Positions 1-64,000 of a DNA stretch of 64,000 bases are shown piece after piece. Position numbers and translations under genes: made by a program. Origin of the DNA: Epithemia pelagica (taxonomy: Eukaryota > Protista > Bacillariophyta). The notes under the pieces were generated by a model. The model did no database searches and was not told the origin of the DNA. It was given only the letters and a program-made list of their open reading frames with translations. The stretch is from the NCBI GenBank assembly GCA_946965045.2, contig OX337241.1, positions 2,232,001 to 2,296,000 of the forward strand. The letters run 5' to 3'. Position 1 is the first letter of the stretch. Every line of letters begins with the position of its first letter.

Positions 1-1210
1 CTTGCGGAAATGGTACAGAGTCATCCATTGTCCTACGGGCTTGGGCCATGGACGATGGATCCAATTCTTGTAGGAATTCCTCCACTTCCAATGGTACATC
101 CATTAACTGAGGAAAGGACCATTGCAGTGGAAGCAAATGCGGAACCGTGCGTGGATCCGATTCGTGTAGTTGTTGAACAAAGTTTGCTCCCAAAGGATGT
201 GTGATAAACAACTTTCCAAATGGCGCAGTCGCATTCACGTTTTTGTTGGCTGATTGCAAAAGCATGGTCAAATGCTGCAAGACACGAGCTTGGGACAAGA
301 AGTTGCCCCAACACGCATTGCATACAATACCATCGAATTTCAATGGTGTCGAAGGTTCGTCGTTGGTATCCTCGGTTGTTTTGGCATCGACAAGGATGCC
401 AGGATATTCCATGATATCCCCCACAACCACCTCGATTTCATGTTCCTTGTATTGTTCCAGTAAGTATTGAGCGTGCTCTTGAGCGTGTTGGACCATTTGA
501 GGCGATAAATCAACACCCTGAATACGTAGTTTCATGTTTCGCCGAGTGGCCTCCTCCAACAAAAACGGCCAGAGAGCACCTGTGCCTGCAGCAACATCGA
601 GCAAGCCAAAGGAAGCGCCATCCATTTCTTCCTTGCCGTCTCCCATGGTCAATTGATCTCGTTCCATCTTGAGTGACGCGACAATCTTGGATGCCAACGT
701 CTCATAAATGGGTATCAACTCGGGTGGAATGGTTTGTTTTTCGGCAAACACGGGAGCCATGTTATCAAACATTTCCTGTTGGTGTTGGAGAAAGGCGGAT
801 GAGTCTTTCGTGGCTTCATCTTTGTCCAAAAAGGAAGAATCTGCAGCGATTTGGTCACTGGTCGTACTATGTTTGGCTACAAGATCGGCATTCCTCAAAA
901 AGGGCTTGTTCTTTTCGTCGTCGGCTGATGAAGAGGAGGAGGATGTCATCCATCGGCGACAAGACGTGGTCGGAGCGTAGAAAGCGCAATTGTACTGATG
1001 AACTGTAGTTTTGGATGGGGACATTCGTTCCAGAGCCAAGCTTCGTAGCTGTTGGCGCCGAACCGCGAACGCTTCCACACCAACCATTGGCCTCCAAAGC
1101 CAATGTGAAGCTTGCCGAGAACCCTCGTGGCACAGCATGAGTAAAACAACAAAGCTAAAGAGCAGGACCGTACGGCGTCCTTTGTCACATTGCTGGATTG
1201 TCCGTCTCAT
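1..1210 (-). CDS. SAM-dependent (class I) methyltransferase, 3'-partial, with probable signal/bipartite targeting peptide
   Basis: Open frame from ATG at 1210 running off the left edge without a stop, so it is missing from the ORF track. Contains LLDVAAGTG (motif I), GVDLSPQM and FDGIVCNACWGNF. Hydrophobic N-terminus (VLLFSFVVLLMLC) followed by ...VEAFAV. Confidence 0.8.
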   Translation of the reverse strand, partial: MRRTIQQCDKGRRTVLLFSFVVLLMLCHEGSRQASHWLWRPMVGVEAFAVRRQQLRSLALERMSPSKTTVHQYNCAFYAPTTSCRRWMTSSSSSSADDEKNKPFLRNADLVAKHSTTSDQIAADSSFLDKDEATKDSSAFLQHQQEMFDNMAPVFAEKQTIPPELIPIYETLASKIVASLKMERDQLTMGDGKEEMDGASFGLLDVAAGTGALWPFLLEEATRRNMKLRIQGVDLSPQMVQHAQEHAQYLLEQYKEHEIEVVVGDIMEYPGILVDAKTTEDTNDEPSTPLKFDGIVCNACWGNFLSQARVLQHLTMLLQSANKNVNATAPFGKLFITHPLGANFVQQLHESDPRTVPHLLPLQWSFPQLMDVPLEVEEFLQELDPSSMAQARRTMDDSVPFPQ

Positions 1211-2147
1211 GGTCCTTGATGTCAAAGATATTGTTCCAAAAAATGAGAGGGAAGAAGGGCGACTGATCCTATCATAACAGTCGTGGTTTTGGAAATCTAC
1301 CCTCTTTTCTCCATTTCTACTCCTAGCATGCAATAGCTATGCCTCTTTGCCCGTTTGGGGAAAGTTTCTTGCTCCTAACGCAGTTTTAGTTGCTTTATCT
1401 AATAGGTCAACGACTTCATGATGAAGCAGCTTCTATCAAACACAGAAATGTTGTGTGAGTGGTGTGGATCATGCATGGCCTTTTGGGGTGGAACGAACGG
1501 CTCCAAGTTTGGCGCTCATTCGGTTTTCTGAGGAAGTGGCACGGTGCCCACCAATGCGGCCAAGTTTCCATGTTACTAAACGTTTTCGCTATACGCTATT
1601 TCGAGGCGTGAGCGCGTCCGATCCATCCATAGGAGCAAGATGACGTTTCGGCTACCACCATGACACCAACCAAGAACGAGATGAACAAGCAATTCCATGA
1701 ATGAGACAACAACGGGTACAAGGCAAGGATATGGCGTCATCACGGCGACTTGTAACATGGACATTGCCATCCGAGAGTCAATGTGTCCCTTTTGTGATCC
1801 CAGATGAGTTCTGTGCAGTCAGGAAACATCCGTCAATGGCACAGATTTCGTTACAAACAAAGTCTGACGGCATGGAATACAGCCCGAGACGTGCTTGTGT
1901 CTTTCTTTGGCAAGATATCCATTGGATCGCTCGAGATCGTGATAATATGCTGAGCCCAATGAAGCAGAGGCTCTTGTTCCATCCATGCTTTCTTTGTCCG
2001 TACCAAATTCTTCTTCATGCTTCATAGGAGCAATGCTCGGCCATCAACACGACTGTTTGTGGGTGGACCACTCTGCTCAGCAACACGCAAAGCAAGAGAG
2101 TATTGATCCGAGATACCAGCCTCACGGGATCTCCTGTTTCTACACTG

Positions 2148-3422
2148 TCAACCCAAACTCTCTTCGGGATCTGGTCGTCTCCCACGCCGTCGTCGCCGAA
2201 CAGGGACTGCCACCGAATCCATCGGCAAGGACTCATTGATGTTTCCAGAGGAACGTTTGAATGGACTCCATGCATTGGTTTCGACCGATGAGTCATTCAA
2301 CTCCTCTTCCTCCTCCTCAGTGTTGTCGAATTCGTCGTCCTCGTCAGTCTCGTCCAACCAAAAGTCCACGTCCTCCTTGCGTCGAGCTTTCGTGGAACTC
2401 GATTGCTCTGTATCAACTGTCGTTGCGCTTTGTTCTTGTTGCAAGACACTCCAAATTTCATCGTCCGTCGACAGCAAATATTCCATACTCTCTCGATGCA
2501 GATAGGGATAGTCTCCAATGTAGGTCTGCACCAAGGGAGCGTACAAATCGGTCAGGGCCGCCAACTGATGGAATCGCTTGGACTGGGACAGCAACAGGGC
2601 GACCACTCCGACATTGGATTCATCGTCGTCATTCAGGAGCGTTAAATATTCTTCCGACAGTCGAGTATGAACTTGCAATTGTCGTCCTTGTGAATCCGCC
2701 AATCGTACACGTAACAGGTACGGATTTCCAGTGTATTGCTCCAATTCATCTCGTTCCATGGTATAGTCCACAAAATCGGACAAGTCATATTCTTCGTCGG
2801 CCGGGGCATTTGAGTATTCCACGACACACACATCGGCCAACCGACCGAGAAAGAGCGCTCCATAGAGTCCGCGTCGACTAGTATCGTCGTCGTCATTTCG
2901 GTTGGTCCCAAACCAACCCCGATCGGATTGCGCCAAATCGTAATCCAACAAGGGTCGACCACCCAGAAATTCCCAGTTGCGCTGAATGGCTTGAAGTTGC
3001 GGGGTAAATATACCCCAAAACAAAAAGACGGCTCCCAGCAAGGTGGCGGCAAACCCTCCCAAGACAAACGACAAGCAATAGGAAAAGACAATTCCCAGTA
3101 TGGAGACCAACAATGTCTCAAACAATCGGTTGTATCGTTCTCGAGGGGTTCGTCCCCAATAGGCGGCATATTGTGCCGCCGTGGGAGTATTATCGACGGA
3201 AATGAGATCCGAAACCTCTTCCGATGACAGAGGGATCAACGACATTTCTAGGCATGTTCTTGGGGATACGCCGAACCTCTGATGCGTGTTCGAGGAAGCA
3301 TATCGCGACCGTGTTCTTTGGACCAATTCACGGCGTTGGTGATGCACAATGGAAAAGGCATGCGTTTCCAAACGGCATTGGAATAATGCACAGAAAACGA
3401 ATACCACAGCCCCAATAGCCAT
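2148..3422 (-). CDS. Conserved membrane protein resembling a cyanobacterial hypothetical family, probably plastid-targeted
   Basis: Within ORF 2148..3635; likely start is MAIGAVVFVFCALF at 3422, followed by ETHAFSI (signal+AF). The motif LIPLS...TAAQYAAYWG plus two TM helices recalls a cyanobacterial family (from memory, not searched). Confidence 0.6.
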   Translation of the reverse strand: MAIGAVVFVFCALFQCRLETHAFSIVHHQRRELVQRTRSRYASSNTHQRFGVSPRTCLEMSLIPLSSEEVSDLISVDNTPTAAQYAAYWGRTPRERYNRLFETLLVSILGIVFSYCLSFVLGGFAATLLGAVFLFWGIFTPQLQAIQRNWEFLGGRPLLDYDLAQSDRGWFGTNRNDDDDTSRRGLYGALFLGRLADVCVVEYSNAPADEEYDLSDFVDYTMERDELEQYTGNPYLLRVRLADSQGRQLQVHTRLSEEYLTLLNDDDESNVGVVALLLSQSKRFHQLAALTDLYAPLVQTYIGDYPYLHRESMEYLLSTDDEIWSVLQQEQSATTVDTEQSSSTKARRKEDVDFWLDETDEDDEFDNTEEEEEELNDSSVETNAWSPFKRSSGNINESLPMDSVAVPVRRRRRGRRPDPEESLG

Positions 3423-4095
3423 GGCGTGCAGTTCCAAATGGTTTTCTTCGATCACAGGGTACAATGGAAGGTTGTCACGTTCCTTGATGCCGCTGATGGT
3501 GTCAACAGATTTTTCTGCATGATTGATGGGTCGACGTGGAGTTGGTGGACAACATAGCAGAGATAGCTTTTGAGCCCTAAGGAGAGCCGTCCTAGTTTTT
3601 AGGTAACCGGGCCGCCAGTGAAGGGTGATTGGCAATATATATGCTGAACGGGGACTGAATTGAGTTCCTCATGACTATGACCTTTTTATGCTTACCATAG
3701 CGGCAGAAGAGATACCCATATTGCTGTGAATGGCAGAACTAACTCGGTGTAGCAGTGGGTACCCACGTGGAGCGGATCTACCGTCAAACTATAGCAGTGT
3801 GCCATTTTCGTTCATCATCCATACAGGGCTGCATACCTGCGGTTCCATTTCGGGTTATTCGTCATTCGCAAACACCACCACCGTTCGTGTGTGTCAATCC
3901 ACCCAGAGAACTCAATCTCGTGAATCATGTCCAGAAAAGAGAACCAAGGCAAACGTGGTTGTAGTGAAGAACACGGAATCACATCTCTTGCACCGCCTAG
4001 CACTTTGAGATAACCTCCGTAGTATGGACTGATTGATTGATTGCTGTTTGTTCTTGTTTTCTGGATTCCTTCTTTGTTGATTCTGTTTGTGTGTT

Positions 4096-4797
4096 TTAGA
4101 ACAAGTCGTCGTCGTCGTCGTCCAACTCGTCGTCCGTCTCACGGTCCTCCTCCTCTTCTGGATCGATCCTCCACAGATTGAGAAACAATTCCCATTGCAA
4201 GTCGGGTCGATCTTGCCAGGTTTCTCCGGGTTGCAGGTGCGATTGGACGTGAGCGTACAGGATTGGATTTTCGTGTGCCGCCATAGCCGGCACTTGATTC
4301 CACACCACCGCCACAGCTGCCACGGCCGTCACCAGAAAAACCAGGACCAGTGTACCATAGGCCCGTAACGCTTGTTGGATCCATGGTACGAGTACCGTGT
4401 CCAGCAACGACGTCGTGTGTGGGTGTTTGTTCCACACACGAATGGAGGAGGACACCACGGATGTATCCGTCGTCGTGGTGGCATCCTTCTCCCACAGCAA
4501 GCGAGCGTGTACCAGTGGTTGCAGCGTCAGTAGCCCGTCCAAAGGATGATGGTTGGGAATGGTTGTTGTGGTCGTGAGTGCGGTGGTACCATCGGTGGAT
4601 GACACCATGACGGTCGGAATGCTGCCACTCGACGGCCACAACAACAACAACACGGGACGTTCGGGTGGTGGTGGTGGTCCTCGTGAATCCACAAGAAAGG
4701 CTGTGACACTCCTTGGTGAAGACAGCAGCCACAACAACAACGGCAAGAGCATGACAACCTTGGCGGTTCCTGGAAAGAACCAGCACATCATGGACAA
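4096..4797 (-). CDS. Hypothetical protein with signal peptide, one TM helix and acidic tail
   Basis: 233-aa ORF with LLPLLLWLLSS...VTAFL N-terminus, TM segment TLVLVFLVTAVAAVAVVW and a D/E tail. Confidence 0.5.
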   Translation of the reverse strand: MSMMCWFFPGTAKVVMLLPLLLWLLSSPRSVTAFLVDSRGPPPPPERPVLLLLWPSSGSIPTVMVSSTDGTTALTTTTTIPNHHPLDGLLTLQPLVHARLLWEKDATTTTDTSVVSSSIRVWNKHPHTTSLLDTVLVPWIQQALRAYGTLVLVFLVTAVAAVAVVWNQVPAMAAHENPILYAHVQSHLQPGETWQDRPDLQWELFLNLWRIDPEEEEDRETDDELDDDDDDLF

Positions 4798-4953
4798 TCA
4801 AGCCACGATGATGGAAGATCTCTGGAAGCGAGAAGATGTTGTCATTCGTCATTCTGGATTCTGGTAGGTCGCTCTTTCTGTTTTATTTAATTTTCTATTC
4901 TAAATTTCCTATGTACTGTACCGTGGACATCTCATCACGCCCTAAACGATATC

Positions 4954-6249
4954 TTGCAAAAACCGCGGGACCGCCATCCGCGAGTCGTGCATGGGCACAC
5001 ATTGACAGTTCACTTGGCAGCAGACTTGGCACGTGTTCGGACCATGATCATGATGGACGATGGCGGATTGGTCGAAGGAACAGGGAGCAAGGGCACAACG
5101 CACGAACCAACAACAACAACGATTCCATTGGAGAGTGTCGGTGATGATGAGGGATCCACCACCAACGAGGACGATGGAAAAACCACGAGTGTGCAATCCG
5201 CAACCACCACCACCAACCGTACGACCACCACAACGACAAGGGCTGTGGAAGGCGACACCAATGAATGCTCGGGAACCACTGCTGCTGCTGTGGAGACTGC
5301 CAAGTTGCGTTCCAAATTGAAACAAGTACTTCAAATGAAACGAAATGCACTGCAACAAAAGTTGGAAATTTCCAAACAAGGTACAACGACCAATCACCAC
5401 CCAACCAAGACGACGAATTCGTTGAATCCCATTACAGCCATTTTGCAATTGGCGTCCCGAGAATTGTGGATTACCAATATTGGTTCCAGACCCGACCACT
5501 TGACTCGATTTTATGCGGACAAACCATTTGAGGGAGTCCTGTATGGTGGTCGACGGCTGGGACGGGACCGCACCAAAAAAGAACCACCTTCCACTACCAA
5601 TGCGGTAGACCAAAGGAACGACGGGACTGGAACCGCTGCTCCGTCCAACAAGGATGGAGATCTTGCCGTCGGTGTGGGTCCTTTAGTGTCTGCTGGTAGC
5701 AATACCACACTGTCGTCCACGGATGGCAGTTTGAAAAAACGAAAACTGGAACTTCAAATGCAACTTGCCCACGCACGATTGAAACGATCCCGATTGGAGC
5801 AACAACAACAAACTCAACAAACTGCGACTGCTGTGGAACAGGAATCCTCATTAGAATCAAAGCAAGAGGGAGAACGGGAAATGACTGGACCGGATCCGAA
5901 ACGGGAATCACCACCGGAACCATCTTCCTTGAGTCGAGAAGAACTCTTACAAAAGAAAAGGGCATTGGAATTTCGAAGCAATGTCGAGAACTTGAAACAT
6001 ATAGTTTCCAAGCAGGAGGTTCTCATGTATACGCAAGAAGACAGTCTCGTGGCAACCGAACAATCTTTGGCGGAATCGGAGACGGCATTGGTGGAGTTGA
6101 AATCCAAACTTGGTTCGGTGCAAACGACAATTGCGACTTGTAAAATACGGGAACGGGCCTTGATAGAGATGGAAGAAAAGCAAAATCTGGAACTGGAGGA
6201 AGCAACAAACTGTCTCCTTGAATTACAGAACACTGCGAAAGAATCATGA
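4954..6249 (+). CDS. Low-complexity coiled-coil hypothetical protein
   Basis: 431-aa ORF with T-rich N-terminus and heptad-like E/K/L/Q-rich C-terminal half. Confidence 0.6.
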   Translation: MQKPRDRHPRVVHGHTLTVHLAADLARVRTMIMMDDGGLVEGTGSKGTTHEPTTTTIPLESVGDDEGSTTNEDDGKTTSVQSATTTTNRTTTTTTRAVEGDTNECSGTTAAAVETAKLRSKLKQVLQMKRNALQQKLEISKQGTTTNHHPTKTTNSLNPITAILQLASRELWITNIGSRPDHLTRFYADKPFEGVLYGGRRLGRDRTKKEPPSTTNAVDQRNDGTGTAAPSNKDGDLAVGVGPLVSAGSNTTLSSTDGSLKKRKLELQMQLAHARLKRSRLEQQQQTQQTATAVEQESSLESKQEGEREMTGPDPKRESPPEPSSLSREELLQKKRALEFRSNVENLKHIVSKQEVLMYTQEDSLVATEQSLAESETALVELKSKLGSVQTTIATCKIRERALIEMEEKQNLELEEATNCLLELQNTAKES

Positions 6250-6896
6250 GTGAGCCTCTGTTTTTTTTTACTCGGTAGCTAGAGAAGCAGAAAAGCCATC
6301 ATCCAAATCTCCCTGGGAAGTTTGATCGAATGCGGTACATGCCATTGGGAGCACAAAACTTTGGTTTCTTGTACGAGTTTCTGTTTGTCTGATTTGCTGA
6401 TACTAACTCTCTACTCTTTCTGCAAACAAAACTCTTTTTGTTTCCACAGAAGTATAGCCTCTCGGCGTTTGTTGGGTGCCATTCAGTGTGGGTTCTAAAA
6501 GGGTCATGAGAGTTGATTTGCCTGTCATGTCTGGAACAACGACATATTTCTACGGGACACGAGAAACTAACCATTGGTTTTTGTTTCCTAGGTTGGCGAT
6601 CCTTCGGCCTACTCCTTAACGATGAGTGCGTGATTCATTGGCATCCTTCTCGTGGGTCTACACTCTGCGCGGAGTGTTATTGAAGTGAGAATCTCTGTGT
6701 AGTGGGAAACGAATGAATCACAAGGGATTTTGCTGGGATCCGAAATCTCTCGTGGCGTTTGTTTCCTATTTCATAGATATCCAATGGTCTTTATGTTCTG
6801 GAGCAACTGGATAAGGATTCTACTTTATACCCGCCTTGATCGACACGTTGTAGCCTTTGTTGTTTCCTGTGATTTGATTTAGCCATTCAGTTCCTA

Positions 6897-8126
6897 CTAG
6901 TCATGGTTTTTGATTCGCCGTTCTAGATATTCCACAGCGGCCAAGGTCAAGATGAGCTTGCGTTGTTTCAAAATGGTGTAGCAACTCAAATGTTTGTGAT
7001 TGAGTGCATCGATTCGATGAATATTCTTGACGGCACACCAAAAGTTGACAGGAAATCCTCCATGCGCTTGAATAATGCCATCGTCATTCTGTGCTTCTTC
7101 TCCTTCCTCTGGAAAATAAGCATCGGAAAAGAGCGCCGTCAATCCCTCTCGACCGCCCAGTCGCCAGGCTTCCAAATAACGGGCCAAGTCTCGTGTTTTG
7201 GCCGTGGGAATCGTGTGCAATTGATCGACGATAATCAAATTGCCCTCCAAGAGCTTTTGACTGAGCGCATGGGACAAGGCCAATCGACGCGTCTTGTGAT
7301 TGAGTTTGGTCTTGCCATAATCGGTCAAGCCTCGAGGTCCATGCGCCCTCGCCCCACCTCGAAATTGCGGCGCTCGGCCATGACCGACACGGGCTCGACC
7401 TTGTCCCTTTTGAGGACGCAATTTGCGACCGGAACCTCGAACTTCCGAGACGGTCTTGACCTTGACGAGCCGTTTCCCTCGCTTTTTGGCTCGATAATAA
7501 TTGACGGCCCGCTTCATCAAATCAACCCGAATCGGTTCCCGCCCAAAGACGGCTTGGTGCAGCCAGAGTGTCCCTACTTGATTCTCACCCGGTGGATCAA
7601 AGAGAGAATACACCGGAACGTGTAACCGATCCGGTAAGGGCACCGTAAAGACAGGTTTTCGTTGATTCAAGACAAAAAAGTCTTCGTCCTCCTCGTCTTC
7701 CTCCTCATCGAGAAATTCTCCTTCGTCGTCCTCCTCCGTGTCATCTCCAGCTGCTTCTTCTTCTTCTTCTTTATCTGCACGTGCACGTGCTTCTTCCTCT
7801 TGATCTTCTTCGTCTCGCAACTTTTCCAAGAGTCTACTTTTTCGAACCGGTGCATACCGTGACCGTTTATCGATAAAAAGATTGGGAGGTATCTTTTGGA
7901 CTTTGACGGACGAAAAGGACCGAACCGTCCGGCCAGAGGGTGGTGTCTGGGATGATGATGAAGGAGGATCCCAATCCGTCACTGTGGATGCGGCTTGTCT
8001 CCAGGCAGCGGCCCAGAAGGACCGACGTTGTGGTGCCGACACAACCGCAGACTGCCCACGCTTCCAGCCACCACTCGCACTCGCACGGAGGATGGGTCGA
8101 TAGCTGGAGTTCAAGAGGGCTTCCAT
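6897..8126 (-). CDS. MRPL4: Mitochondrial ribosomal protein uL4m (bacterial-type L4)
   Basis: L4 signature KTVSEVRGSGRKLRPQKGQGRARVG...PQFRGGARAHGPR and C-terminal YTILKQRKLILTLAAVEYLE. Likely start MEALLNSSYRPILRAS at 8126 (R/S/A-rich transit-like peptide). Confidence 0.9.
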   Translation of the reverse strand: MEALLNSSYRPILRASASGGWKRGQSAVVSAPQRRSFWAAAWRQAASTVTDWDPPSSSSQTPPSGRTVRSFSSVKVQKIPPNLFIDKRSRYAPVRKSRLLEKLRDEEDQEEEARARADKEEEEEAAGDDTEEDDEGEFLDEEEDEEDEDFFVLNQRKPVFTVPLPDRLHVPVYSLFDPPGENQVGTLWLHQAVFGREPIRVDLMKRAVNYYRAKKRGKRLVKVKTVSEVRGSGRKLRPQKGQGRARVGHGRAPQFRGGARAHGPRGLTDYGKTKLNHKTRRLALSHALSQKLLEGNLIIVDQLHTIPTAKTRDLARYLEAWRLGGREGLTALFSDAYFPEEGEEAQNDDGIIQAHGGFPVNFWCAVKNIHRIDALNHKHLSCYTILKQRKLILTLAAVEYLERRIKNHD

Positions 8127-8626
8127 GGTCCTCCAGAATTCTATTCTTGGTTCAAGTGGAATTGATCGAGGAGTAGACGAACAATCACTCTGTCTCAACA
8201 CTCCGTGCATCCAACAGGGGAAGAACCACAAGAAAGATACCCCAACAGAGAAGCCAAATCTATCAGAACCACCTGTTCCTGGATCCATTCGGCGTCTGAC
8301 CACCGCCCGGTGTCACAGGAAGCGTGTCATTGTCCGAAGGTCTGTCGTGGCGCACGACACAACTACAACGGAGCGGTTATAAAGATTCCAAACATGCCCT
8401 GAAGTCAGTGAATAAGAGTCAGTTGAAAATGAAAGCGCCAAGGTGTGCTTTACAGACAGGCGCTTTGTGTTTTGAATTTGCCCCCACACCACCGCACAAC
8501 CCACACAAAAGGACTACAACAAGATCAAGATTTTTTTTTGCTCGATCCTCACACACCCACATATTGCACCACTGACTATACTACGACTGGGGATCTCTCT
8601 CTCTCTATCAGCCAAGAGCCACCACC

Positions 8627-10516
8627 ATGGGAGGAGGTGGCGGCGGTGGCGAGGGGGAGGGTGGGCTTGTCACCAACAATAAGAGGGTGATGGGTGGTAG
8701 CCAGTCGGAGGAACCTTCCAAACCTCCACCACCAGAACTATCCTCCTCCTCCGAACCTTCCAATTTGGAAGACCCGGCACGAACACAACAACCAGTGGAC
8801 AGGACACAGGATAAGAATGCACCGCAAGGTTCTTCCTCCACGGCTCAGGAAGAGGCTCCGAATCAGTCCAAAGTGCGGAAACTAAGCGACACGGAAGTTT
8901 CATCTCTGTCACAACAACAACAATCTGGAACAACCACCACTCCAACGCCAGTCGCAACCGGATCCAAAGCTGTCGTGTTGAAACGAATGGAAGATGGAGC
9001 GGCATCCACCAGTAGTACAGATGGACAAGCCAGCGGGACTCGACACACTGTTCCGTTGCAGGTACAAGCGGGGGCGGATGTCACAACCAGAAGCAGTGCT
9101 GGAGCAGGAAGGACCGCCACCACTTCAACGGTAGGCGCCTCGCCGGAAGCCACACCTTTGGTTTCGGGGGGTCCAGCTGTGACTACTGCACCAGCATCCA
9201 CTGCTCTTGTTGTTCTACCGCCCAATCCCCTCGTTAGTGAATCCGCAAAAGCTGTCGCAACAACCACGAAACGACCTAGCACGACCGCCAACACTTCCAC
9301 AACCGCGTCTCGAACCTCTACCAGTGCCGGCCGGAAACGCAAACTTCCAGGCACGGCAGCTTCCTCCTCGACGAGTAGCACTACGACGCAGGCTACCATG
9401 GCACCGCCACGACCCTCGTATCCCCATCTCTCGGCCGAACTACTGGCTGTCCGAACAACCGTGCAACAGCTTTTAGATTTACTTAGTTCGTATGGACCAT
9501 TGACGCTCCATCAATTGGAATACAATCTACCACCCATTTCGGCTCGTGGAGGAGCAGCAACTTCGGGGGTCGCAACGACGGTAAAGCCACAACTTTCGGA
9601 CATTTTGGAGATACTTGTGGCCCTTGGCTTGGTGCAACAACTGGCTGCTGAACAACTATCCATTACCACCAAGGATGCAACCCCATCCTCGTTGGCCAGT
9701 CCAACCAATCCTCCTCAAGCGGCCACTCGCTATTGTATAAACCAGGGAATTCCTCGTGCCGAAAAGAGCGGTATGCCCTTGCCCCAGCAGCTTTTGCAGC
9801 AAATGGACCTGGCCCATCAAGAAATTCGACAAAGTGTTGACCGAGTGCAGCGCCTTACCCAACTCTTGTCGTCGTCACCCACGACAACAACCTCCAAAAG
9901 CAGTCCTCATAAGGAGATGTTGAAAAAACTCGCTTCAGAGTATCCCAGTATTTTGCAAGATCCAGTGTACATAACAGCGATGAAAAACTTGCATGTCGAC
10001 TTGACCGGTCTCTTGGAAACCGCCACCACACCGTCCACTCAGGCAACCGTATCGTCCTCCCGTGGACGAACGGTCCGCTCGTCCTCAAACCTTTCGTCCT
10101 CCAATTCTTCCGCTACTACCAAAACCCTCATCACTCCCAATAAATCTGCAACTTTGCAAAAACCTACCAAAACAAACAATACCAAAAAGAGTCCACCATC
10201 TACCGTCAACACAGCGACGCACAACAACCACATTGATAGAACCACAACAACCCCGAAACTGGTCGTCCGATCTGTGCCGGTCATCGCCCACAACAACAGT
10301 ACAAGCGTAATACCTGCCTCGACGACGACCCCAGCAGCTGTAGCGACCGTCGCAACAACCGCCACAGACAAACCAACCATGGTCACGCAGGAACAAAAGC
10401 CACAGAGTGCAGCTCTGCCCTCTTCGACGACGACCGTAGTAACCACGACCAAAGGTCTTTCCGTAGGTACGGTGGTCAAACAAAAGGATGACCCGCAACG
10501 TGTCAAGAACGGATGA
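8627..10516 (+). CDS. Ser/Thr-rich low-complexity protein with a possible central winged-helix-like domain
   Basis: 629-aa ORF. The ordered segment YGPLTLHQLEYNL...LSDILEILVALGLV...RYCIN lies between disordered S/T/P regions. Confidence 0.6.
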   Translation: MGGGGGGGEGEGGLVTNNKRVMGGSQSEEPSKPPPPELSSSSEPSNLEDPARTQQPVDRTQDKNAPQGSSSTAQEEAPNQSKVRKLSDTEVSSLSQQQQSGTTTTPTPVATGSKAVVLKRMEDGAASTSSTDGQASGTRHTVPLQVQAGADVTTRSSAGAGRTATTSTVGASPEATPLVSGGPAVTTAPASTALVVLPPNPLVSESAKAVATTTKRPSTTANTSTTASRTSTSAGRKRKLPGTAASSSTSSTTTQATMAPPRPSYPHLSAELLAVRTTVQQLLDLLSSYGPLTLHQLEYNLPPISARGGAATSGVATTVKPQLSDILEILVALGLVQQLAAEQLSITTKDATPSSLASPTNPPQAATRYCINQGIPRAEKSGMPLPQQLLQQMDLAHQEIRQSVDRVQRLTQLLSSSPTTTTSKSSPHKEMLKKLASEYPSILQDPVYITAMKNLHVDLTGLLETATTPSTQATVSSSRGRTVRSSSNLSSSNSSATTKTLITPNKSATLQKPTKTNNTKKSPPSTVNTATHNNHIDRTTTTPKLVVRSVPVIAHNNSTSVIPASTTTPAAVATVATTATDKPTMVTQEQKPQSAALPSSTTTVVTTTKGLSVGTVVKQKDDPQRVKNG

Positions 10517-12536
10517 TACACAAGCACTCTGGCCTCCTTGATTACTCTCATGATTCTGCTCTCAACGTCAACGGCACACGTAAAACTATCATCCGTCTCT
10601 CCCTTCCATGGCAAAGGAACCCAGGTTTCAGTCGCACTCTCCCTGCCATGGCAAAGGTTTCCAGGTTCCTTAGCATGATCTGTCAACTACCAGGTATTGA
10701 TGCAAACTTTCATGCAACGACACAGACCTGTGTAACCCAAGGGCTTTGGGGGCGTACTGCTGATGCTTTCAACGACATGGTCCTCAACGAGTCATCAGCT
10801 GGTCCCATTGCGGGAAGACGCAGCCTTGATCACTTGTACGACGACCCATACTTATGTCCAACTGATACTATCCGTGTTTCCGAGTGTCACTTATGGCTTG
10901 ATCATCGCTCAATCAAGTTTGCCCTGTGACAGCACTCAGAGGTTTTCGAGTGTGACACATGGCCTAATAATCATGATCACTTCACAATCAAGTTTCCACT
11001 CTCATCACGTTGACACTCAGGCAGTTTTGGGACTGGAAAATGCTTGAATCTAGCAACTTTCCCATCATTACCAAGTTCGAGCTCTCTCTTCCTGTGCACA
11101 CGCCCCCTGGATCGAACTTCTTCCTATTTCGGAGAGTGTTAGATGACATTGGACAGGCATAGGCAGGTCAATTACGGCTTCGTCCTCACCAATCGGCGTG
11201 TCCTCGACACATCCTGCTGTAGAATGCATAACGATGGTGGCATCTGTAGACTCTGTAGTGAACATGTGTGTGTGGGAGAATCTTCTTGAGGAATTTCAGG
11301 CAGTCGTATCTTCTTGAGGACTTTCAAGCAGTCATGTCACAATCGACCCTGGAGAGAAAAGGTTGATGGGAACATGGTAAGAGACGGAAGTGGAGGAAGG
11401 GTTTTACACGAAACCGTCCCCAGAGAACAATTTGGTCCGTTTTCCACATCGCTCTTTTGTTTATCGAGGTGCTCTTCCAGTACTTGGTTCCGGGAAGATG
11501 GCGAGTCTTCGTAGCATCCATAGTAAAAGCTTTTCGACCTTGGACTCAAAATCATAGTTTTTTCTCCAACGGTGGGAATTTTCATGATGTCGTTTCTTCC
11601 TGTATTTATGTCACAAAAGAAAGAATACATTCGTTTAGAACAATTTCATTTTCTTAGCATCACAAATATTTTTACACCAAGGCGTTCGCAGTACCTCTGA
11701 GTGTATCTTCCATTGAAAAACAACATCAACAACAATGAGCTTGTTGCAGCGGTGCTTTGGCTCCATGTGTGCTCTCGGATGGCAATTGAATACCTCACCA
11801 TTTTCCTGGCTCCTCCTCGACCTCCGCCGTGGAGATTTTCACTGAATTTCGAGCTCTTTCAGCCGCATCATTCTAAGTTCAAACCCAGGATGAATGATCT
11901 ATGGGGAGGAAAGACAGCGACAAGACAGCGAGAGTCGATGCTTCCATCTTCATCTTCCGCCAACACTGCGCATTTTGCTTGCTGCCTCATCTTGAAAAAA
12001 CTGAACATGATCTGATCGCTGATGCTGATGGCATGCATGGCCGTCTGACCGTCACCACTGGGAGGGCTTTCCCAAGAGGTATCGGAAGCACGTCGTGTGA
12101 GAAAGTGACGCGTGCTCATAATTGCCCTATGAGGGAGCCAGCATCGAATACTTAAGGTGAGTTTGGTCTTGTACGCTTCATAAATAGGCCCGACAACTTT
12201 TTGGTCAAAAGTACAGATCTTCATTTATGAGTGCTAGCTAGTACTCGTACATTACAACTCGAGCTATTCTACATTCAATTAAGCCTAGCTCGTGGTCGTT
12301 TATTGTAGTGTATGATATGAACTAAAGGGTCGTACTAATAATTCATAGCGTTCTCGAATTAAAAATCAGTAGGCGCGTACTTCCACTTATCTCGCCGACT
12401 CGAGACGCGCCGAAATATTCCTCAACGATGGTTTCTGGTCGCACTTTTGATATCCACAAGACTCAACCAACAGGAAAACCCGCTGACCAAACGCATGGAC
12501 AGAATCTCCTGCGTCTCACAATTTTGAGGTGCACAA

Positions 12537-13985
12537 GTGTTCTCGAGAAAAATGAGCCGCAAACCATGCCCAAGCAACGACAAGCACAATGAAATCGAAC
12601 AATGGGTGTTGCCGCAAGGAGCCGAGCACATTATTCGCCAGATTGCAGCCGAGCAAATCTTGTTTGAGTTGCTCGGTGACATCTTTAGCATGGCCTTGAT
12701 TGGACCAACATCCAAGAAGAAGATGCAAAAACCGGAATTTTCCTTGATACAAAGCATCTCCAAAGAGTTTCCCGCGGCTTGCCAAAGAACATATGAATTT
12801 CAATGGGAAGATGGGGCTACACGTGAATTGTATCCCTTGGCCGCTCTCTGCTGCCTGCGACCGCCTCTGGATGTTCTGGAAGTCGTTTACCAAGCCCACA
12901 AGACTGCGGTGACAGTGCCAGAAACTACACGAGAGTCACTTCCTTTGCACTACGCCTGTGGATTTGGAGCATCGGTGGATGTTGTTCAATATCTTTACGA
13001 GGCGTATCCTTCCTCCATTTCCGCTGGAAGAACAGATATGGTAACTCCACTTCACCTGGCGTGCGCTTACTACAAAGGTGGTCGGCCCGATGTTATCAAC
13101 TTCATCCTGGACAAGAACCCTAAGGGAGCAAGTCAACTTGCAACTGATATGGGATGGCTCCCCTTGCACTCGGCTGCTCATGGTGGTGTCCCTCTTTCAG
13201 CTATGAAGAGATTGGTAGACCTTGTTCCGCAAGGTGTTGAAACTCTGGACAGCAACGGGCGGACACCATTGCATGTAGGATGCGAACGAAAGGGTAACTT
13301 GGAGGGATTGCAGTTTCTCTTATCCAAAGCTCCGCATCTTCTTGATATGGAAGATGCATCTCGCTTTACCCCCATCAGTCTAGCCGCCATGCATCAATCT
13401 GTGGACGTCTTGAAAGTATTGCTACATGTCAACGAAACACTGGAAGACCATCATGGAGTGACCTTGCTTCACATGGCTGCTTTTCAGAATACGGCTGATG
13501 TTATCGACTTCTTGGCCAAGAGGTATCCATTTATGATCACGGCTCGAGTCAGAGATGGTGACATGTACACGCCATTGCTCGCGGCATGTCGGCATGAAGC
13601 TTCGCCGGATGTTGTGAGAGCCTTGATTCGGCATGATCCCCGCACTCTCAACATGCCAGATGGTGACGGACGACTTCCGATTGATTCTGCCCGACAGGCA
13701 GGTGCCGATCCCAGTATTCTTCAGGTGATTCAGGAAGAACTGAATGCGGCGGCAGCATCGTCGTTCAAGAACAGTTGGCCACGACCTTTTTCATCTAGGG
13801 GAACGGATGACTCATCCCAGTATTCTCTTGTTTCTGCCAACTTGTACTCTATTCCAACGATTGATGCTGCTCCGTCCATGTCTTCAGCGCCCTTATTATC
13901 TCACTGGACAAGAACATCATCCGATCCTGAGGCCCGGCCACGATGTTTACCGTGTCGCTTGTTTGGATTCTGGAGAAGGAAATAA
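12537..13985 (+). CDS. Ankyrin-repeat protein (diatom-type)
   Basis: Repeated LPLHYAC, TPLHLAC, LPLHSAA, TPLHVGC, TLLHMAA and TPLLAAC motifs; 482 aa. Confidence 0.9.
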   Translation: MFSRKMSRKPCPSNDKHNEIEQWVLPQGAEHIIRQIAAEQILFELLGDIFSMALIGPTSKKKMQKPEFSLIQSISKEFPAACQRTYEFQWEDGATRELYPLAALCCLRPPLDVLEVVYQAHKTAVTVPETTRESLPLHYACGFGASVDVVQYLYEAYPSSISAGRTDMVTPLHLACAYYKGGRPDVINFILDKNPKGASQLATDMGWLPLHSAAHGGVPLSAMKRLVDLVPQGVETLDSNGRTPLHVGCERKGNLEGLQFLLSKAPHLLDMEDASRFTPISLAAMHQSVDVLKVLLHVNETLEDHHGVTLLHMAAFQNTADVIDFLAKRYPFMITARVRDGDMYTPLLAACRHEASPDVVRALIRHDPRTLNMPDGDGRLPIDSARQAGADPSILQVIQEELNAAAASSFKNSWPRPFSSRGTDDSSQYSLVSANLYSIPTIDAAPSMSSAPLLSHWTRTSSDPEARPRCLPCRLFGFWRRK

Positions 13986-14257
13986 AGGTTCATGTTTGAT
14001 TCAAACATTTAACGATCGGTATTATTGAATTTATCGTGTAGCCTAACAGTATATCCGATGAGAGCCCAGCTTCAACGAGTCCGCTTTGACCAAGAAAAAC
14101 TCACCAGCACTCGCGCAAGTAGGAAGAATTACAACGTATCTAGTGGTTCTTACATTGTTTTGTTGAGCCAGGAGGACCTCTGACTCTCGTAGGTAATCAG
14201 AAGTCAAACAACTTTGAAGAATGATGATGCATCATGGCTCTTGCAGTTCGACAATAG

Positions 14258-15334
14258 TTAAATTCCATTTCCCAGTTCGTCCATTGCTTTGTTGAGCCAC
14301 GACTTGGCTTTTGTCATCCATGGCCACCGCTGCTCAGCCGACGACGTCAAGTCACTGTCTTGAGCGTATTTCGTTGTCGCATCCACCGCATACTGTATGA
14401 TTGCGTCGCTGACTTGGTCCACGACACTGGTGGTACCTGCCCAGAATGCCTTGTTGTCCTGAAGGTTGACGCCGATCATCTGGTCCAGATTGGTCATGAC
14501 GTATTCCTGCACCGTTTGAAGGACAAAGTCTTGCAGCATGGTCGTTAACTCTTCCACTGTCAGCCCTCGGCGTCCCGTCTCACGCAGCTTTTGTCGAGAC
14601 TGTCGTTTGATTTGTTTGGACAACCCTCTCAGAGCTGCCATGTCGTAGGTAACCACACCCAAATCTCGACCCAGAGGACGGCTGCGGATCGTGACGGTCA
14701 CGTTCCCCGACAAATCAATGGAACCGAACCGAATCCAAGAGTCTGGTTTGGGGGTCTTTGTTCCTTTTCTCTGGTTCGAAGCCTCTTCAGACTCAAAGAG
14801 GGGTGGGAACCCAATATCCGCCATTTCGTTCCAATTCGTTTGCGTCAGCATGAGATTGGTGAACTCAATGCCAACATCCACATGTTCCGACTCAATGTCC
14901 AATACGGGATCTGTATACTCCCAGTTCACCTTGATTCTTCCGATTCGCATCACGGACGGTCGACGGGGGAGACCAATGCTGAAATTGGTCAAAATCAAGT
15001 TGCTCGAAAGGATATGGAGTTGGGTTTTCTCACAATGGATCGACTTTCGCATTATATGAAGGTCTTTATCAATGTAGTCCGGCAGGAAAATCCCTCCATG
15101 GTCCACGAGTGTGGTAAGGAGTTCTCCGGGATCCACAGTGAGCATGGATGACCATAAAGAGCCGCTGCCGCCGTCGGCATGTATATTCGTTCGCCCATGG
15201 CGAGAAGAACGACCACCAAACCATCCAAATGGAAACGGAGCTCCATGAGTGACAGCGTATGGATGGAACGACAGAGTCGTCAACAGCAATCCCAAAAGAG
15301 CAGCACAGTGTATGTTCGTCCTCGTCATCATCAT
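14258..15334 (-). CDS. Hypothetical protein with signal peptide (possibly AsmA-like beta-rich)
   Basis: 358-aa ORF with N-terminal hydrophobic stretch (AALLGLLLTTLSF) and beta-rich core (LILTNFSIG...IGRIKVNW). Confidence 0.6.
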   Translation of the reverse strand: MMMTRTNIHCAALLGLLLTTLSFHPYAVTHGAPFPFGWFGGRSSRHGRTNIHADGGSGSLWSSMLTVDPGELLTTLVDHGGIFLPDYIDKDLHIMRKSIHCEKTQLHILSSNLILTNFSIGLPRRPSVMRIGRIKVNWEYTDPVLDIESEHVDVGIEFTNLMLTQTNWNEMADIGFPPLFESEEASNQRKGTKTPKPDSWIRFGSIDLSGNVTVTIRSRPLGRDLGVVTYDMAALRGLSKQIKRQSRQKLRETGRRGLTVEELTTMLQDFVLQTVQEYVMTNLDQMIGVNLQDNKAFWAGTTSVVDQVSDAIIQYAVDATTKYAQDSDLTSSAEQRWPWMTKAKSWLNKAMDELGNGI

Positions 15335-15519
15335 CGTCTCGATTGGCGTGAGCTATGCATTGTGCATCACCATCAATCGCTGCTTAAGATATTTACCTAC
15401 TAGCCTCAGAAGCTACGGGAAAAATAAGATGTCATGGATATTACTAGATACCTAGACAAAAGCGCATGGGTTGTTACTAGAGGAAAGCTTCTTATACCAT
15501 CAATTATGCTATAGGCTCT

Positions 15520-16605
15520 CTACTCATAGTCTTGAACGTCGTCATCATTGTCACCACCATATCCTTCAGTTGCACGCTCAACCATGCAAGAAATGAGCAT
15601 GACAAGTGTAGGTAAGGCAGCCCCACTGGGCCCATCCCCATCGAGCTTGTAGAACATGGGCCGAGACACAACATCACCTTTGATGTCAATCATGTTATTC
15701 TCGACCTTCTTCTCTAGGTGGATTGTTAGGTTGGTGGTGACGACTTTACTGTCATCCTGTTTGAGTTTCTCTTTTGTTTCAACGATGCCAGCAGCTTTGG
15801 CACTTGAAGCATTAGAAGCGACGCCACCACCACGATCCAACTGGCCCTCGAAAAGCCGCTGAGGGTCGAAAAGATACTCGGGCCATTTGTGGACGATCCG
15901 AATCTTCATACCACCAGGAGCAATGGAAACTGACATATCCTCCGCCCGTGTTCCCGATGGAAGAAGAACGAAGAAGCAAAGGCGAAGATTCTTGTCCTTG
16001 TCATGCCAATAAGAGTTCATCGTTGGCCAGTAGAGGTCTCCACTGGCATGCATCTTACCCTTCTTTGTCCCCCCTGTCTTTGCAGAGCGTGGTGTTTTCA
16101 TGCTGACACTTGCACCACCAGGAGTGGGAGAACCAAAGAATGCAGTGGCACGACCAGCTTGACCCATCAATCCACCCCCCGGAGACATAAACCCAACATG
16201 CTCTGCCTCTCCACGCCGGGCTCCCGTTGAGAGAGCCACATCCTCAGCAGCTTTCAGGTTGCGTTGGGCGTTCTTCCACGAGGAGCTGAAGTTCTGGAAC
16301 TTCAGCACCTCTCCTTCCGAAGCTTCGTAGACTGCCTTGTACTGTTCTCGGGAGGGATTAGGAGGCATCTTGCCTTCACTAATCTGCTTGCGAATGTATT
16401 CGCCTTGCTCCCCCTTCCAATTAAAAGCCTTTGTAGATTTCTTTGCCATGTTGTTTGATTGTTTGCTGCGTTCCTCTTGCGGTTTGGGAGTCGGCGCTTT
16501 GTGAGCCACCAAAGCAACAAAACCACATGAGTCCATCTGGTCCCTCTGGGATCTGGGAGGCGGAGAGAGGAGAGACCATACTGGGTGGATGGCATAATTC
16601 TTCAT
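15520..16605 (-). CDS. Harbinger accessory ORF A (putative DNA-binding/helper protein)
   Basis: 361-aa ORF inside the TIRs (possible start MAKKSTKAF at 16449). Shares two blocks with accessory ORF B: IRKQISEG..PN...FQNFSS and VLLPSG..A...SI...I.I.HKWP. Confidence 0.7.
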   Translation of the reverse strand: MKNYAIHPVWSLLSPPPRSQRDQMDSCGFVALVAHKAPTPKPQEERSKQSNNMAKKSTKAFNWKGEQGEYIRKQISEGKMPPNPSREQYKAVYEASEGEVLKFQNFSSSWKNAQRNLKAAEDVALSTGARRGEAEHVGFMSPGGGLMGQAGRATAFFGSPTPGGASVSMKTPRSAKTGGTKKGKMHASGDLYWPTMNSYWHDKDKNLRLCFFVLLPSGTRAEDMSVSIAPGGMKIRIVHKWPEYLFDPQRLFEGQLDRGGGVASNASSAKAAGIVETKEKLKQDDSKVVTTNLTIHLEKKVENNMIDIKGDVVSRPMFYKLDGDGPSGAALPTLVMLISCMVERATEGYGGDNDDDVQDYE

Positions 16606-16830
16606 TCATGGTTCAAGTGAAGACAAGATTGGTCGTTTGAAGGGCATATCATGGGCAGTGGTATTCGTTTTTGTCTGGACTAGAATATAGACGATAGTTA
16701 GCTTGCTGTCATTCAAAGTGTCTGTCTTTCCTACACAAGTTACTATGAGTCATTGTATGGCTGTATCTTAGGCGTGTGTTATGGGGAGTAGGGCGATTGG
16801 ATATTGGATAGTATGAAGGTATTATTACTC

Positions 16831-17754
16831 CTAAGCATAACCAGCAGGCATCGAAAAATGTCTGTCATCGTAGTCAACGTCGAAAAGAGTGAGTTCTCCA
16901 TTTTCGACAGAAAGCTGAACAATCACAGCAACTGCCCGAAACATGGCAGAGTGCTTGTCCAATGAATGCTTTGAGCATTCTTTGATGCACTTCCATTCCT
17001 TTAGGCGCCTGTTGATTGTTTCATGTCTGTTGCGGACGCGCTGTCGTAGCTCCACGTCCGCTGCTGTCCGCGAGTTCACTTCGGGCGTGAGAATTTTTGT
17101 AGGTTCGCCCACATATCCATCATCCGCTTCTGCCTTCTCGTTGTCATGTAGGAAAGACTTCATCGCGTGGCGGAAAATTTTAAGATCTGGCCAACGCCCG
17201 CAAGGGAAGGGTCCATGCACCCACACAATGTCACGGCTGCGGATGGACAGGCCAATCTCCCAACGAGTTCCAGGGCCGTTGAACTTGTGCGAAAACCAAC
17301 CCTTCCAAAAGGGCCGATAACTGGGAACCCTGGTGTCTGTTCCATCCACAGAAACTGTAGAATCGTTGTAGATGTCATTGTTGAATCGATTTTCCCAGCG
17401 AATTACAAGCGGTTTGAGAAACGAAAGCCCACGGACAAAATGCCAGCTCCACTTCCGAAATGTCTTGGGGTCCACTCTTCCACCATCCTCCCCTCCAGCA
17501 TCCTTAGCCATATCAGGCTCATCTGCGTAGGTCCGAAGAAGCATGAGAGCCCACAAAAGATGCTTGGGTTGTGGATTGTTTGGCATCTCATGCTCTCGTG
17601 CATCCTCCAAACGAACCCATAGGATGCTGCACATGGATGGCGAGGCCCCAAACTTGTTGGCCCAGAGACGCCGAAAGGTCTCCGTCTCGGAGATTCTCTT
17701 GCGCAAGATGCTTGCTCCCAGTTCCTGAAACAGCTCTGGAGCAATGGCGTTCAT
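16831..17754 (-). CDS. PIF/Harbinger (IS5-like, DDE_Tnp_4) transposase
   Basis: Motifs VSVDGTD, FSHKFNGPG, PDLKIF, ADDGY and RHETINRRLKEW. Likely start MNAIAPELF at 17754. No disablement seen. Confidence 0.9.
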   Translation of the reverse strand: MNAIAPELFQELGASILRKRISETETFRRLWANKFGASPSMCSILWVRLEDAREHEMPNNPQPKHLLWALMLLRTYADEPDMAKDAGGEDGGRVDPKTFRKWSWHFVRGLSFLKPLVIRWENRFNNDIYNDSTVSVDGTDTRVPSYRPFWKGWFSHKFNGPGTRWEIGLSIRSRDIVWVHGPFPCGRWPDLKIFRHAMKSFLHDNEKAEADDGYVGEPTKILTPEVNSRTAADVELRQRVRNRHETINRRLKEWKCIKECSKHSLDKHSAMFRAVAVIVQLSVENGELTLFDVDYDDRHFSMPAGYA

Positions 17755-17864
17755 CGTCGTTTTTGTTGGATTGTTGGGAGAATTGTGTGTGAGGCTGAAG
17801 ACGAATCGTGATATCGTTGATGAGGTAAGACACACTACTTAGAGTACCTACAGTAGAACTTATG

Positions 17865-18420
17865 AATACGTAAGTAGTGTACATCAGTATTCTGTACACC
17901 CGATGGATATCCATGGATACCCACGATACTCACAAAATCACAGATTTCCCGTGGAAACTGGGAATCCCAACAAGTCGAATTTTCCGACGCCATTTTCTCA
18001 GGCCTTGAAGGACCTCAGACAAAACCACACCAGGATCTGTTAGACCCCAATGGACCCTCAAGATCCCCCATGAAACATATGGGATTGGGGCATCGTGGCT
18101 CTCAGGATATGCTTGGGAAAGTGTGGATATCAACGCTTTTTTGATGATTTCACGACTTTCCCAAGCATATCCTGAGAGCCACAATGCCCCAATCCCATAT
18201 GTCTCTTGGGCGATGTTTAGGGTGCATTGAGGTCTAATGGATGCTGGTATGGCTCTGAGTGAAAAGCTCCACAGCTTGAGAAAATGGCGTCGGAATAATG
18301 GGAATGGTGGATACCCATGGACATCATGGATATCCACCATTCCCATCGTTTCATAGTTTTGCCATGGAGGTGCGAGAGCGCCGGCAGAGACCCATGTACA
18401 ATAATACGCACTACTTTAGA
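17865..18420. repeat. Long imperfect inverted repeat (foldback) centred near 18138
   Basis: Core arms 18075-18122 and 18155-18202 match at 47/48 as reverse complements. Outer matching blocks include TCCGACGCCATTTTCTCA / TGAGAAAATGGCGTCGGA and GGATATCCATGGATACCCAC-like sequences. Confidence 0.9.
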
Positions 18421-18860
18421 ACCATAAAGTGACACATACGAGTAATCCAAATAGTATTGTACAAATCCGGCCCATCCGGGATCTTTCTGGAATATATATA
18501 AAATACAAATATTGCCTTGGGATGGCTTCGTTTTATGCCTCTTGCGATATACTCCGACGTCCGTTGACGTGGTGTTCACATACAAATTTTCAATTCTAAG
18601 GCTTAAGTCTCGACGCTTTATACCTACGACTAGACACGACCAAGCGGGGTGATTGAGATGAAGAAACTACTGTGTGGTTGTGTGGAGCGAACACACTTTG
18701 CAACAAAAATGGTGGCGGCATCTCATTTTGTCTCATCTTGTGTTTTCCATTCGGCCATTGCGCCTCTACCTTTCGCACGGCTACTATCCATCAATCAAAC
18801 GCTTTGTCTCGTCTGAAGCTCATTTCTTGCTGATTGTTGGGTTTCTTCTTTGTAAGTGAA

Positions 18861-20679
18861 ATGCGTTTTCAAGAAGTCTTTGAAACAATGCGTCAGAGGT
18901 TTGACAATGGGCTTTGGGATCCTAACTTGTGTTCCAAAGCCCATGTTGAATACTTGTTTCATGAGAATGGGGGATTTGGAGTCGATTTTGAATCATTTTC
19001 CACCCTTTATCGTCGTGCTTGTTGTGAGGAACTCACAACCAAATGGAAGACCACTCGTGAACGAGAGAGGACTGCTGCTCTTGGAGTTGATGCTCCTCCT
19101 CCTCCTCTTGTTGCGAATCCTGTCGCAGGTGTGTTTGATTGTTGGTGTTTTGAGTTGCATGCAGCTTTCTCACATCATTGTTGTTTCAGTTGTGCCAGTC
19201 AACATGTTTTCGTCCTTTCGTGACAATGTGGAGGAGTCAGACGACGATGAGAGCTATGACGATAATGAGGAAGAAGACGACGGGGCGGAACAACAAGACG
19301 GCTATGCGGAGCAGGTCTTTGGAAGCACAGGTGGTGCTGGCATGGGGAAAGGCGAGGGAGGAGGGGATGGCTACGTTGTCCTGGGTGACAGTGCCCCCAA
19401 TCGTGATGCTTTCCTAGACGAAAAAATGAAGAAGATGTCGATAGCCCCCCAAAAAATGGTGGCTTTGGTTGATGGGCCAGTATCCCCGTTTCCAGTGATC
19501 TTTTAATCTTGGAAAGCCCATGATGGGCAGAAGCGACTCTCGGTCGCAGTGAATCTGCTTTCGGGGGTGGAGGCAAAGGCAGTCGCCCCCTCTATTACGA
19601 AGAACTCAGAGATCCAACTTACTCTGAAGTGGCCAAAGGCAACAACAAGTGTGGCACAGTTTGTTCCTGTCAAGTTCCTTGCCCAGCTTCACCGGTATGG
19701 CCACACAGCTATTGGGCCTCCCCGCAATGCTGAAGAGATGAAGACCTACCCCTTCCAGACTGTGCCTGTTGTCTCCAATCTGGTCGTTCAGATGGACAAA
19801 TGGAAGAAGCGGTCGAACGTGCCCGGGGAGGATATGCAGCCAAGCATGACAATCAACCTCAGTGCCCCTTGTCAGCTCGACCCGATCCCAGTTGGGAACT
19901 CCTTTGATTTGATGGGCCTGGAGGGAGATCGTGTGACGCTGAAGAGCCACGGATACTGGTGTGGCGCTCTTCTGTTGGAGTGTGAAGGACAACGCAACAC
20001 CTTCCGTAAGCCTGTGGGGCCAGACCACTACACATTTGTTTGTCGGAGCAACGGAGGATGGGCGAGTCAGCAGGATACAGATGAGCTAATGGAGGATGCA
20101 AACGAAAGCAACAACAACGCAAACAATCAGCGACCAAAGCGTACGCGCACTACAAACGCTACATCAACCACAATTGCAGCCAACGATCTCATGCAAGAGA
20201 ATGAGATGCTGAAGAGTCGCCTCGAAGAGGTGCAATCTGCGCACACCGAGGCCGTGAAGCAGATGCTCTCGGCCGAGCAGTATGCCGAAAGTTGCAAGAA
20301 AGATGTCGAGTTTCTCCGTGCATCTGTAGAACTCAAGAAGCATGCTTTGGAACAAGCCAAGGCTGAGGCGGAGACACATGCTCGGGCAGCCCAAGAAATG
20401 TCAAACGACATTCACACAAAATTCGCTGGGCATGCACGTTCTTGCATGGAGATGGCTCGGCAAGCTGTACTCAGCACCGAAAAATGTCTGGATGAGGCGA
20501 ACAAGGACTTGAACTCTCCAGGAGTCACCACTCACGCAAACGCTGCACGAGAATATGTGAAAAAGACGGTCCAGCTCTATCAGAAGCACTTTGGTGAGGG
20601 AACTGCAGTCGTCGGGAACCAGGATCGAAACATGGAGACAGCAACAGCAGTGAGCGACTTTGACGACTTTGATAATTAG
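18861..20679 (+). pseudogene. Harbinger accessory ORF B, paralog of ORF A; spliced, with one in-frame stop
   Basis: ATG at 18861, GT-AG intron 19129-19189, TAA at 19504-19506. The frame continues (PFPVIF*SWKAHDGQKRLSVAVNLLSG) into ORF 19549..20679, which ends in a coiled coil. Confidence 0.7.
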
Positions 20680-21228
20680 GTACCATATAACAATGACTAC
20701 TAGTTTCTACATTCAATTGATTCTCTAAGAGCTCTTGGTCTTCTCGGTGGAATTGTGATGAGGCCGCAAAGCTGTAGACTAGAGGACGATGGAGTCACAT
20801 AGCGACTCCTTAGGGATGCCCTTGGATAACCATGCACATCTCGTTTTTCCCGTAGCTTCTCATGGTTTTGCTACGCGCAAAAATAATTTGGATCCCAAAA
20901 GAACACGAAAAAGTTCTGTGATATTGCCACTATCAGATAAAAAGTAGGATCTTTTGCCAGAATCGCGCCAATTTCTCCCTGTGCAATTTGGGGGGGAAGC
21001 CTACTTTCTAGCGTCTGAAGTACGTATCATTTCGATCTATTTAAATTGTACAATAAAAGACACAGCATGACATATTTCAAGACGATGGGTAGTGTCCAGG
21101 AAGATCACTCTTGACTCTTGACACATGAATGTGGCACCGCAATCGGAGAATTATTTCGGTTGTCGTCGCTGGCAGTGATCAAGGTCAAACACAAGAAGAA
21201 GCAGAACCAGAAACAAAGCACATGCACA

Positions 21229-21927
21229 ATGGCACCCTCCGACTTGAGTAGAGCAATTGCTGAAGACAGTTGGGATCGGGCCCTTCAATTGGCGCGACCG
21301 GAGATGGCCTGTGTTTGGTCCAAGAGAGATGGTTTCTTCGACGGGAAAACGGCGGCCGATGTCCTGCCCTTGCACGAAGCGTTGGTCGGGCATGCCCCCT
21401 ATGAACTCATTGTAGCGATTGTCCGAGCCTATCCTCATGCCCTTGCGGCGACCGAGTCCTCCTACAAGCGATTGCCCTTGCATTGCGCCTGCCGCAAAGG
21501 GGCTGATCCCAAGGTAATTGGCTTCCTCGTAGAACAGTACAAGGCCGCTTGCCTCGTCCCGGATAGCCTTGGACGTTGCCCCATTCACTACGTGTTGACG
21601 AATGGTGCGGATATTCGAATCTGTAAGATTCTCATTCATGCCAACCCCCAGGTTGCTCGCAGTGTGGATGATCGGGGATGGACTCCTGCGCACGTGGCTG
21701 TCAATGTGGGTGCATCTCAGGAAATTGTCCAACTGTTATTGGATGCCTACCCAGAAGCAACTCTCATTCGTACTGCGAAAGGTTCCAGTATTCGCATTTC
21801 AGCCGGAAATAGCCCGAATGCAGCGGAACTTGAGGCTCTGGTCCGCGAAACCCGTGCTGAAGTGGATGAAAACGTTCATCTACCTTCCCTGCAGAAAAAG
21901 CCGAATCTTGGTCATGAATTGAGCTGA
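21229..21927 (+). CDS. Ankyrin-repeat protein
   Basis: Motifs LPLHEAL, LPLHCAC, CPIHYVL and TPAHVAV; likely start MAPSDLSR at 21229. Confidence 0.85.
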   Translation: MAPSDLSRAIAEDSWDRALQLARPEMACVWSKRDGFFDGKTAADVLPLHEALVGHAPYELIVAIVRAYPHALAATESSYKRLPLHCACRKGADPKVIGFLVEQYKAACLVPDSLGRCPIHYVLTNGADIRICKILIHANPQVARSVDDRGWTPAHVAVNVGASQEIVQLLLDAYPEATLIRTAKGSSIRISAGNSPNAAELEALVRETRAEVDENVHLPSLQKKPNLGHELS

Positions 21928-22120
21928 TGGCCTTCTCTTTCTTCGATACCATTTGTCAGATAGTCGTGCTCATTAATTAGTTAGTTCATCTGTGTGAGAA
22001 ACGTCAAACAGGAATCGTTACATTTACGGTCAACTCCGTACCTTAACTAGAATATGTTACTGCTAATGAATTTATGCATGTCATAGTGAAACGGTATGGG
22101 CCAGGTTAGTGCGGAAATGT

Positions 22121-24312
22121 TCAGTTGACGGCCATGAGTTCCTCTTCCATGATCAGGAGCTTTTCGTTCTTCTCATCAATTTCTTCCTTCATTCCCCTGT
22201 TCTCCGATTCAAGTTGCTGGTTACGACGTTCAAGTCGGTCCAAACACGCAGCAGCTTTTCTTTCCAAAGCCTTCAATTCTTTGGAAAAGTCCTGCTTCCG
22301 TTCGTTCAATTTACTTTGACGTTCATGTTCGAGTTTACGCTCCAACTCAGCAATTATGGAATCCTTCTCTGCAAGCTGGCATTGCAATGCCTTCACTTTT
22401 CCGCTGTCATCCACTGCTTCCGTACAAGATGAGCTCTTCACTTGTTCAAGCTGTGTTAAAGCTTCCTCTAATGCTTTCTCGGTGGTTTCTGTTTTCATTC
22501 GCAAAGACGAAGCTTCTTCGTTTCTCTCTCTCACCAGCTCTTTCAACTGCGATACCTCTCTATTTAGTTCGACGGAGACGGATTTGGAAAGCCGCGAAGA
22601 CCGTCGTTCCTGCTCAGAAGACTGGGAAGTAACCTCGTCTGGACTGCACTTTGAATTCTTCTTAGACGATGATTTTCGTTTACGCCTCGAAGGTGGATCT
22701 TCTTCTTCGTCTGTGTCATCACTTTTCGACTTGCGTTTCTTTTTCGCAGGCTTGGGTCTTTGGTTCTGACCCATATTTGCAAACGGTAAAAGTGTGCCTG
22801 TTCCATGTACCACGCTATATTTGCTCTTATTCTTCACAATAATGACGCCGGTATGATGCCTTTTCCACTCGCAACCATGAAAAGTGTTGAACAACATGTG
22901 TTCTTCTAGCGGGGTGACATGGTCTCTTGACTTCTCAAGGGCCTTCGCTTCCAAACAGTGTCTTCTCACTTCCTCGTTGAGTTCTCCTTTTGAACCATAA
23001 TCTGCCAAGTGGTGATGATAGTATAAATAGGTCACGGCTCGAATCCAAGCATACACATTTTGCCGATGAATATCGCCTTTGGGACCGTCCGACCACGCAA
23101 TGTCTTGTTTTGTTGGAGTCAGCGCTAACAGCAAGAGACAGCATGACAACACATGAGTCGACAAAGATAATGAATTGGTTCCAGACAGTCGCAATTGAAA
23201 GTAGGTACTCACGCAAAGAACTCTCGAAGTCATCCACAATTACTGTCAGACCTTGGCAAAACAAAGTTCCACTTGCAGTAAGGCCAATTTCATTTCTGGC
23301 GTCCGGAACATGCTTTACAAGGCGGCCACATTCACGGCTATAAATATAGAGCGAAGTACATGATTGCTGATTGTCGTCTTTTGAGCGTTGCGGATCAAAG
23401 CCTACAAAGATTCGAATCTTGTTACTGTTCTCTTTGGGGTCGGACATCTGGTCTGTCTCCACTTTTTGCACATCGACAGAGCGACTGACTTTGATGGGGA
23501 AACAGGTGAGTTCAGCCAGACGCCGCTCCCAGTATTGAAACTTGAGTGGGTTTTTGTTTATTGTTATATCACATCGGTATGCATGCAAGTGCAAATACGT
23601 CGATGGAAGCGTCGACTCCAACTCGTTCAACAAGGATTCGATCGTCTGGTCCAAACGCATCTGATCCAGCAAAAGACCAAAAACACAATCCTTTTCCGGC
23701 CATTCCTTCGGATCGGACATGTCCTTCATAAGCCGAAGAAGTCGATCCCTTCCAGCGTGACAAAGGGCAGTCGAGTTTCTGCGGGTTGGGGTCCTCTTGC
23801 CAGCATCAGATGGGATACCTCCCAGATACTCCATGCACTTTCGAAATGTTGCATCGTCACAGAGATCTTCTAATTCCTCTTCCAAACAATTTCCTGCCAA
23901 AGTGAAGCTTGGAATATGAATTCCCTCTTGCCGCTGCAAGCTTGCGCAGAGTACGCCGACTTGAAATCGTTTGCCCTTTCTCGTCACCACAATGGCCAAA
24001 TTGGCCAAGTTTGCACTGGCTTGCTTTACTCCCACCCCGTTTTCTCCAATAGCCTCTCGCTCCTTCTGCGACGAGAAGACCTCGAGTACTTGCTGCATCT
24101 CTTTATACGCCTTCTTACTGTACGAGTTCAGTAGTAAGAGCCCATCGTTGCCGTCAGTTTCTGCCGTACAAGAGGAAATCCGAATCTTTCCATGGCCATG
24201 ATTTGCATCAATGGCATTATCCATCAAATCGAGTAAGGCGTCCAACGGACGTCTGAACGATCTTTGCCAACTTCTCCATAGTCCCTGACCATTTACGTGA
24301 GAAGTTGTGACC
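22121..24312 (-). CDS. MORC/microrchidia-like GHKL ATPase with C-terminal coiled coil (2 exons)
   Basis: ALLDLMDNAIDA (N-box) and AIGENGVGVKQAS (G-box). GT-AG intron 23125-23212 joins ...FESSL to PLTPTKQD (MORC S5-like motif). Basic linker and coiled-coil tail follow. Confidence 0.75.
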
Positions 24313-24980
24313 ATTTGATGGCGATTCGACGTGGTATTAAAGTCGGCGTGAAAGATCAACGAGATCGTTCGACCGAAATGTGAAGCGATTCCGTCGTGAA
24401 GATGATGGACTCAGGACAGATCGCAGGAAGGAAGGGATGAAACAAGACCTTCGTGTTGCCAAATACTCCTATGAACATAGAGTGAAGCTACAAACAGTTC
24501 CAACCTCCTGTCGGGTTTTTCTGGTGTTAGCGAAGGCATGCTCCCAAGCGGTTCAGCTTTCGGTACTCAAATCAAAACAATCCCGTAGAGTGCACTGCCC
24601 TCAAGAGGTGTACGCGTCGTGGATGTGGATGCTGGGGAGCTGTACGATTGGGGGTGGAGGCAGTCTCTCCGTAGTCCGTAGTTCCCGCCAGATAATCAAA
24701 AATACCGGGTAATCCTGGTTTTACAGGATTTCAGTGGAAACCCGGATAATTGCGACACGATATTCAAAAAAATCATCTCTTTCCTGCATAGCAATACGAG
24801 CAGTAGGTGCATATTGTGCGCGCAAGACGACCCCAAAATTTCCAAATGTCGCATCAGAAACCCCCCCTTTACTCTGAAATAAAGTATTGCCTAATTTTTG
24901 TTAAATATAAGAGCCCAAAATTCTCCTTATACGACTCACAATTTTGTGCACGACCCCGACGACCCAAATTTCAATGGAAC

Positions 24981-25045
24981 TGTCATCGAATACTTCAGTG
25001 CAATAGATGAAGAACTGATCTATTGCACTGAAGTATCCGATGACA
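24981..25045. repeat. Subterminal hairpin, 28-bp stem
   Basis: Arms 24981-25008 and 25018-25045 match at 27/28 with a 9-nt loop; 189 bp inside the left terminus. Confidence 0.9.
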
Positions 25046-25374
25046 AATTCATTGAAAATTGACTGAGTTGCAGGCTGCACAAAACCGATCATTGGAATTT
25101 CACTTCATCTCATCGATTTCCCCTCTCTCAGAGCGCGCATAGCGTGCCCAGAGTATAAAATATATACATACACTAAGAGCATATAAATATGTAGTCGCTG
25201 TTTAATCGTCAATTACGTTCACCTGAATGTTCAACTTTATGAAGAACTGCCTCCAAGGTATCGTCTCAATGGCACCTCTGTTACCAAGAACCAGAGCAAC
25301 TACGAGAGCTTTTTTTACATTAGTAGCAGTCCAAGTTCTTATTTGAATTTGTCTGAAGTCAGTGAACGTCTCCC

Positions 25375-28300
25375 ATGCCCCGCCTTACGCAGAAGAAACG
25401 CAGGAGGGCTGCATCGACATCATGCCCACCCAACCGCCGCCCACCAAAACCAAAAGCTCAACGGCTCATTGTTACACCCAGCAAGGAAGAAACGGCATCC
25501 ATACACTCCCACACCGCAGATGATGGTAATCGCGTCGATTCCCCTACCAAGTTGGCCCAACCACAACATGAAGAACCAACCAAACCAACCAGAAAATCGG
25601 CTCGTCTCATCGACGCCGCAAAAGACAAAGAAAAAGCTGAAATACGTGAGTGGGCAAAAGAAAATATGAATCTCCTTCCTTCCCCGAACCAACAGACACG
25701 TCAAAAGAGAGACGAGTCGAACACTCCCTGCGAATCAAACTCTGTAGAACGAGCACGCATAGCCCGAATCATCATGGACTGTAGTGAACTGGAATACGTA
25801 CCATGCTCTGTATATGGACGTGATCGCGAGACAAAGTATCCTGCTCATTTCTTCTGCAGCCGTTGCAAGAAAGCAGATGACGAGGAAACCCCAGGATCTT
25901 CACGCTTCATCAATAGACTGGCCGAAGGTGGCCGATACCGGTGTACAGCCAATCATACAAACTGGTATCGTCCAACACATTTGAACGATAAGTCGAAGCA
26001 TTTGCCTGAAGCTCCTCCATACAGCCTTTTCTGTGTCCCCATTGAAGACCGACCGGTTGCCCCCCCCCTCCAGCCAAAACCATGCAGAAAGAAACAGAAC
26101 CCGAATCACTCGAAGATATCATGTTTGCCGAACAGGAAGATAGTAATCCGCCTGACTATCAAGCCCAGCTTATTCGAGAGACAGTTAATGACATAGAAAA
26201 TATACCTTTTCGTAACCTTTCAGATTGTTCGGAACCCGTTCCTGAAGAAAGCAATGAAGACAACTTGTCAGAAGATTGTTCAGATGATGAAAGCCTTGAT
26301 GACCTACCTCCATGGCCTGATCCTCAAGACGACGAGCTGGACGAACTTGATAGCATAGAACCTCTCGACATCCAAAATGACAACTCGACTGACGACACTG
26401 AACAAATCAATAGTCAACAATCAAGCCAGGCCGGTTTAAGTGACGGCGAAAGACCAAACGAGCCATCCCTTGACGCAATTCTCAGAGCTCACGAAGACAA
26501 GACATCGTCTCTCTCGTCCCAGGTTACTGATCTCCTCAAGACAATAGAGCAATACAAAACAGAATTGGAAGAAACAAGACGGAAACTGAAGAACAAAAAT
26601 GAGGAACTTCGCTATTGGAAACGCAAGGACTTTGAACAAACTGGAGAGAAGTTACCTCGGTCAGCATACTATGCCAAAGATAGAAAGAGACTCGTCGATC
26701 ACATTCGCTATGTCCTTGAGTCGAGAACTCAAAACATGGAAGCGACAAGTCGGGCAGCGGGTGAGTTTTTTCGGGACGTTGCTCAATTGTGCATCGACAA
26801 AACAATCCATAGTGGATTGCTGTTTGAGTCTACTTACAGTGTATTCAGACAGTACGTGCGTGAGTATGTGTTTACGCCGTATAACATACTCAAGAAGATG
26901 GACATCATGGGAGGAAGATTAAACTTCAGCGGAATAGAAGTCTTACGTTCAGTAGAAAACAACGGCATTGCCCATGCAAGAACACTTCTCCCAAGCACCT
27001 CTGCCCTACAAGAATACGCCAATGCGGTTGAAAAATTTGGCAGCTACTTATGTCCATACAAACTAATGCGAAACAAGAACGATGGCTCTGAGGGGTTCAC
27101 GTTTTGGGCCGCGGATGTTATGGCAACGATGCTCCTAGCTAGTAGTTGTCTGCATGGAGACGCAAGGTGGCGACCAATCCGCCTGGCACAGAGTCTTGAC
27201 GGTGCGTTATTCACCAAAAACTTAAGCCATACCTTGGGTGGGTTGAAGTTCAACGACCCTACTCATCCATTGGCACAGTCAAGGAATGGTGTTTTTCCAA
27301 TTGTATGTGTTTGCCGTCCGGAGAGTAAAGGCTTGGTTCCTTCCGTTTTCAGGAATATGATCCATGAGGTCCGTGAAGCGGCAATGACTGTAGTTCCCAC
27401 GAAATTTGGAGTGTGGCCATTACGCATATGTACTAATTGTGACATGTCTTGCAAATGGAAACTCCTTGGGAGAGGAGGAGCAGCCCAGCAAGCCAAATTT
27501 CCCTGCTCAAAATGCGCTGTACAAAGTGGTCGGTTGCACTTGCCCAAGATCGAAGACGAACCGTCCTGTACTCTGTGTAAGCACTTGGGTCATCACGAAA
27601 GGACTAATTGGAAGTGTTATCACCATACCATGTGTACGAAAACCCATCTTTCTACATTGGAGAACGAAATGAGACAGTTTCAAAAAGATATGCCCATCAT
27701 CCAGAAGAATCTGAACCGGATCGAAACTAACGATGAAGATTGACCCTCGGAACGTTCCTTCGGAGCAACAAAGGACGGATCTTCAATGCATCCATTTCGA
27801 CTTGGCGAAGGCATCTCAACCCCAGCGACAAGAATACGCACGTAGCCTGACAAATGACCTGTTCGTCCGGAAGCTGGACCTGCGTGGTTCGATTGAAGAA
27901 CGCCAACATCGATTGAAGTCCTCGCACGTCAGAGAGTGGGAGTATTACCAATCCAAAAAGCTAATCGACGACTTCAAGGGTTCAATGCATTCGACAGCAC
28001 TGGTTTACCTACTGGATACTGTCCCATGTATCCTACATATGGAGAATAGGATGGGTCTCAAAATACTGACCATGTGTTTAAGGAAAGGACTGCAGAGTGC
28101 TACGAACAAGGAACTGTCTCATGTTTTGGAAGCTCTACCGAAGGACAAACGTAACAATGTCACGGATCGATGCAACAAGTTCATTCAGATGGTCAATGAG
28201 GCAATGTCTCATCACCTGTTGGGTTCCATCGACTTCCCCACGCACTGGAAGGTACCGTACAAGGAGTCTAAACGAGAGATCAGTCCGATCACGATGGACA

Positions 28301-29152
28301 ACGTCCGTATCCGTAAACTCATCCCCAAGTTTGATAAATTAATCAACATCTGCATCTCTTCAGAGGAAGACAGACGCACATGGTCCAAGTGTGTGGACAA
28401 TTATCAACAGTCCATGCTGATTCTCAGGCAGAAAGGTGACTTGACTGATGAAGAAATCAAGAACTACCAACGCTTTGCCGACTTTTTCTTCGCAGACTGG
28501 GTGAAACTCAATGGTGAGCATGGAGTAACAAACTACGCTCACCTGATAGGTAGCGGCCATGTGCATGAGTACTTGTTGCATTGGAAAAACTTGTCATCCC
28601 ATGCACAGCAGGGGTGGGAAGGTAAATTGGTTGGTGTGAGGTCGTGAACCCTCTTGTCTAGAATCCTTTGTTTCTTGATTCCTCACCCTCCTTTCAGCTT
28701 TTAACTTGCTCTTTAAAACTTTCTATTTCCATAGGACCCAAAGGGGTGGAAGTGTCAACAAGGGGAAAGGGCGACAGACTTGTCTAGAACCAATGGCACG
28801 ATGGCTCCAACGACGTATGGTGTTCCTAAGTGGCTATTCGTGGAAAGCTATTACGGAGGGTAACAAGCGGAACAACTGTAGTATTAGGTCCAGTCGGAAG
28901 AACTGGGTGATTGACAATGGAGGGACAATGGAGTTCTGCCAAAGGGTTGCAGCATGTGCTTTGGACGAAACAGATTTGGAGGATGATGCTGAACTCGGTG
29001 AATGGGAATTCTATGATCCAGGGACTGTTCCTTCGACAGAGGGAACGATTGTTCACGGATCAACATTGTTCGAGGATTATTATGACGAGGAGGATGATGA
29101 TGATGAGGTAGACGAGGTTGGTGAGGAAACTATAGTAGTAGGAAACTCATAA
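25375..29152 (+). pseudogene. RAG1/Transib-like DDE transposase, two frameshifts
   Basis: ORFs 25375..26196, 26082..27743, 27733..28647 and 28706..29152 are collinear with the 1068-aa ORF at 59705..62911. Motifs: QSLDGA, TNCDMSC...FPCSKC, PCILHMENR, TNYAHLIGSGH, AQQGWE. Frameshifts near 26060 (poly-C) and ~27730; intron 28622-28697. Confidence 0.85.
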
Positions 29153-29199
29153 AGAATGAAAGTTGGTCGCAAACTACGATTACTAATAAAAGGGAATGA

Positions 29200-30732
29200 T
29201 TAGGCAAAGCTTTGAATGTCATTCCAGAGATCAACGGCATCAACACGTGCCCATTTCCACTGGTTTTCCATAGACTCAGTGGTTTTGAATGCAGCACCAG
29301 CGACACAGCTGCAATCGAAGTGAGTTTCTCCATTGTCGTCGTAAATATCTTTAACCTCCATCACGGACTCGTCGTTGTGGAGAAAGTGCGCTCCCACTTT
29401 GATCTTGGAGATGGCATATTCCATCGTCGTCGTATCAAGGGTCGACTCTTCGTCATCCGTGTCGCTTTCCGATTCCGAAGTGAACATTGGCGCCACAGAA
29501 GCGCTGCCTTGGAGTAGCCGTGTCAGATTGGGACAAGGCGGCTTCGTCTCCAATCGACCATCATTCTTCAAGGAATACACGTATCGCTGGTAACCGACGG
29601 TCAACCTGACGTTATACGGTGAGAAGGTGAAGTCGACACGTGGCTCCATGGTACGTCTCTTGAATGGACGCTGTGGAGCATCGTCTTCGTTTTCTTTGTT
29701 TTCCTCGGAAGAAGACTCAACCACGGCCATGTTGAATCCTGCAGTAAGAGGGACGCCGTCTTTACCATCGGCCAAAGTAGGTCGCCTTTCGGAAAAACCA
29801 TACGTCGATCCTGGTCCAAGGATCAACCGGAGAATGTCGAGTTCTCGTGGCGTCTTGAACCGAATAACTCCAGCGTTGAATGAAATTTTCACCTTGGACC
29901 GACGAAGTGTCTGGTCCAAGTGCAAAAAAGAATCAGAAAGGGTAATAGTGTGAGAAGGGACAGTTGCAAGGTAATTCGAAATCAACGAAATGTACTGGAT
30001 TGTCTCCAAAGGAACATGACCGACGTTTAAGCTGACAACCTCTTTGTCGTTCGACTGGCCACTTTGTTTATTAAGACACTTGTTGAGTGCCTTCTTCAAA
30101 GCATACAAACCGTTCCACAAGGACTCGTGTAAACAGCGTTGAGGGACGACGCTTCTGGTTGACTTCTTGTAATCTGGGTGGTCGTTGGGGAAGCCGAGGG
30201 CAGCAATCGAAGGTAGAGGAACCAAGGACTTGATTTTGCGGCAAGAACGATGTTCGTAATCGATCATCTCCCACGTGCGAACAACAAACACATTATGCAA
30301 ACCAATGGCCCAAGCGTTCTTAGATAGGGAAAATTCGTCAACAGTGAAAACGAAGGCGGGGAAAAGAATCTTTGGGTTGTCATTTTTGTTCGAGGTCGAA
30401 ATCCACAAACGATCCGATGATTCGTAGAGCTCAGCTTGTTGGGCACCTGGGCCTGAGAATATAGGTGCGAATGAATGTTTGGGTGGTTTTGGTTTCTTAC
30501 ACTCGATTTTATTCCGGTTGAAAAGTGGATGGAACAGACGGAGACGGATGGTGGTCTCGTACTCGTCGGGGTTGTCGTCATCTATATCGATCTGTCGACA
30601 TTCAAGACGGGCGACGTGTTCTTTCCCTTCGTGCTTGATGACGACAAAGGACCCCATACGAAGCGAGTCCTTTAGGAATCGATCATAGTGGGGGTCCTGG
30701 TTCAGACACACAGTCTTCTCATAGGTAGACAT
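29200..30732 (-). CDS. Transposon partner protein (BAH-like N-terminus, acidic hinge, small C-terminal beta domain)
   Basis: Intact 510-aa ORF convergent on the transposase. Clearly homologous to 57529..59169 (LR.GSFV.I, ELYESS, PAFVF, GSTYG...PTLADG, IK.G..F). Confidence 0.8.
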   Translation of the reverse strand: MSTYEKTVCLNQDPHYDRFLKDSLRMGSFVVIKHEGKEHVARLECRQIDIDDDNPDEYETTIRLRLFHPLFNRNKIECKKPKPPKHSFAPIFSGPGAQQAELYESSDRLWISTSNKNDNPKILFPAFVFTVDEFSLSKNAWAIGLHNVFVVRTWEMIDYEHRSCRKIKSLVPLPSIAALGFPNDHPDYKKSTRSVVPQRCLHESLWNGLYALKKALNKCLNKQSGQSNDKEVVSLNVGHVPLETIQYISLISNYLATVPSHTITLSDSFLHLDQTLRRSKVKISFNAGVIRFKTPRELDILRLILGPGSTYGFSERRPTLADGKDGVPLTAGFNMAVVESSSEENKENEDDAPQRPFKRRTMEPRVDFTFSPYNVRLTVGYQRYVYSLKNDGRLETKPPCPNLTRLLQGSASVAPMFTSESESDTDDEESTLDTTTMEYAISKIKVGAHFLHNDESVMEVKDIYDDNGETHFDCSCVAGAAFKTTESMENQWKWARVDAVDLWNDIQSFA

Positions 30733-31396
30733 GGTCGTCCTCTTCTCTCTTCATTCAATGAGTCGTTCTTGTCAAAGATGGCACCTCTAGAGTGATTGTC
30801 GGTGGGAATCCAATGAAGGGAAATTCCATTACCGGTCAAGAAGAATGGGTGTCGGTATGACATTTTACTTATTGTTGCCTTTGTCTTGGTGGCAATGACA
30901 TTTAAGGACAAATTTGCGCGCGGGGTTAGAAAATGGTGCGCGGGCATGGAAATTGGGAGTTCCAGGCACGCGTTGCCAGGAAAAACCAAGCACCTACTGC
31001 TCGTATTGGTCGTACAGCACGCCCCCAGAACAGTCGGTGACATCCATACAACTCGATTTTTTCAACCCCCCCCCCATGTTTTTTCCTTCTAGCCCCGTTT
31101 ATTTGTTTTGTACGTTAATTGACCGGTATCCCTTTTTTTCACGATCACCCGAGTCTGCAAATTTTTATTCCAAACTTTTCTTTCCCGTTACGCCAGCAAT
31201 GTGGCAAGCGTTCTTGCCTCTGCCAGAATTTACCGGGGGGTCTGTTTTCGCTATTGTAAAATAGCTGTTCTGGGGGGGAGAAAATTTTGGAGTTTCTATG
31301 GTTCCACCCCGACCTTAGGCTATCTCCACCCGGGGCCGCTAAAGGTCCAAAAACCGCTATCGAACTCCACCATCTCCTCTAACCGCTAAACAGCTC

Positions 31397-31458
31397 CGCT
31401 ATCCGCTATTTTTGCCGCTATTTGGGGTCCCGAATAGCGGGGAAAATAGCGGATAGCG
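31397..31458. repeat. GC-rich hairpin built from CCGCTA(T) units
   Basis: CGCTATCCGCTATTTT (31397-31412) pairs perfectly with AAAATAGCGGATAGCG (31443-31458); inner 8-bp CCGCTATT/AATAGCGG pair. Further CCGCTA copies lie just upstream. Confidence 0.85.
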
Positions 31459-33283
31459 AAGCGGAATATAACCGTCGGCATAAATAAATTAACGTCTGCT
31501 GCCAACAGTATCTCTCGTGTCGAAAACATGGCAATGGCACGTATTGATTGTGACGATCGCTTACCATCTCTTTTTCCATTGTTGTGTTCCCTACTTCCTA
31601 CAATGGGACAAAAACCATGCACAGCAAGATGATTCGAGGATCACTGATCGGAAGGAATGCAACAATCAAACAAATGCATCATTCAAACTATTGATGAGTT
31701 CGATTATCAGACAATCAATCGGAAATTGGACAGGGAATAGGACGATTGGACTGCAACCTACAACCTACATCTACATTGGCCATAAACAACATGATTCATC
31801 ATGACAGTCAACGATGAAGAGGGAGAACAACGAGTCCTCCATCTTTGGTTTATGCTTTGTGCTCTTGTTGATTGTCTTGTATGAATTCCGCAACTTCCGC
31901 GGCCGCACCCCTTTTTAACCGAAACAAGAGAAGCGAAAACACAGGAAAACGTAGAGGTATGAGAGGACGGAATAGGAGGAAGGGGGAAGAAGAGGGTGGA
32001 AAAGGAGCGCGGAGGAGTATCGAAAACGTATATAGGGAACATAGCGTCTTAGCTTAGAGGAATCGTTGAAGTACAGTACCGAGGAAAAGGAAGAGTAGGC
32101 TGAGTGGAGAAAAAAACAGTATACAGGAGTCGAGAGTACGGGAAGGGGATAAATATTGCGGTACAAATTCGTCGAGAGTTTGGCATAGCCGAGGAAGAAG
32201 GAAGGGAAAAAATTGGGGGCAATAGAAAAGATGCCAGGATGAAGCGGCCGTTTCGAGGGTAACGGTCCTGACGATAGAGAATATAGTTGCAAGCGTTGGG
32301 TTTCCAGTACATATCAAAAATTGAAGGTTGAGTTTTAGGGTGAAGGTAGCGCGTATCTGACCACTATCGTTGGAAGCGGAAAGATCACAGGAGGAACACA
32401 AGGCACAATATACGAGCGGGGAAGGATCTGAAGCACCGAACAGTGGTGAAGGATTAGAAGCAGAAAAGGTAAGCAGTGGATGCGCACTGGAAAGGTACAA
32501 ATGATTCCATTGTTGATCTCACGTGTTCGTAACAGTATGGATGATAATGAACGTGCAAACGGAACGGTTCGTTGGCCACGATTGCCTCGACGTGTTCAAG
32601 TTGGTCGGGACGGCGAATACGAGCGGTACAATCCTCGCAATCACTATATAACGAGCCTGAATGAGTTGGAACAATCCTTGAGAAATGCTAGATTCAATGC
32701 TGGCGAACAAGATCGTAATGTGCTATCGATGTGCCAAACTCCAATCACTTCTGTGTACTCCTTCAAACGATTGGAACAACAGTCGATGGTGATTCGAATG
32801 GGTTGTAATCATCAGGGTCAAGAAGCGTTTAGTCCAATTGGTGTGACGACACATGCACTATCGTTGGTGGAACACGATCTATCGGAGTGTTACGAGATGG
32901 TCGTCGTTGATACCAAAATCCGAATCGATCCAAGCGCGCCGTCGAACGGTTATAATCGTTTCAGCAGTATGGAAGAATTCATCAACAATCGATATGAAAC
33001 AGAGAGATCGGAGGAGCTGTGTTCCCGCCAACGTTATGAATGGAGAGCGTAGGAAGGACCGACAATCGGGCGAACTGACGAGAGGCGTCGAGTTATCGTT
33101 GCTGTGGTCCGAGTGCACTGTAACCCTGATTGGGGTTTATTTCCCGTGGAATTGTACCGTGCTCAAGGTTTCGGTCTGAAGGAACGAAGTCTGTCTTTCA
33201 ACGTATGCTTTGGAACAGAAGCATGGTACCAACATAACAACAACGTTGGTAATCTATTGCGCAGGTTATTACCCCCAACGTGG

Positions 33284-34061
33284 AGTTAAAGTACGGATAG
33301 CTATAGACCTAGAACTACCTTTCGAAGAACAACACCTAGACTCTATGAGAGTACACGTCTACCATGACATAGCTGTGCCATCTGTCCTGCAAGCTTGTGC
33401 GAACACGTGCGTGGACGGCTGACGAAGCTGAACCATATGTGCCCATGTATGTGACATGTCCGAGCCTGCGGCACAATGTTCCCTCTCTGAATAACCCTGG
33501 TGTTTTGTGATACACATTTACATATGCCCACTACTATCTACGACAGGCAAAAGCCGGACGAGCTCCACTCGGAAGCAAAGTCCAGGCTATGTCTCACCTA
33601 AAACATACACGTCTCCAACTTACAACAAGATTCACCAAAGGATCATGGATACTTGGTTCAAGTCAATAGTTCCGCCTCTATCCCTCACAGTTTGAGTATA
33701 TGGAACAGGTTCTATGCACTAAGAGAACAGGTTCCATTAGTCCCTAAACGTAGAGCGTCTGTAGCGCCTTACCTAGAAGTCAAAGATGTTTCTTCACTGG
33801 GCCCAACGGTTCGGGAAAAGTAAACTCTTTATGACTGAAAGGAAGTAATGAAAGAGCAATCATGAGAAACAAACACTTTCGATAGAATAAGCTCACTTCT
33901 TATAAAAACCTGAAAGTTGTAAGCAACCTTGAGGAAGGAGTCAACCATACTAACCTAGTGCAAGGTGAGGGCCCCATCGTGTACCGAGTGAACTGGTTGA
34001 CTACAGAAGTTCAGAGCACTAACCATCACGTCTTACGTTAGTTTTTCTACATACATCAAGT
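33284..34061 (+). repeat. 5' LTR
   Basis: Direct repeat of 43047..43824; I found 3 substitutions. Confidence 0.95.
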
Positions 34062-34321
34062 GGTTATAGAGCCCAAAGAGGCTGACGAACCGTACGCCTC
34101 CTCTATCGTATTGCCAACAAGACCGACGGACCGAACCAACCTCTCTTCAGTGTGAATTATTGTATTCATCAGGAAGGGAACGACAAATCTCCATTGCTAC
34201 GTGGTTATCGACCCACTAGCATCCAACCAAGCGCGCCGGAAGCCATCAAGGCTCCAACCAAGGTACCAACACGAGCGACGAGGACTCACCAACTTCCAGT
34301 GGTGCAGGAAGCTTCGACCTC

Positions 34322-37300
34322 GTGTCCATACCAGGTGACGAAGACACCGTATCCAGTACCGTTGATCTTCCAACACCTATAGCCAATCTGACGAACGAAG
34401 ACGCCCTTGTTGACGAACAAGGACAGAGTATTGCTGCTTTGGATTCGCAGATTGTTGAGTCTCCACCAGGTCCATCTAACAACGACACCCAACATCAGGG
34501 TTTGATTGTTGCATCTCAACGACAAAGAAGGAAAACCACCATGAGTGACGAGACTCCTACTCCTCCACCCGGTATCGATTACCGCCCCAACCCGCCGAAG
34601 ATTGGCGGACTGGTCCGAAGCAAGAAGGACGAATGGGTGGCCTGGACTGGAGGAAAACCCACGTACAAGTGGGATGGGTTAGAGGTAAAGGCGACAGAAC
34701 CACTGCGAACGATGCAGATACGTACCCTGACAGACAAGAAATACTACGATCGTATCTCCGGGCCTGACGAAAAGTACAGCAAGAAGACCGGTGATTTTAG
34801 CCGTCTCCAGGATGAAATCAAGCAGCACTTGATTAAACACGGAATGGACTCGATCGCATACCTCCCCAATCCTCATGATCCCAAAGACATGTTGTTCATT
34901 GTAATCGAGCACCCAAAATATACGATGAGCAAGGTGAAGGAATTGATGAAGACGCAGATTGTGAGTTATGACAAGTACAACAGAAACAACGACGTCAGTG
35001 CCCAGGACTACTTACTGGACTGTTTGGAAAAGTCCTTTAGGCACGAAGTTGAGGACCAGAGTCGGGAAGTGACGTGCTTCCCCGAGCTCTTCATGGTCCT
35101 TGTCATCGTGACACATGATTCCCCGCAGCACTGGGAACAAGTGAAGCACGAGATGCGAGCTCTTGTGCCTCACAAGTACCCTGGCCACGATATTATGGCG
35201 TTGACTAAAGATTTTTCAGAAAAAGCGCGACCGTTGATCGCAGCTGGACAGTACGACCACACTCTGACTGGGAACCTCCTAGCTAACATCCTCAAGACTG
35301 AATGGCCTGACACGCCTAAGTTCGACCTACTTACTCTGAACAAGCGTGTCAATGACGGTATTATCCATATTCGGTTTCTAGATCGCTCTATCGGAGACAG
35401 TCATATGAAGAAAGAGCGTCTTTTGTACACAGATGTTATCGAAGAGGCGAACAAGAAGTACCTAATCTGTGTCAAGGAAGGTGAATGGTCACCTAAACGA
35501 AGTTCTCCTGATTCTAAATCCGTCCCCTCGTCGTTCACCGCTAACAAGGCTACCGTTTCGAGGACTAAGAAGAAACGGAATTCTATTATGACTCAAGCTA
35601 GTCTTAATGCACTCATTCAGACACTTCGAAACCCGCCGGGTTCCAATCCGGCTCCAAGCAATGGACCAAACACCCAGCCTGGCTCCAATCACCGCGACAG
35701 GAAGGGAAAGCCGATTCACAAGCGTAACAACACTCGCGTTGATCGATCGCAGGCTCACCCTTGGAAGAAGATCCCTCCTGCTCCTGGTGCACCTGAGCAG
35801 CAGACGATCCAGGGTCAGCGGTGGTTCTGGTGTGGTGTTTGTACCCGTTGGAACACCTCTCACACCACGGCAAACCATATTGTTGGGTATGAAAAGTCTC
35901 CTGGCGACAAGGACAAAGCAAAACCTCGGAATGCCACCCATGCGAAGAAACTTGAACTCGAAGTATCCGCTTGGCAGACCGAATTCGATCTTGACCAACT
36001 TGATCCTCCTGCCTTGCCCGTCGCTGCTTTACCCGACTGTATGTCCCTTGCCTCTGTGGATTGTTGCGAAGCTCTGATGAATGATGATGATGATTGTTGC
36101 GATTCGGTTGATTGTTCCGAAGATTTGGTTGATTGTTGCAAGGACACCGTCGACCACTACGTCTTCTTCACCATTTGGGACATGTCACCATCCGATGACA
36201 GCTCGTCCATGGACTGCAGTTCCACCAACTCTGGAAACGACGATGATGACACTGACCGGACACCGCCTATTCCGTTTGACGAATTGCGCCGCATCCTGTC
36301 ACCCAACAACAATGAACCAACCGCCACCAATCACAACGATAGCGACCACAAGGATGATGACAATGAACCATGCACTTGCAACACAGAAACAAAAGAAAAG
36401 AAAACAAGCACAAATAATGAAACAGTCTCGATCTGTCGACCTCACAAGGATGATGACAGCTCCACTGAAAGTGAAGACAACGAAGATGAGTATGCTGATA
36501 TGCCACCACTTGTGGCACGAAAACTCACACCAGTTGTGGCAAACAAAGACTTACCGAGTTCGGCAAGTAACAAGGAAGAAGAACAAGAAAAGAAAAAGGG
36601 AAAGTTGAGTGGATCGCATGCCAAGACACTGTACTTCGACAGGTGGGACGACATCAATATGTGGTACGGCAGTGACCACAGTCCCACAGACCAACGTACC
36701 TTCTCTAGCGTTGAGGCCAACGCAGCTGTGCACGACAAAAGCTTCGACAGCACCAAGATCGAGCAGGAGGACGAACAGGATAGTGATGAGAATGCTGGTG
36801 GTTTGGACACAACCATGGATACACAAGAAGGATCGCTTATCAGCCATGACAACAGCAGCGACCTTACCCACCTCAAGAACCTGCAAGAAGGACTCCTGGA
36901 CGACTCGAAGCCGCCAGCTCTTCGGCGACCCGAGATCTCACCGTTGACGAACCCGACGCCATTGCGCAATGACCAATTCCCGACTCCTGCCACTGAAGCT
37001 CTCGAGCAGTGGACTCGAGGTTTTGTACCTCGGCCACGTCCACGTGATCCACGCATCTCCATCGAGCAAGAAGCCAACATAGCAAAAAGAGACGGAATGA
37101 GGTACGAAAGGGCGCAGTACACGGTGTACGCTCTTCGACATCAAGAACCAGAACTTACCGTGGCTGTCGCCTACCAGCGAGTCAAGGACGAAGAATGGTT
37201 CGTGGGATGGTTCATTGATGGAACCAGAATCCCGAACCATACGAATCCAGCTCCCGTCTGGCCCGAGATGAGTGTGCACTCAACTCCTCTTCCTTGCCTT

Positions 37301-40300
37301 CTTCGCTCTCGAATCATGGAGCACCGACCCATTGACCAGAAATATGATCAATTTGTCTCGTTCTTGAATCAGAGTAACGCCACGCCTTCTCCCGTGAATA
37401 TCTCCGATCCACCGCCCGTCGATCTACATTCAAGAAGCGCAGCGTGTGAGACCTTGGAGAACATGGCTGATGAATCTGTCTCATCCACCTCTTTCGTCGA
37501 CAACAGTCAACTTGGTGCACTGTACGTACCAACAGATACCAGCGAAACCGACGACGACTCTAGGACCAAAAAGCGCAGCGAAAATCCATTTGCAAAATAC
37601 TATGCCTGTGCTGTCATGGTGGATCTCGAAGACACCACAAACTTGCAAGGTGACGATGCTGCAGAAAATGAAGCCGAACTGGCTCGCCATCCTGACACCA
37701 TGGATGAGCTGATCACAAGTGCGGCCGACCACTTATGGTTTTTGTATGCTGAGTATTCCCATGCAGCTGACCCGCGACTCAAAGATCTTTTGACTCTTCG
37801 GATTCAAAATACCCGTCGCATGATTTGCGACATGTGGTATTTTATTCTTGAGTGCGAACAAACACCAGGATCGCCCTACGAACATGCGGGATTGAGTCTC
37901 GCACATGATGTAGCCTATGAACTGACGAAATGTGGACCAATTTCACCACCGTGGTACAACTTGGATCGCCCCTGTCTTACGGTCACTCCCGATCGAGTCT
38001 CTTCTAATGACTCCATCTCTACTGTGACTGTTGACCAAGACAGGTCCTATCCTACAGATGACCACGCGAAGGTTTATATGGCTGCCTTTGACATGTCATA
38101 CACCGAGTCAACCCGCCGTGGTCGCCCTTACGTGACTCCGCCACGCGCTCCCGCGCCTGTCGACACTACTGTTGACTCAAGATCCTTGCGACGTCACATG
38201 TTACGTGCTAGCTTCATCACGTTGGTTGTGGTGGTACCCAGTGTCCTCTATCTTCTGCCATCACCCCAACCCTCCACCTATGCAACTACAGTCTTCACAG
38301 ACGGAATGGCCTCTCTCATGTCTAGCTTTGGCTACTACTGGATGGGAACCAAGACTTTATTTTATGGACTATGGGCTTTGCTCTGGAGCGTTTTGGCCCA
38401 TCCATCATGCCAACCTGCCTTCTTTTCTTGGCTTTCCTGCTGGATTGTTGTTTTGATCTTGCTTCCCAAGACCATTTCACCCGTGACAGGCCATCCTTCT
38501 CCTTTGTTCAACTCCACATCGACACCTTCCGTCCACCATTTCCGTGCCACTCTCCATCCGGTACCTCCGCCCTCTTCTACCTTATCATCTGGTGGATTGT
38601 GGAGTGTGGTGAGCAATGGACTGGCCTATGCAATGAGCCGCCGTTTCCCGCTCATTTACATCCGTTTGATTGTTGGGTCGTTTTGTAAGTTGTTGCATCT
38701 GGACTCTTTTGGGTCCACTCACGCTGCTCCTCCGTGTGCACCAGTCAGTACCCGTCCGAAAAGAGGGAAGAACACTGCATTCCCTTTGAATCACCCTCGT
38801 GTCAAGCGAAAGCCGTCGTTTCGATCCGTGACTTCTTCACCGGCACACAAACGAGCGCGTATGCGACAACGGATGCCGCGGCCAATCCCTCTCCGTCGTC
38901 GCGCAACTCCGTACAACAACAACAACAACAACAACAACAACTCAGCACGTACCAGGTTTAATCCACCCATGGGAACCCGCAGCTCTGTGATTCCCACGAA
39001 TAGCTACCAGCGCTTCCATTACAACAACCGAACCTCGTTCACGACGCCCAACCGTCGTAACAGAAACACCGATAACCACTCACCCACTCGAAGTGAAGCC
39101 TTGAGGAGCAACCGACAGTCATCAACCCCAAGACAAGTCTTTGGTTTGACTGCATACCTTGAGGAACTCCGCTCCCTCAACGCCTTTCAAGTCTTGGGGA
39201 ACACACGCAACTACGACTCATGGAGGTACATCACTCCTGCTGGCTTGGAAGCGTGCCTTCAGGATCCAATGGCCTTGAGGAGCGCAATGCCGAATGACGC
39301 GTCTTATCCCATCATCTGGGATAGTGGCGCCAGCATCTCCATCACCAACAACGAAAAAGACTTCGTGGGCAAGATCGAACCACTACCAAACTTCAAGGTG
39401 AAAGGCATTGCCAATCGCATGAAAGCGATTGGCCGCGGAGAGGTCTTGTGGAGCATCCTTGATTCTTCTGGGAACATCCGACAACTTCGAATTCCTGCTT
39501 TCCTGGTACCCAAGACAAGTGTCAGACTGTTATCGACACAGAGTTTGCTTCAGACGTATGACGGCGAAAAGATTGTGCAAGACGGTAAAACATTGGTACT
39601 CACCGGTTTACCTGAAGACACAACACGAACACAAGTCACTGTCGTTGTGAATCCGCAAAACAATCTCCCAATGTCGTACGGTTACAACCATGAGGAAGTA
39701 ACCAAGAGTTCGCATGCTCTCAACACAATCGTCAACAAAACATCAGAACAAAACAAGAATCTTAGTGAGACACAGAAGGAACTGGTACGTTGGCATCTTC
39801 GCCTTGGGCACCTATCGTTTCGTCAAATCCAGTTCATTATGAGAACTGGAATTCTCGCAAAAACTGAGCAACAGCGTCGTTTGCACACAAAAGCAGCATC
39901 ACTCACCGACTTACCTCTTTGTGCAGCGTGTCAATATGGAAAACAAAAGAGACGTCCATCACCTGGAACCTTGAGTTCCATTGTAAAAGACAGACGGGGA
40001 ATAACAAAAGCCGAAAATCTTTACCATGGTCAGTGTGTAAGCGTAGATCACTTTGTATGCTCCACTAAAGGACGCTTATTTACATCCCGAGCCAAGTCAA
40101 AATCTTCCGACCTGTACATGGGCGGCGCAATCTTTGTAGACCACGCTTCGGGGTACACCTGGATTGGGTTCCAGAGTCATCTAAACACCCATGAGACCCT
40201 ACAAGTAAAAGACTCATTCGAACTTTTCTGTAGAGATGTGGGAGTTGTGCCCCTACAGTACCTAACTGACAATGGCTCTGCCTTTACATCGGCTAAATAT

Positions 40301-42997
40301 ACGGAGTCCCTACAAAATTTTGCACAAACTTATCGATTTGCGGGAGTTGGGGCACATCACCATGCCGGTATAGCCGAACGTGCAATACAAACCATTATGT
40401 CTATAGCAAGAACGATGATGCTACACGCGGCCATACAATGGCCCGAAATGGCTGATCCTTCTCTATGGCCAATGGCAGTCGCACATGCAACTTTCTTAAG
40501 TAACCATGTCCCAAGCCTCGACACGGGCATAAGTCCCCATGACTTGTTTACACGAACAAGATGGGAGCAACGGAAATTCCATGACTTACACGTGTGGGGT
40601 TGTCCCGTCTATGTATTGGACAAAGCCATGGCTGACAGTAAGAAGCTTCCACGATGGAAGCCCCGCTCCACGCGAGGAATTCTCATGGGCCTAAGTACCC
40701 GTCATGCTACAACTGTACCACTGGTACTCAACCCCAATACGGGCTATATTACCCCTCAATTCCACGTTGTCTTCGACGACTGGTTTAGTACAATTGCCAC
40801 ATCCGTTGAAGACCTTCCTGACCTTACCAGTCACGAATGGGACCGACTTTTTGGTGACTCACACTACCAATACATTGAGGACGATGATGATCTCGACTAT
40901 GAGTCTCCAGCTCCACATGATGTTCTACATCATTCCGACTTTGGCAACAAACAGACCACTGTAACTCGATCTATTGAGACTCACGACCCCCCTTCCGTCC
41001 TCCCTAGTCATTCTAACTCTCCTGGTATCTACCCTCTTAATACTTCTGGCTCTGCTCCAGGCGAGAAACCGGTGCCGTTGTCAGAGGGAGTAACCCCTCT
41101 TTCTCCATCGACACCCCTTTCTCAGAGGGAAACAGGCCGTACCACTCCTACCAAACTACCTACTATCGCAGAGCAACCTTCTCCTATGACCCCTTCTTTG
41201 CTTGCACCCCCTTCTTTCGAGCCATCCACTCCTCAGAGGGAGCAACCACAATCGCCTCGCATCCCTACTCCAGCTCCTACACCTGGTCCAACTATGGTGT
41301 CTATGCGTTCCGGACGAACTATTCGACCGCCCAAACGCTATGTGCAAGACCTATGTAGTTTCCCAGCCTCTGTCCAGTCTAGTGACCTTCTCTCCTTGAT
41401 GAAAGCTTCCTTATCAGATCCTGACACCCTCAGTTATGATGAAGCTATGCGAGATAAGGATCTCACCAAGTGGCAGGCTGCAGCCAGCAAAGAAATCCGA
41501 GAACTAGAAGAAAAGGGAACATGGGTAGAGGTGCAGCAGAGTGAAGCAACTACGCGAATTTTACCCGGTACCTGGGTGTTTAAACGCAAAAGAACCCCTG
41601 ACGGAGAAATTTCCAAGTTCAAAGCACGATATTGCGTTCGCGGTGACCTCCAGGAGTCAGAGTAAGAGAACTATTCCCCTGTAGTCAACTGGAGTACTAT
41701 TCGCATTGTACTCACCCTCAGTCTGATTCTAGGATGGGAACTTGCATGCATTGACTTCAATAATGCTTTCGTGCAAGCCACTTTGAATGAACCCGTATGG
41801 ATCCATCTGCCTAGAAGATTTCGATCATCGTTAAAAGGAACTACATGCCTTAGGTTGGTCAAAAGCCTCTATGGATTGTCATCGGCACCTAGACTGTGGT
41901 ATGACCACCTAATACAGGCCCTTAAGGAAGACGGATTCCAAATGAGTAAACACAACCAATGTTTACTGTACAAGGAAAACATAATCATCTTTCTATGGGT
42001 AGACGACTGTGGAGTGTGCGCACCTACAATTACCTTAATTGACGAACTAGTTGAACGATTGAAGAAAAAGGGCTTATCACTGGAAAAAGAAGGAAATTTC
42101 ACCAATTATTTGGGGATCAACTTTGTCCGAGATGAAAAGACCAATTCGATCACCATGACTCAAAAGGGACTTATCAACAAGGTAATTGACGCTACCAATA
42201 TGCAGGACTGCAACCCGAATTGGACCCCTGCTACACAATTAGCATTGGGAAGCGATCCTGATGGGGAACCCATGAAAGAGAAATGGCAATACAGCTCTAT
42301 CGTGGGAATGTTACTGTACCTTGCAACTAACACCCGACCAGATATAGCCTTCGCTGTGAGCCAAGTAGCACGATTCAACTCTAATCCGAAGAAATCACAT
42401 GCGGCAGCAGTGAAAACTATAGTGCGCTATCTAGCACGCACCAAGGATAAAGGAACCATCTTTACGCCAACTAAAGATTTCAAGCTAGATTGCTATGTAG
42501 ATGCCGATTTCGCAGGACTACATGGAAGGGAGCCTCAAGACAACCCAGTAAGTGCTAAGTCCAGGACTGGTTACATTCTTAGCTTTTGTGGGTGTCCTCT
42601 TATTTGGCGGTCGCAGCTACAATCATCAGTTGCACTAAGTACCCTCCAAGCCGAGTACCACGCTCTCTCCCAAGCCATGCGAAGTGTGATAGCTACGAGA
42701 CGCGTGATAGAGGAACTTCTAGCAAACCTAGACCTGCCATTTGAGAAGCCGACCATCTTCTCTGAAGTATTTGAAGACAATACAGGTGCCTTCTATCTTG
42801 CAACTAAGCAAAGATTGACACCTAGGACAAAACACTTCAACACGTACTTACACTTCTTCTGGGAACATGTAGGTGATCACCCAGGCGGAGTGAAGGTAAG
42901 CATGGTAGGAACCGAGGAACAAAGGGCAGATTATTTCACCAAGTGCCAAACTCGGGAACTCTTCGAAAAGTGCCTTAAGCTCAATCAAGGATGGTAA
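34322..42997 (+). CDS. Copia gag-pol polyprotein with one in-frame TAA in the RT region
   Basis: WVAWTGG (gag), WFWCGVCTRWNTSH (Zn knuckle), IIWDSGAS (protease), RWHLRLGH, SVDH / TDNGSAF / AERAIQ (integrase), FLWVDDC (RT) and YVDADFAG (RNase H). After TAA 41663-41665 the same frame continues as ENYSPVVNW. Confidence 0.9.
38913..38941 (+). repeat. (AAC)n microsatellite encoding poly-Asn within the polyprotein
   Basis: Run of AAC triplets translated as YNNNNNNNNNS; boundaries approximate. Confidence 0.85.
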
Positions 42998-43046
42998 ACT
43001 GAGTCTACGGCATGTCGTAATTCCCCAATCACTCCATGAGAAGGAG

Positions 43047-43824
43047 AGTTAAAGTACGGCTAGCTATAGACCTAGAACTACCTTTCGAAGAACAACACCT
43101 AGACTCTATGAGAGTACACGTCTACCATGACATAGCTGTGCCATCTGTCCTGCAAGCTTGTGCGAACACGTGCGTGGACGGCTGACGAAGCTGAACCATA
43201 TGTGCCCATGTATGTGACATGTCCGAGCCTGCGGCACAATGTTCCCTCTCTGAATAACCCTGGTGTTTTGTGATACACATTTACATATGCCCACTACTAT
43301 CTACAACAGGCAAAAGCCGGACGAGCTCCACTCGGAAGCAAAGTCCAGGCTATGTCTCACCTAAAACATACACGTCTCCAACTTACAACAAGATTCACCA
43401 AAGGATCATGGATACTTGGTTCAAGTCAATAGTTCCGCCTCTATCCCTCACAGTTTGAGTATATGGAACAGGTTCTATGCACTAAGAGAACAGGTTCCAT
43501 TAGTCCCTAAACGTAGAGCGTCTGTAGCGCCTTACCTAGAAGTCAAAGATGTTTCTTCACCGGGCCCAACGGTTCGGGAAAAGTAAACTCTTTATGACTG
43601 AAAGGAAGTAATGAAAGAGCAATCATGAGAAACAAACACTTTCGATAGAATAAGCTCACTTCTTATAAAAACCTGAAAGTTGTAAGCAACCTTGAGGAAG
43701 GAGTCAACCATACTAACCTAGTGCAAGGTGAGGGCCCCATCGTGTACCGAGTGAACTGGTTGACTACAGAAGTTCAGAGCACTAACCATCACGTCTTACG
43801 TTAGTTTTTCTACATACATCAAGT
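43047..43824 (+). repeat. 3' LTR
   Basis: Direct repeat of 33284..34061. Confidence 0.95.
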
Positions 43825-46011
43825 CGTGGTATTGTCGAAATGACAAATACATGTTTCAAGAAGATCCGAAACATTTTTGTTTCGGTAGGCAAGCTTTCCA
43901 GCAAGAAGAACCAAACGGATCTGAACTTCTTTGGGAAGTTTTACACACCAAAGCATCTACAATGCACAACAGAAATCATGTGGTGATGGAAGAGAAATCA
44001 ATTGGACAACGCAAACTCACTGAACTACACGCATTTACTGGTTCAGTTCATGCTGCGTACGATTTTCATGATGTCCAAGGTCATGGCTTTCAGGATCTGG
44101 TCGAGTTTGCACTACACACCGGATGCACATTCATTATCGGGAGAGTTGCAATGACAGACACTGACGATCTCTGCACAATTGTGGAAGTGAGTAGAGTCGA
44201 CCCAGATACAGGTCGCGTGATCGATCTTGTTGACGACTGGATCATTTCCGTTGAAATGTATTCGAATCATATCACAATGTATCGTCGCTTCAGAGGCCGT
44301 GATCTCCGTGTCTTCTCGAATGAGTTTGCCGTCACCCGATTCATCTTTTCCAAGTGTTGTCCTATTCGCCCGGAGATAGTCGGTCATCTCCACGTAAAGG
44401 AAGAGGACAATGATCACATGGTGGATTGTCGGGCTCTTGGTTGTTTGAATGGAGAAGCAACATTGGTTGATCGTTTCAGTAACGGTCTAATCACAACAGA
44501 ACGTCGTCTCTTTTATGTCTGCAGTAATCCAAGCAAAACAACATTGCCTGTGATTGCTATGAATGGCAATCTTCCGTTGTCATCAATTCTTGAAGCAGCT
44601 CGTCGCCCTATGGTGATTTACGAGAATCAGGAAGACGATTAAGATCTTTGCAAGGCCCTGATGTGGCAGTTCTGGGACTAACGATTGTTGCTATGTGTTC
44701 ATATCTTTGTATTGCAGCAAGTAAAGCACAGGAAGTCTTTGTTTCATGCGGTGCAGTATGTGTGCTGTGTATTGCCGGCTGGGCTTTGCATGACAGGATA
44801 TTTCAGAAATACCATTACCATCACAACGACAGACAAACAATAAAATAGCTTGATTCATGAATACAACAAGTGACCTCCATCATCGAATGCCTTCATGACC
44901 TGCACGAATATAAGTGAAGTAGATAGTCATTGACTCAACGATGACAGTAGATGATTTTCAAGGTAGTAGTCGAGTCACAAATCACATCCAATTCGGAAGC
45001 GATAAAACTGAAACATGTGTGACCAATGTGCGATCAATACGAGATTTGGAATGGCGTGATCGCAAGGAATATGTCGTATGACCAATATGCACATCAATAT
45101 GATATTTGAAGGACATGTGATCTCGAAAGCAAGCTGTCGTACTTGTATCTTTGTGGAACATGAGAATGAAGTGATGCTCAAAAAACTGGGAGTCACGTGG
45201 GAATCCAACACCGCACAGACGACACATGATTTCCAATATGAAATTCGAAAACCCAAAATTTGAATGGGTACATGGTACAACTGATCGGGAAAGCAATCAT
45301 AATTTCAACGGGGAACAGTGTTCATTGCATTGGGGATTGAGGAATGAGGAAACCATGGCAAAAATTAGGTGAAACCACCAGAAGAGCGATCATTAGTCGC
45401 CCCGAACTCAAAATTATGGAAAGAGAAATACGTGTGACATAAACATGACATTCTTCTCTTCGTAGAAAGCCATGTGCGACGTGCGTGACGACGTCTGAGC
45501 GAGACAGACCATAGAGGAGTTCTGAGTTCTGAAGTTCATAGCATTGAAAAGTGAGCAGTGAACATACTGTCGGTGTATCCTTTTTGGTAGGAATTCGGTG
45601 CAGCAGTGCTTTGTAGGTGGAGATTCCAGTGTACCAATATAATATTGTACCAAAGTGTAGTACGTTCGAAACCATGTGTTCCAATGAGATACATTTGGGA
45701 CAACATTTGCAGTAACTGTTGAAGCCACACTGACATCGACCAATCAATCATATACGACAAAACCAATAGTGTGACATTCGGCAATTCCTCAACCAATTTG
45801 ATCAGTGACAAAAACAAGAGCATGGATGGATCGTATGTGAAGTCACCTGTGTGAAATGACAATGCAGAGAATCGAAAGTAGTGCGTTGAACAGATTATTG
45901 CGTTAGATACACCATTCATATCGCAATGGAATGAATCCAGAGCAGACGTGTAAGACCATGCTCAGTCACGCAAACAACATTCAGACGATGAATGTTCTTG
46001 TTATAAGATCT

Positions 46012-49000
46012 TTAGAAACGACAAATAGATTCCAAAAGATCTTCTTCGTTTGGACTTATCTTGTTCCCGGGAGGAGCAAGCAATACTTTAATCTTCGCAC
46101 CGCTATTGAGCTGTTGTTGAGTTGGAAGCTCAAGTAGTAAGCAGAGTTGTGATTGGAAGAACACTTTTTCCGGGTCGTTGTATGTGACCGTGTAAAGAGT
46201 GTTCGGGATGAACATAAGCTCCATTGGTTCTTTGCATCTCTTGTTGAGAGCTTTTGAGATCAATGCTGATGCCGTTACTCAGTTTGACCCCGTTCTTGAT
46301 TCCTCGTCTTTAGCCATATGCGAAATGTAGTTCCCAAAGCCCGATTGCCTGCGTTTGGAATCCATAACGTCTGCTTGAATGTTTTGACCAGGAGCTTTCT
46401 TTCCAAAACAAAACGTTGCATTCTTGGGGATTCGCGGATCGTCTATTGAATCAACGAAGGTGCAATTGTTTTTGATTAGTGAACGGAAGGTTGTCTTGTC
46501 GTCGTCCGTATAATCAGTTGGGAAAATGCGGGTCAGTTTCTGAATTTTTTGGAAGTCAACATCGTCCGCTGCTCGTACACTTTCTTGAAGTCGAACAAAA
46601 ACATGAGACGTTATCATGAATGAGGACAATAAAGGTGGACGACCATGAATAGGTTTCAGCTGTAGAATATCAATCGTTGCAAATAAGAGGATACCTCCCA
46701 TGTACCGTGCATTTTTTTGAATGCGTCGTAGAATGATGTCAAGAACAGAAAGTAGTTCAGCAGAGATTTGTCCCATTTCATCAAGGATCAACACATCATT
46801 CAAGTTTGGCAATGCACTTCGACAGTTTCATTACAGCAATTTTGGCAAGACGACCGGACGATGTTCCCGAACGAACAGGAACACAAAAAAGGGTGTGTAT
46901 ATGTGTACCACCAAGTTCGTTTGCTCTTTCGCCGAGCATAGCTGTACAGAAACAATTAAAACCTCTACAAAGGGCATCAAAAAGCAAAAACATGGAGACA
47001 GTGGTCTTCCCTGCGCCTGGATCACCAACAAGAGTCACACATTTCGGGACCTCCATTGACGCGGTCACATACTTATCAAGAGCACGTGTACCGACATGCA
47101 AGGCAAACATTTGCTCATCGAAAGATTTTTGTGACTGAGCTGATGACTTTGTTATTGACATTGCAGAAAATGTTGGACCGTTCTGTTGTCGCTATTTTCC
47201 CCACGCCTCAGACATAAGATATCATCCAATGTCGGTATGGTGTTGGGTATACCAGCATCAAGCAGATGTTGTCGACACGCTAGTATGACATTTTTCTTCC
47301 ATTGGTCAATGGTTTCTTGGACCTTTTCATGAACTGTTCTGATTAGGTGCGTGTACATCACTGGTGGTAAGCCATCGGCGGTGAGGCTATCCTGTACTAA
47401 ACATGAGCAGAAATTGTTGTGTGCTGCACACAATAGTCGATCAAATTCTTTGACACCACCAGGCAAATGGCATAGTTGTTCGGTTGTATAGCGCTTCGTT
47501 AGGAGATTCAGACTTGTTTGTGGTTCGGAAGGGTCATACAATCCTGCATGGATGTAAGCGGATCTTAGACTGCCTGAATGGTATAAATCGACTTCATTGT
47601 CGTAATAACCAAGTGAGAGAAGAACGTGGAGGAGGAATTTATGCGGACAGTTTGGCTTGATATTACTAAACCATATGACAGGAAGTGATTTCAAATGGAG
47701 ATCACACACATATTTGTCCACAACGTTTTGTATTCTTCGACTGTCATGTCTTCTGCCCTGATTCGTAGCATCTTCAGTCGTGGAAACATATGTATGCAGC
47801 CTCCTGAAGTGTGACATGGCAATCTGTTTGTCACGGGGAAAAGTACCAAACCACTTGTGTGGTTTGTCTGATATATAATCCAAAATCAATGGTATCGCTG
47901 TCGCACGAACCTTGACAATCTTGGTCGTCGCATCAATCCATGCACATCGATCGTACGACACATCGAGCAAAGACTCACACATTTGGATCTGTTTCTCGAG
48001 AATAGTCCTTTCTTTGTCTTTGTTCAAAGGTAGTGTCTCACGTTTGAACCATCGGAAATAAAGAGCTGGATTCTTGATAAAATATAGTTCTGGTGGACGC
48101 AAACCAAATATGGTAATGACATCAAGCGTAATAGGTGAGAACATTGAATCTTGTGCCAACATAAGGGCAGTTTTTTTGAAGTGTCGAGATTTTGGTAGAT
48201 TCCGATTAATATCTCGTTTGTGGAGTTTCACTCGATTAGCAGGAATAATTTGTCTTGTGTCAATATCAGATATAGCATTGACTGGTCCATTGATTGTGCC
48301 TTGTTTCTGCAGATGTCGTAAATGAGGTTGCTTTTCAAAACCAGGTCGTTCCTCTAGCATGGTCGTTGAAATATGAACAAACTCAATGTTGGTGTACACC
48401 TGAGGAATGTGACACAAGGTCATCATCGCTTCTGCTTGTGTCATTGCACGACCGATGTGATGTTTCTTTTTCCTCGCTAACAATGATTTTTCAACTCTAT
48501 TCACAGAACTGATCTTTGTATTGCCCGTTGTTTCAACATTCAAACGAAAACAATCAGGATCGGTAGGACGCGGAGCATGCGCAAAAACGCGCGTACTTTC
48601 ATCAACTTGTGCAACATATTTCGCAAGGTACTGTGATACGCCTCGACTGTCGAGTTTTTGTACATTGTCATTATTTGGGTTCATAATCGCAAGCTTTGCA
48701 AACACAGGTGATATCACACCGTCTTCTGGCACTGTTGGCGGAATGTGACGTTTGGCAACTAAATCATTCCCAACATAACACCACTCTTCTTCTTGTTCAA
48801 ATTCACACATAGAAGTGTGCACTCTTTTTTAGTGATCAGACCAATTTGTTGCAAGATCTCACTTGCTCCTTCGCTATGCTCTGCCCTTATATTGATTCAC
48901 TGATCTCTTGTCGGATTGGGACTGATCGAATAGTTGTCGGTAACTTTACATCGGTACAGATTCATTTTCTTCGTCATGTCCACGTCTTCTGCTCCAGCAC

Positions 49001-52000
49001 TCATCATCTTTGTATTTCGGCCGACCGATATTTTGGCACGCCCAAAGGACCGACTTTGTTTCCGTAGGATTAAACAACGAGGTCCATGCTTATGCGTTAA
49101 AAATTGCTCCAGAAGTTCCAAAATATCCAACAGATGTTGTTCCGATGAAAGAATCCCGTCCGCTTTGTACTGTTCTAATTCTTCAGGTGTCACCATTCCA
49201 CTAATCGAGGCTCTGCTCATACGCAGAAGTTTGCGTGTCGATTCGGGAGAGCCGTCGTCGTCAGCATGCCACAAAATGGAATGAATATGAGCAAGGTTTC
49301 CCTTCTTGTCTTGCAGTTCATTTCGTATCCAATCCCACAAGAAGGAGCCGATTGGCTTTTCAGGACTTTTCGTTATATAAGCCATCCAAAGACGTGATAC
49401 AATGGACCATGATCGTACTGCAATGGAACAACTGGCTGAGATTAGTCTTTCACGAGCAAGAGAACGTTCATGTACACTTGCAAATTTAGGGTCTTTGCCA
49501 AAATGTTTCAGACACTCGTCAACAGCTTCTTCACTGTCAATCCACGTCTTGAGTATTCTCATTCCCCAATGAGTCTTCATGCTACATGTGTGCGTGTAAA
49601 AGAACGTTGCCATTCGGTAACCCAAAGCTGCAGCGAGCTGGTTCACAACCGGGCGTCTGTCTATGGATTCTGTGCTCATGTACATATCCTCGTGTCTCGG
49701 AATCAATCGTATCTTCCCTCCATCGTACCGCTCCCCAAATCCTCGAGACAATACTAACCGTGAATCTTCGCCTCTCATACTCAAATTTAAACACATATCC
49801 AGACAATAGAAGATGTACCGATTATCAGTCGATGTCATCAAGCTTGTGTTTGTGATCCGTGTACGAACATGGTCATATAATGACGCAAACCCGAGCTTTT
49901 TCAGTGTCGAATCGTTCGTCAACATTGCACCTGGTAATGCACCAGGAACAGATCCATCTTCCAGCAACTTCCAAAACACGTTGATAAACAGAGTCGCTTC
50001 AGGATACACCAAAGGCACACTGTGCTCGTTGTTCGATGCCAAAATTCGTTCAATAAAATGGCGTTCCCTTGAAGAAGGTTCCAAATTGTCCTTGAATTTA
50101 ACTAACAAGCGATGATACTTGTTGAAGATTACATGCAATCCGATATCGTTTGGGGGAAAATCTGATTGTATTGGCATTGCTCCCTGGTCTGTGGTAGGAA
50201 ATTGGTCAGCAGATGCATCGTCGTCCTCAATATTATCTTGTGCGTCTATACGAAGCGTGATTTCCGGGACTCCTTGTGTTACAAACTGGTCAGTATCAGA
50301 TACAGGCCGGCAAAACAGTTCTGCTTCGTCAATGCCCACCATTGTCGCAATAACATGACCATTGTCATTGCTGTCAGTTGTACTTTCTGAGCTTGTGTCC
50401 GTGTCAGATGACAAAAGGTCCAACTCATGAGCTCGTGCAAATTCGTCACTTAGAATCGTTCCATCGTCGGAGAAGTCCATTTCGTCTTCTAACATGATAT
50501 CAATGTTTTCAAGTTCAACTTGAGGTGACATTACATTGTCATCCGACGTATCAGATAACGGAAGTGGTATCGAAGCGTCCGCGCATTGGTGCTCATCAAA
50601 ATGTGTTTTGCAAATGCCGACAGTACAACAATGTAGTTCCCGACAACAAAAATATTGCGCACGTTGACAGCCATCGATGGAACAAAGGCGAGGTGTTCTG
50701 TTCAGAGAAGTACTTGCTTGATGTCTAAGTGCTTTTATAAAAAAAGAACCATGATGACGACATTCATAATTGGTCTGTGTTCCTGTTTGTTCTAAATACG
50801 AACGTCGCAACATGCTCAGTTTGTTTGGATCGCTCGAACAAAAAATGGCAATATTCCATTGCTCCGGAGCCAAATATGGAATAGAATCTTGTTTCGAGTG
50901 CACAAAACTATGACCTTGTTTCCATTGTTTCCACCATGATGGGCACAACGCACCACCATGCCGTGAGTAGACAACAGAATTTCGGTTGAATGATTCATCT
51001 GTGTCAATAATGCATCTAGCCTCCCAGCCATCTGGAGCGATCAACTCCTGAAAGCCAACATTATATTCCGGGTCTACGTCGATACTCTTGAAAATAATAA
51101 CATGTGTTGTGTGGCTATCTTCAGATATCCACGATGTTGCATGCAATTCGATTGGCAACACCATAATTTCTTTCAAATCATGGAACACGTCCACTAGTTG
51201 TGACTCCTGATATGCATCACTCGGTTCAAAGCCCAAAATTGTAGTGATTTTGGACACAACACCTTCTTGCTTTCTTGTTTTTCGGAATGGATTTGTTCTT
51301 ACCGACATGCGGGCTCCACAATGTGTAAGGTATTTTTGCCATAAATGATATAGGACCCAACCATACCAGTCTTTTGTTGATACAACTGCATCGGATACAA
51401 TGGTCCATAATGAAGGCACATGCAGCAACATTATTGAAAGGACCCATAATAAACGGTTTTTGTCTGGTTGTGTTTCTGGGATCACAACGAACTTACGACC
51501 AAACACACAACCGGTAGGGTGAGTGCCGACTAGAAGTCGTGGCCATGGTGCATCAAAGAATCGTTCTTCATAAACACTATCGTTGTCATTGTCAACCTGG
51601 GTCGATGAATTATTCTCAGAACTTGCTTCGTCGCGGCAAACCAAGAGCACGGTCTGCCGAGATCGTCTGAAATCTGCATACATAGCGATGCTGTCTTCAA
51701 GGGTAATACACGTCAATCCAACCAAACATTGCTCTGCATTTCTTCCTATCGGTTCATTTGCTCGATGCTCTATCATTGTTCTGTAGTCCTTGTATTGGTA
51801 GTCCGTCATACGGCCTTCTTGCACCATGGTGGCCAAACTTGAGAATGTATCAGGACGTTCCTTCAACGTTATCACGTCTTGTTCAATAGCAATAAAGTCA
51901 ACCTCCCGGGCATATCCTTGATTCGTCAATGTACAGGAATCCAATCCACTATATACTCCTGTCAGCTTGTTCATATGAAATGAATTTGTGTATTTGTGCG

Positions 52001-53078
52001 CATGTGCTTTTCGAAGTGTTCTTGGACGTATAACGGCAGGTGCAAACTGACCTGATGTGTCACTAGGAATAGGTGGTAACGGGTGCCTTGGAACATGGAC
52101 ATACATACCACGCGATTTGCGTGAATGATAGCTGCATGTGGCAATCTCTGGTCCTCTTTTTCCGTCAAATAATAATGATGGACGCACTGGCCATTTCTTG
52201 TTACAGAGATTGTGATCAACACTCGTTAAAAAGTCATCCCTGATGAATTCCAGACATTTCCATTGTGATCTTGGCGTCATGAACTTCTTCATGCACACAT
52301 TGTCACAAAACCGCTGGAACATTCCGTCCAAAGGTACTGTTTCTTTCACCTCCGTCAAAAACGCGGCACACCCCCAAGGGCATTTTATTTCCGGGACGCA
52401 ACAGTGTTCGTCCATCAATTTTTTCAAACCTTGTCGATCAAGATTGGCTAATGCTCTTTTCGCTTCTGTTGCAATTAGTGTTATATCGGTGAAGAACGGA
52501 CGTGGAAAATGAAGTGTAAGGTGGTTGCATTCTTCAAATGAATGGACGTAATCAAACCACCATTGCCTCCATCGATATGGAAAAAATTGCCAGACATATT
52601 CTGCGTGTATGGCACGCAACTGTTCATTGTGGAATAAAGAAGACATAAAGCCAGGCCAACAATATACTGGATTCGATCGATTCTCTTTCGAGCCACAAAG
52701 TAAATGTTTGCATTGCCAACATAGAGATATGGCTGCCAAATGTTGCACCTCCGCTTTCCTTATATGACAGAATTTGATTCTGAATGATTTTACGTCTGTG
52801 ATCAAGACATTCTGTAATGACAGAATCCAATACATGCAAATGGTGGTAGATGCTCCAGATAATATTGGATCTTCGTGTTCATCTTGAATAGTTCCGCGAT
52901 GACAATTGCGACAGTATGGAGATTCCAGCAACGATTCGTTGTCTTCTTCTTCTGCTTGTTGAGATTCTTCCTCATGATCCTCCTCCCCCAAAGATATATC
53001 CATTTCCACGAAACTGCTTTCATAGGATGAACCACTCCCCACTGACATTCCATCAATATCATCAATCGTCTCCTCCAT
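46012..53078 (-). pseudogene. Helitron-like Rep-helicase (HUH endonuclease plus PIF1-type SF1 helicase), disrupted
   Basis: Rep motifs FFYTHTC, RNELQDKKGNLAHIHSILW (HUH) and YLAKYVAQVDE. Helicase motifs GDPGAGKT, GGTHIHTLF, VLILDEMGQ and MGGILLFATIDILQLKP. Split over ORFs 48897..53078, 47152..48822, 46796..47161, 46279..46812 and 46012..46263 by stops and frameshifts. The 3' end is not resolved. Confidence 0.85.
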
Positions 53079-53492
53079 CGTACTTTTCAGAATTCCTCTT
53101 CGAATTGGTCACCACTGAAACGCAAGTGACACACATGCACCAGATGAACGATAGACGACATGCGCGATGCTTTTGCTACTAGCACAATATGGACGCACAA
53201 TTTTTCAACTGCGACGTATAATATGTCACAACATAATAAAATGCCAATCATGTGGTACCCATTCTCGTATGTGAAAATGTCGTAAAGACAGCAAAACATT
53301 CATAGACATTTTATTTTGATATGCATAGGACACGGAGTCCGGCATACGAAGGTCCAATTTTGGAAATCCAACGTATAGGGCACATATATTACACGATATG
53401 CATGTGCTTTATGGGCACATACAAACCATATGGCTGTATAAGTCATAGGGGTTTGGGCTTATATAGCACATGGCCAAATTTCCGATGACAAT

Positions 53493-54308
53493 CTAATGGA
53501 TACCTGTTGTCATGCGCGAACTGTATCCCAGACGGTCTACAGCTTCCTTTGGATACGGCTGGCCGAAAAACCAACGGGCAGATTCATCATTCTGAGTTGC
53601 CCAATGGCAAGTAACTTTTTCAAACGATTCCGCAATGATATGAACCACATCGCTTGGAATCAAGAAATGACCGAGTTTCTCCTTTTCTCCAGTGATAACG
53701 GTCATGTCAAAATCATTCGGCACCTTGTACTGGGGGATCTTTGCCTTGCTCTTCACCTCCCATTCTTTCTGTCGAGCAGCGGGTGAGTTAAGCGAGGGTC
53801 GAGTCTACCAATACTGACGATTCAAGAACCCTGCAATTGCTTCGGCGCATTCACGACGGCTTGCGCACTTTGAAGATTCAACAATCCACACAACAGCTTG
53901 TCTTGCAAATTTGTCTCCGGTCTTGGTCGTTGGGTTGAACAGAATGTTTTTGTCGAAAAGACTAACGCAACGTGAGGCGACGTAGATCAAATTCCACTTC
54001 TGAGCAAACTCGGTAGAATGCTTTATTGCATTTCGTAAACCGTTAAAGAATGCATCCTCTTTACCGCTTTTGGCAATCACATATGTTTCGAATCCACCTT
54101 GATGCAATTTAGCAAAGACTTTGTCACAGCCATCATTGAGAGACATGGATGTAGACCTGAAATCGGAAAGCTTCTTCCGTTTGGACGGCGAGGACGGTGC
54201 CACGTAAACATATTCAGTTTCCTCATCAGCATCATTGTCCCGCTCACGACGAAGATTACTATCATTCGGTTCAGGTCCGGGGTCAGACGTTGCGTGCAAA
54301 TTCGGCAA
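53493..54308 (-). CDS. Hypothetical protein, probably spliced; putative Helitron-associated cargo
   Basis: ORF 53805..54308 can be joined to 53493..53756 through a short GT..AG intron (FLN/QWEVKSKAK). The splice is inferred. Confidence 0.4.
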
Positions 54309-54471
54309 GATTTATAATATGGCAATATGATTCGCATAATGTGTTTGCATTTCATTTTCCAACGCATCATGGTTCCGCTTTTTTCACTCGTACTCAACGC
54401 TTTTTTTTTCACTCTTGTTGAACGCTTGTCTAACTTGTTTCAGAAGCTATTCATAAGACTCAACATTTGTC

Positions 54472-56731
54472 TCAGTCTTTTCTCCAACCCAACTCTTTGG
54501 GAATTCTGAAGTTCGAAAGACCCTGTGATATACGTATCGCACAATGGTCGTACAACGCCTCTCCTGTGACGGCTCCATAATTCCATGTCCACTTCGAAAT
54601 CAACTGTTGTGCAGCTTCTGACGACTGCCCATCTTCTGAAACGACAACAACTCCTTCTTTCGTTGAATAAAAGAGTTTTTGATCTTTCCAAATAAGATCA
54701 GAAAAGCGTCCATCACTGTTTGATTCAGTTCGGGTAATCTTACAGATTACATTTTCGGCCACACGTTTGCAACATGATTCATTACTTTCCATACTGATCG
54801 ATGCAACCAAACAATCCAAAAAGGACTGGAATGCTGCCTCACCACCACCCAGGTCATACTTCTTTCTCATATATTGTATACCTCTTGAGCTCTGACCTCC
54901 TTCGTACTCCAACGCGTACCATGAAGGAACAAGGGATAAGAATGCCATTATGTTGATACAGTGGTTACTGATCAATGCTCCACAATTCATCAACAACTTC
55001 CTCACACCATGTAGCAGTTGTTTGTAATATTTCAGAGGTTGTAGTTTTGCTCCAGGTCGTTTGCTCATTTGGTAACTGCCAATTCCATGGTATACAAGAG
55101 CAATCATCTCGTTGCAGTAATCGTCGTAGCTCGGAACAATTATTCCTCGGTAGTTCGGGAAACGGAGCCCAGGAATACTTAGATATCCAGCACGGGAATA
55201 TTTTGCTTCGTTCCTCGCCTGATGATGCCTTGCAATGGCTTTTGAAAGACTTAAGTACAACTCGTACCCAAAATTCAGGCCACGATGCTCCAACTTGTCA
55301 CCAGATAAGAGGTCGATGAGAACCGTGCATAAGAAATAGGATGTGTATGGGGCACCAGCAAAAGCTCGAACAATTGACATCATCTCCACGTAGTCGAGAA
55401 TAAATTTCTTTTGCAGCAAGAGAGAGAAATGAACAATTCCTGAAACAAAAATCGAAGCGTCCATGTGGCAACGCACATTCTTGTACCAATAGCCCTTGTA
55501 GTTTCCAAGTTTGTTCACGGTAGCCAATGACTTCATTAGTGCTTCCACTGACGTTCTTGTTCTTGGCATTTTCCTGTAGTGATCCATGACAAACCGTATA
55601 GCTTTGCCGTAGTCTCCGTCCAATTTTTTCAAAGCATCTCCGACAGACTTTCTGGTGCAACAGATTAATGATAATCGTTTTGTTGATTCATAGACCGTTG
55701 AAAAAATTGCAACCTCGCCAAGAACTTTGTCATTCTTTTTGTCAACGTGGAACTCACAGGTCCCATGGGTACATTGCTCACTGGATATATCCGTGCATGC
55801 CAAACAAAGGAACTCAACTTTGTTGTCAATCGCTATCTTTTCGCAGAACTTCTTCTTTCGTTCACTGGGCATGTCTTCCCACAGAAAGGCGGCATGCTTG
55901 GAAAGAATGCCACTTATGGTAGTGAACAATTCACGTATTTTTCCTGTTTTAGTACCCTCAAGGAGACTCGGCACAGCAATCAAGCAGGTGTCATCATCTG
56001 ATTGAGTCCGTTCGTAACATTGTCCACCACAATACCCATAATCCAAAAAAATACGTTGCCGTTTCCCAGTAGTAGTTCGCCGCTATTTTTTTTTCAGTCA
56101 GGATTTCATTGACAAAATCCCAAACATTCAGGTCAAAATTGTCTACAAAAGAACATTGAACAGAAGTATCAGCTCCCAACAAATTCCATGACTGAAGACT
56201 GTCTGACAATGACACGAACAACTTTTTCACCGGCACCGAGGTTGATGGCATTTCTCCTCGTGCATCATAGTGTCCATGAGGAACATCAAGAGTCTTCGCA
56301 ACGGTCAACATCGTTCCACTCATCACTTGATAGACCATTATAATTTCTTTCATATGGCAAAGCCGGGTACTTCCGAAAGGACCCTCATCCACCATTGAAT
56401 CACGCACACTCATTGGTATGTCGTTCCAACTCGATGATGGAATCTCAATAACAAATGGCATGTCCATGTTATGTTTCATTCCTGGCTTGTGTCGTTTTGG
56501 TAGTTGAGCTTTCAACACAGTACCCACAGACGCCGCGTCCTTGCTTTCTTCTTCATCACTGCAGCCTATACTGCTGCCAACACTTGCACGCCTTTTTTTC
56601 GATTTGGAATCACCGGAAGATGAACTGTCATCAGCTGGAACAATAGCACTTGCATCCGTTGCTATTTGGCTGCTGGTGCTGTTCTGTAAAGGAGAACAAT
56701 TGGGACCTGTTTGTTCCCAAGAGTGTTTCAA
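54472..56731 (-). CDS. Hypothetical protein, likely one gene with a homopolymer frameshift; HxDxxN and HhH-like motifs
   Basis: ORFs 55994..56731 and 54472..56046 overlap at an A7 run (56045-56051). Motifs FHVDKKND, RLSLICCTRKS, CGALISNHCINIMAFL and AENVICKITR. Confidence 0.5.
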
Positions 56732-56975
56732 TCACGCTTGTTGGTCGACTGTTGCTGCTTAACCCAAACAAATCGGTCCCTCCATTCGTCAAAAGGACTC
56801 CCAGTGCATAGCGCACCTTAGGATCCACATTGATCAATGTACCCAACAGACTCTCTGCTCCATTTCCATTGTTCGTCAGGAGTAATCCAACTGCATAAGG
56901 CAACTTGGGACTCTCATTCCTCAGTTCACAGCAGAGACTTCTAACTGCGGCATTATTCCCCTCAGGATTCTCCAT
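56631..56975 (-). CDS. Short ORF with internal repeat, possibly the 5' part of the previous gene
   Basis: PKLPYAVGLLLTNNG / PKVRYALGVLLTNGG duplication; overlaps ORF 55994..56731 in another frame. Confidence 0.3.
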   Translation of the reverse strand: MENPEGNNAAVRSLCCELRNESPKLPYAVGLLLTNNGNGAESLLGTLINVDPKVRYALGVLLTNGGTDLFGLSSNSRPTSVIETLLGTNRSQLFSFTEQHQQPNSNGCKCYCSS

Positions 56976-57528
56976 TGTTTCAGTTCCCTTGAAAACGAAA
57001 ACAAAACTCTCCTGGTTGTCAGCACTGAGTCCTCATCATGAATCACGACAGTCATAATCATACCTGTACCAAAACAAAGAGGAGTCGCTCAAAAACTCCC
57101 TCGCGTGTACCCCTCTATTTTTTATAGAACGCTTATACAGTATAACGACTCTCTAACTGCTTTTAGTCGCCGACGTTCACAACTCTCGCTCCCACGACCG
57201 ACTTTGCTCTTGCTCATAAACAATACATATGACCACATACCATAAGCTTTATCATAACACACCTAAATAATCGACACTAATTTGGTCTTTATAACAATAC
57301 CAGCTAACGGTGTTAACGGTTTCCCGTGTACACGTGCCTCCAGGGCCAAGTTTCGCGCCTGCCCTCACCAAAATGCCGACTGGCGACCTTAAACATAAAA
57401 TATAGGATCCGAATCCGACTTTCATTTTGTTAAGAAATAAATGTCCTTTCTGTCGCAACACCATCCACATTCACCTCATCAATTCTTGCCAAAAGCTCAC
57501 TCGGAAGCCAACATCCAATGGAGAACTA

Positions 57529-59169
57529 ATGACAAACGACCCAAATGCAGACGATCAAGATGGTTGTTTGACACAACAATCAAGCACAACTCCTTTGATT
57601 CAGATTGACAACTACAAAAGACGTTCTTTGTATCCTGAATCCACCATGTTTCGGAGTGTACCGGACATCAATAAGCCGCCTTTCTACGTAAAGAGACTCG
57701 ACGATCACCTCCGCATCGGGTCGTTTGTCCACATCCATCTTCCCGGACAGAAAGACGATACGACGATCGCACGCATCCACTCTGGAATCAATGCCACCGG
57801 CCTCAGGTTTGTGTTGTTCCCTCCTTTGTTTCCCCGCTACAATCTAAATGACCAGTCTCACCCCAAACTGCCCAAGCACAATTACACCAGGGTGATGCTG
57901 GGCCTTGGTTCACGAAACACGGAACTGTACGAATCGTCCACTACATTTGACGTCGTAGAAGATGCCTCCTCCGTTATTTCCCACCCGGCTTTTGTATTTT
58001 CCCTACATGAATTCAAGTCTCCCAAGAACATTTGGACTGAAGGCCTTGACAATTTCTTCTTTGTTCGTTTCCGGATGCCCATCATTGACAGTGATCCTCC
58101 GGTTGGTTGTCTACATCCATTAGAGGAGAAGACAAAGCTTTGCTTTCCGAACGAGCACGCTTGTCGTTTCATTGTGGATAAGGCAGTTCCTCCCCCAAGA
58201 TGCTTTCACCAGTCATCTTTTGTTGGCCTATTCCTTCTTCGCAAGGCTCTCGTGAAATTGTTGAACAAATCTTCGGGTCAGGCCGAGGAACACGAAGTGA
58301 CTGGCGATACCATTGGCCTTGTACCTACAGAAACCTGGACCTATATTGTCCAGCTTTGTCGAATCCAAGGCATAGACATCCATACAACCAAGGGTTCTGC
58401 GTCCTATCTCGATATCGACCCCAAGTTCACCAGGAAGAAAGTCAAGATTAGCTACCCTACCACCATTATTCGGTTTCGGAGTTCTGACGACCTCCAGTTC
58501 TTACGAGGCTTGCTTGGATTCGGCAGTACTTATGGATGTACCGATCGCAAACCCACTCTTGCCGACGGTCCCAATGGAACTTCCTTCAAGCCCGAGCACC
58601 GTGTGACACTTGTGAAGGGATCTACATCCGAGGAAAAAGAAAATTTCAAGGTCAGATCTCGTGACCAGCAAGTTGACCTTTGTTGGTCCGACTTTCATTG
58701 TCGCGTTGTAGTGGGATACGAGCAGTATCAGTACTCCCTTGACCACAAGGGAAAGCTCAAGAATGACCCTCCCACTGAGGACCTCAAGAACATTCTCCAA
58801 GGAACACCAACATCATCTGACGATAAGACTGACACGACCGATGTCTACCAACATGAACCTTCCGACACCACCGAGAGTGATTCCGAGCCCTCTAAAGCAC
58901 CAAGCCCTGCTTCACCTAACAAAATTGCCAAGTCGACTGCCCAAGACTCCCCCAGTAGCCGTATCAAGATCGGCCACCAGTTCACTGACTGGGACGAGCA
59001 AAACGTGTATGAGGTCATAGCAGTCAACCGTAACGAGAATGGCCCGTTTGTTGTGTCTCGTATTATCGGCGGAGTGTTCTACGACCACGACCTCCCCATG
59101 GATCAACAAGAGATTCATAAATGGGAAGATGCTGACGAGGTTCTTCTCCTAATTCGTCAGTTCAACTAG
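57529..59169 (+). CDS. Transposon partner protein (paralog of 29200..30732)
   Basis: Intact ORF with likely ATG at 57529; shares all blocks with the copy-1 partner. Confidence 0.8.
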   Translation: MTNDPNADDQDGCLTQQSSTTPLIQIDNYKRRSLYPESTMFRSVPDINKPPFYVKRLDDHLRIGSFVHIHLPGQKDDTTIARIHSGINATGLRFVLFPPLFPRYNLNDQSHPKLPKHNYTRVMLGLGSRNTELYESSTTFDVVEDASSVISHPAFVFSLHEFKSPKNIWTEGLDNFFFVRFRMPIIDSDPPVGCLHPLEEKTKLCFPNEHACRFIVDKAVPPPRCFHQSSFVGLFLLRKALVKLLNKSSGQAEEHEVTGDTIGLVPTETWTYIVQLCRIQGIDIHTTKGSASYLDIDPKFTRKKVKISYPTTIIRFRSSDDLQFLRGLLGFGSTYGCTDRKPTLADGPNGTSFKPEHRVTLVKGSTSEEKENFKVRSRDQQVDLCWSDFHCRVVVGYEQYQYSLDHKGKLKNDPPTEDLKNILQGTPTSSDDKTDTTDVYQHEPSDTTESDSEPSKAPSPASPNKIAKSTAQDSPSSRIKIGHQFTDWDEQNVYEVIAVNRNENGPFVVSRIIGGVFYDHDLPMDQQEIHKWEDADEVLLLIRQFN

Positions 59170-59481
59170 TTTGCAATAAGATATATAAGAATTTAGTGTT
59201 GATCCATCAAGTGCTTCTCATTACTCATTATTTAGATTCTCCAGATCATCATTCTGATCCAACATACGCAACAGGTCCACAGTTCTGAGACTTGCTTCTT
59301 CCGGAACTTGTCCGGAAGATTGTTGCGGCGATTTCTGTTTCGGAGGGAGACCAACTTCCCAGTCATCGACCACTGCCCCCTCCAAGTCCTCCAGTCAAAT
59401 TGGTCCGTCCTTGTTTGACAAGCCATACTCCAGTGTCCCCCCATTGTCACGAATCCATTCATCGAAGTTTTCTATCTCATC

Positions 59482-62400
59482 TTACGACCGATCCAGTTGT
59501 TGTTTTATCTCTTCCTCAGTGGTTCCAATGAGGAACACCATTCGGCGCTGCAACCATCGAGCCATTGACCGCAACCTACTCTTCTCCGCCGTTCCCCGAT
59601 TCCCCGCGCCTCCTCTCTGTGTCCGAGAGAAGTAGAACCTTTTAAACAAACTGTTAAAGGCTATAACACATAGGAGGTCAGCCGTCAGTTGATGGAGCCC
59701 TCAGTCAAATACACAGTTGTGGATTGAACTTACCTTCCCAGCCTTGTTGACTATGCAACCATAAGTTACGCCAATGCAATAGATATTCCATGCAATGGCC
59801 ACTACCCAGCATATGGGCGTAGTTTGTTATCCCCTCGACTCCATACAATGAGCACCAATCTCTGTAGAAGTAGTCGATGTCTTTCTGAAAAGCAAAGATC
59901 TCACTGTCCGACATTTCATGTCGCACGTTCACTTTCTTCAGACCCTCCCTGAAATAGTAGATTGCAGACTTAAAGAGGGCGGCCTTCTCGTTATCCACAA
60001 AGCAACAATCAATCAACAGCTCAAATTTGATGAGGAGCTTCCGAATCCTCACGTTATCCATTGTAATGTCTCCAATCTTGCAAGTTTTGGTGTCGTATGG
60101 CACTGTCCATTGGGTTGGTTGGTCCTCTGATCCAAGAATTGTTGAATTCATAATGCCATTGACCTTGCTGACGAATGCAACACATCGGTCTTCCTTTGTT
60201 GTTGTTGTAGGAGGCATCCACTCCAATTCAACGCCGTCCTTTGGATTGATCGCGTTGTTCATCCCCGTCTTTAGCACCATGGTCAGAAACTTGATCCCCA
60301 TTCGATTCTCGAGATGGAGCAAGCATGGAATGGCGTCCATCATAAGCACGATGGCAATACGCTTCTGGGAGGCCTTGGCATTGTCCAGACATTCCAATGC
60401 TCTTTTGTAGGACCATTCCTTGACTCTCTGATTCTTTAATCGTTCCTGTCGTTCCTCCAACGATCCTGTCATTTGGAGTCGACGCAACCTCAAATCTGAA
60501 GTGACCAGTCGAGAATACTCCTGCCTCTGCTCCTGTGTCGCCCGGTTCAAGTCAAATTGGATCGAAAGGATATCGTTGGCTTGCATCTCCGTTGCAACAA
60601 TATTGGGATCATCTTGCATCGACAGTTCGCTATGCTCCTCAAGCAAAGCAAGGTCTTTAGCGATTAGAGGCAGGGGACCATTACGGAAGTCGTCGACCTC
60701 TTTCTTCAAGGTTGCAGTATGCTCCTCAGTGAGCATCTTTACATGGCGGCAAATCCAAGTTGGGTCGTGATGATGATCCAATTGAGTACAGGTCTTGCAC
60801 TTGTCTGGTTTTATCCCCGATGGTTGGCATAGCTGTCCACTGTGAATGGCGCATTTAGAACAGGGATAAGTATGCTGCTTGGCGGCACCCCCTCGTCCAC
60901 TGAGTTCCCAATCACATTTCATATCACAATTGAAGCAGAGTGTGGGTTTCTTTATCTTGTGTGCCTTGGATACAACTCCAACGGCTTCCTTGATTTCTTC
61001 CAAGGTTCTTGCAAAAACTCCAACCACGTTCTCAGTCGTTTCTGGCATTGCCACACATCCAACGGGAAAGACTGATTGTTGTGACTGCGCATATGGGTTG
61101 GATGGATCGTTGAATTTGATACCAACCAAGGTGTGGGACAAATTCTTAGTAAATTGTGCGCCATCAAGACTGGCAGCGATTCGTATCGACCTCACCACGG
61201 CCTCGGAGTTTAGAAGATGACCAGCCTTCAGAAGACAAAGGAGTACATCGGCTGCACGAAAAGCAAAACCTTCGGTGCCATTTTTCGAGCTTGTCTTCAT
61301 GATGAAGGGACAGATGTTGCGTCCAAAGCTTTCTACCAAAGCAGCGTAGGCTTTCATACAACCAGAACTAGGAAGAAGCGTCTTCTCTCTAGGAACACCA
61401 TCTGTCTCTACGGAACGCAGTAGTTCGATACCTTCGTAGTTCAGTACACCCCCCCGAAGATCCATTTGTTTCAGTACACGGTGGGGGGTATAGATATTCT
61501 GCCTTACATAGTCTCGAAAGACTGAGTAAGAACATTGCTTGAGTTGCCCTTCGTGGACGCTCTCGTCGAGACACAACTCTGCGACTTGGCCGTAGAAATA
61601 CTTCAAAGCACGACTATTACTACTCCGGATGTTCTTAGTTGCATCTTCAATGACACTCCTGATATGTTGTACGAGGGTGTCTGCCTGGTCATTCGATGTG
61701 ACACAGGTGGGTAGGCGACGACTTTGGCATGTAGCACAATTTCGTTCGAGTTCTTCTATCTTCTTCTTAGCATCTCGCAGCTTGTCTGATTCGTTGCGAA
61801 GCTTCTTTGTTTGAGTCTCTACTTGTTCTTCCGATTTTCTAAGACGTTCTTTCAACAGTCTCACTTCTTCCTGTAGTGATAACTCAGAAAGGTTGATTGA
61901 CGGGTTCAATGGTTGTATGGGCACTGGCATATCTACAGAAGAATCAACGGCCATTGTAACAGTATTGTCTTGTTCAACAGGTGCTTCAGACTCGCTTGAT
62001 TCCGAATCATTTAACTGATTTCCTTGACTTTCTATGGGAGTAGAAGCTTCTTCTTGTTCAGGTGGGCCTGTTCCATCATCGACCAATTGTTCTTGAGGTT
62101 CTGTTTGCTCTACAGACGAGATTGTACGGTTGTTTTCAACGTCATCTTCATCATCCTCTTCTTCAATGTCGGAGAGAGTAGCACTAGGTCCCATAACAGG
62201 AGGTTGAAATCGACTTGTAGGTATGGGCTGGGGGTCATTTCGCCTCCTCTGCCGTCGATCTTGTCGTCGTTTCTTCTTGTTGATTCTTGGGGGTGGACCA
62301 TCAGGATATCTACGGGCCGTTGGTTTAACTAAATTACGGTGCTTGGCAATACATGTATAGGGACCCTTTTTCCTCTTCCGATTTACCTTGAGCTTTTCGC

Positions 62401-62911
62401 CAGACTTTTCATCCCAGTCAGCGTTGTCACATTGACCACAGAAGAAAAAATCTTCATCCTCCCATTCTTTCAAACGGTTAGATCCGAAAACAGAGCAGGG
62501 GACCCAGTCTTCATTCTTGAAGTCTTCGATGATCTTGTGGATGCGGCGGAGCTCGAAAACAGTGTCTTCAACGGGTGCATTATCTTCTTGGCGTTGGCTT
62601 CTTGTTCGTTTGTTTGGAGATGCCGCAGAGGCAGGAGGTGGAGGACCGCCTCCTCTCTTTCTCGAGCCACGAGAGGGCTGTCTCTGCGAACGACGTTGTG
62701 GTTGTAAGGGAGTTTTAGCTGGTTTCTTCTTGTTCTTTGTGACTTTCGTTGAGGTGGAACTGATTGGATCACCAGTATTTTCTTTGTTGGCAGAGGTGCT
62801 GCAATTCTCTCGCAATGATGAGGGTAGAAATAGGTCGTTGCTTAGGGGGCAACAGGCGCAGGGATCCATGGTTCCTGTTTCGTTTGCTTGGTGAGAAGAG
62901 CATGCAGACAT
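59482..62911 (-). CDS. RAG1/Transib-like DDE transposase (2 exons; stops only in the C-terminal tail)
   Basis: AASLDGA, FNCDMKC...YPCSKC, DAIPCLLHLENR and ITNYAHMLGSGH...SQQGWE, then intron 59661-59733, then AFNSLFKRFYFSRTQRGG. TAA at 59482-59484; homology to copy 1 continues past it. Confidence 0.85.
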
Positions 62912-63175
62912 TGTTGTTTGTTGTCTCTCGGGGATAGGGATGTAATCCTTATAATGGTATCGAAATCAAGTCAAACGCAGTTGGACGAGATGGTTGGTTT
63001 TTGGAAAATTGGATGAGACTAATGTGCGATTAACATAGATTTACTGTAGTGGTATTAATGTTAGTGTTAGTGCGTCGGCTGAAGTTCCATAGGCCGCTCA
63101 TTTTTTGGTGGGTACCATCCGACGAAAAAAGGGGCTGTTCTTTTAGGAGCCAAATTTGGGAACCTATTGGATGTC

Positions 63176-63250
63176 TGAGAGCGAGACCAACGGCGGGGAA
63201 TGTTGCTTGGATGACCATTGGATCATTTCCGACCGTTGGTCTCGCTCTCA
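63176..63250. repeat. Subterminal hairpin, perfect 18-bp stem
   Basis: TGAGAGCGAGACCAACGG (63176-63193) pairs with CCGTTGGTCTCGCTCTCA (63233-63250); 187 bp inside the right terminus. Confidence 0.9.
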
Positions 63251-64000
63251 GGGGTCCAATTGATCCGTTGAAACGGGTCCAAGCTAGGGGCTACCCTAAA
63301 TCTCCAAAATTTTGGCTGATGGTAGTTTTTCATTTAACAAAAGGGCTTCTCACTATTTGTGTCATAGTAAATGAAGGCGCTTCTGGCCACGTCTCGGCAA
63401 GGCCGGCTACGACCGTTTACACCGTTAGCTGGTATTGATCGCCATGCCATCGGTTTCTTTCCGTTAGGCCTACTGTTTCGTTCATATATTGCTTGCTCTT
63501 CTGACTTCTCATCCAATCCCAACAGCGACCAACGATTGAAAAACTGGGACCTTTCATCAGTCATGGCTGGAGTAACGTTCTCGAACCACCATGGCACGCC
63601 AGCAATAAATTCAAAGTGGCAGTTCGATAACTATATCGATCTACCCACACTGTCCTCTTGAGATCATCCCTATTCGTAGCCGCCTTTTCGACTAACATGT
63701 CTCTACCCATTTGTTACCGTCATCTATTACATCCTTCTTTCCTGCTAAACTTTTGGTAATCTGCTCGCTTTCTTGCTTCGATTTTTTTCACCACATACAA
63801 CATTCAACAATCATCTTCTCCTCCAACCCCGTATGCTCACGCTAACAACCACTTTTCTCCTCCTGCTTCCAACTTTTCCATACGTAGCCTTCATCTAACC
63901 AACAATCTTTTCATCCCATCCTACTAGACGCAATAAAAACAATACCTAATGCATGTTCGTCCGATGCTGTTGATCATCGTAAAAGTTGCCTATGTAATCA

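Follow-up and report, generated by a model that had tools for sequence, protein, structure and literature searches.

The window, that is the whole 64,000-nucleotide stretch of Epithemia pelagica DNA that was analysed, carries two members of what is very probably a family of two-gene cut-and-paste DNA transposons of the CMCT clade (CACTA-Mirage-Chapaev-Transib), in which a DDE transposase of the RAG1 fold is accompanied by a BAH/Tudor-like partner protein and insertion leaves a 1-bp target-site duplication (TSD). Within that clade the family leans to the RAG1/Transib side, at a distance from the catalogued lineages that is too great for Pfam.

Limits, termini and layout of the two elements

Copy 1 occupies positions 57295–63437 of the window (6143 bp) and copy 2 occupies positions 24792–31008 (6217 bp). 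In both, a terminal inverted repeat (TIR) is followed by a transposase gene (encoding about 1,100 aa and holding a single short intron), a convergent partner gene and the second TIR, and the description of two TIR-bounded elements of near-equal length given by the sequence-only reading was borne out. The TIRs of copy 1 are 26 nt long; the one at the partner-gene end (57295–57320) begins CAATACCAGC and is 96% complementary to the one at the transposase end (63412–63437). The boundary at 57295 is exact, since the flanks of L085, a 99%-identical sibling, diverge from there outward. The 19-nt TIRs of copy 2, at its transposase end (24792–24810) and its partner-gene end (30990–31008), are 100% complementary to each other. 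The TIRs of both copies open with CAATAC[C/G]AGC, and thus the CAATAC ends proposed earlier are seen at all four termini. Within the window this exact 10-mer is restricted to those four ends, and no non-autonomous copies were found there. In each of the 14 elements for which both ends were identified, these read CAATAC[C/G] or CAATAG; L004, whose left end was not found, and L086, which is truncated at a contig end, yielded no TIR pair that could be used.

An imperfect palindrome with 37-nt arms lies at 63166–63260 of copy 1, 177–271 bp inside the transposase end and upstream of the transposase ATG. A subterminal palindrome with 44-nt arms (89%) is located at 24965–25061 in copy 2, and L001 and L003 have one at the same relative position; the position is kept among these four elements, the sequence is not.

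Insertion duplicates a single base pair

The sequence-only reading had noticed no TSD, and in this respect it has to be corrected. Copy 1 is flanked by an A on both sides (57294 and 63438) and copy 2 by a G (24791 and 31009). An empty allele of the copy 1 site was detected in contigs of runs X1–X3 from the same organism, which fuse position 57294 to TCGCCATGCC, the right flank minus its first A, with a single A left. The bases that flank the element were identical in 9/9 genome-assembly copies (A, G, G, C, C, C, G, C and T), an agreement with a chance probability of about 4e-6. These data show that insertion duplicates exactly one base pair. The flanking bases agreed in one of five metagenome contigs, which may reflect chimeric flanks that arise when short reads of a repeat are assembled. 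Duplications of several bases, 5-bp ones included, were rejected whether or not an offset was allowed; a 7-mer common to both L016 flanks and a 5-mer in L002 are isolated cases. A target context of the form ATA-R|R-TCG was likewise discarded, being absent from the seven other genome copies. The literature searched yielded neither a DNA transposon that duplicates 1 bp nor a report, for any eukaryotic cut-and-paste transposon, of strand transfer with a 1-nt stagger.

L085 (element at L085:3433–9567) occupies a locus other than that of copy 1 and matches it at 99.1% identity over 6.1 kb; together with the empty allele, this shows recent movement of the family in the present genome.

The transposase gene and its coding state

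The transposase gene of copy 1 is on the minus strand. Its first exon (59734–62869) was taken from the start at 62869 used for the protein P0001; an in-frame ATG is present further upstream, at 62911. The codons of the catalytic residues are located at 61165–61163 (D569), 60925–60923 (D649) and 59737–59735 (E1045), and the pairs C(2)C and H(5)H are encoded at 60862–60851 and 59815–59795, respectively. A predicted 73-nt GT-AG intron (59661–59733) begins one base past the catalytic glutamate codon, and one of the motifs listed by the sequence-only reading depends on its removal. The second exon (59221–59660) encodes the C-terminal domain and an acidic tail, and is interrupted by two premature stops, TAA at 59484–59482 and TGA at 59397–59395. 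At these two codons L085 has CAA and CGA, and its frame is open as far as the natural stop. Copy 1 is nearly intact, with two stop codons in the C-terminal tail.

The transposase gene of copy 2, on the plus strand, is frameshifted. Exon 1 (25375–28621) is broken into three open reading frames by a 1-nt frameshift near 27715–27735, within a conserved block, and by a further break near 26082–26196, and exon 2 (28698–29152) is open through the acidic tail. Between them lies a predicted 76-nt GT-AG intron (28622–28697) at a position homologous to that of the copy 1 intron. In copy 1, intron removal joins SQQGWE|AFNSLFKRF, and the resulting stretch runs uninterrupted in intronless relatives. The three public runs consulted for RNA are of unrecorded type and DNA-like, and the intron is a prediction made from the DNA sequence.

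The transposase core has the RAG1/Transib fold

Columns that are invariant or nearly invariant in the family comprise D569, D649, C670, C673, C849/H852, H1019, H1025 and E1045 (P0001 numbering); C670-x2-C673 and H1019-x5-H1025 are invariant. The motifs picked out by the sequence-only reading fall in such columns, and the core is colinear with that of RAG1; it is colinearity alone that is shown. An AlphaFold model of the family core, built on P0008, a family member 45% identical to the window's own protein, reached a pLDDT of 89.3 and a pTM of 0.85. The model has an RNase H fold in which the first aspartate lies on strand 1 and the second follows strand 4. The second aspartate is followed by C-x2-C, a long helical insertion domain, H-x5-H (about 20 residues ahead of the catalytic glutamate), the glutamate itself and the C-terminal domain, and the invariant D, D, E, C(2)C and H(5)H residues sit in the model on the expected secondary-structure elements.

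The structure search that the sequence-only reading had called for gave RAG1, BbRAGL and HzTransib as the best PDB matches, and not another superfamily. In Foldseek the best 49 matches were all to these three proteins (E from 5e-10 to 2e-5), with the first other fold at an E of 0.047. VIA-align gave Z scores of 21.8 for HzTransib, 21.7 for RAG1 and 20.2 for BbRAGL over 411–466 residues, compared with 12.8 for the P element and 7.8 for Hermes, and model residues 66–704 aligned with RAG1 residues 460–1005. As judged from the model, the RAG1/Transib fold extends through the entire transposase core. This part of the proposed assignment to a RAG1/Transib branch stands, but the fold alone is insufficient for placement: predicted CACTA transposases (Pfam Transposase_21) scored alike (TM 0.55/0.50, against 0.52/0.52 for a Transib cluster), and modelled structure fails to separate Transib from CACTA. 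Language-model features ranked RAG1 clusters highest (0.95–0.96), followed by unnamed/DUF1280 clusters (0.91), Transposase_21 (0.85) and Plavaka (0.80).

Sequence profiles gave no placement. At E ≤ 10, 37 family cores produced noise alone against Pfam, with no match implicating RAG1, Transposase_21 (PF02992) or Plavaka; Pfam scans with both proteins of either copy likewise gave noise. Direct sequence searches of the PDB brought up neither RAG1 nor Transib, and the same was true of the family profile at E ≤ 10. The first profile run against the PDB was swamped by coiled-coil matches; a core-only profile returned a weak zinc-ribbon match and two weak SAP matches, and nothing else.

The partner is a BAH-domain protein

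The partner gene is intact in both copies. That of copy 1 (57646–59169, plus strand) encodes 507 aa, its start being placed at MFRS on the basis of homologues and of L085, whose partner is likewise 507 aa long, and that of copy 2 (29200–30732, minus strand) encodes 510 aa with 35–36% identity to the former. The AlphaFold model of the copy 1 partner (pLDDT 87.6) is of mixed alpha/beta type and shows, from N- to C-terminus, a predicted BAH domain, an unmatched alpha/beta middle domain, a disordered acidic linker and a small Tudor/chromo-like barrel. When this protein was compared with the PDB by Foldseek, the best 18 and nearly all of the best 50 matches were BAH domains or BAH-containing proteins (E down to 5.6e-5). 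In a wide VIA search the best 19 matches were all of this kind, with a Z of 10.8 to the ORC1b BAH domain over model residues 4–155, and the matches of the partner in the ESM Atlas carry PF01426. At the sequence level neither copy's partner had any Pfam match, BAH (PF01426) included, at E ≤ 1.

The PDB structure searches with the partner returned no propeller (Kelch) or PHD finger. By its model, the partner is thus a protein of the BAH-domain type that carries a Tudor/chromo-like barrel at its C-terminus, and it is not RAG2-like. The element had been called ProtoRAG-style; since the partner is not RAG2-like, this term applies to the gene layout only, and the convergent two-gene layout holds family-wide, while the BAH and Tudor/chromo-like partner has neither Kelch repeats nor a PHD finger.

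The association of the two genes was examined in 80 metagenome loci, whose open reading frames were scanned with a local HMM. Among the loci with enough downstream sequence to be informative, 46 of 48 had a partner homologue on the opposite strand directly downstream of the transposase, and a convergent partner was also present at every retrieved genome locus with enough downstream sequence. The partner sequences are open even at identities down to 15–20%. A profile search of a word-indexed database for extra partner homologues added none.

Extent and novelty of the family

An exhaustive HMMER search matched 5,116 cluster representatives (50% identity) at E ≤ 1e-3, and the best 150 of these 5,116 matches were all in-family. 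Many diverged copies occur in one assembly. Given thousands of clusters with no Pfam match, the family is probably unclassified in algal and metagenome annotation. The proposal that it is undescribed agrees with the literature, in which we found no earlier description; Repbase and Dfam were outside the comparison. The novelty that the sequence-only reading attached to an occurrence outside animals did not hold, as a RAG1L+RAG2L transposon has been published from Aureococcus, a stramenopile (pelagophyte), and Transib-like proteins from bacteria, fungi and plants (Tao et al. 2022, PMC9435367). RAG1-like transposases outside animals are already known.

Alternative readings

The most serious rival reading, which we consider unlikely but by no means negligible, places the family as a deep branch on the CACTA/Mirage/Chapaev side, RAG1 heading the PDB list as the clade's only solved structure. 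CACTA elements with a two-gene organisation are known, and would fit such a placement. The predicted Transposase_21 models fit as well as the Transib cluster does (TM 0.55 versus 0.52), and the short TSD is closer to the 2–4 bp of CMC elements than to the canonical 5 bp of Transib. HHpred also yields RAG1 for another, non-Transib CMCT lineage (Kojima 2025, PMC12730594). Against it, the language-model ranking puts RAG1 above both Transposase_21 and Plavaka, the cores lack a Transposase_21 match at E ≤ 10, and the termini are not CACTA. The argument from TSD length is weakened as well: a 2026 preprint gives TSDs of 5, 3 and 2 bp within Transib, so that a 5-bp duplication has become a weaker Transib criterion.

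Host genes and chromatin-reader domains are known to be picked up by DNA transposons, and the partner might be a captured passenger of this kind with no role in transposition. We regard this as improbable, since the partner is convergent and colinear in the 46 of 48 informative loci, across transposases only 24–35% identical to the query core, has diverged in step with the transposase to 15–20% identity while still open, and is intact in copy 2 despite the broken transposase there. That the two genes are domesticated host genes and not a mobile element is hardly conceivable; the long open reading frames, and nothing more, speak for it, and exact TIRs, the many diverged copies in one assembly and the 99.1% identical pair at two loci speak against it. 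The empty allele in public reads refutes it.

Proposed mechanism and implications

In the two-gene transposon family that we favour, the transposase would nick at the CA ends and join these to target DNA with a stagger of 1 nt; by analogy with RAG, Transib and hAT, excision would probably proceed via hairpins on the flanking DNA. The partner may act as a non-catalytic but required subunit, linking the transposase to nucleosomes that bear a particular mark, and would then be a functional analogue of RAG2, not a relative. Copy 2, its own transposase being frameshifted, could move only with transposase supplied by another copy.

A stronger form of this reading, which we offer tentatively and hold with appreciably less confidence, is that the elements constitute an undescribed RAG1/Transib-type lineage of superfamily rank that is spread widely among aquatic protists, and that their transposase depends on a chromatin-reader subunit of its own (a BAH domain with a Tudor-like barrel). 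If it is true, the combination of a catalytic RAG1-like subunit with a chromatin-reading partner arose at least twice independently, and a strand-transfer geometry with a 1-nt stagger belongs to the family too.

RAG1-RAG2 serves as the textbook case of transposase domestication, having become an immune recombinase. With regard to how and why a RAG1-like enzyme gained a chromatin-reading partner, the family described here would represent a second, independent pairing with a protein that its model suggests is of the reader type, in a unicellular alga. At least one copy is apparently intact and recently mobile, which makes it experimentally approachable whether the reader partner directs or licenses transposition. 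The 1-bp duplication shows that, in the RAG1 fold, the spacing of active sites can depart widely from the canonical 5 bp.

Comparison with known systems

With Transib of Helicoverpa zea (PDB 6pqx) the transposase shares the whole-core fold (411/480 residues at the Z given above), the DDE triad, the C(2)C after the second aspartate, the histidine pair before the glutamate and CA-starting ends, without detectable sequence similarity. Transib has a 5-bp TSD, TIRs that start with CAC (RSS-heptamer-like), a single gene and histidines spaced by 3–4 residues, whereas the family here has 1 bp, CAATAC ends with CA alone in common, two genes and a spacing of 5, and in addition an N-terminal Cys/His region, a coiled coil and a SAP-like motif.

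Amphioxus ProtoRAG (PDB 6b40) resembles it in the RAG1-fold transposase (BbRAGL), a second gene between the TIRs and convergent genes, and AanRAGL of Aureococcus (PMC9435367) in being a RAG-like element type in stramenopiles with a second gene between the TIRs. In ProtoRAG and AanRAGL, however, the partner is a Kelch propeller with or without a PHD finger in place of the predicted BAH domain and Tudor-like barrel, the TSD is 5 bp instead of 1 bp, and the TIR is of a heptamer/nonamer-like CAC type that the present elements lack. RAG1 Pfam models, moreover, miss the transposase described here.

The CMCT clade (EnSpm/CACTA, Mirage, Chapaev, Transib, Plavaka, ESTA as well as Lanisha) is defined by C(2)C, H(3-4)H and CA..TG termini, with TSDs of 2–5 bp (Kojima 2025, PMC12730594). 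The family shares the defining motifs, its histidine spacing being one residue longer, and 5'-CA..TG-3' occurs in all elements with identified ends; its 1-bp TSD falls just outside the range. Accessory genes occur in several CMCT lineages, for example TET/JBP in fungal ones, but a BAH partner is unreported for any of them. EnSpm/CACTA, alike in fold alone (TM 0.55), differs in its CACTA ends, 3-bp TSD and PF02992, all of which are lacking here. TnpA is an accessory gene of CACTA elements. RAG2 and the partner have unrelated folds and no homology, but each is encoded as a second subunit beside the catalytic one and carries a chromatin-reader-type module, which in RAG2 is a PHD finger that reads H3K4me3 and in the partner, as far as the models indicate, a BAH domain with a Tudor-like barrel.

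Architecture and mobility of the elements

The two elements belong to a genuine, recently mobile family of two-gene DNA transposons. An inverted-repeat search returned exactly the termini of the sequence-only reading, which had described two copies of a transposase and a convergent partner gene between terminal inverted repeats (TIRs). The TIRs lie at 57295–57320 and 63412–63437 in copy 1 (26 nt, 96% complementary) and at 24792–24810 and 30990–31008 in copy 2 (19 nt, 100% complementary); CAATAC[C/G]AGC opens all four ends, and the exact 10-mer occurs nowhere else in the window. In copy 1 (6143 bp), a minus-strand open reading frame (ORF) of 1068 codons is paired with a convergent plus-strand ORF, and the layout of copy 2 (6217 bp) is its mirror image. 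Since copies of the same subfamily diverge directly outside CAATAC, the boundary at this sequence is exact. Elsewhere in the same assembly, copy 1 has a sibling (L085:3433–9567) with 99.1% identity across 6.1 kb and different flanks.

No duplication of 2–9 bp was detected at the element flanks. The single base outside each end was identical on both sides in 9/9 genome-assembly copies with both ends (A/A for copy 1; G/G for copy 2, L001 and L088; C/C for L002, L085, L087 and L089; T/T for L090), and the probability of nine such matches by chance is ~4e-6. Flanking bases agreed in just 1/5 short-read metagenome contigs, where we suspect chimeric flanks in the assemblies. Direct proof was provided by public contigs of three sequencing runs (X1–X3) of the same organism, in which the left flank through 57294 runs directly into TCGCCATGCC..., the right flank without its first A (continuation of 227 nt in run X3). 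These runs also contained the filled junction, as well as that of L085. The single A in the empty allele versus A-element-A in the filled one therefore demonstrates a 1-bp target-site duplication (TSD) and an insertion polymorphism of copy 1. Our literature search did not find a DNA transposon with a 1-bp TSD; within Transib, TSDs of 5, 3 and 2 bp have been reported (2026 preprint). One contig of run X2 omits 58214–59726 and 59749–62157 of the window. This may reflect a derivative copy with internal deletions in the sample, though the joint is unreliable because its anchors are just 21–23 nt.

Directly past the TIR, at the transposase-proximal end only, we observed a subterminal motif, approximately GCATATTGTGCGCGCA[A/G]G[A/G]CGA, at 24811–24832 of the window and at L002:5468–5487, L087:3465–3484, L088:3443–3462 and L090:3449–3468. 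It is kept in these five subfamilies though the element DNA is just ~65% identical, and is absent from the subfamily of copy 1, L001 and L085. Its restriction to one end indicates that the element ends are functionally asymmetric. An imperfect palindrome ~90–270 bp inside the same end, and 5′ of the transposase start codon, was seen in four elements (63166–63260 in copy 1, 24965–25061 in copy 2, L001:5648–5724 and L003:300–412). Its arms are 37–44 nt in three of the four, L001 having a 16-nt core only; its position is kept between elements, its sequence is not. The palindrome could serve in regulation or as a binding site. Copia-type reverse-transcriptase genes (Pfam RVT_2) at L001:11864–15258 and L002:1066–4926, 0.3–0.6 kb from the family copies at these loci, suggest that the elements are located in transposon-rich regions. 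The left flank of a metagenome copy (L037:115–154) consists of at least four units of the tandem 10-mer ACCTGTAGAC, placing this insertion within or next to a microsatellite-like array.

Coding capacity of the two copies

The transposase frame of copy 1 stops a few codons past ...SQQGWE. A predicted 73-nt GT-AG intron (59661–59733) joins SQQGWE to ...AFNSLFKRFYFSRTQRGG..., and this splice is well supported because copy 2 has an intron of 76 nt at the same point (28622–28697) and the joined sequence is contiguous in intronless relatives. The first intron base lies one base past the codon of the catalytic glutamate (window 59733–59737). A retained intron would append nine residues and a stop, costing the transposase its conserved C-terminal domain, and by analogy with P-element splicing intron retention could act as a regulatory switch. 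Comparison with L085, whose transposase frame is open as far as the natural stop, shows that the C-terminal tail of copy 1 has acquired two nonsense codons by C-to-T changes (CAA>TAA at 59484–59482 and CGA>TGA at 59397–59395). The partner of copy 1 is intact, with a conserved start ATG at 57646 and 507 aa, the same length as in L085. In copy 2 the transposase is split into three ORFs with at least one 1-nt frameshift near 27715–27735, within a conserved block, and the 510-codon partner is open.

Predicted fold of the transposase

The transposase gave no Pfam match, and neither phmmer nor the family profile matched it to RAG1 or Transib in the PDB. A word-indexed protein database yielded 68 close-to-moderate homologues, all of them unnamed and without an informative Pfam domain. 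In an exhaustive HMMER search, the core profile matched 839 cluster representatives at E ≤ 1e-30 and 5,116 at E ≤ 1e-3; relatives are encoded on at least 456 JGI metagenome contigs, and the window's own assembly (ENA ERZ21939226) holds many subfamilies at 40–61% protein identity. Family columns invariant in the alignment (numbering of the copy 1 transposase) are D569, D588, C670, C673, C691, C694, C707, H709, C849, H852, H1019, H1025 and E1045; D649 is nearly invariant.

The core was modelled with AlphaFold on a family member whose C-terminus is complete (P0008:305–1015; 45% identity to the core encoded in the window; alignment of 47 sequences), resulting in a mean pLDDT of 89.3 and a pTM of 0.85. 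The first 49 Foldseek matches of this model in the PDB were RAG1, amphioxus BbRAGL and HzTransib (E 5e-10 to 3e-3), followed by the next fold, ISCth4, at E 0.047. VIA-align gave Z 21.8 for HzTransib (411/480 residues, 4.1 Å), 21.7 for RAG1 (model 66–704 on RAG1 460–1005) and 20.2 for BbRAGL, versus 12.8 for the P element transposase, 9.0 for ISCth4 and 7.8 for Hermes. The modelled RNase H fold carries invariant aspartates on strand 1 and just past strand 4 and a glutamate on a late helix, with a C-x2-C pair ~21 residues past the second aspartate (in the model and the family columns) and an H-x5-H pair 20–26 residues ahead of the glutamate. RAG1 has its putative counterparts, D600, D708 and E962, C727/C730 and H937/H942, in this arrangement. 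The model thus indicates a RAG1/Transib fold, as the sequence-only reading had proposed.

Upstream of the core, a conserved Cys/His region (62290–62560; residues ~104–195; CS..G..R.....G.FFC..C...D......Y.C.A.H.....PT) is probably a zinc-binding DNA-recognition module; an acidic low-complexity stretch and then a coiled coil come after it. Within the insertion domain, which separates the second aspartate from the glutamate, a SAP-like motif (…DLRLRRLQMTGSLEERQERL…) lies at 60180–60270 (residues ~795–825). Weak hits of the family profile, at E 1.8–2.9, include the SAP domains of MKL1 and E1B-55kDa-associated protein 5, and among the AlphaFold DB neighbours one bears a SAP-domain annotation.

Placement of the family

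The link to RAG1 is less specific than the PDB ranking implies. C(2)C and H(3-4)H motifs and CA..TG termini are reported to be common to the whole CACTA-Mirage-Chapaev-Transib (CMCT) clade, and HHpred gives RAG1 for a non-Transib lineage of it (Kojima 2025, PMC12730594). The clade seems to have no solved structures other than RAG1 and Transib, since no CACTA-type transposase was among the PDB matches of the core model. Shape searches of the ESM Atlas gave TM 0.55/0.50 for predicted CACTA transposases (Transposase_21) and 0.52/0.52 for an arthropod Transib cluster, the best matches (0.58–0.60) being unnamed clusters from Mucoromycota and rotifers; the picture in AlphaFold DB was similar, with RAG1 itself at rank 22. 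Language-model features favour RAG1 (clusters scoring 0.95–0.96, versus 0.91 for unnamed and DUF1280, 0.85 for Transposase_21 and 0.80 for Plavaka clusters). On these grounds we assign the family confidently to the CMCT clade, and only tentatively place it closer to Transib/RAG1 than to CACTA. The RAG1/Transib placement made from sequence thus stands as to fold and was overstated as to specificity, given the similar TM of predicted CACTA models.

The convergent partner

The partner gave no Pfam match and just eight close homologues in a database search. A local HMM trained on nine partner sequences detected a homologue in 59 of the fetched loci. In metagenome loci whose sequence continues for at least 1.4 kb past the transposase match, the partner was present in 46 of 48 cases, always on the strand opposite to the transposase and with its stop at a median of 148 nt past the end of that match. 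This strict co-inheritance argues for a required function of the partner.

The model of the partner of copy 1 (P0069:45–546; pLDDT 87.6; 49-sequence alignment) points to a chromatin-reader-like protein, conserved in the family, that combines a BAH domain with a Tudor-like barrel. Residues 4 to ~190 form the BAH domain, with Foldseek matches to SHL, EBS, BAHCC1, DIM2, polybromo, ORC1 and Sir3 (E down to 5.6e-5); in a wide VIA search (Z 10.8) the top 19 were all BAH domains or BAH-containing proteins. A mixed alpha/beta domain without structural match (residues ~182–380) and an acidic, disordered linker (386–427) precede a small barrel (428–502) weakly resembling Tudor, chromo, SAWADEE, PWWP and KOW folds (Z ~5). 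The ProtoRAG-style comparison had implied a RAG2-like partner; the model contains neither a Kelch propeller nor a PHD finger, and the partner is therefore not RAG2-like. Both recognisable modules belong to classes of histone-mark or nucleosome readers, and the partner would most plausibly tether the transposase to chromatin or license it.

Comparison with known elements

Transposons that have captured chromatin-reader domains, mostly chromo and PHD, are already known. Our literature search, Repbase and Dfam aside, found no description of a two-gene element with a BAH partner, or of this family in diatoms. Tao et al. 2022 (PMC9435367) reported Transib-like proteins from bacteria, fungi, plants and ctenophores and, in the pelagophyte Aureococcus, an active RAG1L and RAG2L transposon that has CAC... 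TIRs and TSDs of 5 bp. RAG-type elements were therefore already known outside animals, stramenopiles included, and the novelty initially claimed on that ground was too broad. The family described here differs from this AanRAGL-type element in having a BAH partner instead of RAG2L, a 1-bp instead of a 5-bp TSD, and CAATAC instead of CAC... termini.
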